This document shows positions 1 through 64,000 of a stretch of DNA of 64,000 bases, piece by piece. Source of the stretch: Porphyridium purpureum (lineage: Eukaryota). The position numbers and the translations under genes were made by a program. The notes beneath the pieces are model-generated. The model was not told the DNA's origin. It did no database searches and was given only the letters and a program-made list of their open reading frames with translations. Each line of letters opens with the position of its first letter. Position 1 is the first letter of the stretch. The stretch covers positions 124,001 to 188,000 of the forward strand of contig VRMN01000015.1 of NCBI GenBank assembly GCA_008690995.1, given 5' to 3'.

Positions 1-1211
1 CGCTCGTTGATCACGGCGGTCATAAAGTTTCGGAAGTCCATGGGACTGCCCATTGATACCTTCTCCACCTGCTCTACTAGTTTCTGCCTGAGCTGCGGCC
101 AAAGCGAGCGTGGCACGTACATGCGGCTTGTCGCCGAACACTTTTGGCCCTGATATTCAAACGCGCCACGGATGGTTGCATGCAGAACGTTTTCCAAATC
201 CGCACTGTGGTGCACCACGTGGAAGTTCTTCCCGCCCGTTTCTCCGACAATGCGCGGGTACGACTTGTACGTATCCAGACGCTCACCCACGTCGCGCCAG
301 ATCTGGTTGAAAACCGCCGTGCTCCCTGTAAAGTGCACTGCGGCGAAATCTGGACTCGTCAGAGTGGCCTCCGAATATATTTTGCCGTTGCCTGGCAAGA
401 ACTGGATGACGCCGTCCGGCAGGCCGGCCTCACGCAAGATATCGTACACAATATACGCCGCGTGCGTCGCGTTCTCGGCCGGCTTCATGAGCGCCACATT
501 GCCCATAATCACAGGCGAGCTAGGAAGGTTCGCGGTGATGGCGATGAAGTTGAATGGCGTGATGCAGCTCACGAAGCCCTCCAGCGGGCGATACTCCATG
601 CGATTCCACACGCCCGGCGAGTTCTCCGGCGGCTGCCACGCATGGATGTGTTCGGCCCAGCGCGCAGCAAAGCGCCAAAAGTCAATGGTTTCTACGGCGG
701 CATCGATTTCTGCCTGCCACGCCGTCTTCCCCTGCCCAAGCATCACCGCTGCGTTCAGGCGTTGCCGGTACTTGCCCGCCAGCAGGTCGGCCGCCTTGAG
801 GAACACCGCGTTCCTCTCATCCTGCGGCCAGGACGCCCACTGGGTCTTTGCGCGCATGGCGCCATCGATCGCAGACTTGACTGTGCCCTCATCGAGCTCA
901 TCATACACGCAAATGCTCTTTTCGTGGTGGTGTGGCATCGGCTGGCGCACAGCAACGCCCGTCCATACGTCCTTTCCATCCACAATACATGGCACGCGCA
1001 ACGGATCCTCCGACGCCTGTTTATCCAGACGCTCAAGCTCGTCCTGCAGCGCAGCCCGTTCTGCCGAGCCCGGCGCATAGTGCAAGAACGGCTCGTTCTT
1101 GATCTGCGGGAGCTTGGACGCGCCGCTCCAGACCATGCGGCGCGCACCCGGCGAGTGTCGCGTTCGCAGCATCGCGGCAGTGCCCACACGCATGCGCAAA
1201 ACAGTCGCCAT
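1..1211 (-). CDS. ALDH4A1: Delta-1-pyrroline-5-carboxylate dehydrogenase (ALDH4/PUT2 type), likely mitochondrial; 3' end lies outside the window
   Basis: Manual minus-strand translation from ATG 1211 (in-frame TAG immediately upstream): MATVLRMRVGTAAMLR...KNEPFLHYAPGS...LEGFVSCITPFNF...FTGSTAVF...YPRIVGETGGKNFH. Not in the ORF track because there is no stop inside the window. Confidence 0.9.
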   Translation of the reverse strand, partial: MATVLRMRVGTAAMLRTRHSPGARRMVWSGASKLPQIKNEPFLHYAPGSAERAALQDELERLDKQASEDPLRVPCIVDGKDVWTGVAVRQPMPHHHEKSICVYDELDEGTVKSAIDGAMRAKTQWASWPQDERNAVFLKAADLLAGKYRQRLNAAVMLGQGKTAWQAEIDAAVETIDFWRFAARWAEHIHAWQPPENSPGVWNRMEYRPLEGFVSCITPFNFIAITANLPSSPVIMGNVALMKPAENATHAAYIVYDILREAGLPDGVIQFLPGNGKIYSEATLTSPDFAAVHFTGSTAVFNQIWRDVGERLDTYKSYPRIVGETGGKNFHVVHHSADLENVLHATIRGAFEYQGQKCSATSRMYVPRSLWPQLRQKLVEQVEKVSMGSPMDFRNFMTAVINE

Positions 1212-1364
1212 CTAAGCGCGTCGTCCTATCTGCGAGCTCTTCCACGATCTCATCCACTATCGGCGCATCGCCACACGCCGTCACGTCGCGCCATGGCCAT
1301 CGAGTTCTCCCCTCCATGCTTCCACATGTAGCGTCGGCGCCCGCGAGATTTTCCACACAGCTCA

Positions 1365-1427
1365 CGGCTTATCGGCTTATCGGCTTACCGGCTTACCGGC
1401 TTGTCGGTTCCAACGGTTTATCGGCTC
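1365..1427. repeat. Octamer tandem repeat (CGGCTTAT/CGGCTTAC/CGGCTTGT) upstream of P5CDH
   Basis: Read directly: cggcttat cggcttat cggcttac cggcttac cggcttgt ... cggtttat. Confidence 0.85.
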
Positions 1428-1547
1428 ACGTCGTCCATTCGTTCGAGTCAAACGAACACACGCGCCGGTTTGTTTTTTATATATTTTAAATCACGCGTGT
1501 GTTTACATAATGGACATTAAATAATTGCGCCCTTTTTGAGCTTTGTG

Positions 1548-4346
1548 CTAGAAGAAGTACTTGGCTTGTGTGCAGCTGCGCTCGTCGATGTAGCGCAGCA
1601 GGTCCTTCTTGGTCAAGATGCCCTTGACCAAGCCGTCCTCCACGACCAGCGCGTGCCGCACGCCCATCTGGACAAACAAGTCGTACACCGCGAGAATGGG
1701 CGTGCTCGGAAGCACCATGGGCAGAAAGTGATCCACCCATTTGGCCCAAATCAACGGAATCCCTTCCGCATCCGGATTCACCGAGGTAGGCTCGTCTAGA
1801 CTCAGTCCAAAGTGCGCCGTCAGAGAGCCAATGGCCCACTGAGAGGACATCGTGTCGTGCTGCTCTTCGCCAGCGTCATAGTTGGGTGCGTCCGAGATGG
1901 ATACGGGTGTGACGTCGCCGCTGGCCGACGGATGCTGCCGCGACCCGTTCGAGTCAGATCGCTCGATCATCTGACATGCGGTAACATCAAACAAGACTTC
2001 CGCTTTCAAATCAACAAAGTTGACGCTCTCAGTCGGCCTAGTACCTGTTCCGCCGAGGCTGCGACTTCGGCCGTGGCGACGCCAATATTGATGTCTTTCC
2101 CAGCTCAACGCTTCTTCGACATTCCGGCGCGTGATGTACCCGCGCAGATAGCCTCGTCCGTCAGCGTCGATAATTGGAAACCCATGAAAAAGGGGATGCT
2201 TGTCACAAAGAATCAAAACGTCAGCTAAAGAGCTACCGCCATCGCGAATACACACGGGTGCCGTGCTCATAATCAATGAGCAGTCGTCTAGCTCCCCGCC
2301 CATCCGCGACAAGCGACGGTGCATACTGGGATTGCTGCCGCTGTGCACTGAAGATGACGGGTCCGAGCTGAATACTTCCAAGTGAAGGTTTCCTGGAAGG
2401 AACGGTAGGCGCTTGAGTGTGATATGCTCTTCGTATATACTGCCCGTGTCAAAGGATGCGCAAACCATTTTGGAGAACATGACAGCAAGCATGACGGGCA
2501 GCAAATGATGTACTTCGCCCGTGAGCTCAAACACCATAACCACCAATGAGACGCTGACTTGTGTAACGCCCGCGAGGACAGATGCTGCGCCCACCGTGGC
2601 ATAAATTGCCGGCTCAACGCAATCGGCATGGTCAATGCATTCTTGGAAAACCCATGATCCAGAGAAAGCGCGGTGCAGCAAAAACATCACCGAACCCATC
2701 GCGCGGCCCAGCAAAGCGCCGATGGTCAACGAAGGCACAAAAAGCCCTGCCGGAATTTTGGCTCCAAATGTCAGCGCTGTGAGCAGGAACTTAAGCACGA
2801 TGCCGTACGTGAGTATTCCCACAAACTCGTACACTCTGGTGGTATCACACATGATGGTGTGCAGCGGCGTCAGATGAAATTGTTCGTTGAGTGCTAAGCC
2901 TGCATCGCGCACGGAGCACGGCTGAAATACGGTGGTGAGAATCAGCGAGTTGCTCAGGTTGTACACCGAACCTACGCTGCTGAGAATGACAGTCGCGCCC
3001 GCTAAGAGTGCCACCTCAGCCACGGGATGCTTTTGGTACCACGATGTGCGCATGCGAAACTTGGAGTACAGGACGTTCAAATTGATGAATGCGACCCCGA
3101 TCAAACCGCCCAAAAGGCCCAGAAATGCGAAGGGTATGAGCTCGAACCACTGCCAGGGCAAGTCGCCCCCTTGCACTTCGAACGAGATGAGGCGCGCGTT
3201 GAAGCGCGGACGCAAAAAGGTAAGCGCCAGAGCCCCCACCGCTGCGCAGTACAACGTCCGCCAAAGCATGTACCCTTCAAAGTGGGAGCTGACTTCCTCG
3301 AGACTGAACAGGACGCCACCGATTGGCGCATCAAACGCGACTGCGACGCCGGCCGCGGCGCTTGAGCTGATAATCTCGCGCACGGTGCGTTCGTTTGGCC
3401 GTTTCCCGACAATGCGATACACGCTCCGGATGAGACCAAAGGCAACGCAGCTTGCCAGGTGCACGAAGGGCCCTTCCTTGCCTAGATTCAAGCCGGACGC
3501 CGTGCAGAGCGCCAGCCCCGTGGCCTTGACGACGAGAGTGTTCCAGGCCAGAAAACCGTTCATGCGCACTCCGTTCAGGATCGCTTTGACCTCGGGAATA
3601 CCCGAGCCCGCCGCGTACGGTGCGAGATACAGCACTAAGAACGCTGCAGACGAGGCCATTCCCACAGAAAAGAAAAGCATCATTCCGTATCCGATCACCG
3701 CATGGGAGCTGGTAGCCCCCCATTGAAGCGCAATGGCGGACCAAGGCATAAAGTTGGTACACTCTTCAAATGACCGGGAGCTCGAGCAGCACACTTCGCG
3801 CGGCAAATGTGGTGCGTCTAGGCACACGCCCTTCCGAATAGACCCGAGCCACTCAACAATGACGTCGAGCCCGACTGCCAGCATGGCGGTCAGAACTCCG
3901 ATAAGCGTGAGCAGCGTATACAGCTGCATTGTGCGCAAGCGGTCCCAGTTCACGTATCGCGGGCGCGTGAAATACCGCTCATTTGTCCAGTCGATGACCT
4001 CGAAATCGTTGCGATGATCCGGCCCTGAGCGCTCGTGCCGCCGCCGCTTGCGATTCTGGAGCCTGCGCGAGCCCATCAAATCGTCCAGCCCGAACCGCAC
4101 CGAGGTCGCACGGGCCATGCCGCGCAACGACGTCACGAGCCCGGACGACTGCTGCCGAATATGGCCAATCAAGTTGCGCGTCTCACCGTGAGCGGCGGCG
4201 CGGTCATTGTGCGGCTGCGGCGCGGCATCGCCGGACTCGTGCGCTCCATTCGCAGTAGCGACGTGCCGCTTCGATACCAGCAGGGGCGTCACCTCATCTG
4301 CACCACCAGAACCCACGCCCTTTGCGCGGCTTCCATCCTCCTCCAT
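1548..4346 (-). CDS. CLC-family chloride/proton antiporter with C-terminal CBS domains (ClC-3/GEF1-like)
   Basis: GSGIPE, GKEGP (gating Glu), FSLEE and GLFVP motifs, many TM helices and a CBS-like C-terminus. First ATG (MEEDG) at 4346. Confidence 0.93.
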   Translation of the reverse strand: MEEDGSRAKGVGSGGADEVTPLLVSKRHVATANGAHESGDAAPQPHNDRAAAHGETRNLIGHIRQQSSGLVTSLRGMARATSVRFGLDDLMGSRRLQNRKRRRHERSGPDHRNDFEVIDWTNERYFTRPRYVNWDRLRTMQLYTLLTLIGVLTAMLAVGLDVIVEWLGSIRKGVCLDAPHLPREVCCSSSRSFEECTNFMPWSAIALQWGATSSHAVIGYGMMLFFSVGMASSAAFLVLYLAPYAAGSGIPEVKAILNGVRMNGFLAWNTLVVKATGLALCTASGLNLGKEGPFVHLASCVAFGLIRSVYRIVGKRPNERTVREIISSSAAAGVAVAFDAPIGGVLFSLEEVSSHFEGYMLWRTLYCAAVGALALTFLRPRFNARLISFEVQGGDLPWQWFELIPFAFLGLLGGLIGVAFINLNVLYSKFRMRTSWYQKHPVAEVALLAGATVILSSVGSVYNLSNSLILTTVFQPCSVRDAGLALNEQFHLTPLHTIMCDTTRVYEFVGILTYGIVLKFLLTALTFGAKIPAGLFVPSLTIGALLGRAMGSVMFLLHRAFSGSWVFQECIDHADCVEPAIYATVGAASVLAGVTQVSVSLVVMVFELTGEVHHLLPVMLAVMFSKMVCASFDTGSIYEEHITLKRLPFLPGNLHLEVFSSDPSSSVHSGSNPSMHRRLSRMGGELDDCSLIMSTAPVCIRDGGSSLADVLILCDKHPLFHGFPIIDADGRGYLRGYITRRNVEEALSWERHQYWRRHGRSRSLGGTGTRPTESVNFVDLKAEVLFDVTACQMIERSDSNGSRQHPSASGDVTPVSISDAPNYDAGEEQHDTMSSQWAIGSLTAHFGLSLDEPTSVNPDAEGIPLIWAKWVDHFLPMVLPSTPILAVYDLFVQMGVRHALVVEDGLVKGILTKKDLLRYIDERSCTQAKYFF

Positions 4347-4458
4347 CACACTCCCACATCCCGCATCCACACACACACACCCACCCACTTTTCTAACGCT
4401 CCCCAACCTCCCCGCCCCAAACCATTCGCCCACTTCCAACGTGCGGTTCACTTTTATT

Positions 4459-4506
4459 CGGCTTGTCGGCTTGTCGGCTTGTCGGCTTGTCGGCTTGTCG
4501 GTTTAC
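4459..4506. repeat. Octamer tandem repeat (CGGCTTGT)x5 plus CGGTTTAC upstream of CLC
   Basis: Read directly from the sequence. Confidence 0.9.
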
Positions 4507-6245
4507 CGTTCTTATAAACGGCGCGCCAGTTCACAAACCCTCATAATAACCGAGCCGGTTTTGGTATGCACCAACGCGCCCCAAAAAAACCCCAAACGGA
4601 GACCGGACTGTACTTGGAGGTACACGTTCATTTTGACACGCAAGCCATGTTGCAGACGTTGTCGCAGTCAAGTATGATGATGGATCAGGACGCGATAGAA
4701 GGTTTTGGTTTTGGCTCTGGCTCTGGCTCTGGCGCGCAGAGGCAGAGGCAGATTCAGAACCAGAATCGGTCGCGGCTTCGTAGTGCGTACGCGCCTTGAA
4801 GATAGGCACAGGTAAACACGCGGTTGGGCGCACGCGCGTATAAAGTGGCCGGTGCAGAACGTTGCGAAGCTGGCGAAGCATCTTTGATGGCTTGATTGAA
4901 CTCGAACATAGTTTTGAGATGGTCATGCTCTCTTGTATACCTTCCGCATTGGCGTCCTTCACAAGTCCTCGAGAGCAAGCTGCAACCGACAGGCAGGGCT
5001 TCGCATCCGCCAGCCACAGCTGCGCTCCGATTCCTACAGTAAGCGGGAGATCATTGAAAATTTAGTATTATCTCCGAGCTGTTTGACAACGAATCGCCGA
5101 CATTCTGTGTTGCTCGGCCCCTTCCCATTCGCCTTTCTGGCGGCACGCAGCAGCTCTGTTGCCGACCGCGAAACAACAGAGCCGGCACGAGCTCGTGAAG
5201 CTCCAGACCTCCCCCGAACGAGATGAGATTCTGAACTTGCCCCGCGAAAGCGATACACGCGCGCAGGGATAGCGGTGGGTCTCGAAAAGGACCATCTACA
5301 CGTCCTCGGAGCATTCTGAAGGGTTCACACTGGATGATGTTCACCCCGAGCCCTTCTGCGTCGGCGAAGGGCGCCTTTGCAACGCTGCCTCCGCGGCCCA
5401 ATGGCTCCAGCGCATCTGCGGTTCCGCGGCGCATGTTGCTGGCATCATGCACTTGCGCATCTGCGGCCACATGCACTCTCGCGTTCGAAATTCCGGGGAA
5501 TGACCGTTGCACGCTCTAGTCCATGCCCGCAAGACGCGCGCACAACCGCATTTGATGACTTCTCAGAGCGCTACAACGCAAACCTCCAGCTGCTGAAGTC
5601 CCGAGGCGTTTCTCTGGCACTCCCCGGCATGCAGTTTCAGTGATTGCGCGTCCGCGGGGAGATGGCCTCAGACCTTATTTTCAGTCGCGCCACTGACTTG
5701 ACACGCCGCTGCCACATTTCCACACGCCGACATTACGAGGAAAGCAACCGTGCATCAATACCCCGCGGGCCCAGAGACACGTACAGACCAGGGCCGCCGC
5801 AGACTGTGCGTTCATCTCATTTCTCACTGCGCGCGCAGTCCGCGCTCTCCCGACCTGCTTCACGTTCACGCCCAAGCGCCACACGTCTCCAACCCCCGCG
5901 ACCTCGCGGTGTGTACAGCTCCCACAGTACATTGACCCGACGCGGCAATGCAGCATCGCATCCGCATCCTGTCGCTCGACCGTACCGCGGTACAGTGCGC
6001 GGCGACGACGGAGGGCGGCGCGCGCGGGGGTGGGAAGAAGGGCCACGCGCAGTCTATAATGAAACGATGCGGTTTAATCGGAAACTCGCCGCAGCAGTAC
6101 TTGAACCAATACAAGCGCCTCGTTTTTACATGGTTTCGAAGGTTTGTGTGTGGGGTTTGAAGGGGGAAGGGGGAGAGAGAGAGAGAGAGGGAGGGAGAGA
6201 AGGGGACAAGTGTGTGTTTGGGTGTGGGTGTGTGTTGTGGGCAAG

Positions 6246-6692
6246 ATGGGGCGCGTAAGGACAAAGACGATTAAAAAGTCGGCGCGCGTGATCATCGAGA
6301 AGTACTACTCGCGGTTGACGCTGGACTTCCAGACAAACAAGCGCGTGTGCGATGAGGTGGCGATCATCTCGACCAAGCGGCTGCGAAACCAGATTGCGGG
6401 GTACCTCACGCACTTGATGAGCAGGATTCAGAGGGGCCCCGTGCGCGGCGTCTCGCTCAAGCTGCAGGAGGAGGAGCGCGAGAGGAGAATGGACTTTGTG
6501 CCAGAGGTTTCAGAAGTCGACACCGAAATCGCGCCGATTGAGGTCGACGCAGACACCAAGGAAATGCTCAGGGAGCTCGGATTCAACTTCACAAACGTCC
6601 AGGTGCCGACCGGCCCGGGCGAGAACCGCAAGTTTAGAAGCGGCGGGCCCGGTGGAAACCGCGACCGTGGGGATCGTCCGCCGCGAGATTAG
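6246..6692 (+). CDS. RPS17: 40S ribosomal protein S17 (eS17)
   Basis: [33 protein letters not shown]...[26 protein letters not shown]. Confidence 0.98.
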
Positions 6693-6906
6693 AGCACCGT
6701 GCGTGGAAGCGCCGGGTTAGCGTTTGCGCGCCGTCTGTTTACTTCTAAACCCCTTCTTCATTGATGCCAAAGCGGGCTTTTCTTTCTTCCTCTGATTCTG
6801 TTACTTCCGCCTAACCGTCTACGAGGGCGACTCGGCAGCGTGCCCGCCACAAAAAAAATGTACAAATCCGACGCGACACACGCAGTGCACACGCGCACAT
6901 TCCTTT

Positions 6907-9900
6907 TTACAAGACCCTTTTCAGGACCGCCACCACTCGCAACCACTCACTGAATGGAATTTGGGAACTCCACTCCAGGCTTTGCACATCTGTGCCTCGG
7001 TACCTGTAATAATCCTCCCAAAAGTCAAGCAAGTCGCGGAAATTGGACCGCCGGTCAATCGCAGCCACGCCGTCTTCCTGCACGCTGAATTTGTTACTAA
7101 TCGTGCGCTTCAGACCCTGCGCATTGTCCGCCTGAGCAAGCTTGTCCACGTCCTGGAGCAGATGCTCAACTTCACCTCGCGCATCTGCGAAAATGAGAAT
7201 CACAATTGCCGTGTTCAGGCAGCAAATATTCTCCTGGTTCACGTCCTCCACAGTGATGCTCGCCATGAGATCGCACAGCAAACGCGTACGGTTCAATTGA
7301 ATAATCTTCGCAATGTGGCAATTCGCAAATGGGTACGGCGTGCCGTGCTTGTCCACCTCGGGGAACGACGCGACCGTCGCGCGCCTGTGGCTTCCCACGC
7401 GCTCCAGATCTTCCAGATGAAAGCGCTCCAGCGAGAGGATCATCGAGCGAACAAATACATTCGAATCGACGAGATTCGTGGTCAAGTTGTGCATGAGGTT
7501 CGGCACAAGCGCCTCATCACTGGCCAGGATCTCGTTCATGAGCGTCAGCACGTCGCGATTGAACTTGCACAGTTCGCCCAGCAGATCAAAAGTGGCCTGA
7601 ATCGAGCTACTATTCCCGCAGGCTCCGATCGCGCCGCCGTCAGACTCGCCAGAGCACACCTGCATCATTAGGTATTTGAGCAGACCGCGGCGAGCAATCA
7701 CCGTTTGCTCCAGCCGCCCCGCCCCACGGAGATATGCTTCCACCCCACTCGTGAGACCGACGCGGTACGAACAATTCGGCGGGCAGTGCACCAGCAGGCC
7801 AATCAACCGATCCAGTAGACCGGGCCACAAGGGTTCCTGCCACTCGCGCGGTTCGTTAGGCACCATCGTTTTCTTCTGCTCTTCGTGAGTGTGCTTCTTC
7901 GCTGCGTCTATCCACTCGAGCCCATGCGAGCCGTCGTACTCTGTGTCGTACAGGCTCACGAGACGGTACACAAAGGGCGATAGAAGCTGCCTCCGAACCG
8001 CGGCGCGGTTTGCGTCGCGGTCGCAGAAATTGTGCAACAGGCGCAGAAACTGAATGCGCAAAACGCTTTCCGGATCGCATTCGCAATCTGGGCCGTGTGG
8101 ACGCGAAGAGACAATGCACGCCTCGTTCCAGTTGATCACTTCATACATGACGTACAAAGCATCCACCAGACCCGCATAGCTGAATCGCTCCTGGGCATCC
8201 AGCTTCCGACGTCCGCCCAACAGTGTGCAAATGACAAAGAGTACTTCCACCTGGTGCGTCAAAAGTGCAACGTCTTTGAGCGTCGAATCTGTGAGAAAGC
8301 CTTGCATTTCGTTCAATTCTGTGGGGGTGAAGTTATCCGCGCCCCCAGCGTTCCCTGCGGCGAGCATCTCTCGTACAGTTAGTGGAAGATCAGGGTTGCC
8401 ATTCGTGATGTGAGTGCCAGCTGTGGCGATGGTCGCTGCTTCGTCGCGTATAATGTCCGCATCTGCATTGACTGGAGCAATCCGAAGATTATGCATGGAT
8501 TCTTGCATGCCGTGGGCAACAGCGGTGTCCAAATCAGGGTCATCCGCACCAAAGGCCTGAATCCCGGTGTTTCCTCGCATCCCGTCAACACCTTCTAGGT
8601 CTCGTGCGACTACATGATGTCTTGCCTCAACGACGGCTGATGGTACGCGAGCGCGATTCCTGTCATTCCAAGGTCGGTAAAATTCGTTAGCCACGTCTTC
8701 GATGGGCGGCGCCACCAACCTCGAGCCACTGGTCACGTCCACTGATAAAGTTTCGAGCTGCTCATCATTTGGCACTCCGGTGGACAAGCTGTCAGAGGCA
8801 TGCAAATGCGTCGCGGACTGCGGCGCACTTCGGCTCCGCAAAGTGATCGGCTCACGATTTAGGGTCCGATGGTCTGAGGCACCTTGCTGGCGCAGCTGGT
8901 CTGCATCTGCTGTTGCAAGCGAAACAGTTGCGCTGAGCCCGCTCGAGCTCGCCACAGCCGCATTCGCCGCCAGAAATTCCCACGTGTTGGCGCCTTCAGG
9001 GGCCAAATCCAACCCGGACATGAGCAACTGGAGAAATTGCGCGGGGACGGCGTCTGCGGGCTGCCCAGCTTCCGCGGCTCGTTCAGCTGCGTCTACTGTG
9101 TTCATGATATTATTGACGTTTTCAAATGTGACATCACCAGCGGGCATGTCAAAATATTGGGGAGGAAACGTGGCCGGCCGCACAGGATTCCCATTGGCCC
9201 GATTTTCTCGAGCTGATCCGCGACTTCGTCGAGCATTTAAAAGCAGCACTAACCGCTCGATGACGGTGGGCATGCTCAGAAGTAGCGCGTGGTTTTTGTC
9301 TGTTACACGAACCTGCGAGCCACTGTATGACAAACGGCGCTGAAGGAGTTCGCCCGCCCGATAAATGCGAAGCGAGTCACCTCCCTGCCGCTCTTCTGGC
9401 TCAAACAGCGTCAGCGTGAGCACGCGGCAAAAAAGTGCGAGCTCGTACGGACTCAAAGTTAGGATGAGTTCCTCGATTCCCCAAATGGTCGCAAGCTCGA
9501 ACGTGTCGTCACGCATCGCAAGCAAGTCTTCAATCAACAGGACTGCGGGCTCAAATGAGTCACGCTGCGTGACAAAATAAAACAAGACATCCACCGCGTC
9601 CGGTTGTAAGCCGAGTCGCGGGGAAATCCAGCCAAAGCCGTAGCAGCATTCCTTGAGCAGGGATATGGCATCGGCAGCCACGTTGCGCACCAAGTCCTGC
9701 ATGAGGCGAGAAACAGGGTGCACGGCCGAGCGCTCAAGAAGGGTTCGAACCAGCCTCAGCACGTTTAGCAGCGCTTCTGGGCCATTAAATGAGACAAACG
9801 CGTCCCGAAATTCTTCGCAATACGTCGATGAGACCAAAGCCTGGAAGGCCAACCGAATAGATGCTTGTACCTTTTCCCAGCTTAAGAAGGATGATATAGA

Positions 9901-10539
9901 CTGCATGCGGCCTTGAAGGTCCGGCAAGTCGACGTGCGGAAGCCTACTTGAAACTGACTCCGAGTCACTCACCACGTCGGCAAGTTCCGTCTCATCGGCG
10001 GGATCGCGAGCCGCGGGTCTACGCGCATGTAGACTTTCTGTGCCAACGGAAACGTCGTTCGCGCCTCTTGTCGGCGAAAGGGCAAACGAGTCAGTCCTCT
10101 CTGGCCGACGGCTTTCGGCTCCCAATCCCGCCTCCCGACCAAAAGACACAGCTTCTGACGCCACCGGGCCGCTCCGGATTTGCTCTGAGCGTGTACTTTC
10201 ACGACTAAGGCCGACGTCTTGATCTGACGCAGCTGAGCGCATATCCGCAGACGAAGCTCGTGACAGGCCGCGCGACGACGCCGAGTCGTAGCTCTCGTCT
10301 GTCATTGCCAAGTCGGCCGGCACGGAAAACGTATACTGCGACACAAACGGCAGCAGGAACTCGGACTGAACGAGCTTGACGAAATCGAGCACATACTCTG
10401 CCGCCTCGCTCTCCACGCGCGTCGAATGCCTCGCCGGCTTGCGCACAAAGCCCCAGTCGGCCTGCGGCAGGCGCTGCCCGGTCCGCACCTCATGCAGGCG
10501 GTGCAGCAGTAGCCCGCCGCGTTCCTGCCGGGACGCCAT
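6907..10539 (-). CDS. TRPC4AP/TRUSS-like protein (putative CRL4 substrate receptor)
   Basis: ORF of about 1210 aa with HGPDCECDPESVLRIQFLRLLHNFCD, FDLLGELCKFN, NLVDSNVFVRS and VNQENICCLNT, recalled as conserved in the TRPC4AP family. First ATG at 10539. Confidence 0.75.
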   Translation of the reverse strand: MASRQERGGLLLHRLHEVRTGQRLPQADWGFVRKPARHSTRVESEAAEYVLDFVKLVQSEFLLPFVSQYTFSVPADLAMTDESYDSASSRGLSRASSADMRSAASDQDVGLSRESTRSEQIRSGPVASEAVSFGREAGLGAESRRPERTDSFALSPTRGANDVSVGTESLHARRPAARDPADETELADVVSDSESVSSRLPHVDLPDLQGRMQSISSFLSWEKVQASIRLAFQALVSSTYCEEFRDAFVSFNGPEALLNVLRLVRTLLERSAVHPVSRLMQDLVRNVAADAISLLKECCYGFGWISPRLGLQPDAVDVLFYFVTQRDSFEPAVLLIEDLLAMRDDTFELATIWGIEELILTLSPYELALFCRVLTLTLFEPEERQGGDSLRIYRAGELLQRRLSYSGSQVRVTDKNHALLLSMPTVIERLVLLLNARRSRGSARENRANGNPVRPATFPPQYFDMPAGDVTFENVNNIMNTVDAAERAAEAGQPADAVPAQFLQLLMSGLDLAPEGANTWEFLAANAAVASSSGLSATVSLATADADQLRQQGASDHRTLNREPITLRSRSAPQSATHLHASDSLSTGVPNDEQLETLSVDVTSGSRLVAPPIEDVANEFYRPWNDRNRARVPSAVVEARHHVVARDLEGVDGMRGNTGIQAFGADDPDLDTAVAHGMQESMHNLRIAPVNADADIIRDEAATIATAGTHITNGNPDLPLTVREMLAAGNAGGADNFTPTELNEMQGFLTDSTLKDVALLTHQVEVLFVICTLLGGRRKLDAQERFSYAGLVDALYVMYEVINWNEACIVSSRPHGPDCECDPESVLRIQFLRLLHNFCDRDANRAAVRRQLLSPFVYRLVSLYDTEYDGSHGLEWIDAAKKHTHEEQKKTMVPNEPREWQEPLWPGLLDRLIGLLVHCPPNCSYRVGLTSGVEAYLRGAGRLEQTVIARRGLLKYLMMQVCSGESDGGAIGACGNSSSIQATFDLLGELCKFNRDVLTLMNEILASDEALVPNLMHNLTTNLVDSNVFVRSMILSLERFHLEDLERVGSHRRATVASFPEVDKHGTPYPFANCHIAKIIQLNRTRLLCDLMASITVEDVNQENICCLNTAIVILIFADARGEVEHLLQDVDKLAQADNAQGLKRTISNKFSVQEDGVAAIDRRSNFRDLLDFWEDYYRYRGTDVQSLEWSSQIPFSEWLRVVAVLKRVL

Positions 10540-10740
10540 CGCCCCGCGCGCGTCGATTCTCACCACCGCCACCGTCTCCACTCCTCACTCCCGTCTCTCC
10601 CTCTCTCTCCTCTCTTCTCTTCCCCTGTCTCTGCTCTCAACCACAGCGCCGCGTCTTTCGCCTTTTTTCCTTCTTCTCGAACCCCAAAATAGTTTCGTGC
10701 GTGTTTCTATTAAAACGCACACGTTCTACTATACAACACA

Positions 10741-10772
10741 TAGGGTTTCTGTCTGGTTTAAAACTAGGGTTT
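10741..10772. promoter_or_regulatory. Two telo-box-like motifs (TAGGGTTT) upstream of the TRPC4AP-like gene
   Basis: tagggttt at 10741 and about 10765. Confidence 0.45.
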
Positions 10773-11633
10773 CTCGACCTGCTTGTGGCGAAGCAGCCGC
10801 AGCGGGATGTGAGCGGGCGTGAGCCTCGGCCTTGGGAAAGAGTGGACGCTTGCGACGCGCACGCGGTGTGTCGTGGCTGATCACCTGACGGACAGACGTG
10901 CGCTGACGCGGTGAATGTGACCGCCGGATGCTCCACGGCGTAATTCTGCTCAACGTGGCAGAATGCGGTCATCCAAGTAATCCCTGCATCGCGCTTCACA
11001 GTGGGCTCCAGATTCGCTCCGTGCAAGTCAGCGTGGCGCGTCTGGCATTTCTGCTTGCTTTCTCGTCCGACATCCGTGCGTTGCTGGGCAGCCGTCTTCT
11101 GTTTGTGCCTCGTTCACGAATGAATCGTTTTGGGGCTCTGCTCTGATCGATTTCAAGTCCGAAATTTGTCATGGTGCACCGCGTGCGCGCCTTTCAGGCA
11201 TCACACACAGCACTTCCCAGTATACCAAGCGCCTCGTATTGGCGCGACCGCACGAACGGCCACATCATCCGCCCGTCCCCACCTGCCATGCGCGCTATGA
11301 GCGCAATACTCTGCGAATCAACCAGGGTCCTGGGACATGCCGGACACACAAAGTCTCCAGATCTCCGAATTTGCTTGTGTCCCAGCGGGAAAAGAGGCCT
11401 GCGTTCTCGGCGTACGTCTAGTGAGTGCAGAACTGAATGGCTAGGCAGCCGACTTGAGCGGGGCGAGGTTTGTGTGTTTGTCTTTTGCAAAGCACACATT
11501 AAATACTTGCTCGTCCTGCAGGTTCTAATGCTTCAATGCCATCAGCTGAAGCACGCGTGCCGAGAGTCCAAGTCTGAGTCTGAGCATCCTACTGTTTTAC
11601 ATTGGATAAATAAATGGTGCGCACTTTTCGCTT

Positions 11634-12311
11634 CTACACGGAAAAGAGGTCAAAGTGGCCACCCATGCTGAAACCAGAATAGAGCAGCCGGATCACAGGC
11701 TTGCCATACTCAAACGCGTCGTAGCAGCGGAATTTGGACGCCGAGGTGTCGAACTGATACACCTCAATGGTGCATTGCAAGGCTCGAGCAATCGCCAGAA
11801 GCTCCATGTTTCCCCACAGAGAGCCAAGCCAGAAGCCGTTCTTTCCTCGTCTTCCAACCGATTCGCAAACCTCGTCGATAGAGTGCATGGCCACGACGAC
11901 CGCAAACCCAGCGTTTCTCTGGGCCTCGAGCTCGTAAAAGTGGCGGAACTGGGTGAGCTCCTCGCGCAGCTTGGCACGCACGGTCCTTGAGCTCATGCCC
12001 TTTCCGCTCTTGCCGGTGTTAGCAATGTTCATACCCATGGCAATCGCCTCGAAACCGCAGTTTCCATCTGCCGGAATCGGGTGGAACAAGACAGTGGTCG
12101 TCTCGCCAAACGCGTCCTGGACTTGGGTCTCGACGCGCACAGCCGGCGACTCTACAAAGTCGTTCTCCTCGAGCCTCTTGTTATACTCGACGACCAACGC
12201 GTCCCGCTTCTGGATTTGCTTGTTCATGGACCCGGCTGGCTTGAGCCTTGTCTTCGGCTCGGTCCTCCGCGGCCCGCTGAACGTGCGTACAAGAGCTGCT
12301 CCGATCGCCAT
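11634..12311 (-). CDS. OTU-domain cysteine protease (deubiquitinase-like)
   Basis: IPADGNCGFEAIA (catalytic Asp/Cys), WGNMELLAIARAL and GGHFDL (catalytic His). ATG at 12311. Confidence 0.85.
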   Translation of the reverse strand: MAIGAALVRTFSGPRRTEPKTRLKPAGSMNKQIQKRDALVVEYNKRLEENDFVESPAVRVETQVQDAFGETTTVLFHPIPADGNCGFEAIAMGMNIANTGKSGKGMSSRTVRAKLREELTQFRHFYELEAQRNAGFAVVVAMHSIDEVCESVGRRGKNGFWLGSLWGNMELLAIARALQCTIEVYQFDTSASKFRCYDAFEYGKPVIRLLYSGFSMGGHFDLFSV

Positions 12312-13144
12312 CTTGGTGTGTGGCGTCTCCTTACCTACGAGACTTGAATGATATCGGCACTCTAGCTCACTGCCTGCCCGCTCAACCTCACACCGCAACT
12401 TTATGTATCTAAAGCGTGCAGTGCGCTTCTTATACCGTCCAGAGAAGAGACGACAGACGCTCACAGCTGCCGCGTACCGAACCGTTTTCCCCCCTTGTTT
12501 CCGCACACCTCACAAACACACCCCCCTTCCTGCAGACGTGGCCATTACAAGGAAAGGGACACAGGACGTCACAACCGCGCTATATCGGCGCACGCGGCCA
12601 CGCCTTGCGCGGGCGCGCCAACAAATGCAGCGCGCGTTGCTACACAGCCGTTAAGCGCGTGTGCGCGCTCGTGCGATTCGGGCGATTTCCGCACCCGCGA
12701 GTTGGACGCGGAGCGTGGCGAACTCCGTTACGCGCGCTTCCCATCGCGCGAGCTGGTTGGAGGCGAGCCGGCGCGATTTCCAGCGCCGTTCGGTTTATCC
12801 GTCCGAGTCGCACACACACACACACACACACTCTCTCTCGCTCCTATCAAATCGCTATGCTTTTAACAAGGAAAAAGCAACACAGTTGTTCCGCCGACTT
12901 GCAAGTGTACTTATTTGTTTGTGCGTTCTTAATGAACAAGACACGCGGAACATGGTTTCCTGCCATAGACTATTATAGTCAAAAACACACACACGCACAC
13001 CACAAATGGTTTGCATTAAAATGCACGTTCGATCCAGAAGAACAGAAATGCTTCGTTCATCATGTTTTAGTTGACGCTTACAGAACACTCGAAAATCTGG
13101 ACTTGACCACTGTACTTATGCACTGTACATAATCACTGTGCATC

Positions 13145-13381
13145 CGTGGTTGAACCGTGTATACACCGCCCCACCGACCTGCTGTACCTTGTTGTCGTCG
13201 CCGTCATTTGCGCGTCTGCGAGGATATATAAGCGGCGAGGTAAGAGCGGCGCAGAGCGCGACCCGATCTGGGAAAGGGCAAGAGAGATGTTAGTGTGTTG
13301 GAGGTAAAGTTGGTCCTGTTTGCTTTGCTTCTCCCTCTCCACCGTAACAATACGGTACACACGTGGTAGTAGTATCATTGG
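13145..13381 (+). repeat. 5' LTR
   Basis: Matches 19319-19555 with no differences seen by eye. Contains the TATA-like GATATATAAG at about 13223. Confidence 0.95.
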
Positions 13382-13394
13382 GTTATGAGCCCAG
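13381..13394 (+). promoter_or_regulatory. Primer-binding site complementary to the anticodon arm of initiator tRNA-Met (half-tRNA priming)
   Basis: GGTTATGAGCCCAG directly after the LTR; reverse complement CTGGGCTCATAACC. Same type as the copia/Ty5 PBS. Confidence 0.8.
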
Positions 13395-13770
13395 CGCTCT
13401 AAGCGCTTTGGGGTAGGTGTAAGTTAAGACTGACCGTTGTTTTCCTCCCCTTTTCCCTTTCGTTCCCGATCTCGATTGTTCCCGCCGCAACCCCAGCGGC
13501 CGCGACCAAGAGCCGACGAAGAATACCGGCCAGCCGACGGACATCCCGGTCAAGATCTTCAGTAAGAGAACTCCCGAGCAGAGTATCCGTAGAAGTGCAC
13601 GCCAAAAGGCAGTGCCAAGAGAAGACCGCACGGGAGGAGTGTGAGCGAGAACGACACCGTCGGGTGCCTGGGATGGACCCGCGCGAAGGTATGGAGCAAG
13701 TGCCTCCACAACAATCCGCACAAGGTGCGAGCAACCTCGCCCGTGTGTGTCGAGTGAAAGGAAAGAGGCC

Positions 13771-13995
13771 ATGAAGGCCGAGTTGTTGCAGGAAATGGGT
13801 CCGCAGATCCATCGTCTGATGAAAGAACAAGAACAGCGCCTGGGCGCAGAATTTCAAGCTCAATTGGATGCGCGAGAGGCGCGATTCCAGAGCGAAATCG
13901 GTGGTTTGCGTGCCGCCTTGGCGACATGTGTCACAAACGGAGCTTTCTTCCTTACTTCTTCTTCTCTCCTCCTCTACCTCCTCTCTTCTTCCTAG
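13771..13995 (+). CDS. Short coiled-coil upstream ORF in the retroelement leader
   Basis: MKAELLQEMGPQIHRLMKEQEQRLGAEFQAQLDAREARFQSEIGGLRAAL. Overlaps the start of the long ORF, which is in the -1 frame. Confidence 0.4.
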   Translation: MKAELLQEMGPQIHRLMKEQEQRLGAEFQAQLDAREARFQSEIGGLRAALATCVTNGAFFLTSSSLLLYLLSSS

Positions 13996-14258
13996 CCTTT
14001 TTTCTTCGTTCGGCTGCCGCTCGCTCTGTTTTATACCCGCCTTCCGGCGCCGCAACGGCTTGCCCGGCGGGTTCAGCCCTCGGAATAACCCAATCCCGCG
14101 GCCCTCAACATAACTCAGCTGTACCACACGGTACACCCACAGCTGTACTTTCAGTACACTTAGGGACTGTACCTCTGCGTACTCGCTGTACTGAGACCTG
14201 CATCAGGTCGCTCGCGACACATGGAGAAAGTTCATCGTCGGCTACGCTTAGCGGCGTG

Positions 14259-17200
14259 ATGAAAAATGTCTCAGTATCGGCGCCGGCAATGCCAACATTG
14301 AAACCGGCACCGATGGTGCACTACGGTGGCGAGCGCACATTGTCTGCGCTGCTGAGATGGAAATTTGCCGCGCGTGACCGGGTCTACTTGCCTGCAAAAA
14401 CGGAATGGATGAACTCCGGGCGTCAGTGGACCTCTGCGCAAGAAGAGCAGGTAGTGTCGACGCTTGCAACCTATTTCATCAACGATGCGCAGTCATGGTT
14501 TGAGTCACTCGTCGTGCGGCCGGCATCTTTCCATGATCTCACGGGACTGGTAGAGGCGCGTTATGCGCCACACCAGACGGAGGCCAAAACGCGTATGGAA
14601 ATGCTTAAGTTAAGTCAGGGTCGCTCCTCTGTGCAGGACTACGAATCGCGCTTTCGTGCACTGGCGCTTAAATGCCCCAGTCTGTCCGATCAGGAAAGGC
14701 TGTTCTACTTTGAGAATGGTCTCGAAGAGCAGGTGAAAATGCAGGTCGCCCTGAAGGAGCCACAGATCTACGAGGAAGCGCTAAAGTATGCGGTATTGGC
14801 CGACGCGGTGATTCACCCGCAAACGAGTCGACCGCGAGGAATCTGGGGCGCAGCGCAGCAAGCGCAAGAAACGGCTCCGATGGAGTTGGGCACGGTTCGC
14901 GGTCACGGTAGTGGGGGCGGCAACAGCAGTCGGCGCGGTGGTAGTAATTTTACTGGACGCAGTCCGGTAAACTCTGCTACTCGTCGTCGCAGCCGGCGCT
15001 TTTCGAACACCTTCCGTGGCAGCTACGCTGCGAGCGGATCTAATGATGGCCCACGCGGTGAGTCACACACCGATTCGCGCGCACGTGCGCATACTAGCGT
15101 GCCGCGGGTTCCCGAACGCGAGCGATATAGCCGCGATAACGACGGGAGTCGAGGCGTGCTTTTCGGCAATGGACAAGGCGCGAGTCGACGGCGTGAAACC
15201 GAGCGAACGCGTGCGACCACGCGTGCAGAACTCCGCCATTATTGCTTTGAATGCGGTCATGATCAGCCGGTTAACCACCAATGTCAGCGTGACTCGCGCG
15301 AGGCGGATTTGGGCACCATCAACGTCATTCCGCAGGGCGCGGTACCTGAAACGTCAAAGTCGGAAGAACGGTCGGATTCCTGGTATGACGGCGTGGCGGA
15401 AGATTTCCGCGAAGAATCGGAAATGTATGATCAGATGACCGGAGACACAGGGCAAGACCGCTATGGCAGCGATCCCTGGGTGTGGAGTAGTGAGGATGAA
15501 GTCGAAGACTCTTCGCCGGCACGCCCCAGGGAAGAAGGGCCCGCGCTTGAGCCGTTGCTGACCAGGTTTCGTGCCAAGCCGAGTGCAACGGATCCTGCTG
15601 CAGAGCTGCTTACCGCATCGATTGGAGTCAGCCACGCTGGTCTCATCAAGATCGACGCGCGAGTAAACGGCATCGTGATCCCGGCTATCATGGATACAGG
15701 AGCGTCGCACACATTTTTGAGCGTGGCCGCATGTCGCGAAGCCAGTGTGGGAAAGCATGACTTGGTGCCCCGCACCGTGAGCCGTGTACGGCTAGCCGAT
15801 GGAAGTATGGCACCGACGCGTGGATGTGCAGTGGTGACGCTGGGAATGCATGGCCTGATCGAACGTAAGCATAATGTGGTTGTCTACGATGGACACCACC
15901 CGCTGGTGATAGGCCTCGATTGGATGAGGTCACGCAGCATGTGCCTTACGATTGATGGAGTACAGCTGAACACCGCCGTGGCGGCGCCAGATAAAACAAG
16001 CACTGGCATGAGCGCGGTGGCGCATGAAATACTCCACATGCCCACTCGTGAAGGCTGTCGGATATGCGCGCTGGCAAAAATCCGGAGGGCATCGGCCGTG
16101 CGACGCGTTGAGCGCGTGGGAAGTGTCGATGACGTGCCTCGCGAAAGGTGCGATGAAGAGGATCTACGTGCCCGTTTCAACGACCGTGTTTCAGTGGATC
16201 TCGTCGACCCGACCATTCCGGGTGTCAACGGAAACCGATATTTGCTGTCACACAGAGACATCGCCACGAACTGGTGGTCCTTCCAAGGCGTCTGCGATAA
16301 GTCGGCGGAGAGTGTCCTGGAAGCGTTCATGGAAATTCAGCGCGGAAGGGGCTGGCCGAGAGTTTTGCGGTGTGACGAGGGCAGCGAATTTAAAGGATCA
16401 TTTGAGGAGGCGTTGCACTCTCACCTTGTGCAAAAGGACGTAGGAGTTGCATATCGCGCAAATACGCATGCGTCCCACGAGCGGATGCATGCTGATGTGA
16501 ACGCCGGGGTTCGTGCCCTGCTTGTGCAAAGCGGTCTGCCGTACCGATGGTACGCATCTGCTGTCAAGTATTGGGTTTTGGCCAGAAACTTAACGTGGAA
16601 AGGCCGCACGTCGCGGCAGACGGCGTTCGAGAAGCGTTTTAAGCGTGAGTGGAAAAGAGAACTTCCCCCCTTCGGCGCTGGCGTCGTTGTGTATGACGAG
16701 TCGCACATGAAATTCGGTACTTCGGGCATCGTGGCAATCGTCGTAGGCTTCACCGTCCCGGATCCACTAGATGAGCGCGAGCATATCAATGTACTTGTCG
16801 TACCCAAGGATGATCTTCGTTTTGCTGCCGTGCGCAGAGTGAAAGAGTGGCGCATGCTGGATGGCATTTGGCCAGTGCGGGGCATGGGTTTGCGCGAAAG
16901 AGAAGCTGAGCTACACAACAACGACCCAAGTTTCCTGGAGCGTGTCAGTGTGCGTGATGAAGATCTGGAGTGGTGTTCTCGGTGCCGAAAAGTGTGTCGC
17001 GGTAACATAGACTGCGATAGATGCGTGTTCGGCACCGCGGCGCGTGCCGCACATTCAGCGAGTGCAGGGTGCGCAAGAGACCGGTGCGTGTGCCCGCGGA
17101 ATGCGGACGGCGAGCTACGTGAAGCAGTTGCGGTGCGTCAAGGTACATACAAACGCATGCAGTTACCGTGGTCCGAGGAAGAAGACGAGGCTCTTCTGCG

Positions 17201-19040
17201 CGCGATGCCGTCCGACGAGGAACATTCCGGACAAAAATGGAAGAAGATATTGAGAGCTCCGGCGTTCTTTATGCGCGGTAGAAAACCCGCGGCTGCAGCA
17301 GCGCGGCTGCGAGAATTGACTGCGGCGCAGGTCAATGTGACCGAGGTCGTGGACACGGGAAGCGTGTTGGAGACACAGAGCGGCATCACTGCGTTGCGCG
17401 CAGAGCTGCGCGCCCTCACGAGCGCGGGCGCGCTGCCTTTCGAGAAGACAGTGGAGCGGGCTGTGGCTGCCAGGACACCCGGCGCGCGTTTCGTCAAGCT
17501 GAAGCTCTTAATGAGCGTCAAAAATCGCGAGATGCCCCCGGAGTTCCACAAAGTAAAAGCCCGCATCGTGGCTCAAGGCTGTCATATCGAGGACTCGCGT
17601 GGCCATAGGGCTGTCGACGAAGGATTTGCCTTCGACAAGCCACCGGGTCTTGCGGCCATACGCGCGGCAATGTCGAGCGCGCTGTTGCGCTCCGGCTCCG
17701 ACGCAGACGGTGCATTCTTCGACATTGACTGCGCGTACACGAGCGCGAAGCTTGGCGGACCTCCCACGTTCGGTGTAGTTCGCGGGCTTCGGCGCTTTCT
17801 GCGTGGGTCGGTCAGTGGCGAAGAATGGCACAAGGTCGAGGGTCTCGAAGATCCCGTGGTGCCACTGCCGCGAGCCTTGTATGGGCTGCCGCGCGCTGGC
17901 AGCGACTTCGCGCACCACGCGCGCAAGTTGCTTTTGTCATGTGAATGGCGCGAGAGTCAAGCGGATTTGAATCAGTACATGAAACGCGGTGCGAGCGGGC
18001 GCACGGTAGTTTTGAGCATGTACGTCGACGACGGCGCATGTTTCGGTCACAAGAATGATGTCGCCGATGCTGTGAAGGAGTTTAGAAAGATTTTCAAAAT
18101 TACTCGCCCGGTCGAGTCGCTGTCAGAGAGCAGCAAGGAAAAGCCAATTCGTTTTCTGGGATCACACCTGTACAGCGATGGCGGTTACTGGGTTTTGGAT
18201 TCGTCGAGCTACGCTCAGCATATAGTTGAGTGCGCGCGCGATCGCATCACGCGCGAACGCTCCAATCCATTGTCAGAGCGCGTCGAGGCAAGTGGAGAGG
18301 CTCGTGGACAGATGTGTCCAGCGTGGGTTCAAGGATCACTCGGGCAGCTGCTTTGGCTCACCCGCACGGCGCGGCCAGATCTGGCCATGAGCGTCGCGCA
18401 TGTGGCAAGATTCGTGCACCGGTGGGACGATGCAGCAACGAAGGCGCTGTCAGAAATCCTTGGCTACCTGCGCAAGCACGTGGACGTGCGCCTGCAGTAC
18501 GAGATTCCGATAGTTTGCGGGCGCCCTGAAGTCGTCGTGTTCAGCGATGCAGACTTCGCCGTCGCTGGGTCTGTGAGCGGCGCGGCCGCGTTCTTCGGTG
18601 TTGGCAAGGTTCGGCACTTGGTCGATTGGGTAAGCCGCAAGCAGCGGCGCGTGTCGACGAGCACCGCAGAGGCAGAGCTGGTGGCCGCACACGGCGCGGC
18701 ACAAGGTTGCGTGTTCCCTTTGGGTACGCACCTCGAGGAAATGAGCTGCTCGTGGCCGCGGGTGCGGCTGTTCGTGGATAACGAGGCCGCGTTGCGCGCC
18801 ATAGCTCGCGGGCACAGCGATAAGCTGTCACACGTCTCCAAAATGCAGCACATCTCGATCCGGTGGTTGCACGAGACTGTCGCCGATGGAATTATTGAGA
18901 TGTGTCATGTCCCGACGCGAGCGAATCTGGCAGACGGGCTTACGAAGCCTTTGCCCACGGACAAGTTTCGCAGTCACGCTTTCGCGTGGGGTCTCTATTC
19001 GTTGACACTATCCACAGGTGCTGCACACTGTGGAAAATAG
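14259..19040 (+). CDS. Retrotransposon polyprotein: Gag - Zn knuckle - aspartic protease - integrase - Cys cluster/Myb - RT - RNase H
   Basis: Gag AQSWF...LSQGRSSVQDYESRF...FENGL and PMELG; CFECGH; protease IMDTGASHTF...IGLDW; integrase HEILH...CRIC, VSVD, RCDEGSEF, HER; RT LYGLPRAG and MYVDD; RNaseH FSDADFA, STAEAEL, ANLADGLTK. The frame is open from 13926; likely ATG 14259. Confidence 0.93.
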   Translation: MKNVSVSAPAMPTLKPAPMVHYGGERTLSALLRWKFAARDRVYLPAKTEWMNSGRQWTSAQEEQVVSTLATYFINDAQSWFESLVVRPASFHDLTGLVEARYAPHQTEAKTRMEMLKLSQGRSSVQDYESRFRALALKCPSLSDQERLFYFENGLEEQVKMQVALKEPQIYEEALKYAVLADAVIHPQTSRPRGIWGAAQQAQETAPMELGTVRGHGSGGGNSSRRGGSNFTGRSPVNSATRRRSRRFSNTFRGSYAASGSNDGPRGESHTDSRARAHTSVPRVPERERYSRDNDGSRGVLFGNGQGASRRRETERTRATTRAELRHYCFECGHDQPVNHQCQRDSREADLGTINVIPQGAVPETSKSEERSDSWYDGVAEDFREESEMYDQMTGDTGQDRYGSDPWVWSSEDEVEDSSPARPREEGPALEPLLTRFRAKPSATDPAAELLTASIGVSHAGLIKIDARVNGIVIPAIMDTGASHTFLSVAACREASVGKHDLVPRTVSRVRLADGSMAPTRGCAVVTLGMHGLIERKHNVVVYDGHHPLVIGLDWMRSRSMCLTIDGVQLNTAVAAPDKTSTGMSAVAHEILHMPTREGCRICALAKIRRASAVRRVERVGSVDDVPRERCDEEDLRARFNDRVSVDLVDPTIPGVNGNRYLLSHRDIATNWWSFQGVCDKSAESVLEAFMEIQRGRGWPRVLRCDEGSEFKGSFEEALHSHLVQKDVGVAYRANTHASHERMHADVNAGVRALLVQSGLPYRWYASAVKYWVLARNLTWKGRTSRQTAFEKRFKREWKRELPPFGAGVVVYDESHMKFGTSGIVAIVVGFTVPDPLDEREHINVLVVPKDDLRFAAVRRVKEWRMLDGIWPVRGMGLREREAELHNNDPSFLERVSVRDEDLEWCSRCRKVCRGNIDCDRCVFGTAARAAHSASAGCARDRCVCPRNADGELREAVAVRQGTYKRMQLPWSEEEDEALLRAMPSDEEHSGQKWKKILRAPAFFMRGRKPAAAAARLRELTAAQVNVTEVVDTGSVLETQSGITALRAELRALTSAGALPFEKTVERAVAARTPGARFVKLKLLMSVKNREMPPEFHKVKARIVAQGCHIEDSRGHRAVDEGFAFDKPPGLAAIRAAMSSALLRSGSDADGAFFDIDCAYTSAKLGGPPTFGVVRGLRRFLRGSVSGEEWHKVEGLEDPVVPLPRALYGLPRAGSDFAHHARKLLLSCEWRESQADLNQYMKRGASGRTVVLSMYVDDGACFGHKNDVADAVKEFRKIFKITRPVESLSESSKEKPIRFLGSHLYSDGGYWVLDSSSYAQHIVECARDRITRERSNPLSERVEASGEARGQMCPAWVQGSLGQLLWLTRTARPDLAMSVAHVARFVHRWDDAATKALSEILGYLRKHVDVRLQYEIPIVCGRPEVVVFSDADFAVAGSVSGAAAFFGVGKVRHLVDWVSRKQRRVSTSTAEAELVAAHGAAQGCVFPLGTHLEEMSCSWPRVRLFVDNEAALRAIARGHSDKLSHVSKMQHISIRWLHETVADGIIEMCHVPTRANLADGLTKPLPTDKFRSHAFAWGLYSLTLSTGAAHCGK

Positions 19041-19318
19041 TCACGGCTATTACCCCAGGTGCGAGTAAAATCAAAAAGAAAAAGGAAAAGAACAAGGAAG
19101 AAGAGGAAAAGAAATCTTTGGCGTGTGAACGTGGTTATGTTTTTCCGCGCACGTTCTGCTGGTGGTCACGCTGGCGCGCCGTGGTCGTGGCGTCCGGGTT
19201 AAGGATTGGTGAGACGCGCAAGGCGCGAAGGAAACATCAAATGAAAAATTGATCTGAATGATTGGCGGGTAGTTGCCCGGCGAGGCTGATTGCACGGCGG
19301 GTGTGGTGTTGGGGGGCG

Positions 19319-19555
19319 CGTGGTTGAACCGTGTATACACCGCCCCACCGACCTGCTGTACCTTGTTGTCGTCGCCGTCATTTGCGCGTCTGCGAGGATA
19401 TATAAGCGGCGAGGTAAGAGCGGCGCAGAGCGCGACCCGATCTGGGAAAGGGCAAGAGAGATGTTAGTGTGTTGGAGGTAAAGTTGGTCCTGTTTGCTTT
19501 GCTTCTCCCTCTCCACCGTAACAATACGGTACACACGTGGTAGTAGTATCATTGG
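19319..19555 (+). repeat. 3' LTR, preceded by a G-rich polypurine tract at 19311-19316
   Basis: Direct repeat of 13145-13381. Confidence 0.95.
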
Positions 19556-20021
19556 CGTCCGACGATTTTGTCGCTTGGGTTCGGAAATCTCGTTTTGTTC
19601 TGGAGCCCGCCCCGCTCGTCAAGAACAGAACGGCACGCGGTTGTCGCGCGAGCGGGAGACATAGCACTGGCGTACGTTCCCTGTCCGTAGCAGCTGTGGT
19701 CGCCGTGCGTGGCCTCGAGCGGCGTGATGTTGCGACGCGAGGTTTCTTACCGGCTTGCTCTTGGCGCTGTGGCCGACAGTCGTTGCGGCTAGAAAAGTCG
19801 CATCGCTTGGTCTGCCGCAGTTCTTAGCGGTTCCAAGGTGAACCGTTTGGCAGTTGACCGATTAGGCGGTTCGCGGTGCAGCTCAACTGTACCGCGTTGG
19901 CTTTCAGTGTACTTTGTGTACAGTTGATGTGGGTGGTGGTGCGCATGGACGCAGCAGCAGCAGCAGTAGCGCTGGGCAAGTGCGAGGTTGGCAGCAGCGG
20001 GCACACAGTTTGGCTGCGGCA

Positions 20022-21035
20022 ATGCAGGCGCCGAGCGCGGTATGGCTCGTCGGTGCGTTCGTTGGTGCCGCCGCCGCGCTTTGGATGAGCGTGTGGCTCG
20101 CGCGAAGAATAGCAGACTGGGTGCAGCCCGAGCATCCGCGCAATGCGTATGGCATGTTGAGCGCTCATGATTCCAGCAGCGCCGGCCGTTTAGAGACGCC
20201 CGGCGCAAGGTATCGGCGCTCAATTCGGCAAATGATGCGCGAGCAGGACGTGTACCGGCGTCCGTGGCCTGAACGTATGCTCGACGTGCCGTACCTGCTC
20301 TCACAGCGTCATGCGTGGTTCCTGGCGCACGTCGCGTCGCTGTTTGCGGTGCACGGCAACACGCGCGTGATCCTGCGCAGAATGCTCGACTTTGCAACGG
20401 CATACTATTCAGACTATGCACAGAAGCATGCCCGCTTTTTCCCACACGAGTGCGGCGATGTAATTGATGATGAGGAGCAGGACAGCATGGGCGCGGAGGC
20501 TGGAGCTTCGGCGGACGAAGCGACGCCGTCGAGTGCGGCGGCGGCGGTATCTACTGGTATGGAAGCAGAGGCTGCCTGGCCCATGCTCGAGAAAGAGTGG
20601 TACAGCGTGCGGCATGCCGGTGCCGACCCGCGGGGAATGCAGGCACTGCTTCGTTCGAAGCTTCTGGCCGCGGCCTTACGCACGCACGCCGAGCGCGACG
20701 GAGCTTCGACATCTCAACAGCGGCAAATCGCCAGCGACGCTCAAGCCATGGAGCCGCGCAGTAAGAGCTATAAGGTTTACCGCTCAAATCCATTTGACCT
20801 CGAGGCTTTGCCAGAGCGGGCACAGCCCGTCGCAACGGTACCCGAGCTCGCGCAACTCGGTATATTTGACGCGCGGGTGCGGCTGCGCCATCACATTTTC
20901 CTGCTCGCGGTGCAGCGTGAGTGTGGTCTTGCATCCCCCAGCGATGCGCTTTCGTTCATTATTGACGCGCTGAAAAGTGATCCTCGATTCCGCGAACAGT
21001 ATGCGCTGGATCCATTCAATGCGCGAATCACTTGA
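20022..21035 (+). CDS. Hypothetical protein with an N-terminal hydrophobic anchor
   Basis: ORF of 337 aa from MQAPSAVWLVGAFVGAAAALWMSVWLARR with protein-like composition. No family recognised. Confidence 0.65.
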   Translation: MQAPSAVWLVGAFVGAAAALWMSVWLARRIADWVQPEHPRNAYGMLSAHDSSSAGRLETPGARYRRSIRQMMREQDVYRRPWPERMLDVPYLLSQRHAWFLAHVASLFAVHGNTRVILRRMLDFATAYYSDYAQKHARFFPHECGDVIDDEEQDSMGAEAGASADEATPSSAAAAVSTGMEAEAAWPMLEKEWYSVRHAGADPRGMQALLRSKLLAAALRTHAERDGASTSQQRQIASDAQAMEPRSKSYKVYRSNPFDLEALPERAQPVATVPELAQLGIFDARVRLRHHIFLLAVQRECGLASPSDALSFIIDALKSDPRFREQYALDPFNARIT

Positions 21036-21762
21036 ATGGGCACCGCCCTTGACGCGTGAAGTGCTCGCCATCGAAGAATCACGATGAATCTGCAAGAGAT
21101 GAGAAGTCTCGTTTCGACGTCATAGGTAATGGAAGCGGTCCAGAAGAAAATGAAACAGAGGGCATGGAGGCGAGTCGGACAGGTTTTCATCTGGTATCGC
21201 GTCCATGAAGCAGAATCGAACATCTTCCGATACAGGTGAACAAGCCATTGGCGTGAGTTTCTAACGTGTTCGGTAGAACGCAAAAGGTAGGCAAGAGTTG
21301 ATTGAGACTCGTCCGGCCGCGGTCACCGTGCCGACCACTGCAAATCGACGACAAAAGAGGCGAGAGCTGATTGTGGTCGGCAGCATTCGATATGTCAAGT
21401 GCGTGTGAACCTTTATTTGCTCAAGTTTGTGCACGCACAATGTGTCTAAGACATCCCACCACGTTGGCAGTACTGCCTAATATTATAAACTAACCTGGAA
21501 CGGGTTCGACTACATTGCCTTAATGGCAGCTCCATTTTCTTCCTGCGCCACTTCTACATGACACGCTGCCGCGTCGTTGCGTCGCAATTATGGCTTGAAA
21601 GGGCATCCTGTTCGCTATTCTTCTTCTCGTACCCAAGTATCACCGAAGAATCACCCACAGTGACCTTTCTTTTTCTGTTCTTCTTTTCTGCATATTTACA
21701 TCTTGGGCATCTCGATTCTCCTTTGCTGAATCCTCGGCGGCGTGCCGAGGGCATGTGCGCGC

Positions 21763-23640
21763 TCACTCTGACCCGAACGACTGCTCGGCAAGATCAATGG
21801 CGCGCGCCATTGCCATCGATTTGTTGATAGTCTCTTGATACTCTGACTCGGGGTTTGAATCAGCCACGATGCCCGCACCAGCCTGTACAAAATATTTCCA
21901 CGCCTTGCCGTCTGCAGCACGCGTGATCACCATGGTGCGCAGCGCGAGAGCAATGTTCATTGAGTCCTGGAAGGACACAAACCCAATGCCGCCTCCGTAC
22001 GGCCCGCGCAGTGTCGGCTCGATCGAGTCAATAATTTGAATCGCGCGGATTTTCGGCGCTCCGGACACAGTGCCCGCCGGCAGCGTTGCGCGCAGCGCGT
22101 CCCACGAGGTCAGGCCGTCTCTTAGCTGACCCAGTACCGTGGATGAAATGTGCATGACGTGCGAGTAGCGCTCTATTTCCATGAGCGAGACAACATCCAC
22201 CGTGCCGTACTCGGACACGCGGCCAAGATCGTTGCGACCGAGGTCAACCAGCATGACATGCTCGGCAATCTCTTTGGTGTCTGCCAGCAGCTCGCTCTCT
22301 AGCGCTTCATCCTCGGCAGGCGTCTTCCCGCGCCAACGTGTGCCGGCCAGCGGTCGGTTTGTCACGGTACGATTTGACACTTTGCACAGGATCTCCGGTG
22401 ACGACGCCACAAGCACGCAGTCTTCACACTGCATGTAGATCATGTATGGCGACGGGTTGATCACACGTAGGGCACGATACACGCTGAACGGATCGACACT
22501 TGAATCGTACTCAAAACGCTGCGAGAGCACAATTTGGAACGCATCGCCGACACCAATGTGGTACAAACACTTATCAATGCCGTCCAGAAATTGCTGCTTC
22601 GTCATGTTACTCTTAAACTTACTCGCGCATCGCGCTGGACCGGACGTGTTCAGTTCTACGAAAGCCGAGCGCAGCGGAGACAAAAGGTGACGCCGCATAA
22701 CCACATCGACCGTCTGATTGAGCCTCGCCATGCCATGCTCATACGCGCTGCGCAGCCTGTGCTCGTGCCGCGCCAGATCGACCCACTCAACGATGAACAG
22801 CAGTTTCGAAAAATGATCCACAATAATCGACGAGGTATACAGGCCCATGTGCATTTCTGGCAGTTGGCGGTCATCCGGCGGCGCGGACGCAAACCCAAGC
22901 TTGCCAGCCTCGCCGTAGCGCACCGTATCGTAGCCGCCATAGCCGACCCAGCCACCGGCGAATGACTCGGGCAGCTCGTCTGCATCCGCACTCTTCAGCT
23001 CTCGCATAAAATCGGCAATAAATGTCCAGGGATCCTCATGCTCGAATCGGGTGACTGCAGATGACTCACCCGCCGCAGCGTCCCGTCGATCGGTGAGCGT
23101 GAGCTGATTCCTGCGAGCAACCACTTCCACCACGGGGTCCGCGCCAACGAATGAGTAGCGTCCCACGCTGCCGGATCCGGCCGTGACGGCCGACTCGAGC
23201 AGAAACGCGTGCTTATGCGGTTCGTCCTCTCCCACGAGGCACCGGAAAAGCTCTACGGGCGTGAGCTGGTCCGCAAAGACGCGTCGCCACACGGGCACCA
23301 ACCGAACGCCGCTCCTCGCCGCGGCGCGCGCTTCAAAAGCCTCAAACGAGACGCCCTGCTCCTTACCACTTGCCCCATGTGTCTCGGCACTGTGCTCTCC
23401 CATGGGAGAATCGCCCGAGTTGGCCGTCTGCACGCGCTCCTTGTCCGTGCTTGTCATGCACAACGCATCGCTCTTGCTGGTGCGATGCCTCGCGCGTCTT
23501 TGCATGCCGTACCCGCCCGTTGCTGACTCCACGCCGCGCCCCAGCGGCCGTGCCTTTCCATGTCCGATTCGCACACACACCATGCTGCCGGACCCACTTG
23601 TTGCGCTCAACGCGCCGAGCACTCCCACGAACGCCTCCAT
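21763..23640 (-). CDS. trpE: Anthranilate synthase component I (alpha subunit), plastid-targeted
   Basis: FLLESA, GRYSF, GDAFQIVLSQR, NPSPYM, SSPE, RPLAGT, AEHVMLVDLGRND, PAGTVSGAPK, QAGAGIVADS. MEAFVG transit-peptide-like start. Confidence 0.95.
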   Translation of the reverse strand: MEAFVGVLGALSATSGSGSMVCVRIGHGKARPLGRGVESATGGYGMQRRARHRTSKSDALCMTSTDKERVQTANSGDSPMGEHSAETHGASGKEQGVSFEAFEARAAARSGVRLVPVWRRVFADQLTPVELFRCLVGEDEPHKHAFLLESAVTAGSGSVGRYSFVGADPVVEVVARRNQLTLTDRRDAAAGESSAVTRFEHEDPWTFIADFMRELKSADADELPESFAGGWVGYGGYDTVRYGEAGKLGFASAPPDDRQLPEMHMGLYTSSIIVDHFSKLLFIVEWVDLARHEHRLRSAYEHGMARLNQTVDVVMRRHLLSPLRSAFVELNTSGPARCASKFKSNMTKQQFLDGIDKCLYHIGVGDAFQIVLSQRFEYDSSVDPFSVYRALRVINPSPYMIYMQCEDCVLVASSPEILCKVSNRTVTNRPLAGTRWRGKTPAEDEALESELLADTKEIAEHVMLVDLGRNDLGRVSEYGTVDVVSLMEIERYSHVMHISSTVLGQLRDGLTSWDALRATLPAGTVSGAPKIRAIQIIDSIEPTLRGPYGGGIGFVSFQDSMNIALALRTMVITRAADGKAWKYFVQAGAGIVADSNPESEYQETINKSMAMARAIDLAEQSFGSE

Positions 23641-24509
23641 CTCGGCCGCAAACCCCACCACGCGCCGACCCCCGCCGGACGCCCCGCACCACGCAACGCC
23701 GCACGCACGCTCGCACGAAGGCAGCCACACAGCCTGCCCACACCAGCGCCAGACGCAACGAAGGATATCGCGCCGTCCCCTTCTCACTCCCCGCTCAACA
23801 CCACCGTCCCGCTCCCCACCCACCCGCCCCCCGCACGCCGACGCACACAGTTAAAAAAGTACACCCGCGCGCCGTTAAATTAACATTCGTAATGCGCCAT
23901 CTCATTGCAATCTGTCATTCCACGTTCCTTCCACGCACAAAACTCCATCCACCAGCACCAGGCGCCGCAGCCACCGGTACAGCGAAAGTACAGCGTGGGG
24001 ACGGGGGATAGTGTACAGTGCGGTGCTGTACTTTCTGGGATTACAAGTTACAGCGGAGTGTGTTGTGCGCCCGCGCGACTGGCGGTCAGGGAATGGTGGT
24101 GCAAGTGGCGGGTGTGGGAGAGAAAAGGAAGAGAGAGAAAGGGAGAGAGAGTGAGAGTAAGGAAGGACGAGTGGCTGTGGATGTGGCGGATGAGACGATA
24201 GGAGTCTGGCTTGCGCGTGAGTGGATTGCCAAGTGGGAGCACGGTGTGCGCGGCATAGTTCGGTTTGCGTGTTTGTCTCTGCGTGTGTGTGTGGTTTTTG
24301 AGAGGGAACAAGACGACGGACTGAGCGGTCTCGAGGATTGTGGTGCCGCTAGGTGGGGTTGAAGCAGTCGGTAGTTCGTGTGCGACGAGTGAGTGGAGGG
24401 TGTTGGTGTTGGTGTTGCCGCGCATGGATAGGTGAGGTGCGAAACGCAGCGAGTGTGATTCGTGGTGAGGACGGGGGGAACGGTTGTGTAGGTGGAGAGT
24501 GGTGCGAAG

Positions 24510-24914
24510 ATGGCGCAACACGCGGGGAGAGTGGTGGGCCGTGCCGGTCAGCAGTGGATGCGGCGTGCGGCGTTTGAGTTGACAGACACCGCTGCGCAAC
24601 GGTTGCGTAATCTGATAGCCCAGAAGGAGCCGCCGCCACTGGGCGTGCGCGTGTCGCTGCGCAACCGCGGATGTAATGGTATGTCCTACACGCTCAAGTA
24701 CGTGTCGGAATCACCTGAGGACTTGCAAAAGGTCAAGCTGGACGAGCGTGTCAGCGATAAGGGCGTCACCATTTTTATTGACCCGCGCGCACTGCTCAAT
24801 GTCGCCGGTACTGAAATGGATTTTGTTGATACTGAGCTGGCGTCCGAGTTTGTCTTTCGGAACCCGAACGTCAAGGGCACGTGTGGGTGCGGCGAAAGTT
24901 TTAGTGTCAAATAA
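24510..24914 (+). CDS. ISCA1: A-type iron-sulfur cluster assembly protein (IscA/ISA1), likely mitochondrial
   Basis: RGCNGMSYTL and FRNPNVKGTCGCGESF. Confidence 0.93.
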   Translation: MAQHAGRVVGRAGQQWMRRAAFELTDTAAQRLRNLIAQKEPPPLGVRVSLRNRGCNGMSYTLKYVSESPEDLQKVKLDERVSDKGVTIFIDPRALLNVAGTEMDFVDTELASEFVFRNPNVKGTCGCGESFSVK

Positions 24915-25393
24915 TTGAGCTGTCGAGCCTTTTCAATGTACAGAGTAGAAGACGGGAACATGACCCGTCGTGCCAGTAAATTCGCCATCGGCCTCGAGGG
25001 CAAATAGATTGCTTGCTCGGAGACGTCCAACGATGTTGAAACACCGCGAATGGACAGGCAATCTAGTCAGCGTGAGCGTCGACCTTGCAGAGCCGTGGTG
25101 ATGAAGTAAAGGTCTCAAGTTTCGTTTTTTGTTAGCAATCTAGCCATCGGCATTACGTCTACTAAAGTCGGCATGCCGGCACAACTAGGACACATTCACG
25201 CATTCGCAGAAACGCACACATGGACAGCGATCGACAGAGCGCCGCAGAGCAGCGTTCAAGCCGTGTCCGAACGAGCAGTCCGACATGCAATGATATGCGC
25301 AAAAGTACTCCAGCCAGCTTAAATATGTTGGAACAACAGGGGAAGACGCCACGCGCAGCCTCCTTCCTGTGCGAAAGTCTCGGCCTCCTTTCG

Positions 25394-26800
25394 TTATAAT
25401 GCGCCGCCGCCATACTTATTTGAAAAGCGACCCGGGATGAACGTGTGGTACTTCTCAAAGTTTGACTTGGCAATGGCCAGCTTGGCCTTTTCCATCCGAC
25501 CACGACCCGCAATTCGCTCAAACCACACCGCGTCCTCGCCGCTGCGCATCCAACGCAACAAGAAGCTGATGTACATACCGCTCTTCACATTGTCTCCTCG
25601 CGCAATACACGACCGCACAATTTCGTCACCCTCCTCAATATCCTCCGCGCTCATGTGGAACCGAATCGCGTCGGCTACCTCGGTCTCTGCCACGCGAATA
25701 AGCGACCGCATGCACATGATCAGCTCGCCAATGGGCACTTGTAGCTCATCAAGCACGTTGTCTCGGTTTGGGTCCAGGAACGCGGCCTTGAACGCTTCAA
25801 CTTCATCAAACGCGCTCATTACCTCTGCGCGAACTTCCTCCAACGATGCCGCAAGCTCGATTGCGCTGCCACCCAGCCACTCCTTGGCAATTGCCGAGAT
25901 CAGGATACACAGCGCCTGCTCTGTGAGAGCGCGCGTGATCTTGAGCCACTGGTACAGCAGCTTCACATCACGGTCTGAAAGCAGGCTGGGCGATATGATC
26001 ATATGGCCGATAATGCTTTCCAAGTCAGCCATTTCCATGCGCATCGCGTTTGTGTGGACGGCGACCACGTCGCGATACCACTTGGTTCCGCCCGTGCGCG
26101 TGAGCTGCACCGAACTGCAGAACTTTGAGTTTCCGCGAGACAAGCCATTAGGCGTTTTTGGGCTCGGCGTGCTAGCGCTGTTGTTGCTGCCCGAACGCGT
26201 AAAGCCAGAATCCGGGAAACTGTCCGACAAATCGCCATACTTTTCGCTGGACGGCGGGCCTGCACTGCTGACCGGTGAAATGAAGTAATCCTGCGTCGGG
26301 TTCTTACTCGTGCGCGCGCTGCTCGGTGTCGAAGAAACTGGCAGTTTGTTCATCAGCGCTGGCTTGGAGCCACTTGTTCGAGAGCGAACAAATAGTGGAT
26401 TTCGCGGAGACTTGTGATCACCCGACGCGCCGCGCGGCGATTCAATGGTCTCGACCTGAAATACGTGCGACAGAGATGACTTTCCGCGCAGACCAAGGAT
26501 TGATACTCCGCCGGTACTCTTCTTCTTCGAGTTTGCTCGTACCGAATCAACATTGCTCATCGAACGCTGCGCAATATTGCCGGGCACAGGCGACGTCAAG
26601 TCAGACATGTTCGCGCGGGCGCGAAAATCGTACGGCGATGGGCGGCCAGTCTCGTTCGAAAACGCGCGGTTCTCGCGCAACTTGGAGCGCCCACCGCGCG
26701 TGAAGAGCACCGACTGCGGGCCATTGTCTGTGTCAAACTCAAGGTCCCCCCACTCTGTTTCGAGGGTAAGATCGTCTGCGTCTGCAAATGGCTCCTTCAT
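25394..26800 (-). CDS. Hypothetical protein with a Ser-rich disordered N-half and a helical C-domain (possibly degenerate hemerythrin-like)
   Basis: ORF of 468 aa from MKEPF. The C-domain begins WYRDVVAVHTNAMRMEMADLE. The fold assignment is tentative. Confidence 0.65.
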   Translation of the reverse strand: MKEPFADADDLTLETEWGDLEFDTDNGPQSVLFTRGGRSKLRENRAFSNETGRPSPYDFRARANMSDLTSPVPGNIAQRSMSNVDSVRANSKKKSTGGVSILGLRGKSSLSHVFQVETIESPRGASGDHKSPRNPLFVRSRTSGSKPALMNKLPVSSTPSSARTSKNPTQDYFISPVSSAGPPSSEKYGDLSDSFPDSGFTRSGSNNSASTPSPKTPNGLSRGNSKFCSSVQLTRTGGTKWYRDVVAVHTNAMRMEMADLESIIGHMIISPSLLSDRDVKLLYQWLKITRALTEQALCILISAIAKEWLGGSAIELAASLEEVRAEVMSAFDEVEAFKAAFLDPNRDNVLDELQVPIGELIMCMRSLIRVAETEVADAIRFHMSAEDIEEGDEIVRSCIARGDNVKSGMYISFLLRWMRSGEDAVWFERIAGRGRMEKAKLAIAKSNFEKYHTFIPGRFSNKYGGGAL

Positions 26801-28275
26801 CGCGCGGGTCCTGTGCTTCTTTCTCACCCAAACGCTGCTGCGATTCTTGCCTTGGACCGGTTCGAGATGGTTGCTGTTCTGCCTCTGCCTTCGCTTCCAA
26901 GCTCGAGCCACGCGAGTACACGCGCACACACTTTTATGCCTAGTTCTGCGCCGATTCAGGCGTTGCACCGAGGGAAGACTTCGCGGCTCGCACCCGGAGC
27001 TTTCGTGTGCGCAAGCAGTGGAGCGGTACCAACCTGCACCTCACCATGATTCAGATGTGTGCGCACCACCTCTTCTTTATAAAGTCAGAGTCCGTCAGCT
27101 GGCGCAGCGACGTTGCGTCCGGATTTGCTTGATTTAGAATTCGGTGGTACTACATCAATTCGACGCCCGATGTGTCGAAAATACAACCTGCGTGCTGTCG
27201 AATTCGGCCACTTGCACACACAGCTGGATATCTGACTCGAGCTGCCCACGAAGCGGAGGACAAGGCAACCGCACAAACGCCACAAGCCTGGGTGACCTTT
27301 TCCCACGCCCGGCTCGCTGCCAATGCCACCTAAGCGCGCAACCCTCCATGCAAAAAGCACGCGACCGGCGCGCTTTTTTCTGCGCCCGTTGTTTGTGCCC
27401 GCCTTCATCGCATACGTGATGGGGTTTCCCCTTTCCCCCCCTTCGGAGATCCTCACACGCACACGCACGCACGCGCACATGCGCGCCCGGACTCCGGTCA
27501 CATGACCTTTCCTACTCAAACAGCTCTGTTTTCGCAGGGGGCGTTTGAATTCGAAACTGCGGCTCTTTCCCAGTGACCGAGCGCAAGTGCACGATCACAT
27601 ATTAAAACACACCGATTTTATCATTTTCGGGTGGGGTGGGGCGTTTTAAGGTGGATGACGATGAGGTTGACACCAAGAAAGAGAAGGAAGTTGGATTTTA
27701 GGAGGAATAAAGCAGGGGGGGTTTTCTTAGTTGTGAGGGGTTTTTCCATGGTTTCGGGGGAAAGATCAACAGCAGCACGTGCTGCTGAGGACGCGAAGAG
27801 CAGGAGAAAGTTCAGAAGCCTGCATCGCGCACACCTCTTGATTTCGCACGACCATTGCACGCATCCCGTATTCCAGACGTGAGTCGCCAGGCACAGCCGC
27901 AGCTGCCAAGTGCGATGTGTACTGCATTCCACTCGGCATTTCCCGCGTGACCACGAAGTGTACTTCCCGCGATGAATTGACTGTACTTCTACACGTCGCT
28001 GTACTTCGGCCGTGCCCCCCTTGTGCTCACGGGAGGTACAGTTTGTGGTCCAGAACCCTCGATCTAACCGCGCAGGGGAGAGCACAGAACGGAGAACCCT
28101 CGATGTGACTGGATTCGGGTGGGGTGTTGCTGGATGTGTCGAGAGCGGAAGAGAGAGAGAAGGGAGGAGACTTGCTTGGCTTGGTGCTGGTGGAAAGTGC
28201 GCGGGGGGTCTGGGTTGGAAGGGGGGCCGAGACAGCAGGGAATTCTCGGGCACGGCAGGGACTGGGCTGGGCGGC

Positions 28276-31200
28276 ATGTCGTCGTCGCGAGTGATGCGTG
28301 CGCTGGCGCACGCGCTGCTTCGCGCCGGCCGAACGCTCGACGGCTCGCCGCACGCAAAGGTTTTGCTCACACGGCCCGAGAGTTTGCCGCGCGCGCTGCG
28401 CCACGAGATGCGGCACGCGCGGAAGACAGCGGCGAAGCAGCTGCAGCTGCAGCAGCGTGATAGTGGCCCCGGCGCGGCGGAGGTATCCACGCAGCAGGGA
28501 CACTCCGAGCTCATGATCAGTCTGCGCGCGGCGGAGCAGGAGCTCGCACACAGCGCGGCGCGCATTCTGGCATTGCACTCGCAAAAGACAAAGGCAAGAT
28601 ATGTATTTGATTTCTTCCTGGCGCAGCTCTTGCGCGGCGGGTTTTACTACCGGCCGAGCGTCACCGCAGGCGCTGGTGCCACAGTGACGGCGATGGTCAA
28701 GGACGCGTTCCGCGGCAGGGGACCCGTGCGGCAAATGCAGCTGTTGTGCGGAATCTCAGACGATCAGATGATCGAGCCCGGTCTGCGGCTGCTGCGAAGA
28801 CTGGATGACATCACAAAGGCGTCGAACGTCTTGGCCGAGGCGGGGCTCTACGTGAGTCATAGTGGCAGCGCACAATCTTGCAAACATGAACAGGTGACGG
28901 CAAGCTCGAGGCAGGACCCGCAACGGAGTAACTCAAGTATAGCGCCCGAGGAGCAGGAACCGCACAACAGATTGGAGAATCAAATTGTAGAGCAGCAGCA
29001 GCAGTACCAGAACGGAAGTGTTCTCGAGCGTGGACATCTTCTCGTCGCACATCCCATGTTGGATGGCCCGCACGGCCGCTCGATCGTGTGGTTAACTAAC
29101 TTTGTCGCATCTGACGGTGCATTTGGTCTTGTGATCAATTCACGACCGGTAGGATACGTCCTTATTTCTGACGTTTTGCGTGCGAGTCAGATGGACAGCA
29201 AGCTGCCGATGTACCGCGCCGATTCAATGGCGCACACAGACCTGAACGCACGTGAAGTGCTCGACGTGTCATGGGGCGGCCCCGTGGACGACAATGGGAT
29301 ATCTCAGTTGGGGTTCCGTAACTTTGCGGATGAACAGGGCACTGGCGCAGCGCCGAGCGGCAGTAGTCAAACCACGGTCGACCACCGGAAACACAGCAAT
29401 GATTCGTCGCATTCACGGACCTGGCAGGTTCTTCGGCCGGACACGATGGAACTCTCACTGAAAACCCAAATCACACTGGTGCACGACCGGGCAGACTTAC
29501 CCGGAGCGGTACCGATCGGGAATGGTATGTTTGCCGGTTGTTCGGACGTTCGGCTTCTAGCCGAACGTGTGACATCTGGAGCTCTGCAACCGGGCTCAAA
29601 TCTCTTTGCGTTTGTAGGATATTCATGTTGGTACCCGGGCCAGCTCGAACGGGAAGTTAGTGAGAACACTTGGATTCTCGCACGATCGGGCGAACCTGGC
29701 TCTAGTGCCAGTAACCACAGCCAAAGCTTATTTGCGTCGCTGGTTGCACGGCAAGGCGAGGCAGGATGGGCAAAGGCGTCGTCTCAAAGCAGTAAGACGG
29801 CACCCTCTGCACATTCTTCGGCATTACCAGACGTCGCCTCGGACACCCATGTGCAAGAGGCGGAAGACTCCCAAGCACCACATGAGTCCTCACGTGGTTC
29901 TGAAAGCAGCCCGTCTGCGTGGACATCGGTTTCCCCAGTCGACCATGAAGCACTGGATCGCGTGGATCTTGCGACCGCAGCGGTGAGGAAGCGAATGAAG
30001 AGTCAAATCATGAAGGACGAGCTGCAAAAGGTTCAACGTCTAGAGCATGATTGGTTCTCTGGCTCGGCTGCCCCCTCAGAAACCCAAGGGATTTCCGAGC
30101 AAGATTCCGGGACACAACCACGGCCAGACGGATTGCCGCAGTCGCCCGATGATGCATTGAAAAAGGATAGGAGGCAATCGAGTCATCATGCGCACAACCA
30201 AGCTCCTAGTGGTGTCGGCAGCAGTCTCGTGCATAATCAGCTCAGCAACAGTCAGCGCGATACACCGCAAAATTTGCGCGAAGTGTCGGAGCCATCCTCA
30301 TTGACAACATCAAAGGACCAAAAGACAACTAACTTGGCGGGGCAGAGCGAACGCGCGCTCGAAAACTTGAAGGAAGGTGCTGCCGTGGCACCAGATTGGC
30401 CCGTAGAAGCACAAATTAGGTGGACAAAAACGCACCGCTTCCCCGTCTTGCGCCAAATTGCGTGGTATCGGCGCGGCTTGGAAGTCGGAATGCGTCACGC
30501 GGTGGCATCTGAGTCTGATTTGGAGTTCGACGAGCAGCACCGATCGACAACCGCACGAAGTAATGCGGGACGGGCGTCTTCGCAATCGACGCGTGAGTCC
30601 AGTGTTCCAGTAGGGGGCACTGAGGCAAATGGGAAGCCTGGCAAGGCGCAATCACTCCAGCCGACAGCGTTTGACGACGAGGAGAGATCCACTTCAAGTG
30701 GAAAGGAGGAGATGGGGTCTTCCGCGGGGCCTGATTGGCAGGGCGCCGGATCGGATGTGGCGGATGTAGCTTTGGTGACGCAGCCCGTTGGGGCAGATTC
30801 TCATGAACTGAGCGAAAAGCAAGGCCACAGTGAAGGTAGCTCTAAAGATCACAGTGGGTACGAGCGAACCGAACTGTTTGGGTTGGCGTGGAACAGCCTA
30901 AGTCCGGCGGAGACTGAAGTGGTCGAGCACGCATCTGCATCGAGCGATCCGTTCTCTGTTCCGTCGTCGGACTTGTCGCCCGTACTTCACTACCTGCGTA
31001 ACACGGGCATGCTGCGTACACGAGTGCCTTTGGAGCCGAGCGAGATGCCCGGGAAAGTGTCACTTAGCGAAGATGGGCGCGAGTGGGTCGTGATGCGAAA
31101 GCTGTTGTACTCTGAGCGAGACACAGCGTATGCCGCGTCGCATGGCAGTGAGCATCCGCACGGCTTTGCACATGCAAGCGGAGACGAGGATACGGAAGAC

Positions 31201-31734
31201 GACGATCTAATGTCGTCAGCGGGTGAAGGCGAGTCAGACGACGACCACGACATGTACGAGACGGGTGACGATCACGTCCTGGATCGTGCGTTGCGAGGCA
31301 GAACTTCAGACGAAGAATCTGATGAATGCAGTGACGGCATTGAGGATGGTGAGGACGATGTGTCGGACGAGGACCAGGATGGCAACTACATCCCGAGTCG
31401 TTCGAGCAGCAGTGCGCATCATCATGTGACCAGCTCGTCGTCGTCGGAGCACGGACGCAGTCGAATCTACGACTACAACGGCGTGCGGGTGTTCAGCTTT
31501 GGCGAGACGCCGGACGGCCGCACAATCTCCATAGCGCGTTTCCCGACGGGCAGCAACCAGAGCGACGGCTCGGACGCGGAGCACGACGACGAGGACGACG
31601 AGGACGACGGCTACCACAACATCGAAGACCGTGCGGACGGCCGAGTATGGAGCGACGTGCTCCGAGCGCTCGGCGGCGAGTACACTGCATTTGCGTCGGT
31701 TCCAGTCATCATCGCCAGAAAGGTCGACGAGTAG
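28276..31734 (+). CDS. Large protein containing an AlgH/YqgE (DUF179)-like domain
   Basis: GHLLVAHPML...RSIVWL...GAFGLVIN, WGGPV, FVGYSCWYPGQLEREV...W, and C-terminal VWSDVLRALGGEY. Confidence 0.8.
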   Translation: MSSSRVMRALAHALLRAGRTLDGSPHAKVLLTRPESLPRALRHEMRHARKTAAKQLQLQQRDSGPGAAEVSTQQGHSELMISLRAAEQELAHSAARILALHSQKTKARYVFDFFLAQLLRGGFYYRPSVTAGAGATVTAMVKDAFRGRGPVRQMQLLCGISDDQMIEPGLRLLRRLDDITKASNVLAEAGLYVSHSGSAQSCKHEQVTASSRQDPQRSNSSIAPEEQEPHNRLENQIVEQQQQYQNGSVLERGHLLVAHPMLDGPHGRSIVWLTNFVASDGAFGLVINSRPVGYVLISDVLRASQMDSKLPMYRADSMAHTDLNAREVLDVSWGGPVDDNGISQLGFRNFADEQGTGAAPSGSSQTTVDHRKHSNDSSHSRTWQVLRPDTMELSLKTQITLVHDRADLPGAVPIGNGMFAGCSDVRLLAERVTSGALQPGSNLFAFVGYSCWYPGQLEREVSENTWILARSGEPGSSASNHSQSLFASLVARQGEAGWAKASSQSSKTAPSAHSSALPDVASDTHVQEAEDSQAPHESSRGSESSPSAWTSVSPVDHEALDRVDLATAAVRKRMKSQIMKDELQKVQRLEHDWFSGSAAPSETQGISEQDSGTQPRPDGLPQSPDDALKKDRRQSSHHAHNQAPSGVGSSLVHNQLSNSQRDTPQNLREVSEPSSLTTSKDQKTTNLAGQSERALENLKEGAAVAPDWPVEAQIRWTKTHRFPVLRQIAWYRRGLEVGMRHAVASESDLEFDEQHRSTTARSNAGRASSQSTRESSVPVGGTEANGKPGKAQSLQPTAFDDEERSTSSGKEEMGSSAGPDWQGAGSDVADVALVTQPVGADSHELSEKQGHSEGSSKDHSGYERTELFGLAWNSLSPAETEVVEHASASSDPFSVPSSDLSPVLHYLRNTGMLRTRVPLEPSEMPGKVSLSEDGREWVVMRKLLYSERDTAYAASHGSEHPHGFAHASGDEDTEDDDLMSSAGEGESDDDHDMYETGDDHVLDRALRGRTSDEESDECSDGIEDGEDDVSDEDQDGNYIPSRSSSSAHHHVTSSSSSEHGRSRIYDYNGVRVFSFGETPDGRTISIARFPTGSNQSDGSDAEHDDEDDEDDGYHNIEDRADGRVWSDVLRALGGEYTAFASVPVIIARKVDE

Positions 31735-32100
31735 ACTGGCGCATGCGCGTCTGCGAACGCGCAGCGGCACTCGCACGCACGCGCACACGTGCTGCGTTTC
31801 AACGCGCAGCCGCTCCTCTAGTAAAACACGTGTGTTTTATCATTATCTAACTGTACCTCTAGCGATGCTGCTGGCTGTTCTTTGCGTGCGTGCGTGCGTG
31901 CGCGCAGTGACAGACAGGAACGACCCCGCTTGGCGAACAACTGGTGGCGGCGGGAACGGGGCGGGCACGCCGTACCGAACGCACGGAAACACGGCGAGGA
32001 CGGCCACCGCCGATCCGGGCCCGACGCGCGCGTGAGAAAGAGAGAGGCGGGGAGTCGCCGCGGAGCTTGAGAGCGCGCCGCGGGGGATCACGCGCTCAAC

Positions 32101-33246
32101 ATGTCAAAGTCGATCGCCGTGCTGGATCCGGGCTCGACGCGGTTCAAATGCGGGCTTTCCGGAGAGGCCGTGCCCAAGGCGACGTTTGCAAGCGTGATCG
32201 CAATGCGCGCGGACGCGGACGCGACAAACGCGTCCGCCGCAGGACTCAAGAAGGTCAACAAGGACATGCACAAGGCCGAGTTTGTCGGTGAGGAAGTGCT
32301 CACGCAGAAGCAGGCCCTGAATCCGGTGCATTACCCAATACAGCGCGGCGAAGTGAAAGACTGGGAGCATATGGAGCTCTTGTACTACCAGGCGCTGCAC
32401 AATGAGCTCAAGATCGACCCCTCGCAGCACGCCGTGTTTGTCGTGGGCTCGCCGCTCAGCACGACGCGCGACCGCGAACACATCGCACAGATTATGTTCG
32501 AGTCCTTTGCTGTGCCCCGGCTGCGCATTCTGGATCACGCGGCGTGCTGCATCGTAGCGGCGGGGAAGGCATCGGGTATGGTCATTGAGATGGGCGGCTC
32601 GGGTACGACCGTGTCACCCGTGTACGAAGGTGTGACCATGCGCCTGAATGTGCAGAGAGCGAATGTTGGCGGCGCCGACATTTCAGCTTACATTGCCAAG
32701 CAATTAGCCCAGGCCAACCCAGGCGGGTCCAAGTACGACACGCCGGCACAAATGGAGCGCGTCAAGGAAATCAAGCATTCTGTTTGCCAAGTGTCGGAAA
32801 CGGTGCTTTCTAAAATTGACCCCGCGCTCGCCACTGAGTATGTGCTTCCGGACGGGCAAAGGGTCAAGGTACCTGCATCAGCCGTGGTGGGTGCAGAGGG
32901 CTACTTCAATCCGGCGCTGATCGGCGCCACCGAACGCCCGCTGAACCATCTAGTACATGGTTCGCTAGCAGTTTGCTCCGATGCAGTGCGCACCATGCTG
33001 CTCCAAAATGTCGTGCTTTCTGGCGGTTCAAGTCTATTTCCGGGTATGATCAAGCGTATTGAGAACGAGGTGAATAGCGTCATGAAACCAAAGCACATTG
33101 TCAAGGCCATTGCGCCGCCTGAGCGCGAGTACACCGCTTGGCTAGGCGGCGCAACGCTTGCCGCTCTCGGCACGTTTCCGCAGGTGTGCGTATCTATGGC
33201 AGATTATAATGAGTTTGGTCCAGGCATTGTGCGGAGACATTGGTGA
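32101..33246 (+). CDS. Divergent actin-related protein
   Basis: VLDPGS, YPIQRG, IMFESF, PVYEG, YVLPDGQ, NVVLSGGSSLFPG, APPEREYTAWLGG, YNEFGPGIVRR. Confidence 0.9.
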   Translation: MSKSIAVLDPGSTRFKCGLSGEAVPKATFASVIAMRADADATNASAAGLKKVNKDMHKAEFVGEEVLTQKQALNPVHYPIQRGEVKDWEHMELLYYQALHNELKIDPSQHAVFVVGSPLSTTRDREHIAQIMFESFAVPRLRILDHAACCIVAAGKASGMVIEMGGSGTTVSPVYEGVTMRLNVQRANVGGADISAYIAKQLAQANPGGSKYDTPAQMERVKEIKHSVCQVSETVLSKIDPALATEYVLPDGQRVKVPASAVVGAEGYFNPALIGATERPLNHLVHGSLAVCSDAVRTMLLQNVVLSGGSSLFPGMIKRIENEVNSVMKPKHIVKAIAPPEREYTAWLGGATLAALGTFPQVCVSMADYNEFGPGIVRRHW

Positions 33247-33457
33247 TACGCCGGAGCGATGGGTGCGCGTTCCCTATGGCTGGGTCTTGCTGTTCTGTCG
33301 TACGTCTAGTCAATCACATTTTAAGGCAAAAACGGTACCCGTCATTTAAAGTTTATCTCGCAACATTTCGTGGCCTCGACTGCAGCAGAGTAAGAAAGGT
33401 AAAGACAGCGAGGTACATAGCAAAGGATTTACCCGTATAGACCAGTTCTCGGGGAGT

Positions 33458-36220
33458 TCACTGAACCCAATCGGCGACAGCCACCCTGCGTGGAACGGAG
33501 TGCGATTTGGAATCCGACTGTTGCGGAAGATACCATGCGGGTGTTGTACCAGACTCCTGCTCTGACTGATCCTTTGCATCCCTCGCGCCGTCGACTGCGA
33601 CTGCGACTACAGCTGACGTTTTCTGTCGCGAACCGGGTATGTCTGCACCTGTGGCCGTGCTTCTCACGTCATCATCGGCTTCTACGCCGCGCTTGTGTCC
33701 CAGCACTTCGTTGACGCACGCGACTAGCACCTTGCCCTTTAACAAGATTTCATCATATTCGCTTGCCGCCTCCGACAGGGCAGTGATGGCCCCGCCTACA
33801 CCTATTTCGACGCTGCGACTGCGAACAACTGCTGTGCGAATCACTACATTCAACTCGGCAGCATTGTTTAAGGAGAAGTAGCCGATGCAACCCGAGTAGA
33901 TCCCGCGCGCCGAGTGCTCCAATGAATCAATAATCTCGAGCGTGCGCAGCTTGGGGGCGCCAGTCATGGAACCCATTGGAAACGCCGCGCGAATGCAGCG
34001 CACGGCAGCGCCGTCCGACGCTGGCAACTGACCGGAGATGGTGCTCACCATCTGGTGTACCGTGGCGAAGCTCTCAATATGCATCAGTTGAGGCACTTGC
34101 ACGGAAGCGAGCTCACACACACGGCCCAAATCGTTCCGGACAAGATCGACAATCATGAGATTCTCAGCGCGGTCCTTAACTGACGATTCGAGATTTCGGC
34201 GCAAGTCGGCATCCTCGCTAGGGCAGGACGGTGCGCGACGCGCAGTGCCTTTGATGGGGCGAGAGGTCACTTGTCCGCTCACTGCAATCTTGAGAAATCG
34301 CTCTGGGGACGAGCAGCAGACTGACAGATCTGGCTGTACCCGCAAGAAACAGGAGTAAGGTGCTGGGTTCGCGTCGCGCAGATGCGCGTATAGATCAAAT
34401 GCGTCCGCGATCACACACTCGGCTCGCAACCGATTTGTGAGGCATATCTCATACGACTCGCCCTCTGTAATTTTTCTCTGGCAGGCAGCAATATCGTCCA
34501 TGTATTCTTCGCACGATCGCTCGGGAACAAAAAGAACTTCCGGAACCGACAGCTTCTTGGTGTTAGATCTGCGGCTCTTCGGTTTTTTCCCGCGCAACTG
34601 CTCCAGAACACGCTCTACCTGGTCGATCCACTCAAAGTCCCTTTCGTCTCTGCCCATGCAAACAATGTACACGTCTTTCGACAGAGCGTCAAACGCAAGA
34701 AATCGGTCCGCGAAGATGAGCGCCGCATCAGGATCACTGGACCTATGCCGATTTCGGCTTCTGTTCGAAGAGTCGTCAAGGTCCATCACTACACTTTCTT
34801 GCTTGAGTTCGTAGCCAAGATAACCCACATAGCCTCCAATAAAGTCAAAAGGAAGCCTCGTTTCTTTTTCAAAAGCCCAGAAGCCTCCCTGTCTGTCATA
34901 AAGCTTTCGGTCCATGTTCTCACATTTCAGCGCTATGCGCGTCTCCAAAAAGTCAAAGAAGCCCGCCCGGCAAATGAACGTTTGTTTTGTGTCAAAAAGC
35001 TGCTCATGCGATGGACTCGACTGCTTCTGCGGGACTTGAACAGTGACAGAGCGATCATCGACGTTGTACGACACCAATTCAGCATAGTCTCCGTCCGCCC
35101 TTCCCATGTATGAGAAACGTGCTCCATGTGCGGGATCGCTTGACGCAGAGTCCAGCCAAAATGAAGGAATAAAGTGTTCGCTGGTCGGTGCCCCTTCCGG
35201 GCACTCATTGCATTCACCAAAGAGGGACTCAAACACCACCTGCGTGTCCCAGTCAAAGTGCGAGTTGGTTGTACTGCGCAACGCACTGACTCGCGTATGC
35301 AGCGAACGATCACCGCAACTACTGCTGCTCCTGCTGTTACTGTGACTGCATGAGAGACTATCTCCCGCTTGATGTGCGAGTGGTGAATCCTGGGCACTAC
35401 CGTTCATGTGCGATTTCTGCAGGGCTCCTGTGCTCTGTCTCGGCTCGAGTCTCTGACCCAAGTTCACATCAAGCCGCGAGTTTTGCCGCAAACGAGTCGA
35501 TATGAGTCGAAAGTTGTTAAGCAAGCGGAGTCCGCAACGTGTACCAATCGATTCCGGATGGAACTGGACGCCAAAGAACGGAAGACTCGTGTGTTGCACA
35601 GCCATCACCGTCCCAGGCGCCTGTTCCCAGCCACCCGGCCCTTGAGTCTCGTAAGACCAAGCGGTGATCTTGAGAGGTGGCATGATTGTATGCGGCACTG
35701 CTGCCAGCGAGTGGTATCGTACTACTTGCTCACCGTGCGGCTGAATACCGTCAAACAGCAGTGCAGAATCAGTACCGCTACAATCGCCTTCATCAGCCAC
35801 AGTTAATCTAGACAGTCGGCCATGCACCGGACCTTCAGTGGACAGCTGCACCTGCGCGCCAAATGCCACGCACAAGCCTTGGTGCCCAAGACACACTCCC
35901 AGCACCGGCACGGGACCGTGCGAGTCCTTTGCACACAAATCCCAAACCTGCGCGCACATCCCAAAATCTTCGACACGGTCTGGACGCCCTGGACCTGGGG
36001 AGATGACCACATTATCAAAGGGACCCAGCGCATCCCACGCGGCGCGCAAACATCCGCCAAACGCGTCATTGCGCACCACGACGGGCGCCACACCATTCAC
36101 ATGGCCAAGCATGTGATACAAGTTATACGTGTAACTATCATAGTTATCCAGCAGCAACGTGCGCGTCGGCAGCTCCGCAGAACCATCTGCACATGCTCCT
36201 CTCTCATCTTCCTGTCGCAT
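33458..36220 (-). CDS. ADCS: Bifunctional aminodeoxychorismate synthase (PabA-PabB fusion)
   Basis: GATase LLDNYDSYTYNL, ISPGPG, GVCLGHQ, VRYHSL, QFHPES; synthase GESYEICLT, NPAPY, RPIKGT, AENLMIVDLVRND, PMGSMTGAPK. Start uncertain. Confidence 0.94.
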   Translation of the reverse strand: MRQEDERGACADGSAELPTRTLLLDNYDSYTYNLYHMLGHVNGVAPVVVRNDAFGGCLRAAWDALGPFDNVVISPGPGRPDRVEDFGMCAQVWDLCAKDSHGPVPVLGVCLGHQGLCVAFGAQVQLSTEGPVHGRLSRLTVADEGDCSGTDSALLFDGIQPHGEQVVRYHSLAAVPHTIMPPLKITAWSYETQGPGGWEQAPGTVMAVQHTSLPFFGVQFHPESIGTRCGLRLLNNFRLISTRLRQNSRLDVNLGQRLEPRQSTGALQKSHMNGSAQDSPLAHQAGDSLSCSHSNSRSSSSCGDRSLHTRVSALRSTTNSHFDWDTQVVFESLFGECNECPEGAPTSEHFIPSFWLDSASSDPAHGARFSYMGRADGDYAELVSYNVDDRSVTVQVPQKQSSPSHEQLFDTKQTFICRAGFFDFLETRIALKCENMDRKLYDRQGGFWAFEKETRLPFDFIGGYVGYLGYELKQESVVMDLDDSSNRSRNRHRSSDPDAALIFADRFLAFDALSKDVYIVCMGRDERDFEWIDQVERVLEQLRGKKPKSRRSNTKKLSVPEVLFVPERSCEEYMDDIAACQRKITEGESYEICLTNRLRAECVIADAFDLYAHLRDANPAPYSCFLRVQPDLSVCCSSPERFLKIAVSGQVTSRPIKGTARRAPSCPSEDADLRRNLESSVKDRAENLMIVDLVRNDLGRVCELASVQVPQLMHIESFATVHQMVSTISGQLPASDGAAVRCIRAAFPMGSMTGAPKLRTLEIIDSLEHSARGIYSGCIGYFSLNNAAELNVVIRTAVVRSRSVEIGVGGAITALSEAASEYDEILLKGKVLVACVNEVLGHKRGVEADDDVRSTATGADIPGSRQKTSAVVAVAVDGARDAKDQSEQESGTTPAWYLPQQSDSKSHSVPRRVAVADWVQ

Positions 36221-37205
36221 CCTGCCTCGCTTTGTCACTGTTCCTCTCTCCGTCGTCTTTGGCACCCACGCCACTGCGACTGCGTTCACGTTTTACAACC
36301 CACAGCTCCACGCCGAGGAAAGTTGAATATGCGACTCACGCGCGCGGACCTCGCGCAGAATCCACGCTATGCTGCGCGTCTGCCGAGCGCGCCAGTCCAC
36401 ATCTGTCTCTCTTCTTCCTCGTCGTCCTCTCTCTCTCTCTCGCTCTCTTTCCACACACCGCGCGCGCCACCCGCGAGTTCAGTCACCACCCAAACAATGC
36501 CGCATTCTTCTGCAATGCCGCATTCATCCCAACCCCTTCTTCCGTTTTCTAATGTCCCACGCAATAAATAACGTGAAATAATCCGATAAAAAAGGAGCCA
36601 CCGCCATGCGCCACGCGGGTCGCTGTTCAGTTCGAGGTACAGCCGCGCGACGCACACGCACGTATCGAGCGCGTGTGATGTTTTGGCCGCGTTGGGTGAT
36701 TTTCCGCGTGCGAGCTGTCAGTTTTCGGGGTTTTTGGCAGTTTCGGTTTTTTGGGGTTCGTTTTCGACGTGTTTCGTGGTGAAAAGGCGGGGGCGGAAGG
36801 GGGAAAGGGACAAGGTCTGGAGTGAGTCTGGATGGTGAGTCGTGCCATTTCTCGCACTGTGCGCCAGCGTGCAGTTCGTGGAACGTGTGTGAGTGTGAGT
36901 GAACCTGGGTGTCACGCTGCGCGTGTTGAAACGGAGTGGCTTGGGACCCGGTTTTGCTCTGTGAAGCAGTAGGCTTTCACGCACACTCAGCAGGACTGAC
37001 AGAGGCGTGTTTGTCTCTTAGTACGAGCCAGTGTGATTGCGTTTGTGCGTCCCTGATTGGCGTGCTGAGACTCTTACTGAAGAGTTTCGCGGCGACGTGG
37101 GAGACATACGTTTGTTCGGTTGGTTGAAACCCAAGTGACAGCGTGCGTGCGTGCGCGCGCAAAGTGTTCGTGCGTGCCCAAGCGCGCGTCTGGCAAAGTG
37201 GAAGA

Positions 37206-40027
37206 ATGGATCGTATGCGCAGCGTGACCCCGGCCGGAAGACTGGTTGTGCTCTTGCTTCTGGCGTGTCTGTGGAAGTGGACGTATGCTTCCCTGGAAGA
37301 GGCGCAGCCGCTGCGCCGGCACGGCACAGAACCAGGCAATGTCAACGCACCAAACGCTCTCCGCATTCCGTCGGCGCGGCCCTTCTTGCAGGAGCAAGTG
37401 CTGAGTCGGCAAGTCGAGCGACAAGGGACCCGCGGTTACGCTCGCTGGATGCCTCGTTGGCTTGGAAGAGCGCGCACAGTTGGTCAGCAGAGCGAGGAGC
37501 AGGATCAGAAGCAGCACTATTTGATCATCCTCGAGAGCCCACAGGAGCGCGCACGCGTGCAGCGCCAATTTGGCATCACGCTGTCGCACGTTTACAGCGT
37601 CGCGGCGTATGACTGCCTTCTTTCGCTGGAGCAGGCGCTTGAGCTACATGAGGACGCGGCGGTTGTGTGGATGGGTCGCCCGAATGGGACTCACAAGCTC
37701 TCCACATCGTTACAACGCACAATACGCGAACTTGGCGCCGCATCGCCGCATCGCCGAGCGGCAGCGGCAGCGGCAGCGGCAGCGACAGCGACAGCGACAG
37801 CGACAGCAGCTTTTCTCTGAGCGTCGTCCTGGCTCGCGCAGTGGACTCGCGCGCGCCTTCGAGCTCTCAGATGCTGTCGCAGTGGCTCGCGCAGCCCATC
37901 TTTCAACGTGTTGCGGGTATCTCGATCGAAGCCGACTCTCCGGCTTCGTTGCGATTGACCGTGACGAATCCTGCCGCGGGCACGTTCAACGAGCTCATCG
38001 CGCACTTGCAAAGTCAGGACAGCGTGATATTTGTCGAGCTAGCCCGTTCGTACGCACTTCTGAATCGATACTCTGCCGCGGTACTCCAGTCTGGCAATGA
38101 AACTGGTCCGGCGCGCTCCGAATCAGCGCTGCTGTGGCGACACAATATTGGCGGACAGGGTCAAATGATTCACATCAGCGATACGGGCGTCGACTATGAC
38201 GGATGCTACTTTCGCGACACGTTGGACTCGTGGACCCCGGTGGACAATACGGGCGCGTGCTACCCGGAGAAGCGGAACCTGCGATGCTACTTTTCCACTG
38301 CCGACTTCCACGACGCGCAGGCGCACGGCACACATGTTGCCGGTACCGCGGCCGGGCGGCATGCTGGCACGATCACCGGTGACAACAGTGTCACGGAGCT
38401 CGCCGACCTGGACCAAAACAATGGAATGGCGCCCGGTGCGCTCATTGTCTTCACAGACATTGGACTGAGTGATGGAACGCTGGTGCTCCCTCAGGACCTT
38501 AGTGGCTACTTTCTCAGCGAGCCGTACAACCGCGGTGCTCGCATCTCTTCGCACAGCTGGGGCTGCTTCGCGAGCGACCTGTCGGCGTGCTACACATACG
38601 ACTTACAATCAAGGTCCACCGACGCTTTTCTCTTTTCAAACTTGGACGCCGTTGCGCTCTTTGCCGCTGGCAATTCCGGCACCGCGTACACTCCGTATGG
38701 CGACGGCAGGCGTACGGTCTCTGCGCCCGCGCTTGCGAAGAACATAATCTCGGTCGGTGCTACGCAGACGTCCAGGCAGAGCGTAGAACCGTGCGATGGC
38801 AACGTGCCGTGCTCGGCGCAGAATCTCGCGCTCTTCTCGTCTCGTGGCAGGACCTTTGATGAGAGGTACAAGCCTGACCTTGTGTTTGTAGGAGAACGTG
38901 TGTTTTCGGCCAGGTCGTCCGGTGATCCAACGGACGGCGATGATCTGGGCTTCAACGCACAGTGCCAGCTCAATTTCCCACCCGATGATTTTCGGATCAG
39001 TGGGACCAGCATGGCGACGCCTGGCGTTGCGGGCGCCGCGGCCATGGTGCGACAGTACTTGATGGAATTCGACATCCGCACCGGCCGGCGAAGGGAGAAT
39101 GGCACCTTCCCAGATGGTAAAGGTCCATCTGGCGCGCTGGTCAAGGCCATGCTGATGCAGGCGGCCGAAGTGCCAACCGGCACCTATCAGTACCTTCAGT
39201 CGTCCGGACTTTTCACCTTTCCACTTTCCATTCGTGAATCAGATGATCCGCGGGCTTTGGTAGGCCGCGGGCTGCCGAACTTGCGCCGCATTGTCCGCTT
39301 TGACGATGATGATGCGCAAACGCGGCGCAGACAAGTCTTTCCGCATGACCGCTACCAATTGCTGAGTGCCGGGGAAACACTGACCTGGCGATTTGGCGTC
39401 TCGGATACCGATGCCACACTCAAGGTAACTTTGATCTACCACGATGCGCCGGGGCCCTTGGTGGACGCCGGCAGTGCGAGCTCCGGAACACCCGTGCTCA
39501 TCAATGATCTGGACTTGGTGGTTCGATGCTCTGGTGTGGCGTGCGCATTCACGGAGCTAAATGATCTGGGAAGAACCGAGAATGTGGCCCAAGTGACAGC
39601 ATCAACGGCGACACTGGAGGATCTTGTCGTTTGTGATACCTTGGCGGACGCAAGTTTGACACCGGATGACTGCTTGGCCATTGAGTTGACGGTGATTGTT
39701 TCGGCGGAAAAGATTTCGATTGGACCGCAGCAATTTGCGCTGGTGGTGTCTGGTTTGTCCCTGGAAGAGATTGCGATACCGCCTTCGAACTTCGAGCCAA
39801 ACTGGTCGACTCTCGCCGCAGATCCTCCAGGAGATGACCTTGGAGAAGACCCGTCGTCTAACGATCTACCGCTAGTCGTCATCATTGGCGCGGCAGTTGG
39901 TGGAGCGGTGCTTGCGATCTCGGTGGCCGTGTGTTTCTGTATTATCCGTCGCGGTCGAAATTCCAAGACTGTTGATGACTTTGCCGACGGTCCGCCCGCG
40001 CTGTGGTCGCAGTCCAGCACAATATAA
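37206..40027 (+). pseudogene. Membrane-anchored subtilisin-like S8 protease, frameshifted near 37737-37752 (true disruption or assembly error)
   Basis: ORF1 carries the signal peptide and propeptide. ORF2 carries ISDTGVD, HGTHVAGT, FAAGN, SGTSMATP and a C-terminal TM helix. Removing one copy of GCCGCATC fuses the two ORFs. Confidence 0.8.
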
Positions 40028-41222
40028 GTGGTGGCTGGTCGTTTGTATTTCTATTCAGTTACTGAGCCGTTCCGCAGGGAGTCGAGATTTGTATTCATTT
40101 TTGTTCGAGCAAGTGTCCTTTCCATGCGAAGTTACTCCACCCTGACTTCTTGCACTAGACTGAGCGCGCAGACGGGATTGGGTGAGAGCGAACTACAAGT
40201 TACCTTTCTCACAAGCAGGCTGATTTTCGGTCAAGTATTGTCCATCCGTAATGGTGCGAAAACTCACCGATTTTTCGTGTCACGTCACGAGGAGCATAGC
40301 TTTTGCGCGCACGTCCATTCATTGAACAAAGCACTTACCCGCCATGAACAACATCGTCCAACTCCTTCTTCTCCTTGCCCAACTACACCGTACTTTCGAG
40401 CTCGGACTTTTTGGTTCGGGCCTTTGTGGCCCGCGACACGGCGTGCTCTACAAGCTCTCCCGGCAGCCGCAGCCCCACGACGGTCTGGAATTCGCGCGAC
40501 GATAGCGTCCTTTTCTCCGAGTCAGGCGCCCACCTGGCTACATCAGCCGCAGTACGCACAAAATAACCATGCAGCCAACGCGCTCATGATCGACATTCTT
40601 TTCACTGCGATGCGCGTGTCTATTCGCAGCTGCTCGAGCAGCTCTTCAGTGTCGACACCGCACACCCCGTTGCGACACTTCTTCTTCTTGCTCTTCCTCT
40701 CATTCTCCTTCTTGATCAATTTGCTTTGTCACCGTCTCCAAGCTATCGGCAGACCAGGCTCTTCGCTCTCGTCTTTTCCACACGCAAACCATTCCTCTGC
40801 TCTTTCCTCCTGTCTCTCTCTCTCTCTCCCTCTTCCATGAGCGCACACGCCAATCCACACCTCACTGCCGTTACACGCGAGCTCCTATTTCCACCTCGCC
40901 GAAGTACAGTGAGGTACACGACTCCATTAAACAAGATATTAAATAATATAATATTTAATCTAAAACATTAAAATAACAGACGCTGCAACGTGGAAGGCGA
41001 TTTTCGTTTGGCAGCGGGCGAATGACATGGGAGCAGGATGGGAGCAGTCGGTGGTCACCGAGAGAGCGAGAGCGCGCAGCCAGGCGGACGGCCGTCCTCG
41101 GCAGCCACACGCAAGATCGGCTATGGTTTCTGTGATGAGTCTGTCCTGCACAAGAAGAACGAACGGCGGTGCGGGCCTTGGCGCGCAGATCGTCAATAAC
41201 GGCGCGGATTCGCACGGCAAAC

Positions 41223-42842
41223 ATGGCCGCACATGAGCCGACGGCTTGCGCGGCCCAGGCGCGGCGCTCATGCGAGCAGAGGGTTGCAGAGACAGATGGG
41301 TTCAGCCAAAGTGGGTCGTGGAGCCGGCGTGCGGTGGTACTTGTCGTTGTGGGGTTGACAATTTTGATCGGCGGCGTGCTGCTGTCCGCGTCGGCGGCTC
41401 GAGCAGACCGGCACCCACATCCAAAGCGGCTGCGCCAGCATCCCGTTGAGCTGCTACCTTTGGGAAGAAATTTGGGGCGTGCATTTGAGGCGCTTGAAAA
41501 AGCCGAGGAGGAGCTTCCAGAAAGCCAAACCGAGCAGTCGCAGAGCGCAAGGATCACCGTCCCGTTTTACATGTATGACCCCAACCACTTCGCGGGCTTT
41601 CAAAACTGCTCGAAGGGATTGTGGAGCATCAAGCATGCGATTGACTACCTGTTCCTGCAAAGGCTTGAGAATCACGCGTGGCGGGTGAGACGGCCTGAGG
41701 ACGCGGAGCTGTTTGTCGTGCCTGTGCTGCTCAGTACGTTGGCAGCAGAGGGAAAATGTAAAGTTGGCTTGCAGGAAGGTATCACACAGATGAAAAGGTA
41801 TTTGGCAGGAAGCACGTGGTTTACTGAACACGACGGCCGAGATCACCTGATTCTGATGCCCGGCTTTCAGAAACACGCTCAGCTGCTCAACCTGCTCGGA
41901 CATAATCTGATTATCGGCTCTTATACTCGAGACGACATGCGCGACCACGCCAACGTTTTTGTCGTGGGCTTCTTGGACCACTACGCCTCGCTAACATTCA
42001 ATACGCGGAACGCGTCAGGGTACTTTTCGGAGTGGAACTACAGAAACAGTGCAAAATTACCGCGCGACTTGGTGGTTCGATGGATGGGATCCAACAGGTA
42101 CTGGAATGGAAGCCCGATCAAGCCGCGGCTCAATCGGAAGGCTCTTTTTGAAGTGCGCGACACGAATGCCACTCGTGAAGTTTACCACGATGTGTTCCTG
42201 ACCATACGAGATCACTTTAAAGGTAGTCCACCGCAAGCTCCGCATTGTAATGGATCCGAATTCATGGCTTTTACTGAAGCGTACGGTAGCTTGCCGTGTG
42301 TCGGTGAGAGCCCTGTTTTGAATGCGACGCTGTCAAGCTGGGTGGCTGACCGCTGCGTGCAACCCCTTACGTTTTCGAGGCAGGTGGCCCAGCGAATCAC
42401 AGAACGTGCGCATTTCTCGTTTGTACTCTACGGCGACAACCCAGAGAGCGACACGCTCTACAATTCGATTGCCGGGCGCTCGATTCCGGTTCTCTTTGTT
42501 GAGGACGCCGAGCGCGATCATCTGTATGAGTGTATGGCTCACTTTGACTTTCCGTGGAAGGATATCGTTTTGGTGTTCAGTGGGTCGGAATTTCGGCGAG
42601 ATCCGATGCGCGTGGTGCAGCATCTGCGCCATTTGGTCGCCTCTGAGCCAGATGACCTGGCGCGCAGAGTGGAAACGATCGATGCGTACGCCCGCGACAT
42701 TGTGTGGTCAGAGCCGGACTCGCGCGTGCACGAGAGTATCCTCATCGACGCCTGGAGACACATGAAAGGTACGCTTCCAAGAAGAATTGATCCTCCCAAG
42801 ATGCATGTTTTTGGCGAGCAGCTGAATACGGAGAGGACGTGA
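41223..42842 (+). CDS. Exostosin-like glycosyltransferase (GT47), type II membrane protein
   Basis: TM VVLVVVGLTILIGGVLL; FYMYD, PEDAELFVVP, GRDH, F-x-L-x-GD...LYNSI...IPV. Confidence 0.8.
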   Translation: MAAHEPTACAAQARRSCEQRVAETDGFSQSGSWSRRAVVLVVVGLTILIGGVLLSASAARADRHPHPKRLRQHPVELLPLGRNLGRAFEALEKAEEELPESQTEQSQSARITVPFYMYDPNHFAGFQNCSKGLWSIKHAIDYLFLQRLENHAWRVRRPEDAELFVVPVLLSTLAAEGKCKVGLQEGITQMKRYLAGSTWFTEHDGRDHLILMPGFQKHAQLLNLLGHNLIIGSYTRDDMRDHANVFVVGFLDHYASLTFNTRNASGYFSEWNYRNSAKLPRDLVVRWMGSNRYWNGSPIKPRLNRKALFEVRDTNATREVYHDVFLTIRDHFKGSPPQAPHCNGSEFMAFTEAYGSLPCVGESPVLNATLSSWVADRCVQPLTFSRQVAQRITERAHFSFVLYGDNPESDTLYNSIAGRSIPVLFVEDAERDHLYECMAHFDFPWKDIVLVFSGSEFRRDPMRVVQHLRHLVASEPDDLARRVETIDAYARDIVWSEPDSRVHESILIDAWRHMKGTLPRRIDPPKMHVFGEQLNTERT

Positions 42843-43368
42843 GCACAGCCGCGTGCATGACATGGCTTCATTTCGTGGAATGGCTTGCCGCTATTCGCAC
42901 TCCGCATCACTCGCACGAAATGTTGCTGGGAAATGAAGAGAGCGTCGCGGGGGAGGCCCAAGCGTCATGGTCCACGCATTGTTGCCTCACCTTGGTCTAC
43001 ACTTTCGGACAACGACGGAAATCTGTCTTTTCGGATAAGGCCGCCAGAACCTGAGTGTGTTTCATACGGCGTCGAGTCATGGTGGTGTGGGAAACACAAT
43101 TGTACTCATGTCGCTGAACAGCCCGCCGAGACTCTGCGGCGTGGCTATGACCGTGGTCTTTCATTAGCGTTTGGAATCTGCACCTCTGACCGGAAAGGAC
43201 GTGACCACCCATGTGAGACATGCTTGCCTCTCTTTTCTTTTAGGCGTCGGCCACACGTGCATCATGCGCAACACACCAATCACCGCAATCTCTCCGCCAG
43301 GTCCCAGCCTGCCGCGCTTCTTGCCTCTTCTGCGCACGCCGCACACGCAGACGCGAGCGTTTATGTCG

Positions 43369-43484
43369 TCATCACAGATGACACCTTTTTCATCCCAGAT
43401 GACACCTTTTTCATCCCAGATGACCATGTACGCTCAAGAGATGACATATTATTCATCACAGATGACATATCTGTCATCACGGAC
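43369..43484. repeat. 21-bp minisatellite of palindromic TCATC-N3-GATGA units upstream of Argonaute
   Basis: tcatcacagatgacacctttt / tcatcccagatgacacctttt / tcatcccagatgaccatgtac / gctcaagagatgacatattat / tcatcacagatgacatatctg / tcatcac. Confidence 0.85.
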
Positions 43485-43671
43485 GCGCGGGTCGCGCCTG
43501 CTCTGCGCGCAGTGGCGCAGCCGCGACTTTTTCGATGTGCGCAATCTGGCGAGAGTCTAGTAAAACGAGGGTGTTTTATTAGATAAATAGGGCGGGAGTC
43601 GAAGAGGGTCTAACGAGGAGAAAGAGAGAGGGAGAGAAGCAGAGAGGGAGAGAGAGGGAGAGGGAGGAAAG

Positions 43672-46473
43672 ATGGCGAGTGGGATGGCGGTGGAGGCGGG
43701 AGGGGCCGCGAATGCATTGGTAGAGGTGCCGCTGGTGACTAATTGCTTCCGCGTGGAGATCGAGCGGCCGTCGTGTTACAAGTTTCATGTGGAGCTCAAG
43801 TTTATCAAGATGGAGCCCAAGCCGTCGAGCGATGGGCGACGGCCCCCGCGCGAGCCGCCGCGTGATGGTGTTGTGGATGATCCGGACGCGCCGCTGAAAA
43901 GGGGGGTTGCGCGGAAGGTGGTGGATCGCGTCGTTGCAGACCTGTGGGGGGAGCCGAATGTCACGGCGTACGATGGCCGCGCAGTCTTGCTTGCGTTCAG
44001 GCCAATGTCGGGGGGCGAGCCGTCCGAGCACGGAAGGGAAAGCGCAGAGGGAGAGGTGGTCATTCCGGGTATGCGTTATTTGGAGCGTTATACGTACCAA
44101 ATCAAAATGACAAACGCGCTGCCGCTCGATGTTCTGCAAAAAGCAGTCAGTGATCAGGTACAGGATCGGGACCAAGCTCTGGAGCGTCTGGACGTCCTGC
44201 GCGCTCTTGAAACTATTCTGGGAGAGACGCCCAACAAAACCATGACCAAGGTGAAGGGCGCCTTTTACGCAAACGAGACGCCCGGCGATGATCAAGGCCA
44301 GTACGTCGCGCGGCGCGGGTTTTCGCAGGGTTGCCGAGTGGGAACAGACGGCATTCTTGTCGTCGTCAAGCACCGATACTCCGCGATGTACCCGGCCGTG
44401 ACATTAGACAGGTACGCGCACGGGCTCGGGCTAGACATCCAACGCGAGTGGACATCCTTTGAGATCCGCGACTTCTTGTCGAAAATCCGCAAACTTAAGA
44501 TTGAGCTCACCTATCGTGAGCAGCAGAAAGAGCTTTGCGTCGAGGGAATTTCTCATGAACCAGTAGGCCGTCTCTTCTTTCAGGATCGGGAAGGCAGGCA
44601 GATCTCCGTGATTCAGTACTTTTTCAGCCAGTACGGAATTGAGATTAGGCACCCAAATCTACCCGCTATCGATACGGCAAAGCCCGCTCCAGGTGGCGGT
44701 GGACGCGGCGGTCGCGGAGGCAGGGGTGGTCGTGGCGGCGGGCCCGGCGGAGGCGATCGACCCCGCAACGCCTGGGTGCCAATGGAGCTGGCCCAGATTT
44801 GTCTGGGGCAGAAGCTCGGCGAGCGTCAGGACAAGCGCATTCAAGGCGAGCTTTTGAGGCTCGAGAATGTCCGGCCGGACATTCGTTTTCAGATGATCCA
44901 TGACGTCTACGTCAAGTACGGTCCGGCGAGGGCTCCTGATGGTGATAGAATTGCGGCGGCAGCTGGTGTCAAGGTACTGACGGAGGACGGGTTCGTGAAA
45001 CTCGTGGGCTCCATGCTGCCCGTTCCGGAGCTTCGCTACAAGAAGGACGTGGTGGAAGCAAGGGGTGGCGACTGGAATATGCAGAGCAACTCGACACAGT
45101 TTTATGAGAGTGCGCCGCCACTAAAGTCATGGTGCATCATGGACTTGGCAGGTACGTCACAGAGTGTGATAAACGATCTGGTGTCATCGATCATGCGCAT
45201 GGCGCCAGAAAACGGTATCGATATCCAGAGGGAGCCTGACGTTGTCCCGGTTTTCGAGCTTAGCGAGCAGGCTGTGGGCAATGCCATGTCAGATATGATC
45301 GATAAGTCGGTGCAGCGAGGTGAGAGGGTGCAGATGATTGTCGTGATCAAGGCTCAAAACGATGATGTATACCGCAGTGTCAAACGCATGGGTGACTCTT
45401 TGTATGGCGAGATTACACAGGTGGTGAACTCTAGACACTTGAGAAGCCGCCTGTCGCCGTCGTACGTTTCGAACATTCTCATTCAGCTGAATGCTAAACT
45501 TGGCGGTTTGAATTTTGTGATTGATCGTTCGCTGATCTATCCGTTTGAAGAGTCGGCGATGATGGTCGGGGTCACAACGTCGGTCGGCGCCGAGTGGGCA
45601 GAGCCGCAAGATCAGCAACGTCCGCGTGGACGGTCGCAACGGCCCGGGGAGCCGGCACCCGGTGGACCCAAGGAGCAGCCCAGCGTTGTTGCGTTCACGG
45701 CCACCTATGAGCACACGCTAATGCGGTACTATGGCGTGTCTGGAATTCAAAAGGCTGGTGAGCCGTGCATCCTTGCGTTTGAGGAGCATTTTACGAAATT
45801 GCTTGCATACTACAAGGAAACGAATGGACATCTTCCCAAAACGATCGTCCTCTTTCGTGAAGGGCTGACAGAGGGCAAGTTTTCAACGATTGTCGAAGAG
45901 CGGAACGCGTTTTGGCTCGAGCGCGATTCGCTCTTTGCTGCCTGTGAGAAAGCGAAGAGCGGTTACAAGCCCAAGCTGGTGTACCTGGCGGTGACCAAGA
46001 AGCACGCCGTGCTGTTTAAGACTGACAGTTCGCAGTTTATGAATTCGCGCACGGGGAATCTGAAGCCCGGGATTGTGGTGAAAGATGTGGTAACAACGGC
46101 AGGGCGGCGAGAGTTCTTCATTGTGAGTCACGCCGGGCTGCTTGGCACTTCGCGTCCGTGCCGATACACGGTCTTGATGGACGAGGCCGGTATGACGGAC
46201 ATTCAGATCCAAAGAATGTGCTACAATCTTTGCTTTACGTGGCAACGCTGCACGCGATCCGTGTCTGTGGCGGCACCGGCAATGTACGCAATGCTCCTGG
46301 CGCAGCGCATGTTCCTGCTGGGCGCCGTGGAAGCGGAGGGCAGTGGAGCCGACGACCAAACCGAGGCGTTCCATCGCGCCCAGATGAGCGAAGCAGGAAA
46401 TGGACGAAGGCCGGCTCAGGAATGGCTTGGACGTGTGCACACATCTTTGGATGGCACTTTGTTCTTGATCTGA
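43672..46473 (+). CDS. AGO: Eukaryotic Argonaute (N-PAZ-MID-PIWI), predicted non-slicing
   Basis: VTNCFRV, AYDGR, ISVIQYF...YGIEIRHPNLP, VPMELAQI, NILIQLNAKLGGLN, SHAGLLGTSRPCRY, RCTRSVSVAAPAMYA. Confidence 0.93.
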   Translation: MASGMAVEAGGAANALVEVPLVTNCFRVEIERPSCYKFHVELKFIKMEPKPSSDGRRPPREPPRDGVVDDPDAPLKRGVARKVVDRVVADLWGEPNVTAYDGRAVLLAFRPMSGGEPSEHGRESAEGEVVIPGMRYLERYTYQIKMTNALPLDVLQKAVSDQVQDRDQALERLDVLRALETILGETPNKTMTKVKGAFYANETPGDDQGQYVARRGFSQGCRVGTDGILVVVKHRYSAMYPAVTLDRYAHGLGLDIQREWTSFEIRDFLSKIRKLKIELTYREQQKELCVEGISHEPVGRLFFQDREGRQISVIQYFFSQYGIEIRHPNLPAIDTAKPAPGGGGRGGRGGRGGRGGGPGGGDRPRNAWVPMELAQICLGQKLGERQDKRIQGELLRLENVRPDIRFQMIHDVYVKYGPARAPDGDRIAAAAGVKVLTEDGFVKLVGSMLPVPELRYKKDVVEARGGDWNMQSNSTQFYESAPPLKSWCIMDLAGTSQSVINDLVSSIMRMAPENGIDIQREPDVVPVFELSEQAVGNAMSDMIDKSVQRGERVQMIVVIKAQNDDVYRSVKRMGDSLYGEITQVVNSRHLRSRLSPSYVSNILIQLNAKLGGLNFVIDRSLIYPFEESAMMVGVTTSVGAEWAEPQDQQRPRGRSQRPGEPAPGGPKEQPSVVAFTATYEHTLMRYYGVSGIQKAGEPCILAFEEHFTKLLAYYKETNGHLPKTIVLFREGLTEGKFSTIVEERNAFWLERDSLFAACEKAKSGYKPKLVYLAVTKKHAVLFKTDSSQFMNSRTGNLKPGIVVKDVVTTAGRREFFIVSHAGLLGTSRPCRYTVLMDEAGMTDIQIQRMCYNLCFTWQRCTRSVSVAAPAMYAMLLAQRMFLLGAVEAEGSGADDQTEAFHRAQMSEAGNGRRPAQEWLGRVHTSLDGTLFLI

Positions 46474-46716
46474 AATCGTGCGGCGGTCGCACGTTTGTCG
46501 CCCTCATCTTTGCAGCACATGATCGTCACGTATTGCTTGCGTCGCCAGCGCACGTGCGTGGACGCAGAATTCATCAAGATCCATGAAACGTCGCCAGTTC
46601 TGAGTGCGACGAATACCTCCTGTAAAAAAATATATTTTGTGTCCGTTGTCCTGCTCAAGACATGTTTGCTGAGGCCAGCCGCTCTTTGGAGTTTTTCTCG
46701 CACGAGGGGCTCGGCC

Positions 46717-47601
46717 ATGTCGGATGTGAGCTGGAAGGACAAGGCGGCGCGGTGGCGCGCGATGGCGGCCGCGCGGCACACTGACTCTGCGCTGGTCATG
46801 CTCGTGCTCACGCTCGTGCTGAGCGTGGTGTTTTTCTTCGGCATTCACCAGCACGCCACAGAGCTCAGCATGCAGCAGTGGGTCGCGCTGGAAAGCGGCA
46901 TGCTCACGTTTGGAGGCAACATCACGCTTTATGTGCAGGATGCGCGGCTACCGGTTGTGAGTGCGGCGGGCGCGCAGACGACGGATGAGAACGATACTCT
47001 TGTGTCGCGATCGGCAGCACGCGCACATCGGCTCAAAACCTGGCGCAACGCGGAGGCCGAGAATCGGAGCAGCTCGACACAAGCACAGGGAGCCAACGTT
47101 CCGTCACATCGACAGGACACTTATGGATACTCACTGTTGCACACGCTGTCCTCGGAGCAGTGGGCCGCAGTGGCACGCGAAGTTGATCTTGTCGCACTCG
47201 TCTACGGCGATGGCGTGCGCATTGACGAGAGCCTGGTGCGGCAAATGCACGCCTTACTCCGCTCCAGTCCCGTACGAGGCTTTGGTATTGTTATGTTTCC
47301 GTGTGGCTGCGCGTTGTCAAACGCCTACTTTGAGTCGGTGCCAATACGCATGGCCGGTGCGGCAGAGTGCTTCTTTCTGCCTGGCTTTGTGCTCGAGCAC
47401 GAGTTTGTGTTCTGGGCTTTCGATTCAATCAGCACCCAGGATGGCGACGACAATGATGCGGCTTCGTGTTTATATGATCCCTCCATGTTTAACTCGTTTA
47501 ATTATGGCGCGCACGCAGACGATATTACAGCACTCCGGAATGAACATGTCCCAGTACTCAAGGCGAGCCTTGAGAGTCAGCTCAAAGAGAGGGACGAGTA
47601 A
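46717..47601 (+). CDS. Hypothetical type II membrane protein
   Basis: ORF of 294 aa from MSDVSWK with TM ALVMLVLTLVLSVVFFFGI. Confidence 0.65.
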   Translation: MSDVSWKDKAARWRAMAAARHTDSALVMLVLTLVLSVVFFFGIHQHATELSMQQWVALESGMLTFGGNITLYVQDARLPVVSAAGAQTTDENDTLVSRSAARAHRLKTWRNAEAENRSSSTQAQGANVPSHRQDTYGYSLLHTLSSEQWAAVAREVDLVALVYGDGVRIDESLVRQMHALLRSSPVRGFGIVMFPCGCALSNAYFESVPIRMAGAAECFFLPGFVLEHEFVFWAFDSISTQDGDDNDAASCLYDPSMFNSFNYGAHADDITALRNEHVPVLKASLESQLKERDE

Positions 47602-47711
47602 GCCGTACCCCTGTCTGCAGTCACATAGATGGCTTGATGATTGACGCGTGCGGCGTCTGGAACTCTGTATGTGAGATCATGTGAGAGCTGTACCATCTCG
47701 GTACCGTTTCA

Positions 47712-49013
47712 TCATTCTCGAAGGGCTTGATCCAAAATCTGCTTAAGACGCAGGCGATGCTGCGCTTCGAGCGCGGCTAGCTCAGACTGATACGCGTTCA
47801 TTTCGGACCACACTTCCGCGAGGATAAGACCTACATCGTTGCGACTGCCCGATATCGGAGAGTCGGGCACTCTTGGGACGGCAGCCTCCTGGTAAGGTGC
47901 CGGTGGCGGAACGGCAGAGCGAGCCGATTGACCTGCACTGTCCCTGGCTGGTTGAGCAGGTGGCGGCGGGGCGCTGAGGCCGCTAAAGTAGTCGTACACG
48001 TTGCGATGGTGCGAATTCGGATCGACGGCGCGGCGCCGATCCTGATACGCGGACATTTCTTTCCTCATGATTTCGTATGTCTCCTCCACAGAGGTATCGG
48101 CGTCATTGATGCGACGAATTGAGTCTCTCGAGAAAAAGCCCGCAGGCTTGCCAAGATCTCGGTGCTGCACGTTCTCCTCGTACACTTCATCGCGGTCGAC
48201 GTACTCTTGAGGATTTTGCTCAGCACGCTGCGTCATCTCTCGCTCAATGCGACCAGAAACAGAGCCCTTGGTCGCTCGTACGTTGCGCCCGCCGGTCAGG
48301 TCCGACACACCAACCGAGTCTTTAAATACATCACCCGTTTTGTGCTGCGGTGGCGATGGCTGGGACTCGGACTTGGGCTCAGCGTGTTGCACCGGCTCCG
48401 GAATAGGTTGAGGCATCTGCTGTTTTAGCTCCTGCTGCTTTCGTGCTTCTGCAAATGCCGCGCGCACTCGTGCCTCATACTCTTCCTTTGCGGTAGCCTC
48501 TCGCTGCCTCTCGAGTTGGCGTTCTTTGGCCGCGACGCGCAGCGCACTTTCCTTCTCCAGCAGCATTTTTTCGTGCGCTTCTTGGCTCAGCTGCTCCTCC
48601 TCGTCCTCCTCTTCAAACTCGTCATCTTCTTCGTCCACAATGCCCTTCATCATGCTTTCAAAGTATGAATCTGTGGGGTCTTCATCAGGCTTGATTCTTG
48701 TCGCCGAGCGCCCATTGCGTGCACGTCGCGCACGATCTACGCGCTCTTTGACCTCAGCAATGATCATCTGCACCTCCTTGAAGTCCTTGGCGTTCGAAAT
48801 GCGCCTGTAGTCTTCCGGCGTCGCGCCCGGCACAACAACCTGGAATCCCATGTGCCGCACCACACTGACGCGTGCCGTACTCCGACCAGCGCGACTGCCA
48901 CGAGCAAACGACGCCGCATACCTACCGCCGCTCCCCAGCACGGACGCACGCCGGGCACTTCCCGACCACGGACATCCGGTAACACCCACAAACGCCACCA
49001 CGTTGGCGTCCAT
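47712..49013 (-). CDS. Hypothetical coiled-coil protein, putatively plastid-targeted
   Basis: MDANVVAFVG followed by a Ser/Arg-rich transit-peptide-like segment and an acidic/coiled-coil body. Start chosen from the motif. Confidence 0.7.
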   Translation of the reverse strand: MDANVVAFVGVTGCPWSGSARRASVLGSGGRYAASFARGSRAGRSTARVSVVRHMGFQVVVPGATPEDYRRISNAKDFKEVQMIIAEVKERVDRARRARNGRSATRIKPDEDPTDSYFESMMKGIVDEEDDEFEEEDEEEQLSQEAHEKMLLEKESALRVAAKERQLERQREATAKEEYEARVRAAFAEARKQQELKQQMPQPIPEPVQHAEPKSESQPSPPQHKTGDVFKDSVGVSDLTGGRNVRATKGSVSGRIEREMTQRAEQNPQEYVDRDEVYEENVQHRDLGKPAGFFSRDSIRRINDADTSVEETYEIMRKEMSAYQDRRRAVDPNSHHRNVYDYFSGLSAPPPPAQPARDSAGQSARSAVPPPAPYQEAAVPRVPDSPISGSRNDVGLILAEVWSEMNAYQSELAALEAQHRLRLKQILDQALRE

Positions 49014-49537
49014 TTCGTCCTTCACCATGCCGGTCCCAACCGCCGCGTCTCTCTGAGCGATCTCTGTCGTGAATGCCAACGGCGCGCCCACGTCCCCGAC
49101 CGCGTCTCCGCTCCGCTCTCCCCTCGTTGTTCGACCCCTTGTGACCTTCACCACTCCGTCCACCTTCCCCGACCGCCGCCCCTTCCGAAATCTGCTCGTC
49201 ATTTTCTCACCCGACTCACTTTCCGAATTCTTCCTAGTAAACAAAGCCAATTTACTATGAAATAACTGTACCTCCGTCGTGCCTTGCCGAATTCTCCGGG
49301 TTGGTTGTTGGCCGCGTGCGAGTGCCAGGAGGCTTCCCGCGTCTAGTGGCAGGCTGCAACCACCTGCGTGACATCCGCTTGCCGTCTCGACCCTTTCGCA
49401 GACACGCACAGCACTCGCACGCCTATCTCGGGAATACGACGCGCCACAGGACGCACGCAACAGGCCGTGACTCCGCAGGCCGACGCACGTTCCACACCCA
49501 TCATCTCTTGGCGTCCGCCTCCCGTCCAGTCCGCCTG

Positions 49538-49865
49538 TACTGGTTTACTGGTTTACTGGTTTACTGGATTACTGGATTACTGGATTACTGGTCTACTGGA
49601 TTACTGGATTACTGGTTTACTGGTTTACTGGTTTACTGGTTTACTGGATTACTGGTTTACTGGTTTACTGGTTTACTGGTTTACTGGTTTACTGGTTTAC
49701 TGGTCTACTGGTTTACTGGTCTACTGGTTTACTGGTTTACTGGTTTACTGGTTTACTGGTCTACTGGTCTACTGGATTACTGGTTTACTGGTCTACTGGT
49801 TTACTGGTTTACTGGTTTACTGGTCTACTGGTCTACTGGTTTACTGGTTTACTGGTTTACTGGTT
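49538..49865. repeat. Octamer satellite (TACTGGTT/TACTGGAT/TACTGGTC), about 41 copies, in a divergent intergenic region
   Basis: Read directly; 328 bp. Confidence 0.97.
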
Positions 49866-49978
49866 GACAGGTGGAAGGAGTCGATTAGACGAAGAAGCGA
49901 TGGGGGAGAAGCGGGAGGTGTGGGAGTGCGGTGAAGAGGTGTGGAAATATCTGGTGGAAGCTTTGCGTGGGAGAGAAG

Positions 49979-50368
49979 ATGGATCTCATGGTGCTGAGGC
50001 AGCGCGGCGGAGCGTTTGTAGGGTTGCAGCATGGCGGAGTAACGTTCGGGTGTCATGCTGGTCGGGGTGGAGGCGTGCGGGCAGTGCGATCGCTGCACCG
50101 GCAGCAACTCGGGGTGAGGACAAAGGAGCACGGCCGCGCGAGATTGGTGATGAGCAACGGCCCGCCGATTAACTTGCCGTCTGGTGTTCTGCTCATGTTC
50201 TCCTCCGTGCTGGCCATTGCGAGCGTCGGGTCCGTGTTCGAGCTATCTTCTGGCCACCCGCAATATGGCACGCCCGTGACCGCCGCGATTCTGGCCGCCT
50301 CGTTCCCGGGTTTTCTCTTCATGTTTTGGGCTACGCTCCAGAAGGGTAAGGCCGAGGAGTCCGAGTGA
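49979..50368 (+). CDS. Small two-TM protein, putatively plastid/thylakoid
   Basis: GAFVG transit-like N-terminus, two hydrophobic helices flanking FELSSGHPQYG, and a charged tail. Confidence 0.7.
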   Translation: MDLMVLRQRGGAFVGLQHGGVTFGCHAGRGGGVRAVRSLHRQQLGVRTKEHGRARLVMSNGPPINLPSGVLLMFSSVLAIASVGSVFELSSGHPQYGTPVTAAILAASFPGFLFMFWATLQKGKAEESE

Positions 50369-50480
50369 GCACGTGCACACGTGTCTTCCGTGTAGATGTT
50401 GCTTTCGTTTATCAGTAGACTTAGAGTAGCTCGCTACGTATCATCGCGCAAATCGACAAGGGGCCCCGGCGTCGGGGCGT

Positions 50481-51542
50481 TTAATGCCACTTTGTGTTCC
50501 ACTCTGAAACGGCAATGAGCGCGTTGTACTCCTGCGCAAGTGCGTCAACGGCCACGTCGAGCTCAAACAGCAGCGCTGCGAAGCTCTTCTCCTTGGCTTC
50601 CTGTGCTGCTGTACAGCGGTCCAGCACCGTTTCTCTCAACTTTTGGACCGCGGAGGTCGATGGCAAGGAGCGAGAGGCAGGCGTCAAAGACGCCTCCAGC
50701 TCGTCCAGCTGATCCCGAAGAAGCGCTGGACTGGTCATTCCATCACCAGCTGAAGTTGAAACACGTGCCTCCTTCGCGGCTTCTCGCCGAACCGACGCCC
50801 GCCGCTGTATGAGTCGGTCCAGCTTTTGTCGCATGGGCCGCGATTCTGCCATTTTGGCCTCACGGTCCATGCGCATCCCTGCCACCACAGCTGGGCGCAG
50901 AGGCTCTCGCAGCCAGCTTCCAATCGAAGCCTGTGCGTTGATTCGGGTCCACCACGGCACGATCACTTTTTTATGCATCACCATAGCACCAAAGATGGTA
51001 TACATGAGTGTCAAAAACCCCGCGACTGCACCAACGGCCTCGCCAAACACTTGCCTCTTGACCACGTCGTAGAGCACGAGCCACACAAATGCCACAAGAG
51101 CAGTCAGGCCCCACAACCACTGAAGAGACTTTAGCAGATGAGTCAATGCTCGAAAGCTACTTTGCACCCGGTCATTCGGTTGCACGAGGACCTCCGACTC
51201 CCCCACGCTCTGTCCATCACCATTCGACGACGACTCTGCGACGCGCGCCGGACTTGGAACAGATGGGCTGCTGTTCGCCTTGGCACCTACAAACCCTATC
51301 AGCTCGTGCAAGAAGAAAGCACTAAACACAAACTGCAAGCCGCCCAGAACCAGCACTGCCGGCACCGTGCACCCTGATGCCAACGGCCATCCAAGCCTTC
51401 GCACGAAGCCGATTTCAATGTCAATGCCTTCCGTAGCTGAGCCCGGTTTCGCCGTGCCCAACACGTACGCCAGTCCTAGCACCAACGATACACCGAGTAC
51501 ACACAGCACGCCGCCAGCGATCATGCGCACTTTCGGCGACAT
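50481..51542 (-). CDS. Hypothetical four-TM protein with C-terminal coiled coil
   Basis: ORF of 353 aa from MSPKVR with four hydrophobic segments. Confidence 0.7.
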   Translation of the reverse strand: MSPKVRMIAGGVLCVLGVSLVLGLAYVLGTAKPGSATEGIDIEIGFVRRLGWPLASGCTVPAVLVLGGLQFVFSAFFLHELIGFVGAKANSSPSVPSPARVAESSSNGDGQSVGESEVLVQPNDRVQSSFRALTHLLKSLQWLWGLTALVAFVWLVLYDVVKRQVFGEAVGAVAGFLTLMYTIFGAMVMHKKVIVPWWTRINAQASIGSWLREPLRPAVVAGMRMDREAKMAESRPMRQKLDRLIQRRASVRREAAKEARVSTSAGDGMTSPALLRDQLDELEASLTPASRSLPSTSAVQKLRETVLDRCTAAQEAKEKSFAALLFELDVAVDALAQEYNALIAVSEWNTKWH

Positions 51543-53154
51543 CGCCGCCGGCTTTCTCCGCTGCAGCCGTACCAACAGGACGATACGTTCCTCTCTTCCC
51601 CGGAGCTCTCGTCACGTTCCATCTTCAAATCCTTCTGGCCGTTAACATTTGGCGATGCGGAGACTTGCGGGGCGCTGCTCACGTGAGGCTGCAGAATCCG
51701 TGATGACGAGATTGATGAGCATGGCAACGTCGTGTGCAAGTGCGCACTGAATGCGTCCAGGTAGAGATGGATTGCTGCAAACAGGTTACGTGATGATATT
51801 TGGGTCGGACATGAAAGTTCCGTGCTCGTTTTATTTTGGAGGCTACCCGACGGACGCCCCTTTGAACGGTGATGGGCTCTTTGCCTTGCCCAAGGTGGTC
51901 GCCATCATTATATCTTAACACGACTCTCCCGCGTGTAATGTTATCAGTCCGCATCACTATTTGAAGCGGCAAAGGATGCTGCACATCGCCGGCAGGATAG
52001 GTATTGTCCGCACAGAGACGCGCGAAGTTCATGCTTGAGAGCCTGTTCGCATCTCAACAGACACCTTCTTATCGAACCAATACTTAACATCCGAGTCTGT
52101 GCATCTGCTTCCGTGCACCATCAGCATTTCTTCAGGGAGAAGCTTTCTGCTGTGCTGCGAACTGAACGCCTACCGGCAAAGAACACGAATGTGCCTTCAA
52201 CTCGGACGGCTCTGTTGCCGCCAGCCTGTCTCGTTGTGGTACCAAAATCTTCATCCAAAGACTACAAGGAAAAAGAGACACAATCGCACGCCATCGTCTC
52301 GCCTGGCCAACGGCTCTGGCAAGGCCTGCTGTCATCGCCCTTTCGCGTCAGGAAGCACGAGAAAGCACTACGGACGTGCCCTACTGCTTCTTCTGTGCGG
52401 TGGCACGAAGTAGGGGTATTGCCGGGCAGTCCTGGGGTCACATGAGTCCTAGGATTGAAAGATTTGCAAGCCACATACCCATCACGTGCATTGCACATGC
52501 GCAGCTGCCCGACAGTCACTTGTATCTAGTCCTGGACGGAACTGGCGCGGCAAAAATAGCAGTTGGCACCTAGACACATTCGCTCGGCCCTTCAAATGTA
52601 CCATGCTGATAAAGGCACATCACGCCGCCATGCTCAAACTGAATATTATCCTGAAGTCCAATGTCGAGCATCCATATTCACTTTGCATCACTGTGAGCCT
52701 TCTTCACGTGGGTCGCGGGCGAAACGCTCGTGCCATGAGCCGACGTAAACACGGGCCATACTGGATCTTCGCGTTATGGAGCAGTGACGACGTTCCTCTA
52801 GCCGAATCTAATCTGTCCGTTTCCTTTGCACAGTCAAAGCTCGCAGGCACGGAAAGAAGACATGTTGTAGGTCCTGGTCGTCGCTGGTGGCGACATCTGT
52901 GGAAACCCTGCTCGTCGGCTGGGCCCGGCTCAACCCGGTGTGTCGTCACTCAGCACCCATTTTCTCAGGAGCTCATTGCTCGGGCAGGAATTCACTCACA
53001 AGTCTCCGGACCGAAGTCTGGCACGTAACTGGCAAACCAGTCGTACATCAACGCCGATGCTATGTCCCGCCAGATATGCTCGTGATGCAGCTTGTCGCCG
53101 CGATAGTACGCAACGGCAACGTAGCGGCCTCCAACGTACGCTCCAGTTGGCAGA

Positions 53155-54909
53155 TTGCCAGGAGCCACCCAGGCCAATTTCGCGGGAGTGCCAGAAGCAC
53201 GTTTCCCGTTCGTGGTCCGAAATTGGCATGCGAGAAGCAAGAGTGCGAGAAGGCGTGAGAGGATGATCGGTGACGTACCTGTTTCTCGTGCTGCTGCGAG
53301 TGCTGCGGATGTGGACCGCACAATACAGCGCCAGATGCCGCGCGCGCGGAGGAGACGGCGAGCTGATGGGACGTGTATGTGTCATATTTGGGTTTGGACG
53401 ATGTGCTGGATGGTCTATCGATTCGCGCATACTCGCTCGCGCGACAGCGCGACGAGCGAAACGTGCTCTGGGTTATACGTGCAGGGTGGTGGCTTTCTGT
53501 TGGTAGAGGCAGCGCCAGTGAAGAGCGCGGAGGATGGAGCTAGCCCGGGTCTTATCGGGCGGGTTGGCCACGGCGCGCATCGATTGTCCTCTGGCCACAG
53601 CGGAGTGATGGATGCGGCTGGAGCTGGACAAAAGCCGAAGGACTTTAGGTCGGTGAAGGAGGCGGATTTGGATACAGTGGACAAGGAGAGCAGTGTTCGC
53701 GGTGATGGTGTTGATGATGTCACCATGGAAGACAAAGACACGGCAGTGAATGGGATGAATCTGAATGCCGACGAGATTGATCGCGGCTCGCTGGAAGCGC
53801 TGGTGACTGTGCTCGAAGCCCAAGTCCACCCATACAGCGCTCGCACAGCAGTGCTTGAAGCGCAGCTTGCGTCGCTGAGGGCCGAATTGGAGCAAGTACA
53901 AAATCGCACGGAACAGATGAGCAAGGAATTGAATTCGCAATCAAGTAGAATGGCTGTCTCTGCGAATGCGGTTATCACACTTCAGGATCAGTTGAACGAA
54001 ACACTACAGAATCTCGAGGATACAGTCGAGTTCAACGCCCATGTGCGCCGCACTTTGGAAGCTAAAGGCTTTGATTTGTGGCTTGACCGCCACCTGAGAA
54101 AGAAAGTACCGAGATCAGCGTTTGCGTTGATCCACAAATCCAAGACAGTGGCAGAGAAGTACCTGAACTCTGAAGCAAAGGTATTGAAGAAAGCGACGGA
54201 CTCGAGTGCTCTGCTCGCGCGCTCTGATCCGTTTTTCCGTGTCATGTTGCAGGCATCTTTTATCGTGGTGCAGCTTGTTGTGATCGGTGCAGTGCTTGTG
54301 CGCGTGCTGCCATTGTCATTTTCAACCCTGACACGAAGCAGTTCATCTCGCCGCATATCAGTTCAAATGGCCAAGTTGTACGGTGCCATGTGGTTTGCGT
54401 TGCAGAGCTTTGGATGCCTAGTTGGATCCATTTTAGCGCGTTGTGATTTCCTCACTTTATGGTTTGAGCTGCATTCGTCCATATTTTTTGTCTTTTTGAT
54501 TATTCTCGCGCCGATCTACATTTCTTTCTTCAGCGTGTGCGTGATGAGCGCGTCTCGAGAAAGCAGGCGCGTGAACGGTGCTGTACAGGCCGCAGCGGTA
54601 TTTCTCATTGGTGCACATTTTTATCAAGGCGTATGGATACGCGCCGTACTCGATCTGCAACCGACAATCGATCCGTCTGCGTACGTCATCTATCTGGCCC
54701 TGTTTGCTCTGATCACCAAGGATCACTGCCTCTCGCTTCGCATCGATCCCTGGATGCTTGTGTCCGAGCCCTGGTCTGCTTTGGGATGGAATTCGAGCTC
54801 AACTGCAAAAGAGAGCCCGGCCATGAGCGATCCGGGCACGCTACCAGTGACAAAGACCACAGCAAGCAAGAGCAAGGTACGCCGTTCAAAGCCAATAGAA
54901 ACATTCTGA
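53155..54909 (+). CDS. Hypothetical coiled-coil plus multi-TM membrane protein (true start uncertain, probably downstream)
   Basis: Long ORF with a heptad region (LEAQLASLRAELEQVQNR) followed by about five hydrophobic helices. Confidence 0.7.
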   Translation: MPGATQANFAGVPEARFPFVVRNWHARSKSARRRERMIGDVPVSRAAASAADVDRTIQRQMPRARRRRRADGTCMCHIWVWTMCWMVYRFAHTRSRDSATSETCSGLYVQGGGFLLVEAAPVKSAEDGASPGLIGRVGHGAHRLSSGHSGVMDAAGAGQKPKDFRSVKEADLDTVDKESSVRGDGVDDVTMEDKDTAVNGMNLNADEIDRGSLEALVTVLEAQVHPYSARTAVLEAQLASLRAELEQVQNRTEQMSKELNSQSSRMAVSANAVITLQDQLNETLQNLEDTVEFNAHVRRTLEAKGFDLWLDRHLRKKVPRSAFALIHKSKTVAEKYLNSEAKVLKKATDSSALLARSDPFFRVMLQASFIVVQLVVIGAVLVRVLPLSFSTLTRSSSSRRISVQMAKLYGAMWFALQSFGCLVGSILARCDFLTLWFELHSSIFFVFLIILAPIYISFFSVCVMSASRESRRVNGAVQAAAVFLIGAHFYQGVWIRAVLDLQPTIDPSAYVIYLALFALITKDHCLSLRIDPWMLVSEPWSALGWNSSSTAKESPAMSDPGTLPVTKTTASKSKVRRSKPIETF

Positions 54910-55032
54910 CCACGTGTAAAGTAGAGCCGAAACCGCGTTCCGCGCTGTCTCATTGCGTGCGCATTTGAAGTGAATCCCACGGCGGAATCAGAGCATACAT
55001 TCGGTACCAATCACTGCAACGGCAGTGGCACT

Positions 55033-56205
55033 TCACCGCAGGGGAATGTCCGTGTCGCTGGCAGCCGGCGACGAGACAATGTGGTTTGGCTCCCGCTCGG
55101 TCCACTTCTGCAGTATGCGAATCGCACGGTACTCGCGAAGCTCGCGCACGACAAGGCTCATACCTCGCTCTGGTGCAAAGCCGTCTTGATTGTACAGAGC
55201 TAGCAGTGAGAGTTGGTCCAATGCTGCGCTCGGGTTCACTTCTGTCCATGGTCTGGAATCTACCATATCGTCTCCTTCCTCGCTCAGGATTTCTTCCAGA
55301 GGATATCCAAAATTCACCCAGCGTGCGTCTCCTTTGGAACAGTCGGCCGGCTCGTCCCTGAGATCGTCCTGCAATAAGCCACACGCGAGACGTGTGCTTC
55401 TTGGCCGGCGCTGCTTGAAATAACAAAAGTAGTAGACAATCAGTTCTTGTACAGACCGGTGCGGCAAGAGCTTGGCTCGATACAGCCTGAACTTCTTGCC
55501 ATGTACTAAAAATGCGTAATCAAACGCAAGAATATCATCCTCTGTCCACGGCCGCGTATGCGGCTGGCTGGTTTCGGAAAGGGCGCGATCCAAGCTTCTC
55601 TTTCTGGAATTTCTCACGTCTGCCGTGGCACATCGCGCCTCTTCCTGCAGCACCAGCAGCATGTCAGAAACGCTTCTTATAGCTTTGTGAATGTCAAACG
55701 AGGCGTTCTTGAGCAGGTTGAGCACGTGCAGACGCTGTGCCGGTGTCATGGAAAGCCCAAGCATGCGCTCGTGCAGCTCGTCGCAACCAATCAGATACCT
55801 ATCCACAAGTGGACCACAAATTTTCTGCGAAGCATGCTCGCCTGACGCGACGGGATCCCAAAGTTTCTCTCCTACGTTGTCAAAGAGTGCGCCTGTGCGT
55901 GTGTCCGGCACAGGCACGGGCGCATGTGCGGGCACCTCTGCCTGGTACCGAGATCCCACTCGAATCTGCCCTTCCGGTCGAAGTGCTGCGCTTGGACCTA
56001 CTTGACTTGCATGCCCAACAGCCATGTGTAGTTGTTGTTGTTGTTGTTGCTGCTGCTGCTGCTGCTGCTCGATAGGAGGCACTGGCATCAATCCGCTTTC
56101 ATCCTGCTCCTGAACCAAGTCGCTTCCCATCATGTCGTTGCCGCTTGCGCTTGCAAGCTCTCCTTCTGCACAGGGCTGTGCCGCTAACGGTGACGGGGAC
56201 TCCAT
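55033..56205 (-). CDS. ELM2-SANT domain corepressor-like protein (MIER/RCOR-like) with polyQ
   Basis: IRVGSRYQAEVP...LWDP (ELM2) and WTEDDILAFDYAFLVHGKKF...RSVQELIVYYF (SANT). Confidence 0.85.
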   Translation of the reverse strand: MESPSPLAAQPCAEGELASASGNDMMGSDLVQEQDESGLMPVPPIEQQQQQQQQQQQQLHMAVGHASQVGPSAALRPEGQIRVGSRYQAEVPAHAPVPVPDTRTGALFDNVGEKLWDPVASGEHASQKICGPLVDRYLIGCDELHERMLGLSMTPAQRLHVLNLLKNASFDIHKAIRSVSDMLLVLQEEARCATADVRNSRKRSLDRALSETSQPHTRPWTEDDILAFDYAFLVHGKKFRLYRAKLLPHRSVQELIVYYFCYFKQRRPRSTRLACGLLQDDLRDEPADCSKGDARWVNFGYPLEEILSEEGDDMVDSRPWTEVNPSAALDQLSLLALYNQDGFAPERGMSLVVRELREYRAIRILQKWTEREPNHIVSSPAASDTDIPLR

Positions 56206-56803
56206 CGCCCTGGACCACGCTGCCCAGCGCGGACGGTGTCACCCCACAAAAAGCAGTCTGAGAGTTGACGAATGCACGCCGCGCAGCTCCTTTCACAGAA
56301 TCCTCGGTTTTCTTGGACCAGACCTCGGCGCGAATGGCCGTGGAAGTTGCCCGTCGGCTACGCGAACGAGCACCAGACGATAGCGGACGAGCCAAGAGAG
56401 CACGAAGCACTCTACCACTTTGCGTGCATTTACTGTGGATCAGGCCTAGAAGCGTGTTTCGAAGCAGGTATTTCGGCAAACTTGCAGCAACCTCTGGGCG
56501 TTAGTCTCGCTCCGGCAGGATAAGAAGCACCGTGTTTTGAGGGGAGTTCGCTGTAGACGGTCGACGCATAGCTGGAATGATCGCACACACTTATGCACGC
56601 ACCTGCAGACTGCGATTGCAAACTGCTTCCCTTGCAATTACCGCAGTCGCAGGTGCTGGCCAAGACGGGCGTGAGTATGTTCAACTGAGAAAATGGATCT
56701 GCATCCATGCGAGCTCTGAGTGCGGCGCCCGGTGCAAAGCCAGTCACGCACTTTCGGTAGGAAGGGGAAAAAAAAAGTCATAAAGAAAGGAAACGCGAAA
56801 CGT

Positions 56804-57265
56804 TTACATGCCAGTGAAGACCTTCTTCCCATCCGCGTCTGGCGCGATGCGGTCAATCTTGAGCACGTTGAAGCTCACGGTCTTACTTAATGGTCGGCAC
56901 TGTCCGATGGTGACCTGGTCGCCCTCTCTAATGCGGAACGCCGGGCTGCAGTGCGCGGGCACGTTGCGGTGGCGCTTCTCGAATCGCTTATACTTCTTCA
57001 CCCAGTGCAAGTAATCCCTGCGGATCACAATCGTGCGCTTCATCTTTGTGCTGATCACGACGCCACGCATCAGCGTTCCGCGGACGGACACGTTCCCCGT
57101 GAACGGGCACTTCTTATCCACAAAATCGCCGTTAATCGCCTCGCTCGGCGTCTTGATGCCCAGCCCGACGTTCTTGTACCAACGTCCCTTTGTGCGCCCA
57201 ACCTTCCCCGCAAGAGACACGGCCTCCTGCTTCTGGAACGCCTTTTCCGTCTGGATGTCAGCCAT
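56804..57265 (-). CDS. RPS11: 40S ribosomal protein S11 (uS17)
   Basis: [13 protein letters not shown]...[14 protein letters not shown]...KYKRFEKRH...[15 protein letters not shown]. Confidence 0.98.
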
Positions 57266-58116
57266 CTTCCCTCACACACCCGCCCCGCGCTCCCTCCACA
57301 CCCCGAACCCACGTCCACCTCTCCACTCCCTCCTCCCTTTCTTCGCTCTTCTCCCTTCTACCCACTCCCGCCTCCTTCAGCCTTTTTCCTTCGTCCTATT
57401 GCGCACTTCATATCAAAACACCCGTGTTTCACTAGACGAATCGCGTTGTGCGCGTCGAGCGACGGCGGCGCAGCGCACGCGTGAGGTACAGTTCGCACGC
57501 GCTCCTATGGTCCTCCTAAGGTACTGTGAACCACAAAACGGTTAACAGTTAACGTTTAACGGTTACTTCTGCGTTGACCAGGGAACAAGTGGTGACTGGC
57601 AGTGATGCATGGATGGATGGATAGTCGGTGGCCTGTAGCCCGGTGGCAAGACGCTGAAGACAACGGCGCGCTGGTGTTTGTGATACCCGCGCAGACAGCC
57701 GGGCGCACGGCGTGGCTATTGAGGGTGTGGGTGTGTACCGAATCATCCATGCCAGTCACAAAAGTTCTTTCCACACGTCGCGTGCGCGGTGCGAACTTCG
57801 CGTGGTGGATGCGCATCAGGCGGCGCGAGATTTCGGAACAGGCACTGAACACTAGGGTCTCTCTAGACACTGTACACTATACTGAGTACAGTCTATGCTG
57901 TACCCCCTCAGGAAGATTGACGAAACGCGTGCGTGGTTTCAAATTGATTCGGAAACGAGTAACGGCACGTGAATGATTAAATGGCGCGTTTTGAGTATGA
58001 GATAGGTACAGTTGGGAGTACAGAGCTCTCCATTTTCTCGGAGGAAAGGGCGAAGGCTCGACTCGCGGAGTCGAGGAGGAACTCAAGCAACGGCAGCAGA
58101 GGAACGGCAAGAACAG

Positions 58117-58773
58117 ATGAGGACGCTGGTTGGGTTTGTGGGAGGAGTTGGCGGTGTTGTGTCTGCGCGCGCGCGGGCAGGTGGGTGCGGACAGCGAGTG
58201 GAACGCGCCGTGGCTGGAGGTTGTGGTGCTGGTTGGGTGAGCGCGGGGCGGAGGGCTCGTGCGGAGGTCAGGATGGCGTCGTCGGATGACAGGTTGGATC
58301 CTGGGGAAAGGACCACCACACCCGAGGAGAGGGCAAGAGCGGCAGCTCTTCGGAAGGGAAGCACAGGTGCTGCCGCTGAGAAGGAGAGTGAGGCACCTCG
58401 TCGCAAGACTGTTTTCGACACCATTGGCAGTGTCGCGATTGATGAGGATGCGCGACAGAAGTACGTGCTCATCCAAATCGGCTACGATGGTCGCACTCGG
58501 CACCTTGTGCGAGGTTCAAAACACGCGCCATACCACCTGGATGCCGCGGAGCCCACGCTCAAAATGCTGGCGCAAAGCAGACTGCCCGGACTCTCGTATG
58601 AGGTCCTTGGCGGCGGGCGCATAATGCACGACTCGCAGAAGAAGAAAATCAACATCTTTGGCCACTCATACGGCTTTCCGTGGAGCAACGGGCCGCTCCA
58701 TCATGTCTCTGCGGCCCTCGTGCAAGAAAGCTTCCCAGACTTCCACATCGAAACGTCCGACGAAGGGTATTGA
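58117..58773 (+). CDS. Janus/Ocnus-family 14-kDa phosphohistidine phosphatase (PHPT1-like) with a transit-peptide-like extension
   Basis: VAIDE...KYVLI...LVRG...YH...LGGGRI-x-H...INIFGHSYGF...SDEGY. Confidence 0.85.
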   Translation: MRTLVGFVGGVGGVVSARARAGGCGQRVERAVAGGCGAGWVSAGRRARAEVRMASSDDRLDPGERTTTPEERARAAALRKGSTGAAAEKESEAPRRKTVFDTIGSVAIDEDARQKYVLIQIGYDGRTRHLVRGSKHAPYHLDAAEPTLKMLAQSRLPGLSYEVLGGGRIMHDSQKKKINIFGHSYGFPWSNGPLHHVSAALVQESFPDFHIETSDEGY

Positions 58774-59000
58774 ACTGTCGAACCAATAAAGCTGCTTACT
58801 GGTTTCCTTTTGTTGAGACTAATAGAAACCGCCCGTTCTCATATAAAACGGCCACGCGCCAATTAACCGTTTCCTTGCGATTACTGTACTTTATACTGTA
58901 CTCCGCGGCGCGCCGCAACCTTGTGTGCGTGCGTTGCACGGAGGGAGGGAGAGAGACAGCAACGTGCTGACGACGCGCGCGCGACAGGCGGCAGTGAGCC

Positions 59001-61376
59001 ATGTTTGTGCATTCTCACGCGCCGCTGGAGGGCACGCGCCCCGGAACAAGTGTGTCTTCGCGCCGCCGGCGTCACGGCGGCGGCGTTGCTTTGAATGACG
59101 TGGGTGTGGGTGTGTTTTTGTCGCGCAGGGCCAGCGGGCTTCGATTGAGGCAGCTGGTTCTGACTTGCGCCTCGTCAAAGCAAGGGCAAGGGAAGGAGCA
59201 AGGTAGACGATGGCAAGCGGAGGCTGAATCTGATCGCGATGTCGTGGCTGGTGTAAATGATGATCGGGAACCGGAATTCGAGCAAAATGCCGAGAATGGC
59301 GTTTCTACTGGTCGTAAGGAGATACCGGGTGCCGAAAACTCAGTCCAGGCGAATTTGGACGAACAGGTGCCTGAGGATCCAAACGAGTTTCTCAGGTGGA
59401 TTGACCAAAATATTGCAAAGGCAAGCGGACCTCCGAAGAAGCCTGCGTCGTCATCAATGCCGGTTAATGGCGCATCATCGCCTTTGGCGTCTTCGTCTCG
59501 GTCCTCACCGTCAAGTGCTCAGCCCTTGCAGCAACGGCAGAGGGTGTTCAGAACAAGCGCAAAGAACGGAACGGGCCGGACTGTGCGGAACACTGCTCGC
59601 TCAAGTCGGGATGCCAATGAGGCCAAACCGCCGGTCGAGGTCAGCCGCACTCGAGACAGCGTAGGAAAGCAGCATCTGATGCGCCGCTTACGAGAGCTCA
59701 AACAGGAGCTCTACCCCGTAGAAATAGACGGGACGCTGAACCCGCTGGACATGTGGAAGGGCCGCTGGTTTTGTTCGTTGCAGGAAATCGTCGAAAGCGG
59801 CGACTGCGATGCGGCGTGCGCTGCACGCGCACTGCGATTGCTGGTTCTCCTAGCGCGGCAGTCAATTGAATCGTTTCTGACCGTGCGGCGGTACCTCGAG
59901 GTCTCGGAGTTTATGCTTTATTTTGAGCGTGTGACATCAGCTTCCATGCCCACCGTGCATCATGTTCCGCTCAGCGCCTTTCTGCACGCCTTTGCGACGC
60001 TCGAATTTACACCGTCGCGGCGTTGGACACAGCTGTGGCTTGCGCGTGCAGAAAATGTCTACTTTGATGTGCAGGGGCTGCCGAATGTACTCTGGGCGCT
60101 CGCCAAGCTCCAGATCGCCCCGACTGAACCGCTGCTGAACAACTGGTACGCGGCGTTCGGTCGCGAGCAGCGTAAATTCAAGGCGCAGGGTATTGCGAAT
60201 GTGATGTGGGCGTTTGCGCGGCTGCAGGTGCAACCGGAGCGCCGCTTTCTTCGTGACTGGGTTGCTTGTTTTCAGCGCGAAGCCGAGCTGCGCGCATTCA
60301 ATGCGCAGGCGTTATCGAATATTATTTGGGCGCTCGCGAGGCTCAATATTAATTTCAAGAAGCGGCTGTCCGGGTTTTTGAGCAGCTGGTACCAGGCGTA
60401 CGCGGACAAGCATGACGAGTTTAATAGCCAAGGTGTTGCGAATTGCGTGTGGGCGTTTGGGCGGCTCGAGATCCAGCCGTCCCAGTCCTTCCTGAGCATA
60501 TGGGGGAGCGACTTTGCCCGCGTGCACGAGCAAATGAACTCGCAAGCGCTCGCCAACTGCTTGTGGAGCCTCGCTCGTGTGTCGATACCCTTGAGCTTTC
60601 TGCCGCCTGCCTTTGTTGATTTGTGGTGCCGTGGATTTGAGCGCGAGCTCTTTCAGTTTAGTCCGCAAGCGCTCGCCAACACGCTCTGGTCATTTGGGCG
60701 TCTGGAGTTGCGCCCACCCGCGTACTTTTGGGACTTGTGGTTCGACGCGTTTGGACGCGCCGCGGTTCACTTTAACGCGCAAGAGCTCGGCAATGCGATG
60801 TGGGCCCTGGGACGCCTGGAATATGCACCGGCACCTGCATTTTTGGAGAGCTGGTACTACCGCTTTTCGTGTGTGGAACCCCACGCCGACAGCCAGTGCC
60901 TGTCCAACTCACTGTGGGGTCTCGCGCGTTTGGAAGAGCAGCCGCGCAGCTCATTTTTGGAGCTTTGGTATCTCGCAGCAGACCGAGAAATGACAAACAG
61001 CCAGTGCTCGGCACAAGCACTTTCGAATATGATGTGGGCGCACGGCAAGCTGGGTATCACGCCCCGCGACACCTTCTTGGATGCTTGGTATAATGCATGC
61101 AGGTCTGAACAAGATGCACTTGAGCCACAAGCACTGGCCAATACGATTTGGGCATTCAGCCGGCTTGGGATACGGCCACGTGAAGAGTTCATGAAGAGCT
61201 GGGTCACGCTGTTTAACAAGAGTGCCGAGAGCACGAGCGAAGAGACCTTAAGCATGTACGAGAATGCATTTGAGCGTTTGCTGTCCATGCCGACTCTGGC
61301 CGGCAGGGAGCCGCAATCTGATTCGGAGCTGGACTCGGACCCGGAGCAGGATGAACCAGCAGCGTTCATGAAATAG
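59001..61376 (+). CDS. Octotricopeptide-repeat (OPR)-like organellar RNA-binding protein
   Basis: About ten tandem repeats of roughly 38-41 aa of the form F-x-x-Q-(A/G)-L-(S/A)-N-x-x-W-A-x-(A/G)-(R/K)-L, after a long N-terminal leader. Confidence 0.85.
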   Translation: MFVHSHAPLEGTRPGTSVSSRRRRHGGGVALNDVGVGVFLSRRASGLRLRQLVLTCASSKQGQGKEQGRRWQAEAESDRDVVAGVNDDREPEFEQNAENGVSTGRKEIPGAENSVQANLDEQVPEDPNEFLRWIDQNIAKASGPPKKPASSSMPVNGASSPLASSSRSSPSSAQPLQQRQRVFRTSAKNGTGRTVRNTARSSRDANEAKPPVEVSRTRDSVGKQHLMRRLRELKQELYPVEIDGTLNPLDMWKGRWFCSLQEIVESGDCDAACAARALRLLVLLARQSIESFLTVRRYLEVSEFMLYFERVTSASMPTVHHVPLSAFLHAFATLEFTPSRRWTQLWLARAENVYFDVQGLPNVLWALAKLQIAPTEPLLNNWYAAFGREQRKFKAQGIANVMWAFARLQVQPERRFLRDWVACFQREAELRAFNAQALSNIIWALARLNINFKKRLSGFLSSWYQAYADKHDEFNSQGVANCVWAFGRLEIQPSQSFLSIWGSDFARVHEQMNSQALANCLWSLARVSIPLSFLPPAFVDLWCRGFERELFQFSPQALANTLWSFGRLELRPPAYFWDLWFDAFGRAAVHFNAQELGNAMWALGRLEYAPAPAFLESWYYRFSCVEPHADSQCLSNSLWGLARLEEQPRSSFLELWYLAADREMTNSQCSAQALSNMMWAHGKLGITPRDTFLDAWYNACRSEQDALEPQALANTIWAFSRLGIRPREEFMKSWVTLFNKSAESTSEETLSMYENAFERLLSMPTLAGREPQSDSELDSDPEQDEPAAFMK

Positions 61377-61496
61377 GGCCGCATTTTGAGGACGGAGGTT
61401 GAGAAATCGTGAAAGAAGCCAAGCGCGACAAATGGTTTTTTTTCTTTTTTTTCTTTCTTTTTTCTCTGTAGTCTGTCAGACCATGTGTCGTGCACT

Positions 61497-62111
61497 TTAC
61501 TCGATTGGAAATGCTTGGTCAAAGAATTCGCGCACGGCGCTAAGCGCACGATACCTGTGCGAGATACTATTTTTGACGTCCCGGTCCATCTCGGCGTATG
61601 TGAGGTGGAAGCCGTCGGGCAAAAAGATCGGATCCCATCCGAAATTCGCAGGCCCCCGCGATGCAACAATCGTCCCACTGGTCTTACCAACAAAAGTGCG
61701 GGCCTCAAGCTCTTCCCCCGACCACGTTGATCCGTCGCAGTAGGCAAAGATACACTGCGCGTACGCCGAGCGATCGTCAAAGCCGTCGAGCATTCGGTTC
61801 AACCCGTCATGTCCGATCTTTTCGAGAAACCACTTGATGTACGGTCCGGGCAAGCCTTGCAGGGCATTAAAACACAGACTTGTGTCCTCCACCAGCACCG
61901 CACACTTGAGCTGCTGTGCCGCGAGCCTGGCCTTATTGCTCGCGATCTCGAGAGGGTCGCCCTGCAGCTCTGGCAAGTCGAGCTTATGAGAAGTTAGCTG
62001 CACGCGATTTGTCGCGGCTTGATCGCCGCCCAGAATACTGCGCACTTCCCGAAGCTTATTTTCGTTACCCGTCACAAACGTCACGGTCAAGTCGGCGCCG
62101 GACGCGGCCAT
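61497..62111 (-). CDS. ITPA: Inosine triphosphate pyrophosphatase (HAM1 family)
   Basis: [55 protein letters not shown]. Confidence 0.96.
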
Positions 62112-62446
62112 CGTCGCCCAAGTGCTGCGCGCGCAACGTGGACGCGCGAAACGGCGGGCACGAAAACGCCACGTCGGCGTGCGGTGCGCGCGACGCGAAA
62201 GAAGCCCTGGCGGTAATACGAATGCGGCAAAATCGTGTGAGTGACCGGGCATTCTGTTCCTGAACGAGGATCCGCGGTTTTCCCTCGCACCGCTTCAAAG
62301 TATGCAACTGAACTTAGCTGGTGCATTGGAGCCGAACCTACCGGGTTCTGGCGCGAGCCAATTCACCGGGACGCATGGGCAGGACGCCGCCTAGCCGTAT
62401 CGAGCTTTCACCTGCGGGCGCGAGCCGCCACCTGCAACGAACTTTA

Positions 62447-62797
62447 TTAATGAGCGTACTTAAAATGAATCAGGTCATCGACGAACGCCGAGCTGACGGG
62501 CACGCCATGCTTCTCACAAATTTCCTTGATCTGCTTTGCGTCGGCTGCCTTTTGCTCCGGCGTGGCGCCCATTTTCTTCGCCATTTTCTTCAAGAGCTCG
62601 CGCTCCTCCTTCTGAAAGTAGACCGCCTCCTGCGCGTGCTCCTTGTCCTCCCACGAGCGGCCCAACCCCCCCGACGCAATCTCGCCCGACAGTCCGCACC
62701 GCGAGACGTACCCCACACTCCCCACGCCAGCGACTCTACTCCAAGCGCTGAGTCCGCGACCCCACCCAACTCTGGCCACGCTCATGCTCACCGCCAT
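62447..62797 (-). CDS. Mitochondrial F1Fo-ATPase inhibitor (IF1)-like protein
   Basis: Basic presequence followed by WEDKEHAQEAVYFQKEERELLKKM, resembling the IF1 inhibitory core. Confidence 0.65.
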   Translation of the reverse strand: MAVSMSVARVGWGRGLSAWSRVAGVGSVGYVSRCGLSGEIASGGLGRSWEDKEHAQEAVYFQKEERELLKKMAKKMGATPEQKAADAKQIKEICEKHGVPVSSAFVDDLIHFKYAH

Positions 62798-63887
62798 CTT
62801 CTCCTTCTCTCCTCTTCCGTCCCTTCCGCCTCTCCTCTCTCTCCTACCTCCTCTCTCCCCCCCACAACCAACACCGAAAAACTTTATAGCGTCATCTTCG
62901 CCCCTACACAAAATCAGCGCCTTCTTCTCACACTCCCACCTGGCACGATCCTTTGCTCACCAAAATCACAAAACAACCCAGATTTACTAGGACAGCGCCC
63001 AGCCGGGTAGAGGAGGTACAGCCAAAATCCAACAGAGTACAGCGATGTACAGCGGCATGTACAGTCTTGTACAGTGAGGTGTACTGTGGGAATTGGCGCA
63101 CAATCGGTTCAGCTGGACGGTGGGCGTGCGAGCTGAAATCTGGCGCTGCGTGTTGATGCGCTACGCGGCAGCTGCACGCACGAAGGGGATTACGTCTCGT
63201 GTAGGATGTAGCACTTTTTCCCAGGCTGGCATGTGCTCCCGCGCGCACGACCACTGTGGTCGAGTGATCGGCGTCGAGCTTGATGTGCGGGGTATGTATG
63301 ACTATCGATGCGCGGCTTTGGGTTCAGTCAGGCGCCCGTCACGCTCTTTGATCGTGGCAGCGGCCAGCATTGGCACAGTTCTTGGCCAAGCTTCCTTGCG
63401 GGAGACCGGTCTTCGGGCAGCGGTTTTGCCGTGGAACAAGCCGCTGCTGTGCGCGCGCATTTCGCCACGCTGGCTGCACCGACGCCGACGCGACTGCGGC
63501 TGTTTCCTCGCGACCGCGCCATGCGTCATGAGCAAACCCGCGCGCGCGTGCCTCTGCATAGCCAGCGCCGCGTGCTGGCTCCATGCACCGCGTTCCTCAC
63601 TCATCCAGCAAGCCACAAACTGCGACGACGCCACGCCGTCTGATGGCAGACTTGGGATTCCGTGTTGACATTTGCATTCAGTAGCAGCAGGCGCTCGAGG
63701 GGTCATCGCGGGGTCATCGCAAGTCACGACGCACAAGCATCACGAAATCGGTGCGTTTTGATGGAGACGTGCGCTGTACCCAACACCACAACTGTACCTT
63801 CACCACCGATTTTTAGATGTTCGCGGGCCGGCGCGGTGGCACGTACAGTATACTGTACTTTCTAGGGTTTCGGTTTTGAGAGGATGA

Positions 63888-63913
63888 TTAGGGTTAGGGT
63901 TTAGGGTTTAGGG
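63888..63913 (+). repeat. Interstitial telomere-like tract TTAGGG-TTAGGG-TTTAGGG-TTTAGGG
   Basis: Read directly. An additional TAGGGTTT lies at 63863, and GGATTTTT repeats follow. Confidence 0.85.
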
Positions 63914-64000
63914 GGAAGTTTGGATTTTTGGATTTTTGGATTTTGGAGGCGGTGGCGGTGGCGATGCTGTCGGTAGCGGGGAAGGGCGAGTGGGAGAGAG

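Follow-up and report, generated by a model that had tools for sequence, protein, structure and literature searches.

A Myb domain in the integrase tail of a mosaic LTR retrotransposon of Porphyridium purpureum

Organisation and classification of the element

The 64-kb stretch of DNA analysed here (the window) contains an LTR retrotransposon of Porphyridium purpureum, which spans positions 13145–19554 and has a single 1760-codon open reading frame on the forward strand (13758–19040) encoding gag, protease (PR), integrase (INT), reverse transcriptase (RT) and RNase H (RH). Its features, in window coordinates, are the following.

13140–13144, + strand: target-site duplication, left copy; GCATC in the window, GCGTC in RNA reads (5 reads, agreement 0.75; loose end at 19319)
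13145–13380, + strand: 5' LTR of 236 bp, an identical repeat with ends 5'-CG...TG-3' instead of TG...CA; beyond the equivalent of 13380 the flanks of other copies differ
13381–13397, + strand: primer-binding site, from its sequence likely for a half-molecule of initiator Met tRNA
13929–14219, no strand assigned: nested repeat of ~291 bp with TG...CA ends within gag, likely the solo LTR of another family
14466–14726, + strand: Gag capsid of Ty3/Gypsy type (PF03732, E=4.8e-12; PF19259, E=5.8e-6)
15654–15923, + strand: aspartic protease, gypsy-type model (PF13650, E=7.1e-7)
16023–16560, + strand: integrase with a compact HHCC finger and a DDE core (D at 16197, D at 16374, E at 16479; rve PF00665, E=6e-8 in the relative P0003)
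16650–16862, + strand: C-terminal SH3-like barrel of the integrase (AF2 pLDDT 78–95; SH3/Tudor matches with Z up to 6.5; PF25597 in 12 of 26 aligned members)
16974–17093, + strand: C4-H-C3 cluster, a predicted two-zinc finger of no known family, with no Pfam match
17157–17330, + strand: Myb domain of TRF/telobox ancestry with an altered recognition helix, from profiles, an AF2 model and a helix-3 comparison
17337–19040, + strand: Copia-type RT and RNase H (YVDD at 18021, ADGLTK at 18930, stop at 19040; PF07727, E=2.1e-5, under its cut-off)
19311–19318, + strand: short, G-rich polypurine tract adjoining the 3' LTR, its role assigned by position
19319–19554, + strand: 3' LTR, same sequence as the 5' LTR
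19555–19559, + strand: target-site duplication, right copy, GCGTC

The two ends of the element share a direct repeat of 237 nt with 100% identity, of which 236 bp were assigned to the LTR, as in two runs other copies no longer agree with the window beyond 19554, and 19319 is a break point of contigs as well as reads. Judged by its identical LTRs, the element appears to be young. The 5-bp duplication has one mismatch between its copies in the window and none in the RNA reads. The sequence at 13381–13397 is a putative match to the anticodon arm of the initiator Met tRNA; ARAGORN predicted no tRNA genes in the window, and no Rfam families were detected over 12800–20000. Priming by half-molecules of tRNA-Met is reported for the Copia lineages Osser, Bryco and part of Gymco-II in the accessible text of PMC6317226.

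The nested repeat interrupts the gag frame of the window copy, and one run's contig skips 293 bp at this place (from 13920 to 14214), with loose ends at 13929 and 14219; in another copy (P0012) the gag frame reads through without this interruption. The repeat has CATG on either side and several CTGTAC words inside, and its family is represented by abundant RNA reads, mostly of the opposite strand, with a depth of up to about 1700 in run X22. Small indels relative to most reads (two surplus bases at 13743 and the lack of one at 13945) may be either assembly errors or copy-specific changes. RNA coverage of the Myb region is low and was found in two of the three runs of one study (about 4–5 in X22, 0.6 in X23 and 0 in X21), with reads mostly in the sense direction if the library is of the usual stranded kind. 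The HHCC finger of the integrase (16023–16067) is very compact, H-x3-H-x6-C-x2-C, with a spacing common to eight aligned relatives, of which P0004 starts after the first His.

The initial annotation called this a Copia-type element, and that label holds for the domain order and the type of RT but not for the gag and protease. The pol order is PR-INT-RT-RH, the LTRs are direct repeats flanked by a target-site duplication, and the match to the Copia-type RT model (RVT_2, PF07727), while under the cut-off in the window copy, passes it in the close relatives P0004, P0006 and P0034. In contrast, gag and protease match Ty3/Gypsy-type models (PF03732, PF19259, PF13650 and PF13975), and the termini are CG...TG, backed by the flanks of other copies, so that the integrase would need to join non-CA ends. 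This combination of a Ty3-type gag and protease (14466–15923) with a pol of Copia order and Copia-type RT (16023–19040) is also found in P0183, which lacks the Myb domain, and the mosaic is therefore older than the Myb. Together with the CG...TG ends, the Ty3-type gag and protease on a Copia-type INT-RT-RH add to the case for an unclassified lineage. Mosaic Copia/Gypsy organisation has been described elsewhere: PyRE10G of Porphyra yezoensis is likewise red-algal and mosaic, but has a gypsy-like integrase according to the title of its description, where the Porphyridium element combines a Ty3-type gag and protease with a Copia-type RT, while the Gmr1 elements have a Gypsy RT in Copia order; both are set apart by their descriptions.

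The Cys/His cluster and the Myb domain of the integrase tail

The peptide that had drawn attention to this locus is encoded exactly and in frame (WCSRC from 16971, LPWSEEE from 17163, ARLREL from 17301), and both the Cys/His cluster and the Myb domain lie between the integrase core and the RT (VTEVV at 17337), as the initial annotation had it, and past the SH3-like barrel. It is this position between barrel and RT that places the Myb domain at the integrase C-terminus, with a putative protease cut site after it.

The cluster follows directly after the SH3-like barrel with the spacing C-x2-C-x7-C-x2-C-x10-H-x5-C-x4-C-x-C. The more general pattern C-x2-C...C-x2-C...H...C-x4-C-x-C/H was found in 20/37 element-like proteins, a biased count and not a true frequency, as the search profile included the cluster. 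It is also present in distant elements with a Copia-type RT and in 10 of the 12 tree rows outside the Myb clade described below. Both modules are complete only in P0002 and P0003, and partial clusters occur in P0036 and P0040. The view that the cluster and the Myb form a single module was thus not borne out, as they have been gained and lost independently of each other; the putative zinc cluster is an older, separable and wider-spread part of the integrase tail. Its eight conserved Cys and His residues suggest that two zinc ions are bound. Pfam gave no match under E=0.06 for the cluster region in 26 members, and the comparison with PHD and ZZ folds is a slight one, the fold searches having barely covered this region; its ligand order also differs from the ZZ finger pattern. 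The C4-H-C3 cluster marks a wide and apparently undescribed group of Copia-order integrases.

For the Myb domain the single-sequence Pfam match is weak (PF00249, E=0.0083, 16.7 bits vs a cut-off of 24.4), and the sister protein P0034 reaches 24.3 bits against the same cut-off. A profile of nine other element Mybs, built without the window family and its closest sister, scored the window Myb at 15.4 bits, and as the best of 2000 shuffled sequences reached 8.7 bits the match is more than chance. The first homologue search gave nine proteins, namely the window's own (100% identical over the searched region), five at 37–46% identity, one at 40% and two distant ones. The integrase-tail profile made from eight proteins of this search matched 11 PDB sequences, 10 of them Myb proteins aligned over the window's Myb segment, with TBF1 the best (E=0.00097). 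The PDB match to RSC8 (E=1.1e-5) was discounted, as it sums two copies of one stretch, each with E=0.46. When 1.84 billion proteins were searched with the profile there were 233 matches at E<=0.001, and the best 150 of these consisted of three inputs, 29 element-like proteins and 118 non-element proteins aligned at the Myb positions, none of the 118 having an RT or integrase. Word-based searches for homologues, with alignments, yielded nothing further.

The AF2 model based on 26 sequences (pLDDT 72) has the SH3-like barrel followed by three C-terminal helices (residues 176–185, 195–202 and 213–226), and its residues 170–227 superimpose on the DNA-binding domain of hTRF1 with Z 5.9 and an rmsd of 2.0 over 48/52 residues, a middling Z-score tied with those of Zeste, GT-1, TBF1, Rap1 and homeodomains. 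Foldseek with this alignment-based model returned nothing at E<=0.001, the ESM Atlas gave no usable match for residues 935–1075 of P0002, and the single-sequence AF2 model was poor (pLDDT 42) and was kept out of the fold search. Of the core Trp residues W1 and W2 are kept, while the third position is Ala, Thr or Leu in all 11 element Mybs. With both the Myb profile matches and the TRF1-like three helices, on which the first reading had staked its claim, the observation of a Myb domain in the integrase tail is confirmed.

Such an architecture was said not to be known from Copia-type elements, and literature searches agree with this: among the openly accessible titles and abstracts that they covered, none describes an LTR integrase with a Myb domain, and the main texts of PMC6317226, PMC5445492 and PMC2836005 do not contain the word "Myb". 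The closest arrangements, as far as the accessible text of PMC2774666 describes them, are the diatom Ty1/Copia elements CoDi-A, which are of Copia order and carry a chromodomain on the integrase, and the Ty3/Gypsy chromoviruses, all with a host-derived chromatin-type domain at the integrase C-terminus. The Porphyridium element differs from these in having a Myb domain after a novel Cys/His cluster, and a Ty3-type gag and protease; Pfam detected no chromodomain in the window protein or in the 26 aligned members.

Distribution and ancestry of the Myb domain

Eleven distinct versions of the element Myb were found, all carriers being from the single species P. purpureum. In a tree built from RT and RH (23 rows), the nine Myb carriers with an RT fall within one clade of 11 (support 100/99), and the Myb is absent from all 12 rows outside it; P0038 and P0096 were left out as they have no RT, and the tree is rooted on one distant row and has several long branches outside the Myb clade. 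The expectation that the domain would be conserved among relatives is thus borne out, with P0004 and P0006 the two clade members lacking it, and one capture followed by one loss would be the simplest reading. The P0046/P0183 family of the same species is without Myb. The exact LTR pattern had no matches in metagenome contigs, and a protein-guided scan gave three loci, all distant RT matches, of which L001 starts inside the RT, short of the integrase tail.

The Myb has been retained across families with RTs about 44–53% identical to that of the window element, while the linkers around it vary between families in both length and sequence. Between the window element and P0003 identity is 48% in the Myb and 19–20% in the linkers on either side; against P0005, P0007 and P0008 the Myb is only 17–25% identical, vs 44–48% for the RT. 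The window copy and one run's contig differ at three positions of the Myb, two of them amino-acid-changing, which is too few to weigh.

With regard to its origin, the host proteins closest to the element-Myb profile, among the matches listed, resemble telobox proteins in their helix 3 and their long loop; the telobox-type helix-3 pattern is found in 64/118 host matches (among the best 150 of 233), and one of the top host matches, P0108, maps to TRF structures. The proposed TRF/telobox-type ancestry is in agreement with this, and the Myb was likely captured once from a host protein of this type. The element Mybs share with TRF1, TRF2, TBF1 and the plant TRFL proteins the three-helix fold and the long loop preceding helix 3, and have their best host sequence matches among proteins of this kind, but are single-copy domains fused to an integrase, and differ from them in the recognition helix. 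TRF1 recognises its repeat through R380, V418, K421, D422 and R425, and in simulations its D422A variant still binds DNA strongly with discrimination lost, according to the accessible text of PMC5737604. In the element Mybs the equivalents of D422 and W424 are missing in 11/11 and that of R425 in 10/11, the window copy alone having Arg there, so that none has the telobox combination of K421, D422 and R425. The K421 position is Arg in 10/11, with Ala in the window copy alone, which accordingly reads Ala, Ala and Arg at the K421, D422 and R425 positions. K+R is at least equal to D+E in 10/11, and W1, W2 and the helix-3 Arg are conserved among the element Mybs. From these residues the element Mybs look like DNA binders without telomeric specificity. 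The recognition helix had been described as degenerate, and indeed helix 3 of the window copy is mostly Ala and the most eroded of the 11 versions, making it likely that the grip of the window family on DNA would be weak or partly non-specific.

The target site and possible roles of the Myb domain

The insertion site is non-coding, and host DNA to the left of the target site contains two copies of the word ACTGTAC.

13109–13115, + strand: ACTGTAC
13122–13128, + strand: ACTGTAC, the nearer copy, 12 bp from the target site

No 7-mer of the window is more strongly enriched than ACTGTAC, with 25 copies vs a shuffle mean of 3.1, and 19/24 host copies are non-coding, making it a candidate Porphyridium promoter element. 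Of non-coding positions, 3.1% lie within 15 bp of an ACTGTAC, a figure which concerns one insertion site and a word picked post hoc. The word is absent from the 3' flanks of two other copies (each 30 nt long, one of them a mixed consensus of 0.58), which fits either a rule on the 5' side or no rule at all.

The reading we prefer, and to which we give even chances, is that the captured Myb anchors the intasome at promoter or intergenic DNA and not at telomeric repeats. The protease would cut between Myb and RT, a step suggested by the positions of the domains, and the Myb would stay on the integrase; its basic N-terminal arm and helix 3 would make the contacts to target DNA, with a specificity that is relaxed or changed, and the integrase would insert roughly one helical turn away from where the complex is docked (12 bp from ACTGTAC at the site seen here), leaving the 5-bp duplication. 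In a gene-dense genome, avoiding coding DNA would pay. This tether is supported by the Arg at the K421 position in 10/11 versions, the basic or neutral charge, the D422A precedent and the non-coding site near ACTGTAC, although selection after insertion can also yield an intergenic position. Counted against it are the Ala residues at the K421 and D422 positions of the window copy, the missing Myb in 2/11 clade members, the low Myb identity to P0005, P0007 and P0008, the middling and tied fold Z-scores, the restriction to one species and the single full target site. The earlier interpretation is therefore partly supported: the architecture is solid, and the targeting function is one that we infer.

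That interpretation suggested that the Myb may tether integration to teloboxes or chromatin, and a domain which still reads TTAGGG or TTTAGGG and steers insertion to such sites could draw on the TRF/telobox ancestry, with its 64 host matches of telobox-type helix 3 among those listed, and on the enrichment of teloboxes in the window. We consider it very improbable, as the D422 equivalent is lost throughout and that of R425 in all versions but one, and at the one full site no TAGGGTT lies closer to the insertion than 2369 bp and no TTAGGG closer than 4276 bp; telomeric-type repeats are also absent from the two other 3' flanks of 30 nt each. An indirect form of targeting, in which the Myb binds a host factor sited at promoters, such as a reader of ACTGTAC, or histone tails in the manner of a SANT domain, would suit the window helix 3, mostly Ala and without K421 and D422 equivalents, and the loss of the third Trp in 11/11, and RSC8 (the weak PDB match with domain E=0.46) has a similar arrangement, with a zinc finger ahead of Myb/SANT. 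Ty5 and Sir4 provide an example of tethering by a host factor. In the accessible text of a review of plant element targeting, which mentions chromodomains and H2A.Z, this is the usual route of LTR elements (PMC12477314). Yet the nearest host relatives are DNA binders of TRF type, the domains are basic or neutral rather than acidic in 10/11, and the ligand order of the cluster is unlike that of ZZ fingers. We regard this option as unlikely, and for the family as a whole the Arg at the K421 position and the charge balance, both in 10/11, do not favour the suggested change to the binding of protein or histones; in the window copy it may have occurred.

A role on the element's own DNA, with the Myb gripping the non-canonical LTR ends during intasome assembly rather than choosing a target, would fit both the CG...TG ends, which imply an unusual end recognition, and the CTGTAC within the LTR at 13182, but known domains appended at the same position of the integrase act on the target, and we hold such a role to be distinctly unlikely. 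The Myb could also be a captured passenger which is decaying in a tolerant linker and has no current role, at least in the window family. Its loss in P0004 and P0006, the eroded helix 3 of the window copy and the Pfam scores under the cut-off are what decay would produce, but 9/11 clade members have kept the domain through a deep divergence of their RTs and with changing linkers on either side, and W1, W2 and the helix-3 Arg are conserved, which makes a mere passenger quite improbable.

A stronger form of the promoter or intergenic tether would be that the integrase reads DNA directly through a re-specified telobox Myb and inserts at a constant spacing from a promoter word, for which ACTGTAC is the candidate, with families differing in their recognition helices; this we put forward tentatively, as a rather doubtful possibility. 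The targeting of LTR elements is known mostly through chromatin marks or host proteins, and a DNA-binding domain of transcription-factor type fused to an integrase would be a third route. If true, the element would be the LTR counterpart of the ZnF-Myb system of R2, and a natural, modular, sequence-guided integrase. The finger of R2, a non-LTR element, is of the C2H2 type. Common to R2, as described in the accessible text of PMC12222951, and the Porphyridium element is a zinc finger beside a Myb in a retroelement enzyme, but R2 uses target-primed reverse transcription and an N-terminal module reading a motif at a set distance, with the Myb motif 22–34 bp upstream of the cut, whereas the Porphyridium module is at the C-terminus of a DDE integrase, and its reading of sequence is only a candidate function. 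A single genome with 11 Myb versions and Myb-less control families would allow direct testing by domain swaps and insertion-site mapping.

Elsewhere in the window, ACTGTAC words are often clustered, and near 63780–63915 they lie beside telobox-like TAGGGTT repeats. The window also has 8-bp units repeated in tandem, in a long array from 49458 to ~49900 and in shorter related ones at 1357–1425 and 4443–4519.

Follow-up and report, generated by a model that had tools for sequence, protein, structure and literature searches.

LTR retrotransposons are divided chiefly into Copia and Gypsy. Their classification uses reverse transcriptase, RNase H and integrase, with Gag and protease left out, and the REXdb survey dropped chimeric-looking elements as likely mispredictions (both as given in the available part of PMC6317226). 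The shortcuts between Copia and Gypsy named in the accessible sections of PMC2774666 are the chromodomain of CoDi-A and the gene order of Gmr1 only. In the full-text literature, a scope that leaves most subscription journals, Repbase and GyDB outside, we found neither a description of Copia enzymes combined with a Gypsy Gag and protease nor one of the Porphyridium elements reported here.

The window (the whole stretch of 64,000 nucleotides of Porphyridium purpureum DNA that was analysed) contains an LTR element with exactly this combination: a single frame holds a Ty3/Gypsy-type Gag and protease, followed by a Ty1/Copia integrase, reverse transcriptase and RNase H. We regard it as highly probable that the element represents an old, diversified and recently mobile lineage of Copia elements carrying a Gypsy Gag-protease module, likely obtained from a Gypsy element within the same host lineage. 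A preliminary description of the sequence had proposed either an inter-superfamily recombinant or a distinct lineage, and both halves of this proposal hold. The frame of the element consists of the following features:

13140..13144, plus strand: left target-site duplication GCATC (empty allele and sequence)
13145..13380, plus strand: 5' LTR of 236 bp, starting with CG and finishing with TG (contig break points)
13381..13395, plus strand: primer binding site for the anticodon arm of tRNA-Met(CAT), half-tRNA type (antisense matches in viral contigs)
19311..19318, plus strand: G-rich tract adjoining the 3' LTR, likely the plus-strand primer site (sequence; putative function)
19319..19554, plus strand: 3' LTR with the same sequence as the 5' LTR (LTR comparison and contig ends)
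19555..19559, plus strand: right target-site duplication GCGTC, one mismatch to GCATC (contigs and sequence)

The two LTRs (13145-13380 and 19319-19554) are identical in 236 of 236 positions and the 5-bp target duplication is near-perfect, reading GCATC at the left end and GCGTC at the right. The empty site is present in three public runs (X2, X5, X9), where the left flank is joined to 19558, and in run X1 the right-hand element junction is found at low depth. The element is recently inserted.

The LTR termini are not the canonical TG...CA. They probably read 5'-CG...TG-3', with TG located 2 nt and CA 3 nt further in. Contigs exit the LTR behind ...CATTG (19554) in X2 (two contigs), X5 (three) and X9 (two), some of them possibly at the same loci. 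At the left end the flank of one other insertion (X2, X5) begins exactly at CG, and CG (19319) is also where LTR contigs start in X5 and X9; the X5 contig starting there has a depth of 133 compared to 19 on the flank. We do not go beyond “probably” because this single site is equally compatible with a start at TG and a duplication of 7 bp (GCATCCG/GCGTCCG). This placement was set aside in view of the CG start of the other insertion's flank and of the X5 and X9 LTR contigs. One X3 contig extends from the internal region on the 3' side across a single LTR into the 5' region, which is compatible with a circle containing one LTR, with a tandem or with a collapsed repeat.

Complementarity to the tRNA-Met anticodon arm starts at 13379 and extends over 17 bases (13379-13395). 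Among the exact matches listed in viral contigs, 109 out of 120 fall within tRNA-Met(CAT) in antisense orientation and cover the anticodon arm, the matched tRNAs being those of viral contigs and not of the host. The elements copia and Ty5 use the anticodon arm for priming, a mode which in plants is confined to Copia lineages, as far as the available text of PMC10886601 and PMC6317226 goes. The primer site therefore makes the cis frame of the element Copia-like. Folding of the LTR end together with the primer site gave no sign of a self-priming hairpin (z -0.73).

The frame 13758-19040 is open over 1760 codons, with the stop codon at 19038-19040, and the protein of 1593 amino acids read from 14259 contains every motif named in the preliminary description: DTGA starts at 15693, KARIVAQG at 17556, LYGL at 17877, YVDD at 18021, SDADF at 18543, AEAEL at 18666 and ADGLTK at 18930. 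Its domains are:

14271..14903, plus strand: Ty3/Gypsy-type capsid domain with a PMELG end (Pfam, profiles, tree, PDB search, model with pLDDT 90)
15243..15284, plus strand: degenerate nucleocapsid zinc knuckle (aligned to the CCHC knuckles of relatives)
15624..15983, plus strand: Gypsy/Ddi1-type aspartic protease, DTG at 15693, VIGLDW as the ILG motif (Pfam, profiles, motif)
16014..16898, plus strand: Copia-clade integrase, HHCC from 16023, DDE core (Pfam, tree)
16974..17093, plus strand: Cys/His-rich finger of C4-H-C3 order behind the integrase core (motif variants)
17154..17327, plus strand: weakly Myb-like module (Pfam Myb below cut-off)
17322..18293, plus strand: Copia reverse transcriptase, YVDD at 18021 (Pfam, tree)
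18456..18983, plus strand: Copia RNase H (tree)

In the front half Pfam reports Retrotrans_gag (E 4e-12) and Ty3_capsid (5e-6), then Asp_protease_2 (6e-7) and gag-asp_proteas (9e-6) for the protease. The pol part matches RVT_2 (2e-5) and, weakly and on a sub-region, rve (3e-3), with no RVT_1; the Copia families PF14223, PF22936 and PF13976 gave no Pfam match at E<=1. The knuckle is matched by zf-CCHC in the relatives P0005, P0034 and P0035. The Cys/His finger occurs in 31 distinct variants among the compared proteins, including kin with a Copia protease, while the Myb-like module is almost confined to the main Porphyridium hybrid clade. Pfam Myb stays below the cut-off, with E 0.18 in the element and 0.008-0.02 in P0006 and P0003. 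Fold searches with a model of the finger and Myb part (pLDDT 77, pTM 0.44) returned nothing at E<=10 or Z>=5, and the ESM Atlas search with this part had no usable match; the Myb label therefore stays weak.

The same build recurs. In eleven clusters of Porphyridium purpureum proteins (P0017, P0003, P0005, P0034, P0035, P0037, P0039, P0041, P0042, P0052 and P0187) a single protein combines this integrase with a Gag or protease of Gypsy type, these relatives being gene models of which some, e.g. P0002, skip sequence through false introns. Six of the eleven are full-length hybrid families, with a reverse transcriptase-RNase H part 34-53% identical to that of P0017. Of the 16 members of the P0003 cluster eight were compared; these, all full-length or near, are 97-99% identical to P0003. 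In the unnamed metagenome clusters P0055 and P0045 a Gypsy-type protease is also joined to this integrase. A scan of metagenome contigs gave 309 pattern matches with six loci, all ordinary Copia-like pol fragments of 22-25% identity; among viral contigs 0 out of 26 aligned as a hybrid, and no hybrid was found in phage records. A word-based search with the P0005 Gag-protease returned only P0005 itself and P0034.

That Gag and protease resemble Ty3/Gypsy and not Copia, as first noted from motifs, is borne out by Pfam, profiles, the Gag tree and the motifs alike. Protease profiles favour Gypsy (20-64 bits) over Copia (1-18 bits) in 13 out of 13 hybrids, with 9/9 Gypsy and 26/26 Copia controls correctly sorted in leave-one-out, where it must be kept in mind that eight Gypsy reference proteins were retrieved by searching with a hybrid, a choice that biases towards likeness; Pfam, the PDB search and the motifs are not affected by it. 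The ILG motif is present in all 13 hybrid proteases and LLS in none of them. By pattern, LLS occurs in 17 out of 26 Copia proteases, one Copia row also matching ILG; LLS is regarded as a Copia protease marker with “a very few exceptions” in the accessible part of PMC2774666. PF22936, the Copia protease family, had no match among the hybrid proteins examined by Pfam. Protease look-alikes in the ESM Atlas are all retroviral or Gypsy-type, and as they lie under 0.9 they serve as a lead only.

For Gag, ten out of ten hybrids score 19-119 bits on a Gypsy profile built without the candidate donor and less than 3 bits on two Copia profiles, the nearest-kin Copia profile recovering 9 of its own 12 members in leave-one-out. 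Compared with the PDB, a Gag-protease profile ranks Ty3 Gag and dArc first and matches Copia Gag at the knuckle only; a single-sequence search of the PDB with Gag alone gave nothing under E 0.7. Among long proteins the Gag-protease profile has eight non-hybrid matches, all with RVT_1; these are the eight that served as Gypsy references. PF03732 is not diagnostic alone, as it also matches the ordinary Copia protein P0010. The predicted capsid (pLDDT 90) matches the capsids of PEG10, dArc, Copia, Ty1 and Ty3 alike, with PEG10 first (Z 14.1, rmsd 1.7, 84 aligned) and Drosophila Copia second (Z 12.1, rmsd 6.0, 159 aligned; ninth in another fold search). The modelled fold is thus that of a real capsid and does not discriminate between the superfamilies. 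In the protease tree the branch of Gypsy and hybrids reaches 87/87 only, and one Gypsy row falls with Copia. By sequence comparison Gag and protease are of Gypsy type. A grouping with known Copia lineages, which would speak against the preliminary description, was not seen with any Copia set tested.

The enzymes behind them are nested in Copia. In the reverse transcriptase-RNase H tree (48 rows, five of them Gypsy, two rows without the anchor dropped; LG+G4 as for all trees) the hybrids fall inside Copia at 100/100, as a main clade (100/100) and a second group around P0187. In the integrase tree (57 rows, five Gypsy) they lie with Copia at 100/99, in three places. Together with RVT_2 and the located motifs, these trees confirm the Ty1/Copia assignment of domain order and motifs made initially. 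A sister group of P0044, P0047, P0048 and P0104 is joined at 100/98 in the reverse transcriptase-RNase H tree; three of these four have a Copia-type protease, and the Gag of P0048 is unrelated to hybrid Gag. As pol is nested in Copia next to rows with a Copia-type protease, Gag and protease were therefore gained on the hybrid side. The main clade shows the same three subgroups in the Gag, protease, integrase and reverse transcriptase-RNase H trees, so the mixed element diversified as a unit. These Copia kin may resemble dinoflagellate elements.

A hint towards the donor comes from P0076 (KAA8495185.1), a complete Gypsy polyprotein of P. purpureum and the best non-hybrid Gag match among 1.84 billion representatives. 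Hybrid Gags are 26-38% identical to its Gag and have lineage-specific N-terminal motifs in common with it. In the Gag tree (40 out of 56 eligible rows) P0076 stands in one clade with all hybrids at 94/92, just under the starred level. The protease tree does not group P0076 with the hybrids, at weak support. Since the Gag tree places a true Gypsy element among the hybrids, capture of the Gag-protease module probably took place within this host lineage, on one or more occasions.

The number of captures bears on a variant of the hybrid origin, namely that modules were acquired at least two times, by the main clade, the P0187 clade and the P0055 clade. P0076 is sister to the P0187 and P0161 Gags (95/82) instead of lying outside all hybrids, and the three places in the integrase tree and two in the reverse transcriptase-RNase H tree point in the same direction. 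Moreover, gag and pol seem to lie in separate frames in the gene models for the P0187 family and P0076, unlike in P0017 with its single frame; the models of P0186 and P0192 end after the knuckle, which suggests a separate gag frame. On the other side, AU tests do not reject a single origin (Gag p 0.485, integrase p 0.30), and the rows between the two reverse transcriptase-RNase H groups lack N-termini or have other integrases. Repeated capture is thus a serious contender which we lean slightly against.

It could also be argued that nothing was captured, and that a deeply divergent Copia lineage kept an ancestral Gypsy-like Gag and protease or converged on one. The likeness of Copia and Gypsy capsid folds, the match of PF03732 to P0010 and the few exceptions admitted for LLS in the available text of PMC2774666 would allow for this. 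However, pol is nested and not basal, its sister rows combine proteases of Copia type with an unrelated Gag, and the identity and N-terminal motifs shared with a true Gypsy Gag of the same species are those given above. We consider this explanation largely refuted and very improbable.

The copy in the window is itself damaged in gag, where two further features were found:

13673..13928, plus strand: separated 5' part of gag, likely a coiled-coil N-terminus (matches the N-terminus of P0017)
13929..14219, minus strand: nested solo LTR of 291 bp, TG...CA, with CATG on both sides (skipped in run contigs)

The sequence at 13673 forms the beginning of the uninterrupted sister copy P0017 (1690 amino acids, 1570 out of 1593 identical). 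A third copy is seemingly split into P0016 and P0018, and P0002 of Porphyridium purpureum is 100% identical over residues 580-1593, in a model with false introns. A stretch of 293 bases (13921-14213) is missing from contigs of X1, X2 and X3. Near 13743 a difference of 2 nt shifts the gag frame in the assembly, and these 2 nt are absent in all four runs. The nested LTR has a depth of about 8000 in X2 compared to about 200 on its flanks (approximately 40-fold), and it is transcribed from the minus strand, with poly-T tails at 13931 and an RNA depth of about 120 (run X21). In our reading the 291-bp insert is a solo LTR that belongs to a different family, transcribed and of high copy number. The gag of the present copy is disabled by it, and the true start is near 13673, as P0017 shows, and not at 14259 as assumed before. 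Thus the earlier statement that the element is intact and mobile in this form needs amending: the 5' end of gag is interrupted, and the mobile form would be the longer, intact one of sisters such as P0017. For autonomous activity, the identical LTRs, the empty sites and the families with many near-identical copies are indirect signs. In one raw-read run, sense RNA reads of the element have a depth of 1-9 over both ends, and none are present between about 15600 and 17700. This pattern raised the possibility of a spliced gag RNA, for which no splice joint is listed.

A misassembly or nested junction near 15960-16020 had been named as a possible pitfall at the outset. Contiguity was judged from run contigs: an X1 contig (14876-18810) is gapless across the protease-integrase junction and an X3 contig (15150-16438) also spans it. 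Base composition has no step at this junction (GC 0.58 versus 0.57). The assembly does have small indel differences from the reads and the nested LTR does sit in this copy, which might suggest an assembly error or a single dead, nested junction between a Gypsy 5' part and a Copia 3' part. Against this stand the contigs across the junction, the build in six diverged full-length families, the eight further members of the P0003 family at 97-99% identity, and the one LTR pair and empty site that bound the whole unit. An artefact is hardly credible, and the hybrid build is real. A Gmr1-like Gypsy element with its integrase moved upstream of reverse transcriptase, which would fit the order of the five domains and the Gypsy Gag-protease (available part of PMC2774666), has practically no probability, as reverse transcriptase, RNase H and integrase are all Copia, with RVT_2, no RVT_1 and trees at 100/100 and 100/99.

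A mechanistic aspect arises from the combination. One polyprotein would be translated, of which the Gypsy capsid and knuckle may form the particle and package the RNA. The Gypsy protease would mature Gag and cut out the Copia integrase and reverse transcriptase-RNase H. A tRNA-Met cut in the anticodon arm could then prime reverse transcription, and the Copia integrase might join the CG...TG ends, giving the 5-bp duplication. Because the protease must mature its own Gag, both likely moved together. The likeliest route would be that a Gypsy element inserted into a Copia element and a deletion ensued, with template switching in a shared particle as the second; the data fit both.

A further hint lies at the putative cleavage sites, compared by eye. 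Of the ten rows of the hybrid clade, all but P0035 (Q) have E in a V[AT][EQ]-type motif just before reverse transcriptase. The same L[GN]x[AT] form is found again close to the borders of knuckle and protease, and also in P0076. At the pre-reverse-transcriptase site K or R prevails among rows whose protease is of Copia type, with P0094 as exception. The L[GN]V[AT]E-like motif replacing the T[KR] form of the kin with a Copia protease hints at co-adaptation of putative cleavage sites. A fuller picture would integrate repeated swaps of Gypsy modules in one algal lineage, a living relative of the donor, an integrase/reverse transcriptase junction re-tuned to the Gypsy protease and C-starting ends; taken as a whole we consider it tentative and rather doubtful.

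A diversified and recently mobile hybrid lineage means that the capsid-protease module is exchangeable across the line between Copia and Gypsy. What a capsid and protease need for serving a foreign RNA, primer and set of enzymes is a question testable in a cultured alga. An element related to the likely donor and the sister group within Copia are both available. The CG...TG ends would hide such elements from finders based on TG...CA.

Compared with known systems, the element has the domain order, integrase, reverse transcriptase and RNase H of Ty1/Copia (Pseudoviridae), including its half-tRNA-Met groups copia, Ty5, Osser and Bryco, and with these groups it shares the anticodon-arm primer site, the 5-bp target duplication and the short LTR. 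The nearest sequences are the metagenome elements P0044, P0047, P0048 and P0104, which also have a Cys/His finger after the integrase; the reverse transcriptase-RNase H part is 34% identical to P0048 and 26% to the classical Copia P0010. It differs from Copia in its Gypsy-type Gag and protease (ILG, not LLS) and in its probable CG...TG ends. Plant Copia elements with non-TGCA ends (Tos17, AtRE1, TARE1, lotus families) are alike in short LTRs and non-canonical ends, but their first base is always T, according to the available text of bioRxiv 10.1101/137141 and PMC9804982, and the hybrid probably reads C; if true, this breaks a position reported there as invariable.

On the Gypsy side, P0076 and the capsids of Ty3/Arc/PEG10 type have a similar capsid domain with a PM[ED]LG end and a Ddi1-like protease, P0076 and the element family being 28% identical in Gag and 31% in protease. 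However, P0076 has RVT_1, a Gypsy RNase H and the integrase last, none of which the hybrid has. Gmr1-like Gypsy elements likewise place a Gypsy Gag-protease before integrase and then reverse transcriptase, but theirs is a change of gene order within Gypsy, whereas the three enzymes of the hybrid are Copia. The element would work like Copia with a Gypsy particle, and it is a full member of neither superfamily.

The hybrid element (13145-19554) is flanked by a gene for an OTU-family protease on one side and by an unannotated frame on the other, and a further frame lies nearby. The features of the window that are considered here are:

11634-12509, minus strand: OTU-family protease gene (Pfam)
13929-14219, minus strand: solo LTR inside gag, of a family other than that of the host element
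16974-17327: Cys/His finger and weakly Myb-like module of the hybrid element
19866-21035, plus strand: unannotated frame of 389 aa
21763-23850, minus strand: third frame near the element, which we take to resemble anthranilate synthase
1357-1425, 4443-4519, and 49458-49860 and beyond: arrays in which 8-bp units resembling TGGTTTAC or CGGCTTRY are repeated in tandem

The solo LTR nested in gag belongs to an active family. Its copy depth is about 40-fold in the sequencing run X2, and minus-strand RNA is plentiful over it, with the poly(A) stopping 2 nt short of the LTR end. From purine-rich sequence upstream, 265 reads enter this LTR.

Regarding the element itself, a contig of the run X3 connects 19318 to 13145, leading from the 3' internal region through a single LTR into the 5' internal region. 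This could represent a one-LTR circle, tandem copies or a collapsed repeat. Small indels between the window and the reads of several runs at 13450, 13743 and 13945 suggest assembly errors or copy-specific changes.

The Cys/His finger, of no assigned class, is common to the entire Copia clade in which the hybrid enzymes nest, and is followed in the Porphyridium clade by the weakly Myb-like module. A fold match was found for neither. Both are candidate integration-targeting domains. The Copia polyprotein P0012 carries Tudor and chromo domains between its protease and integrase.

In the proteins P0078, P0083 and P0091 an RT resembling that of the hybrid's Copia clade is fused to a classical Copia integrase, in P0078 additionally with a classical protease; this is a second module swap, internal to Copia. 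P0011, where a Copia RT is preceded by the Gypsy-type zinc domain (Integrase_H2C2) and core of an integrase, is possibly another cross-superfamily mix.

Gene models suggest that gag and pol occupy separate frames in the second hybrid clade (P0186/P0050/P0187) and in the Gypsy relative (P0192/P0076), whereas the main hybrid clade is modeled with one frame.
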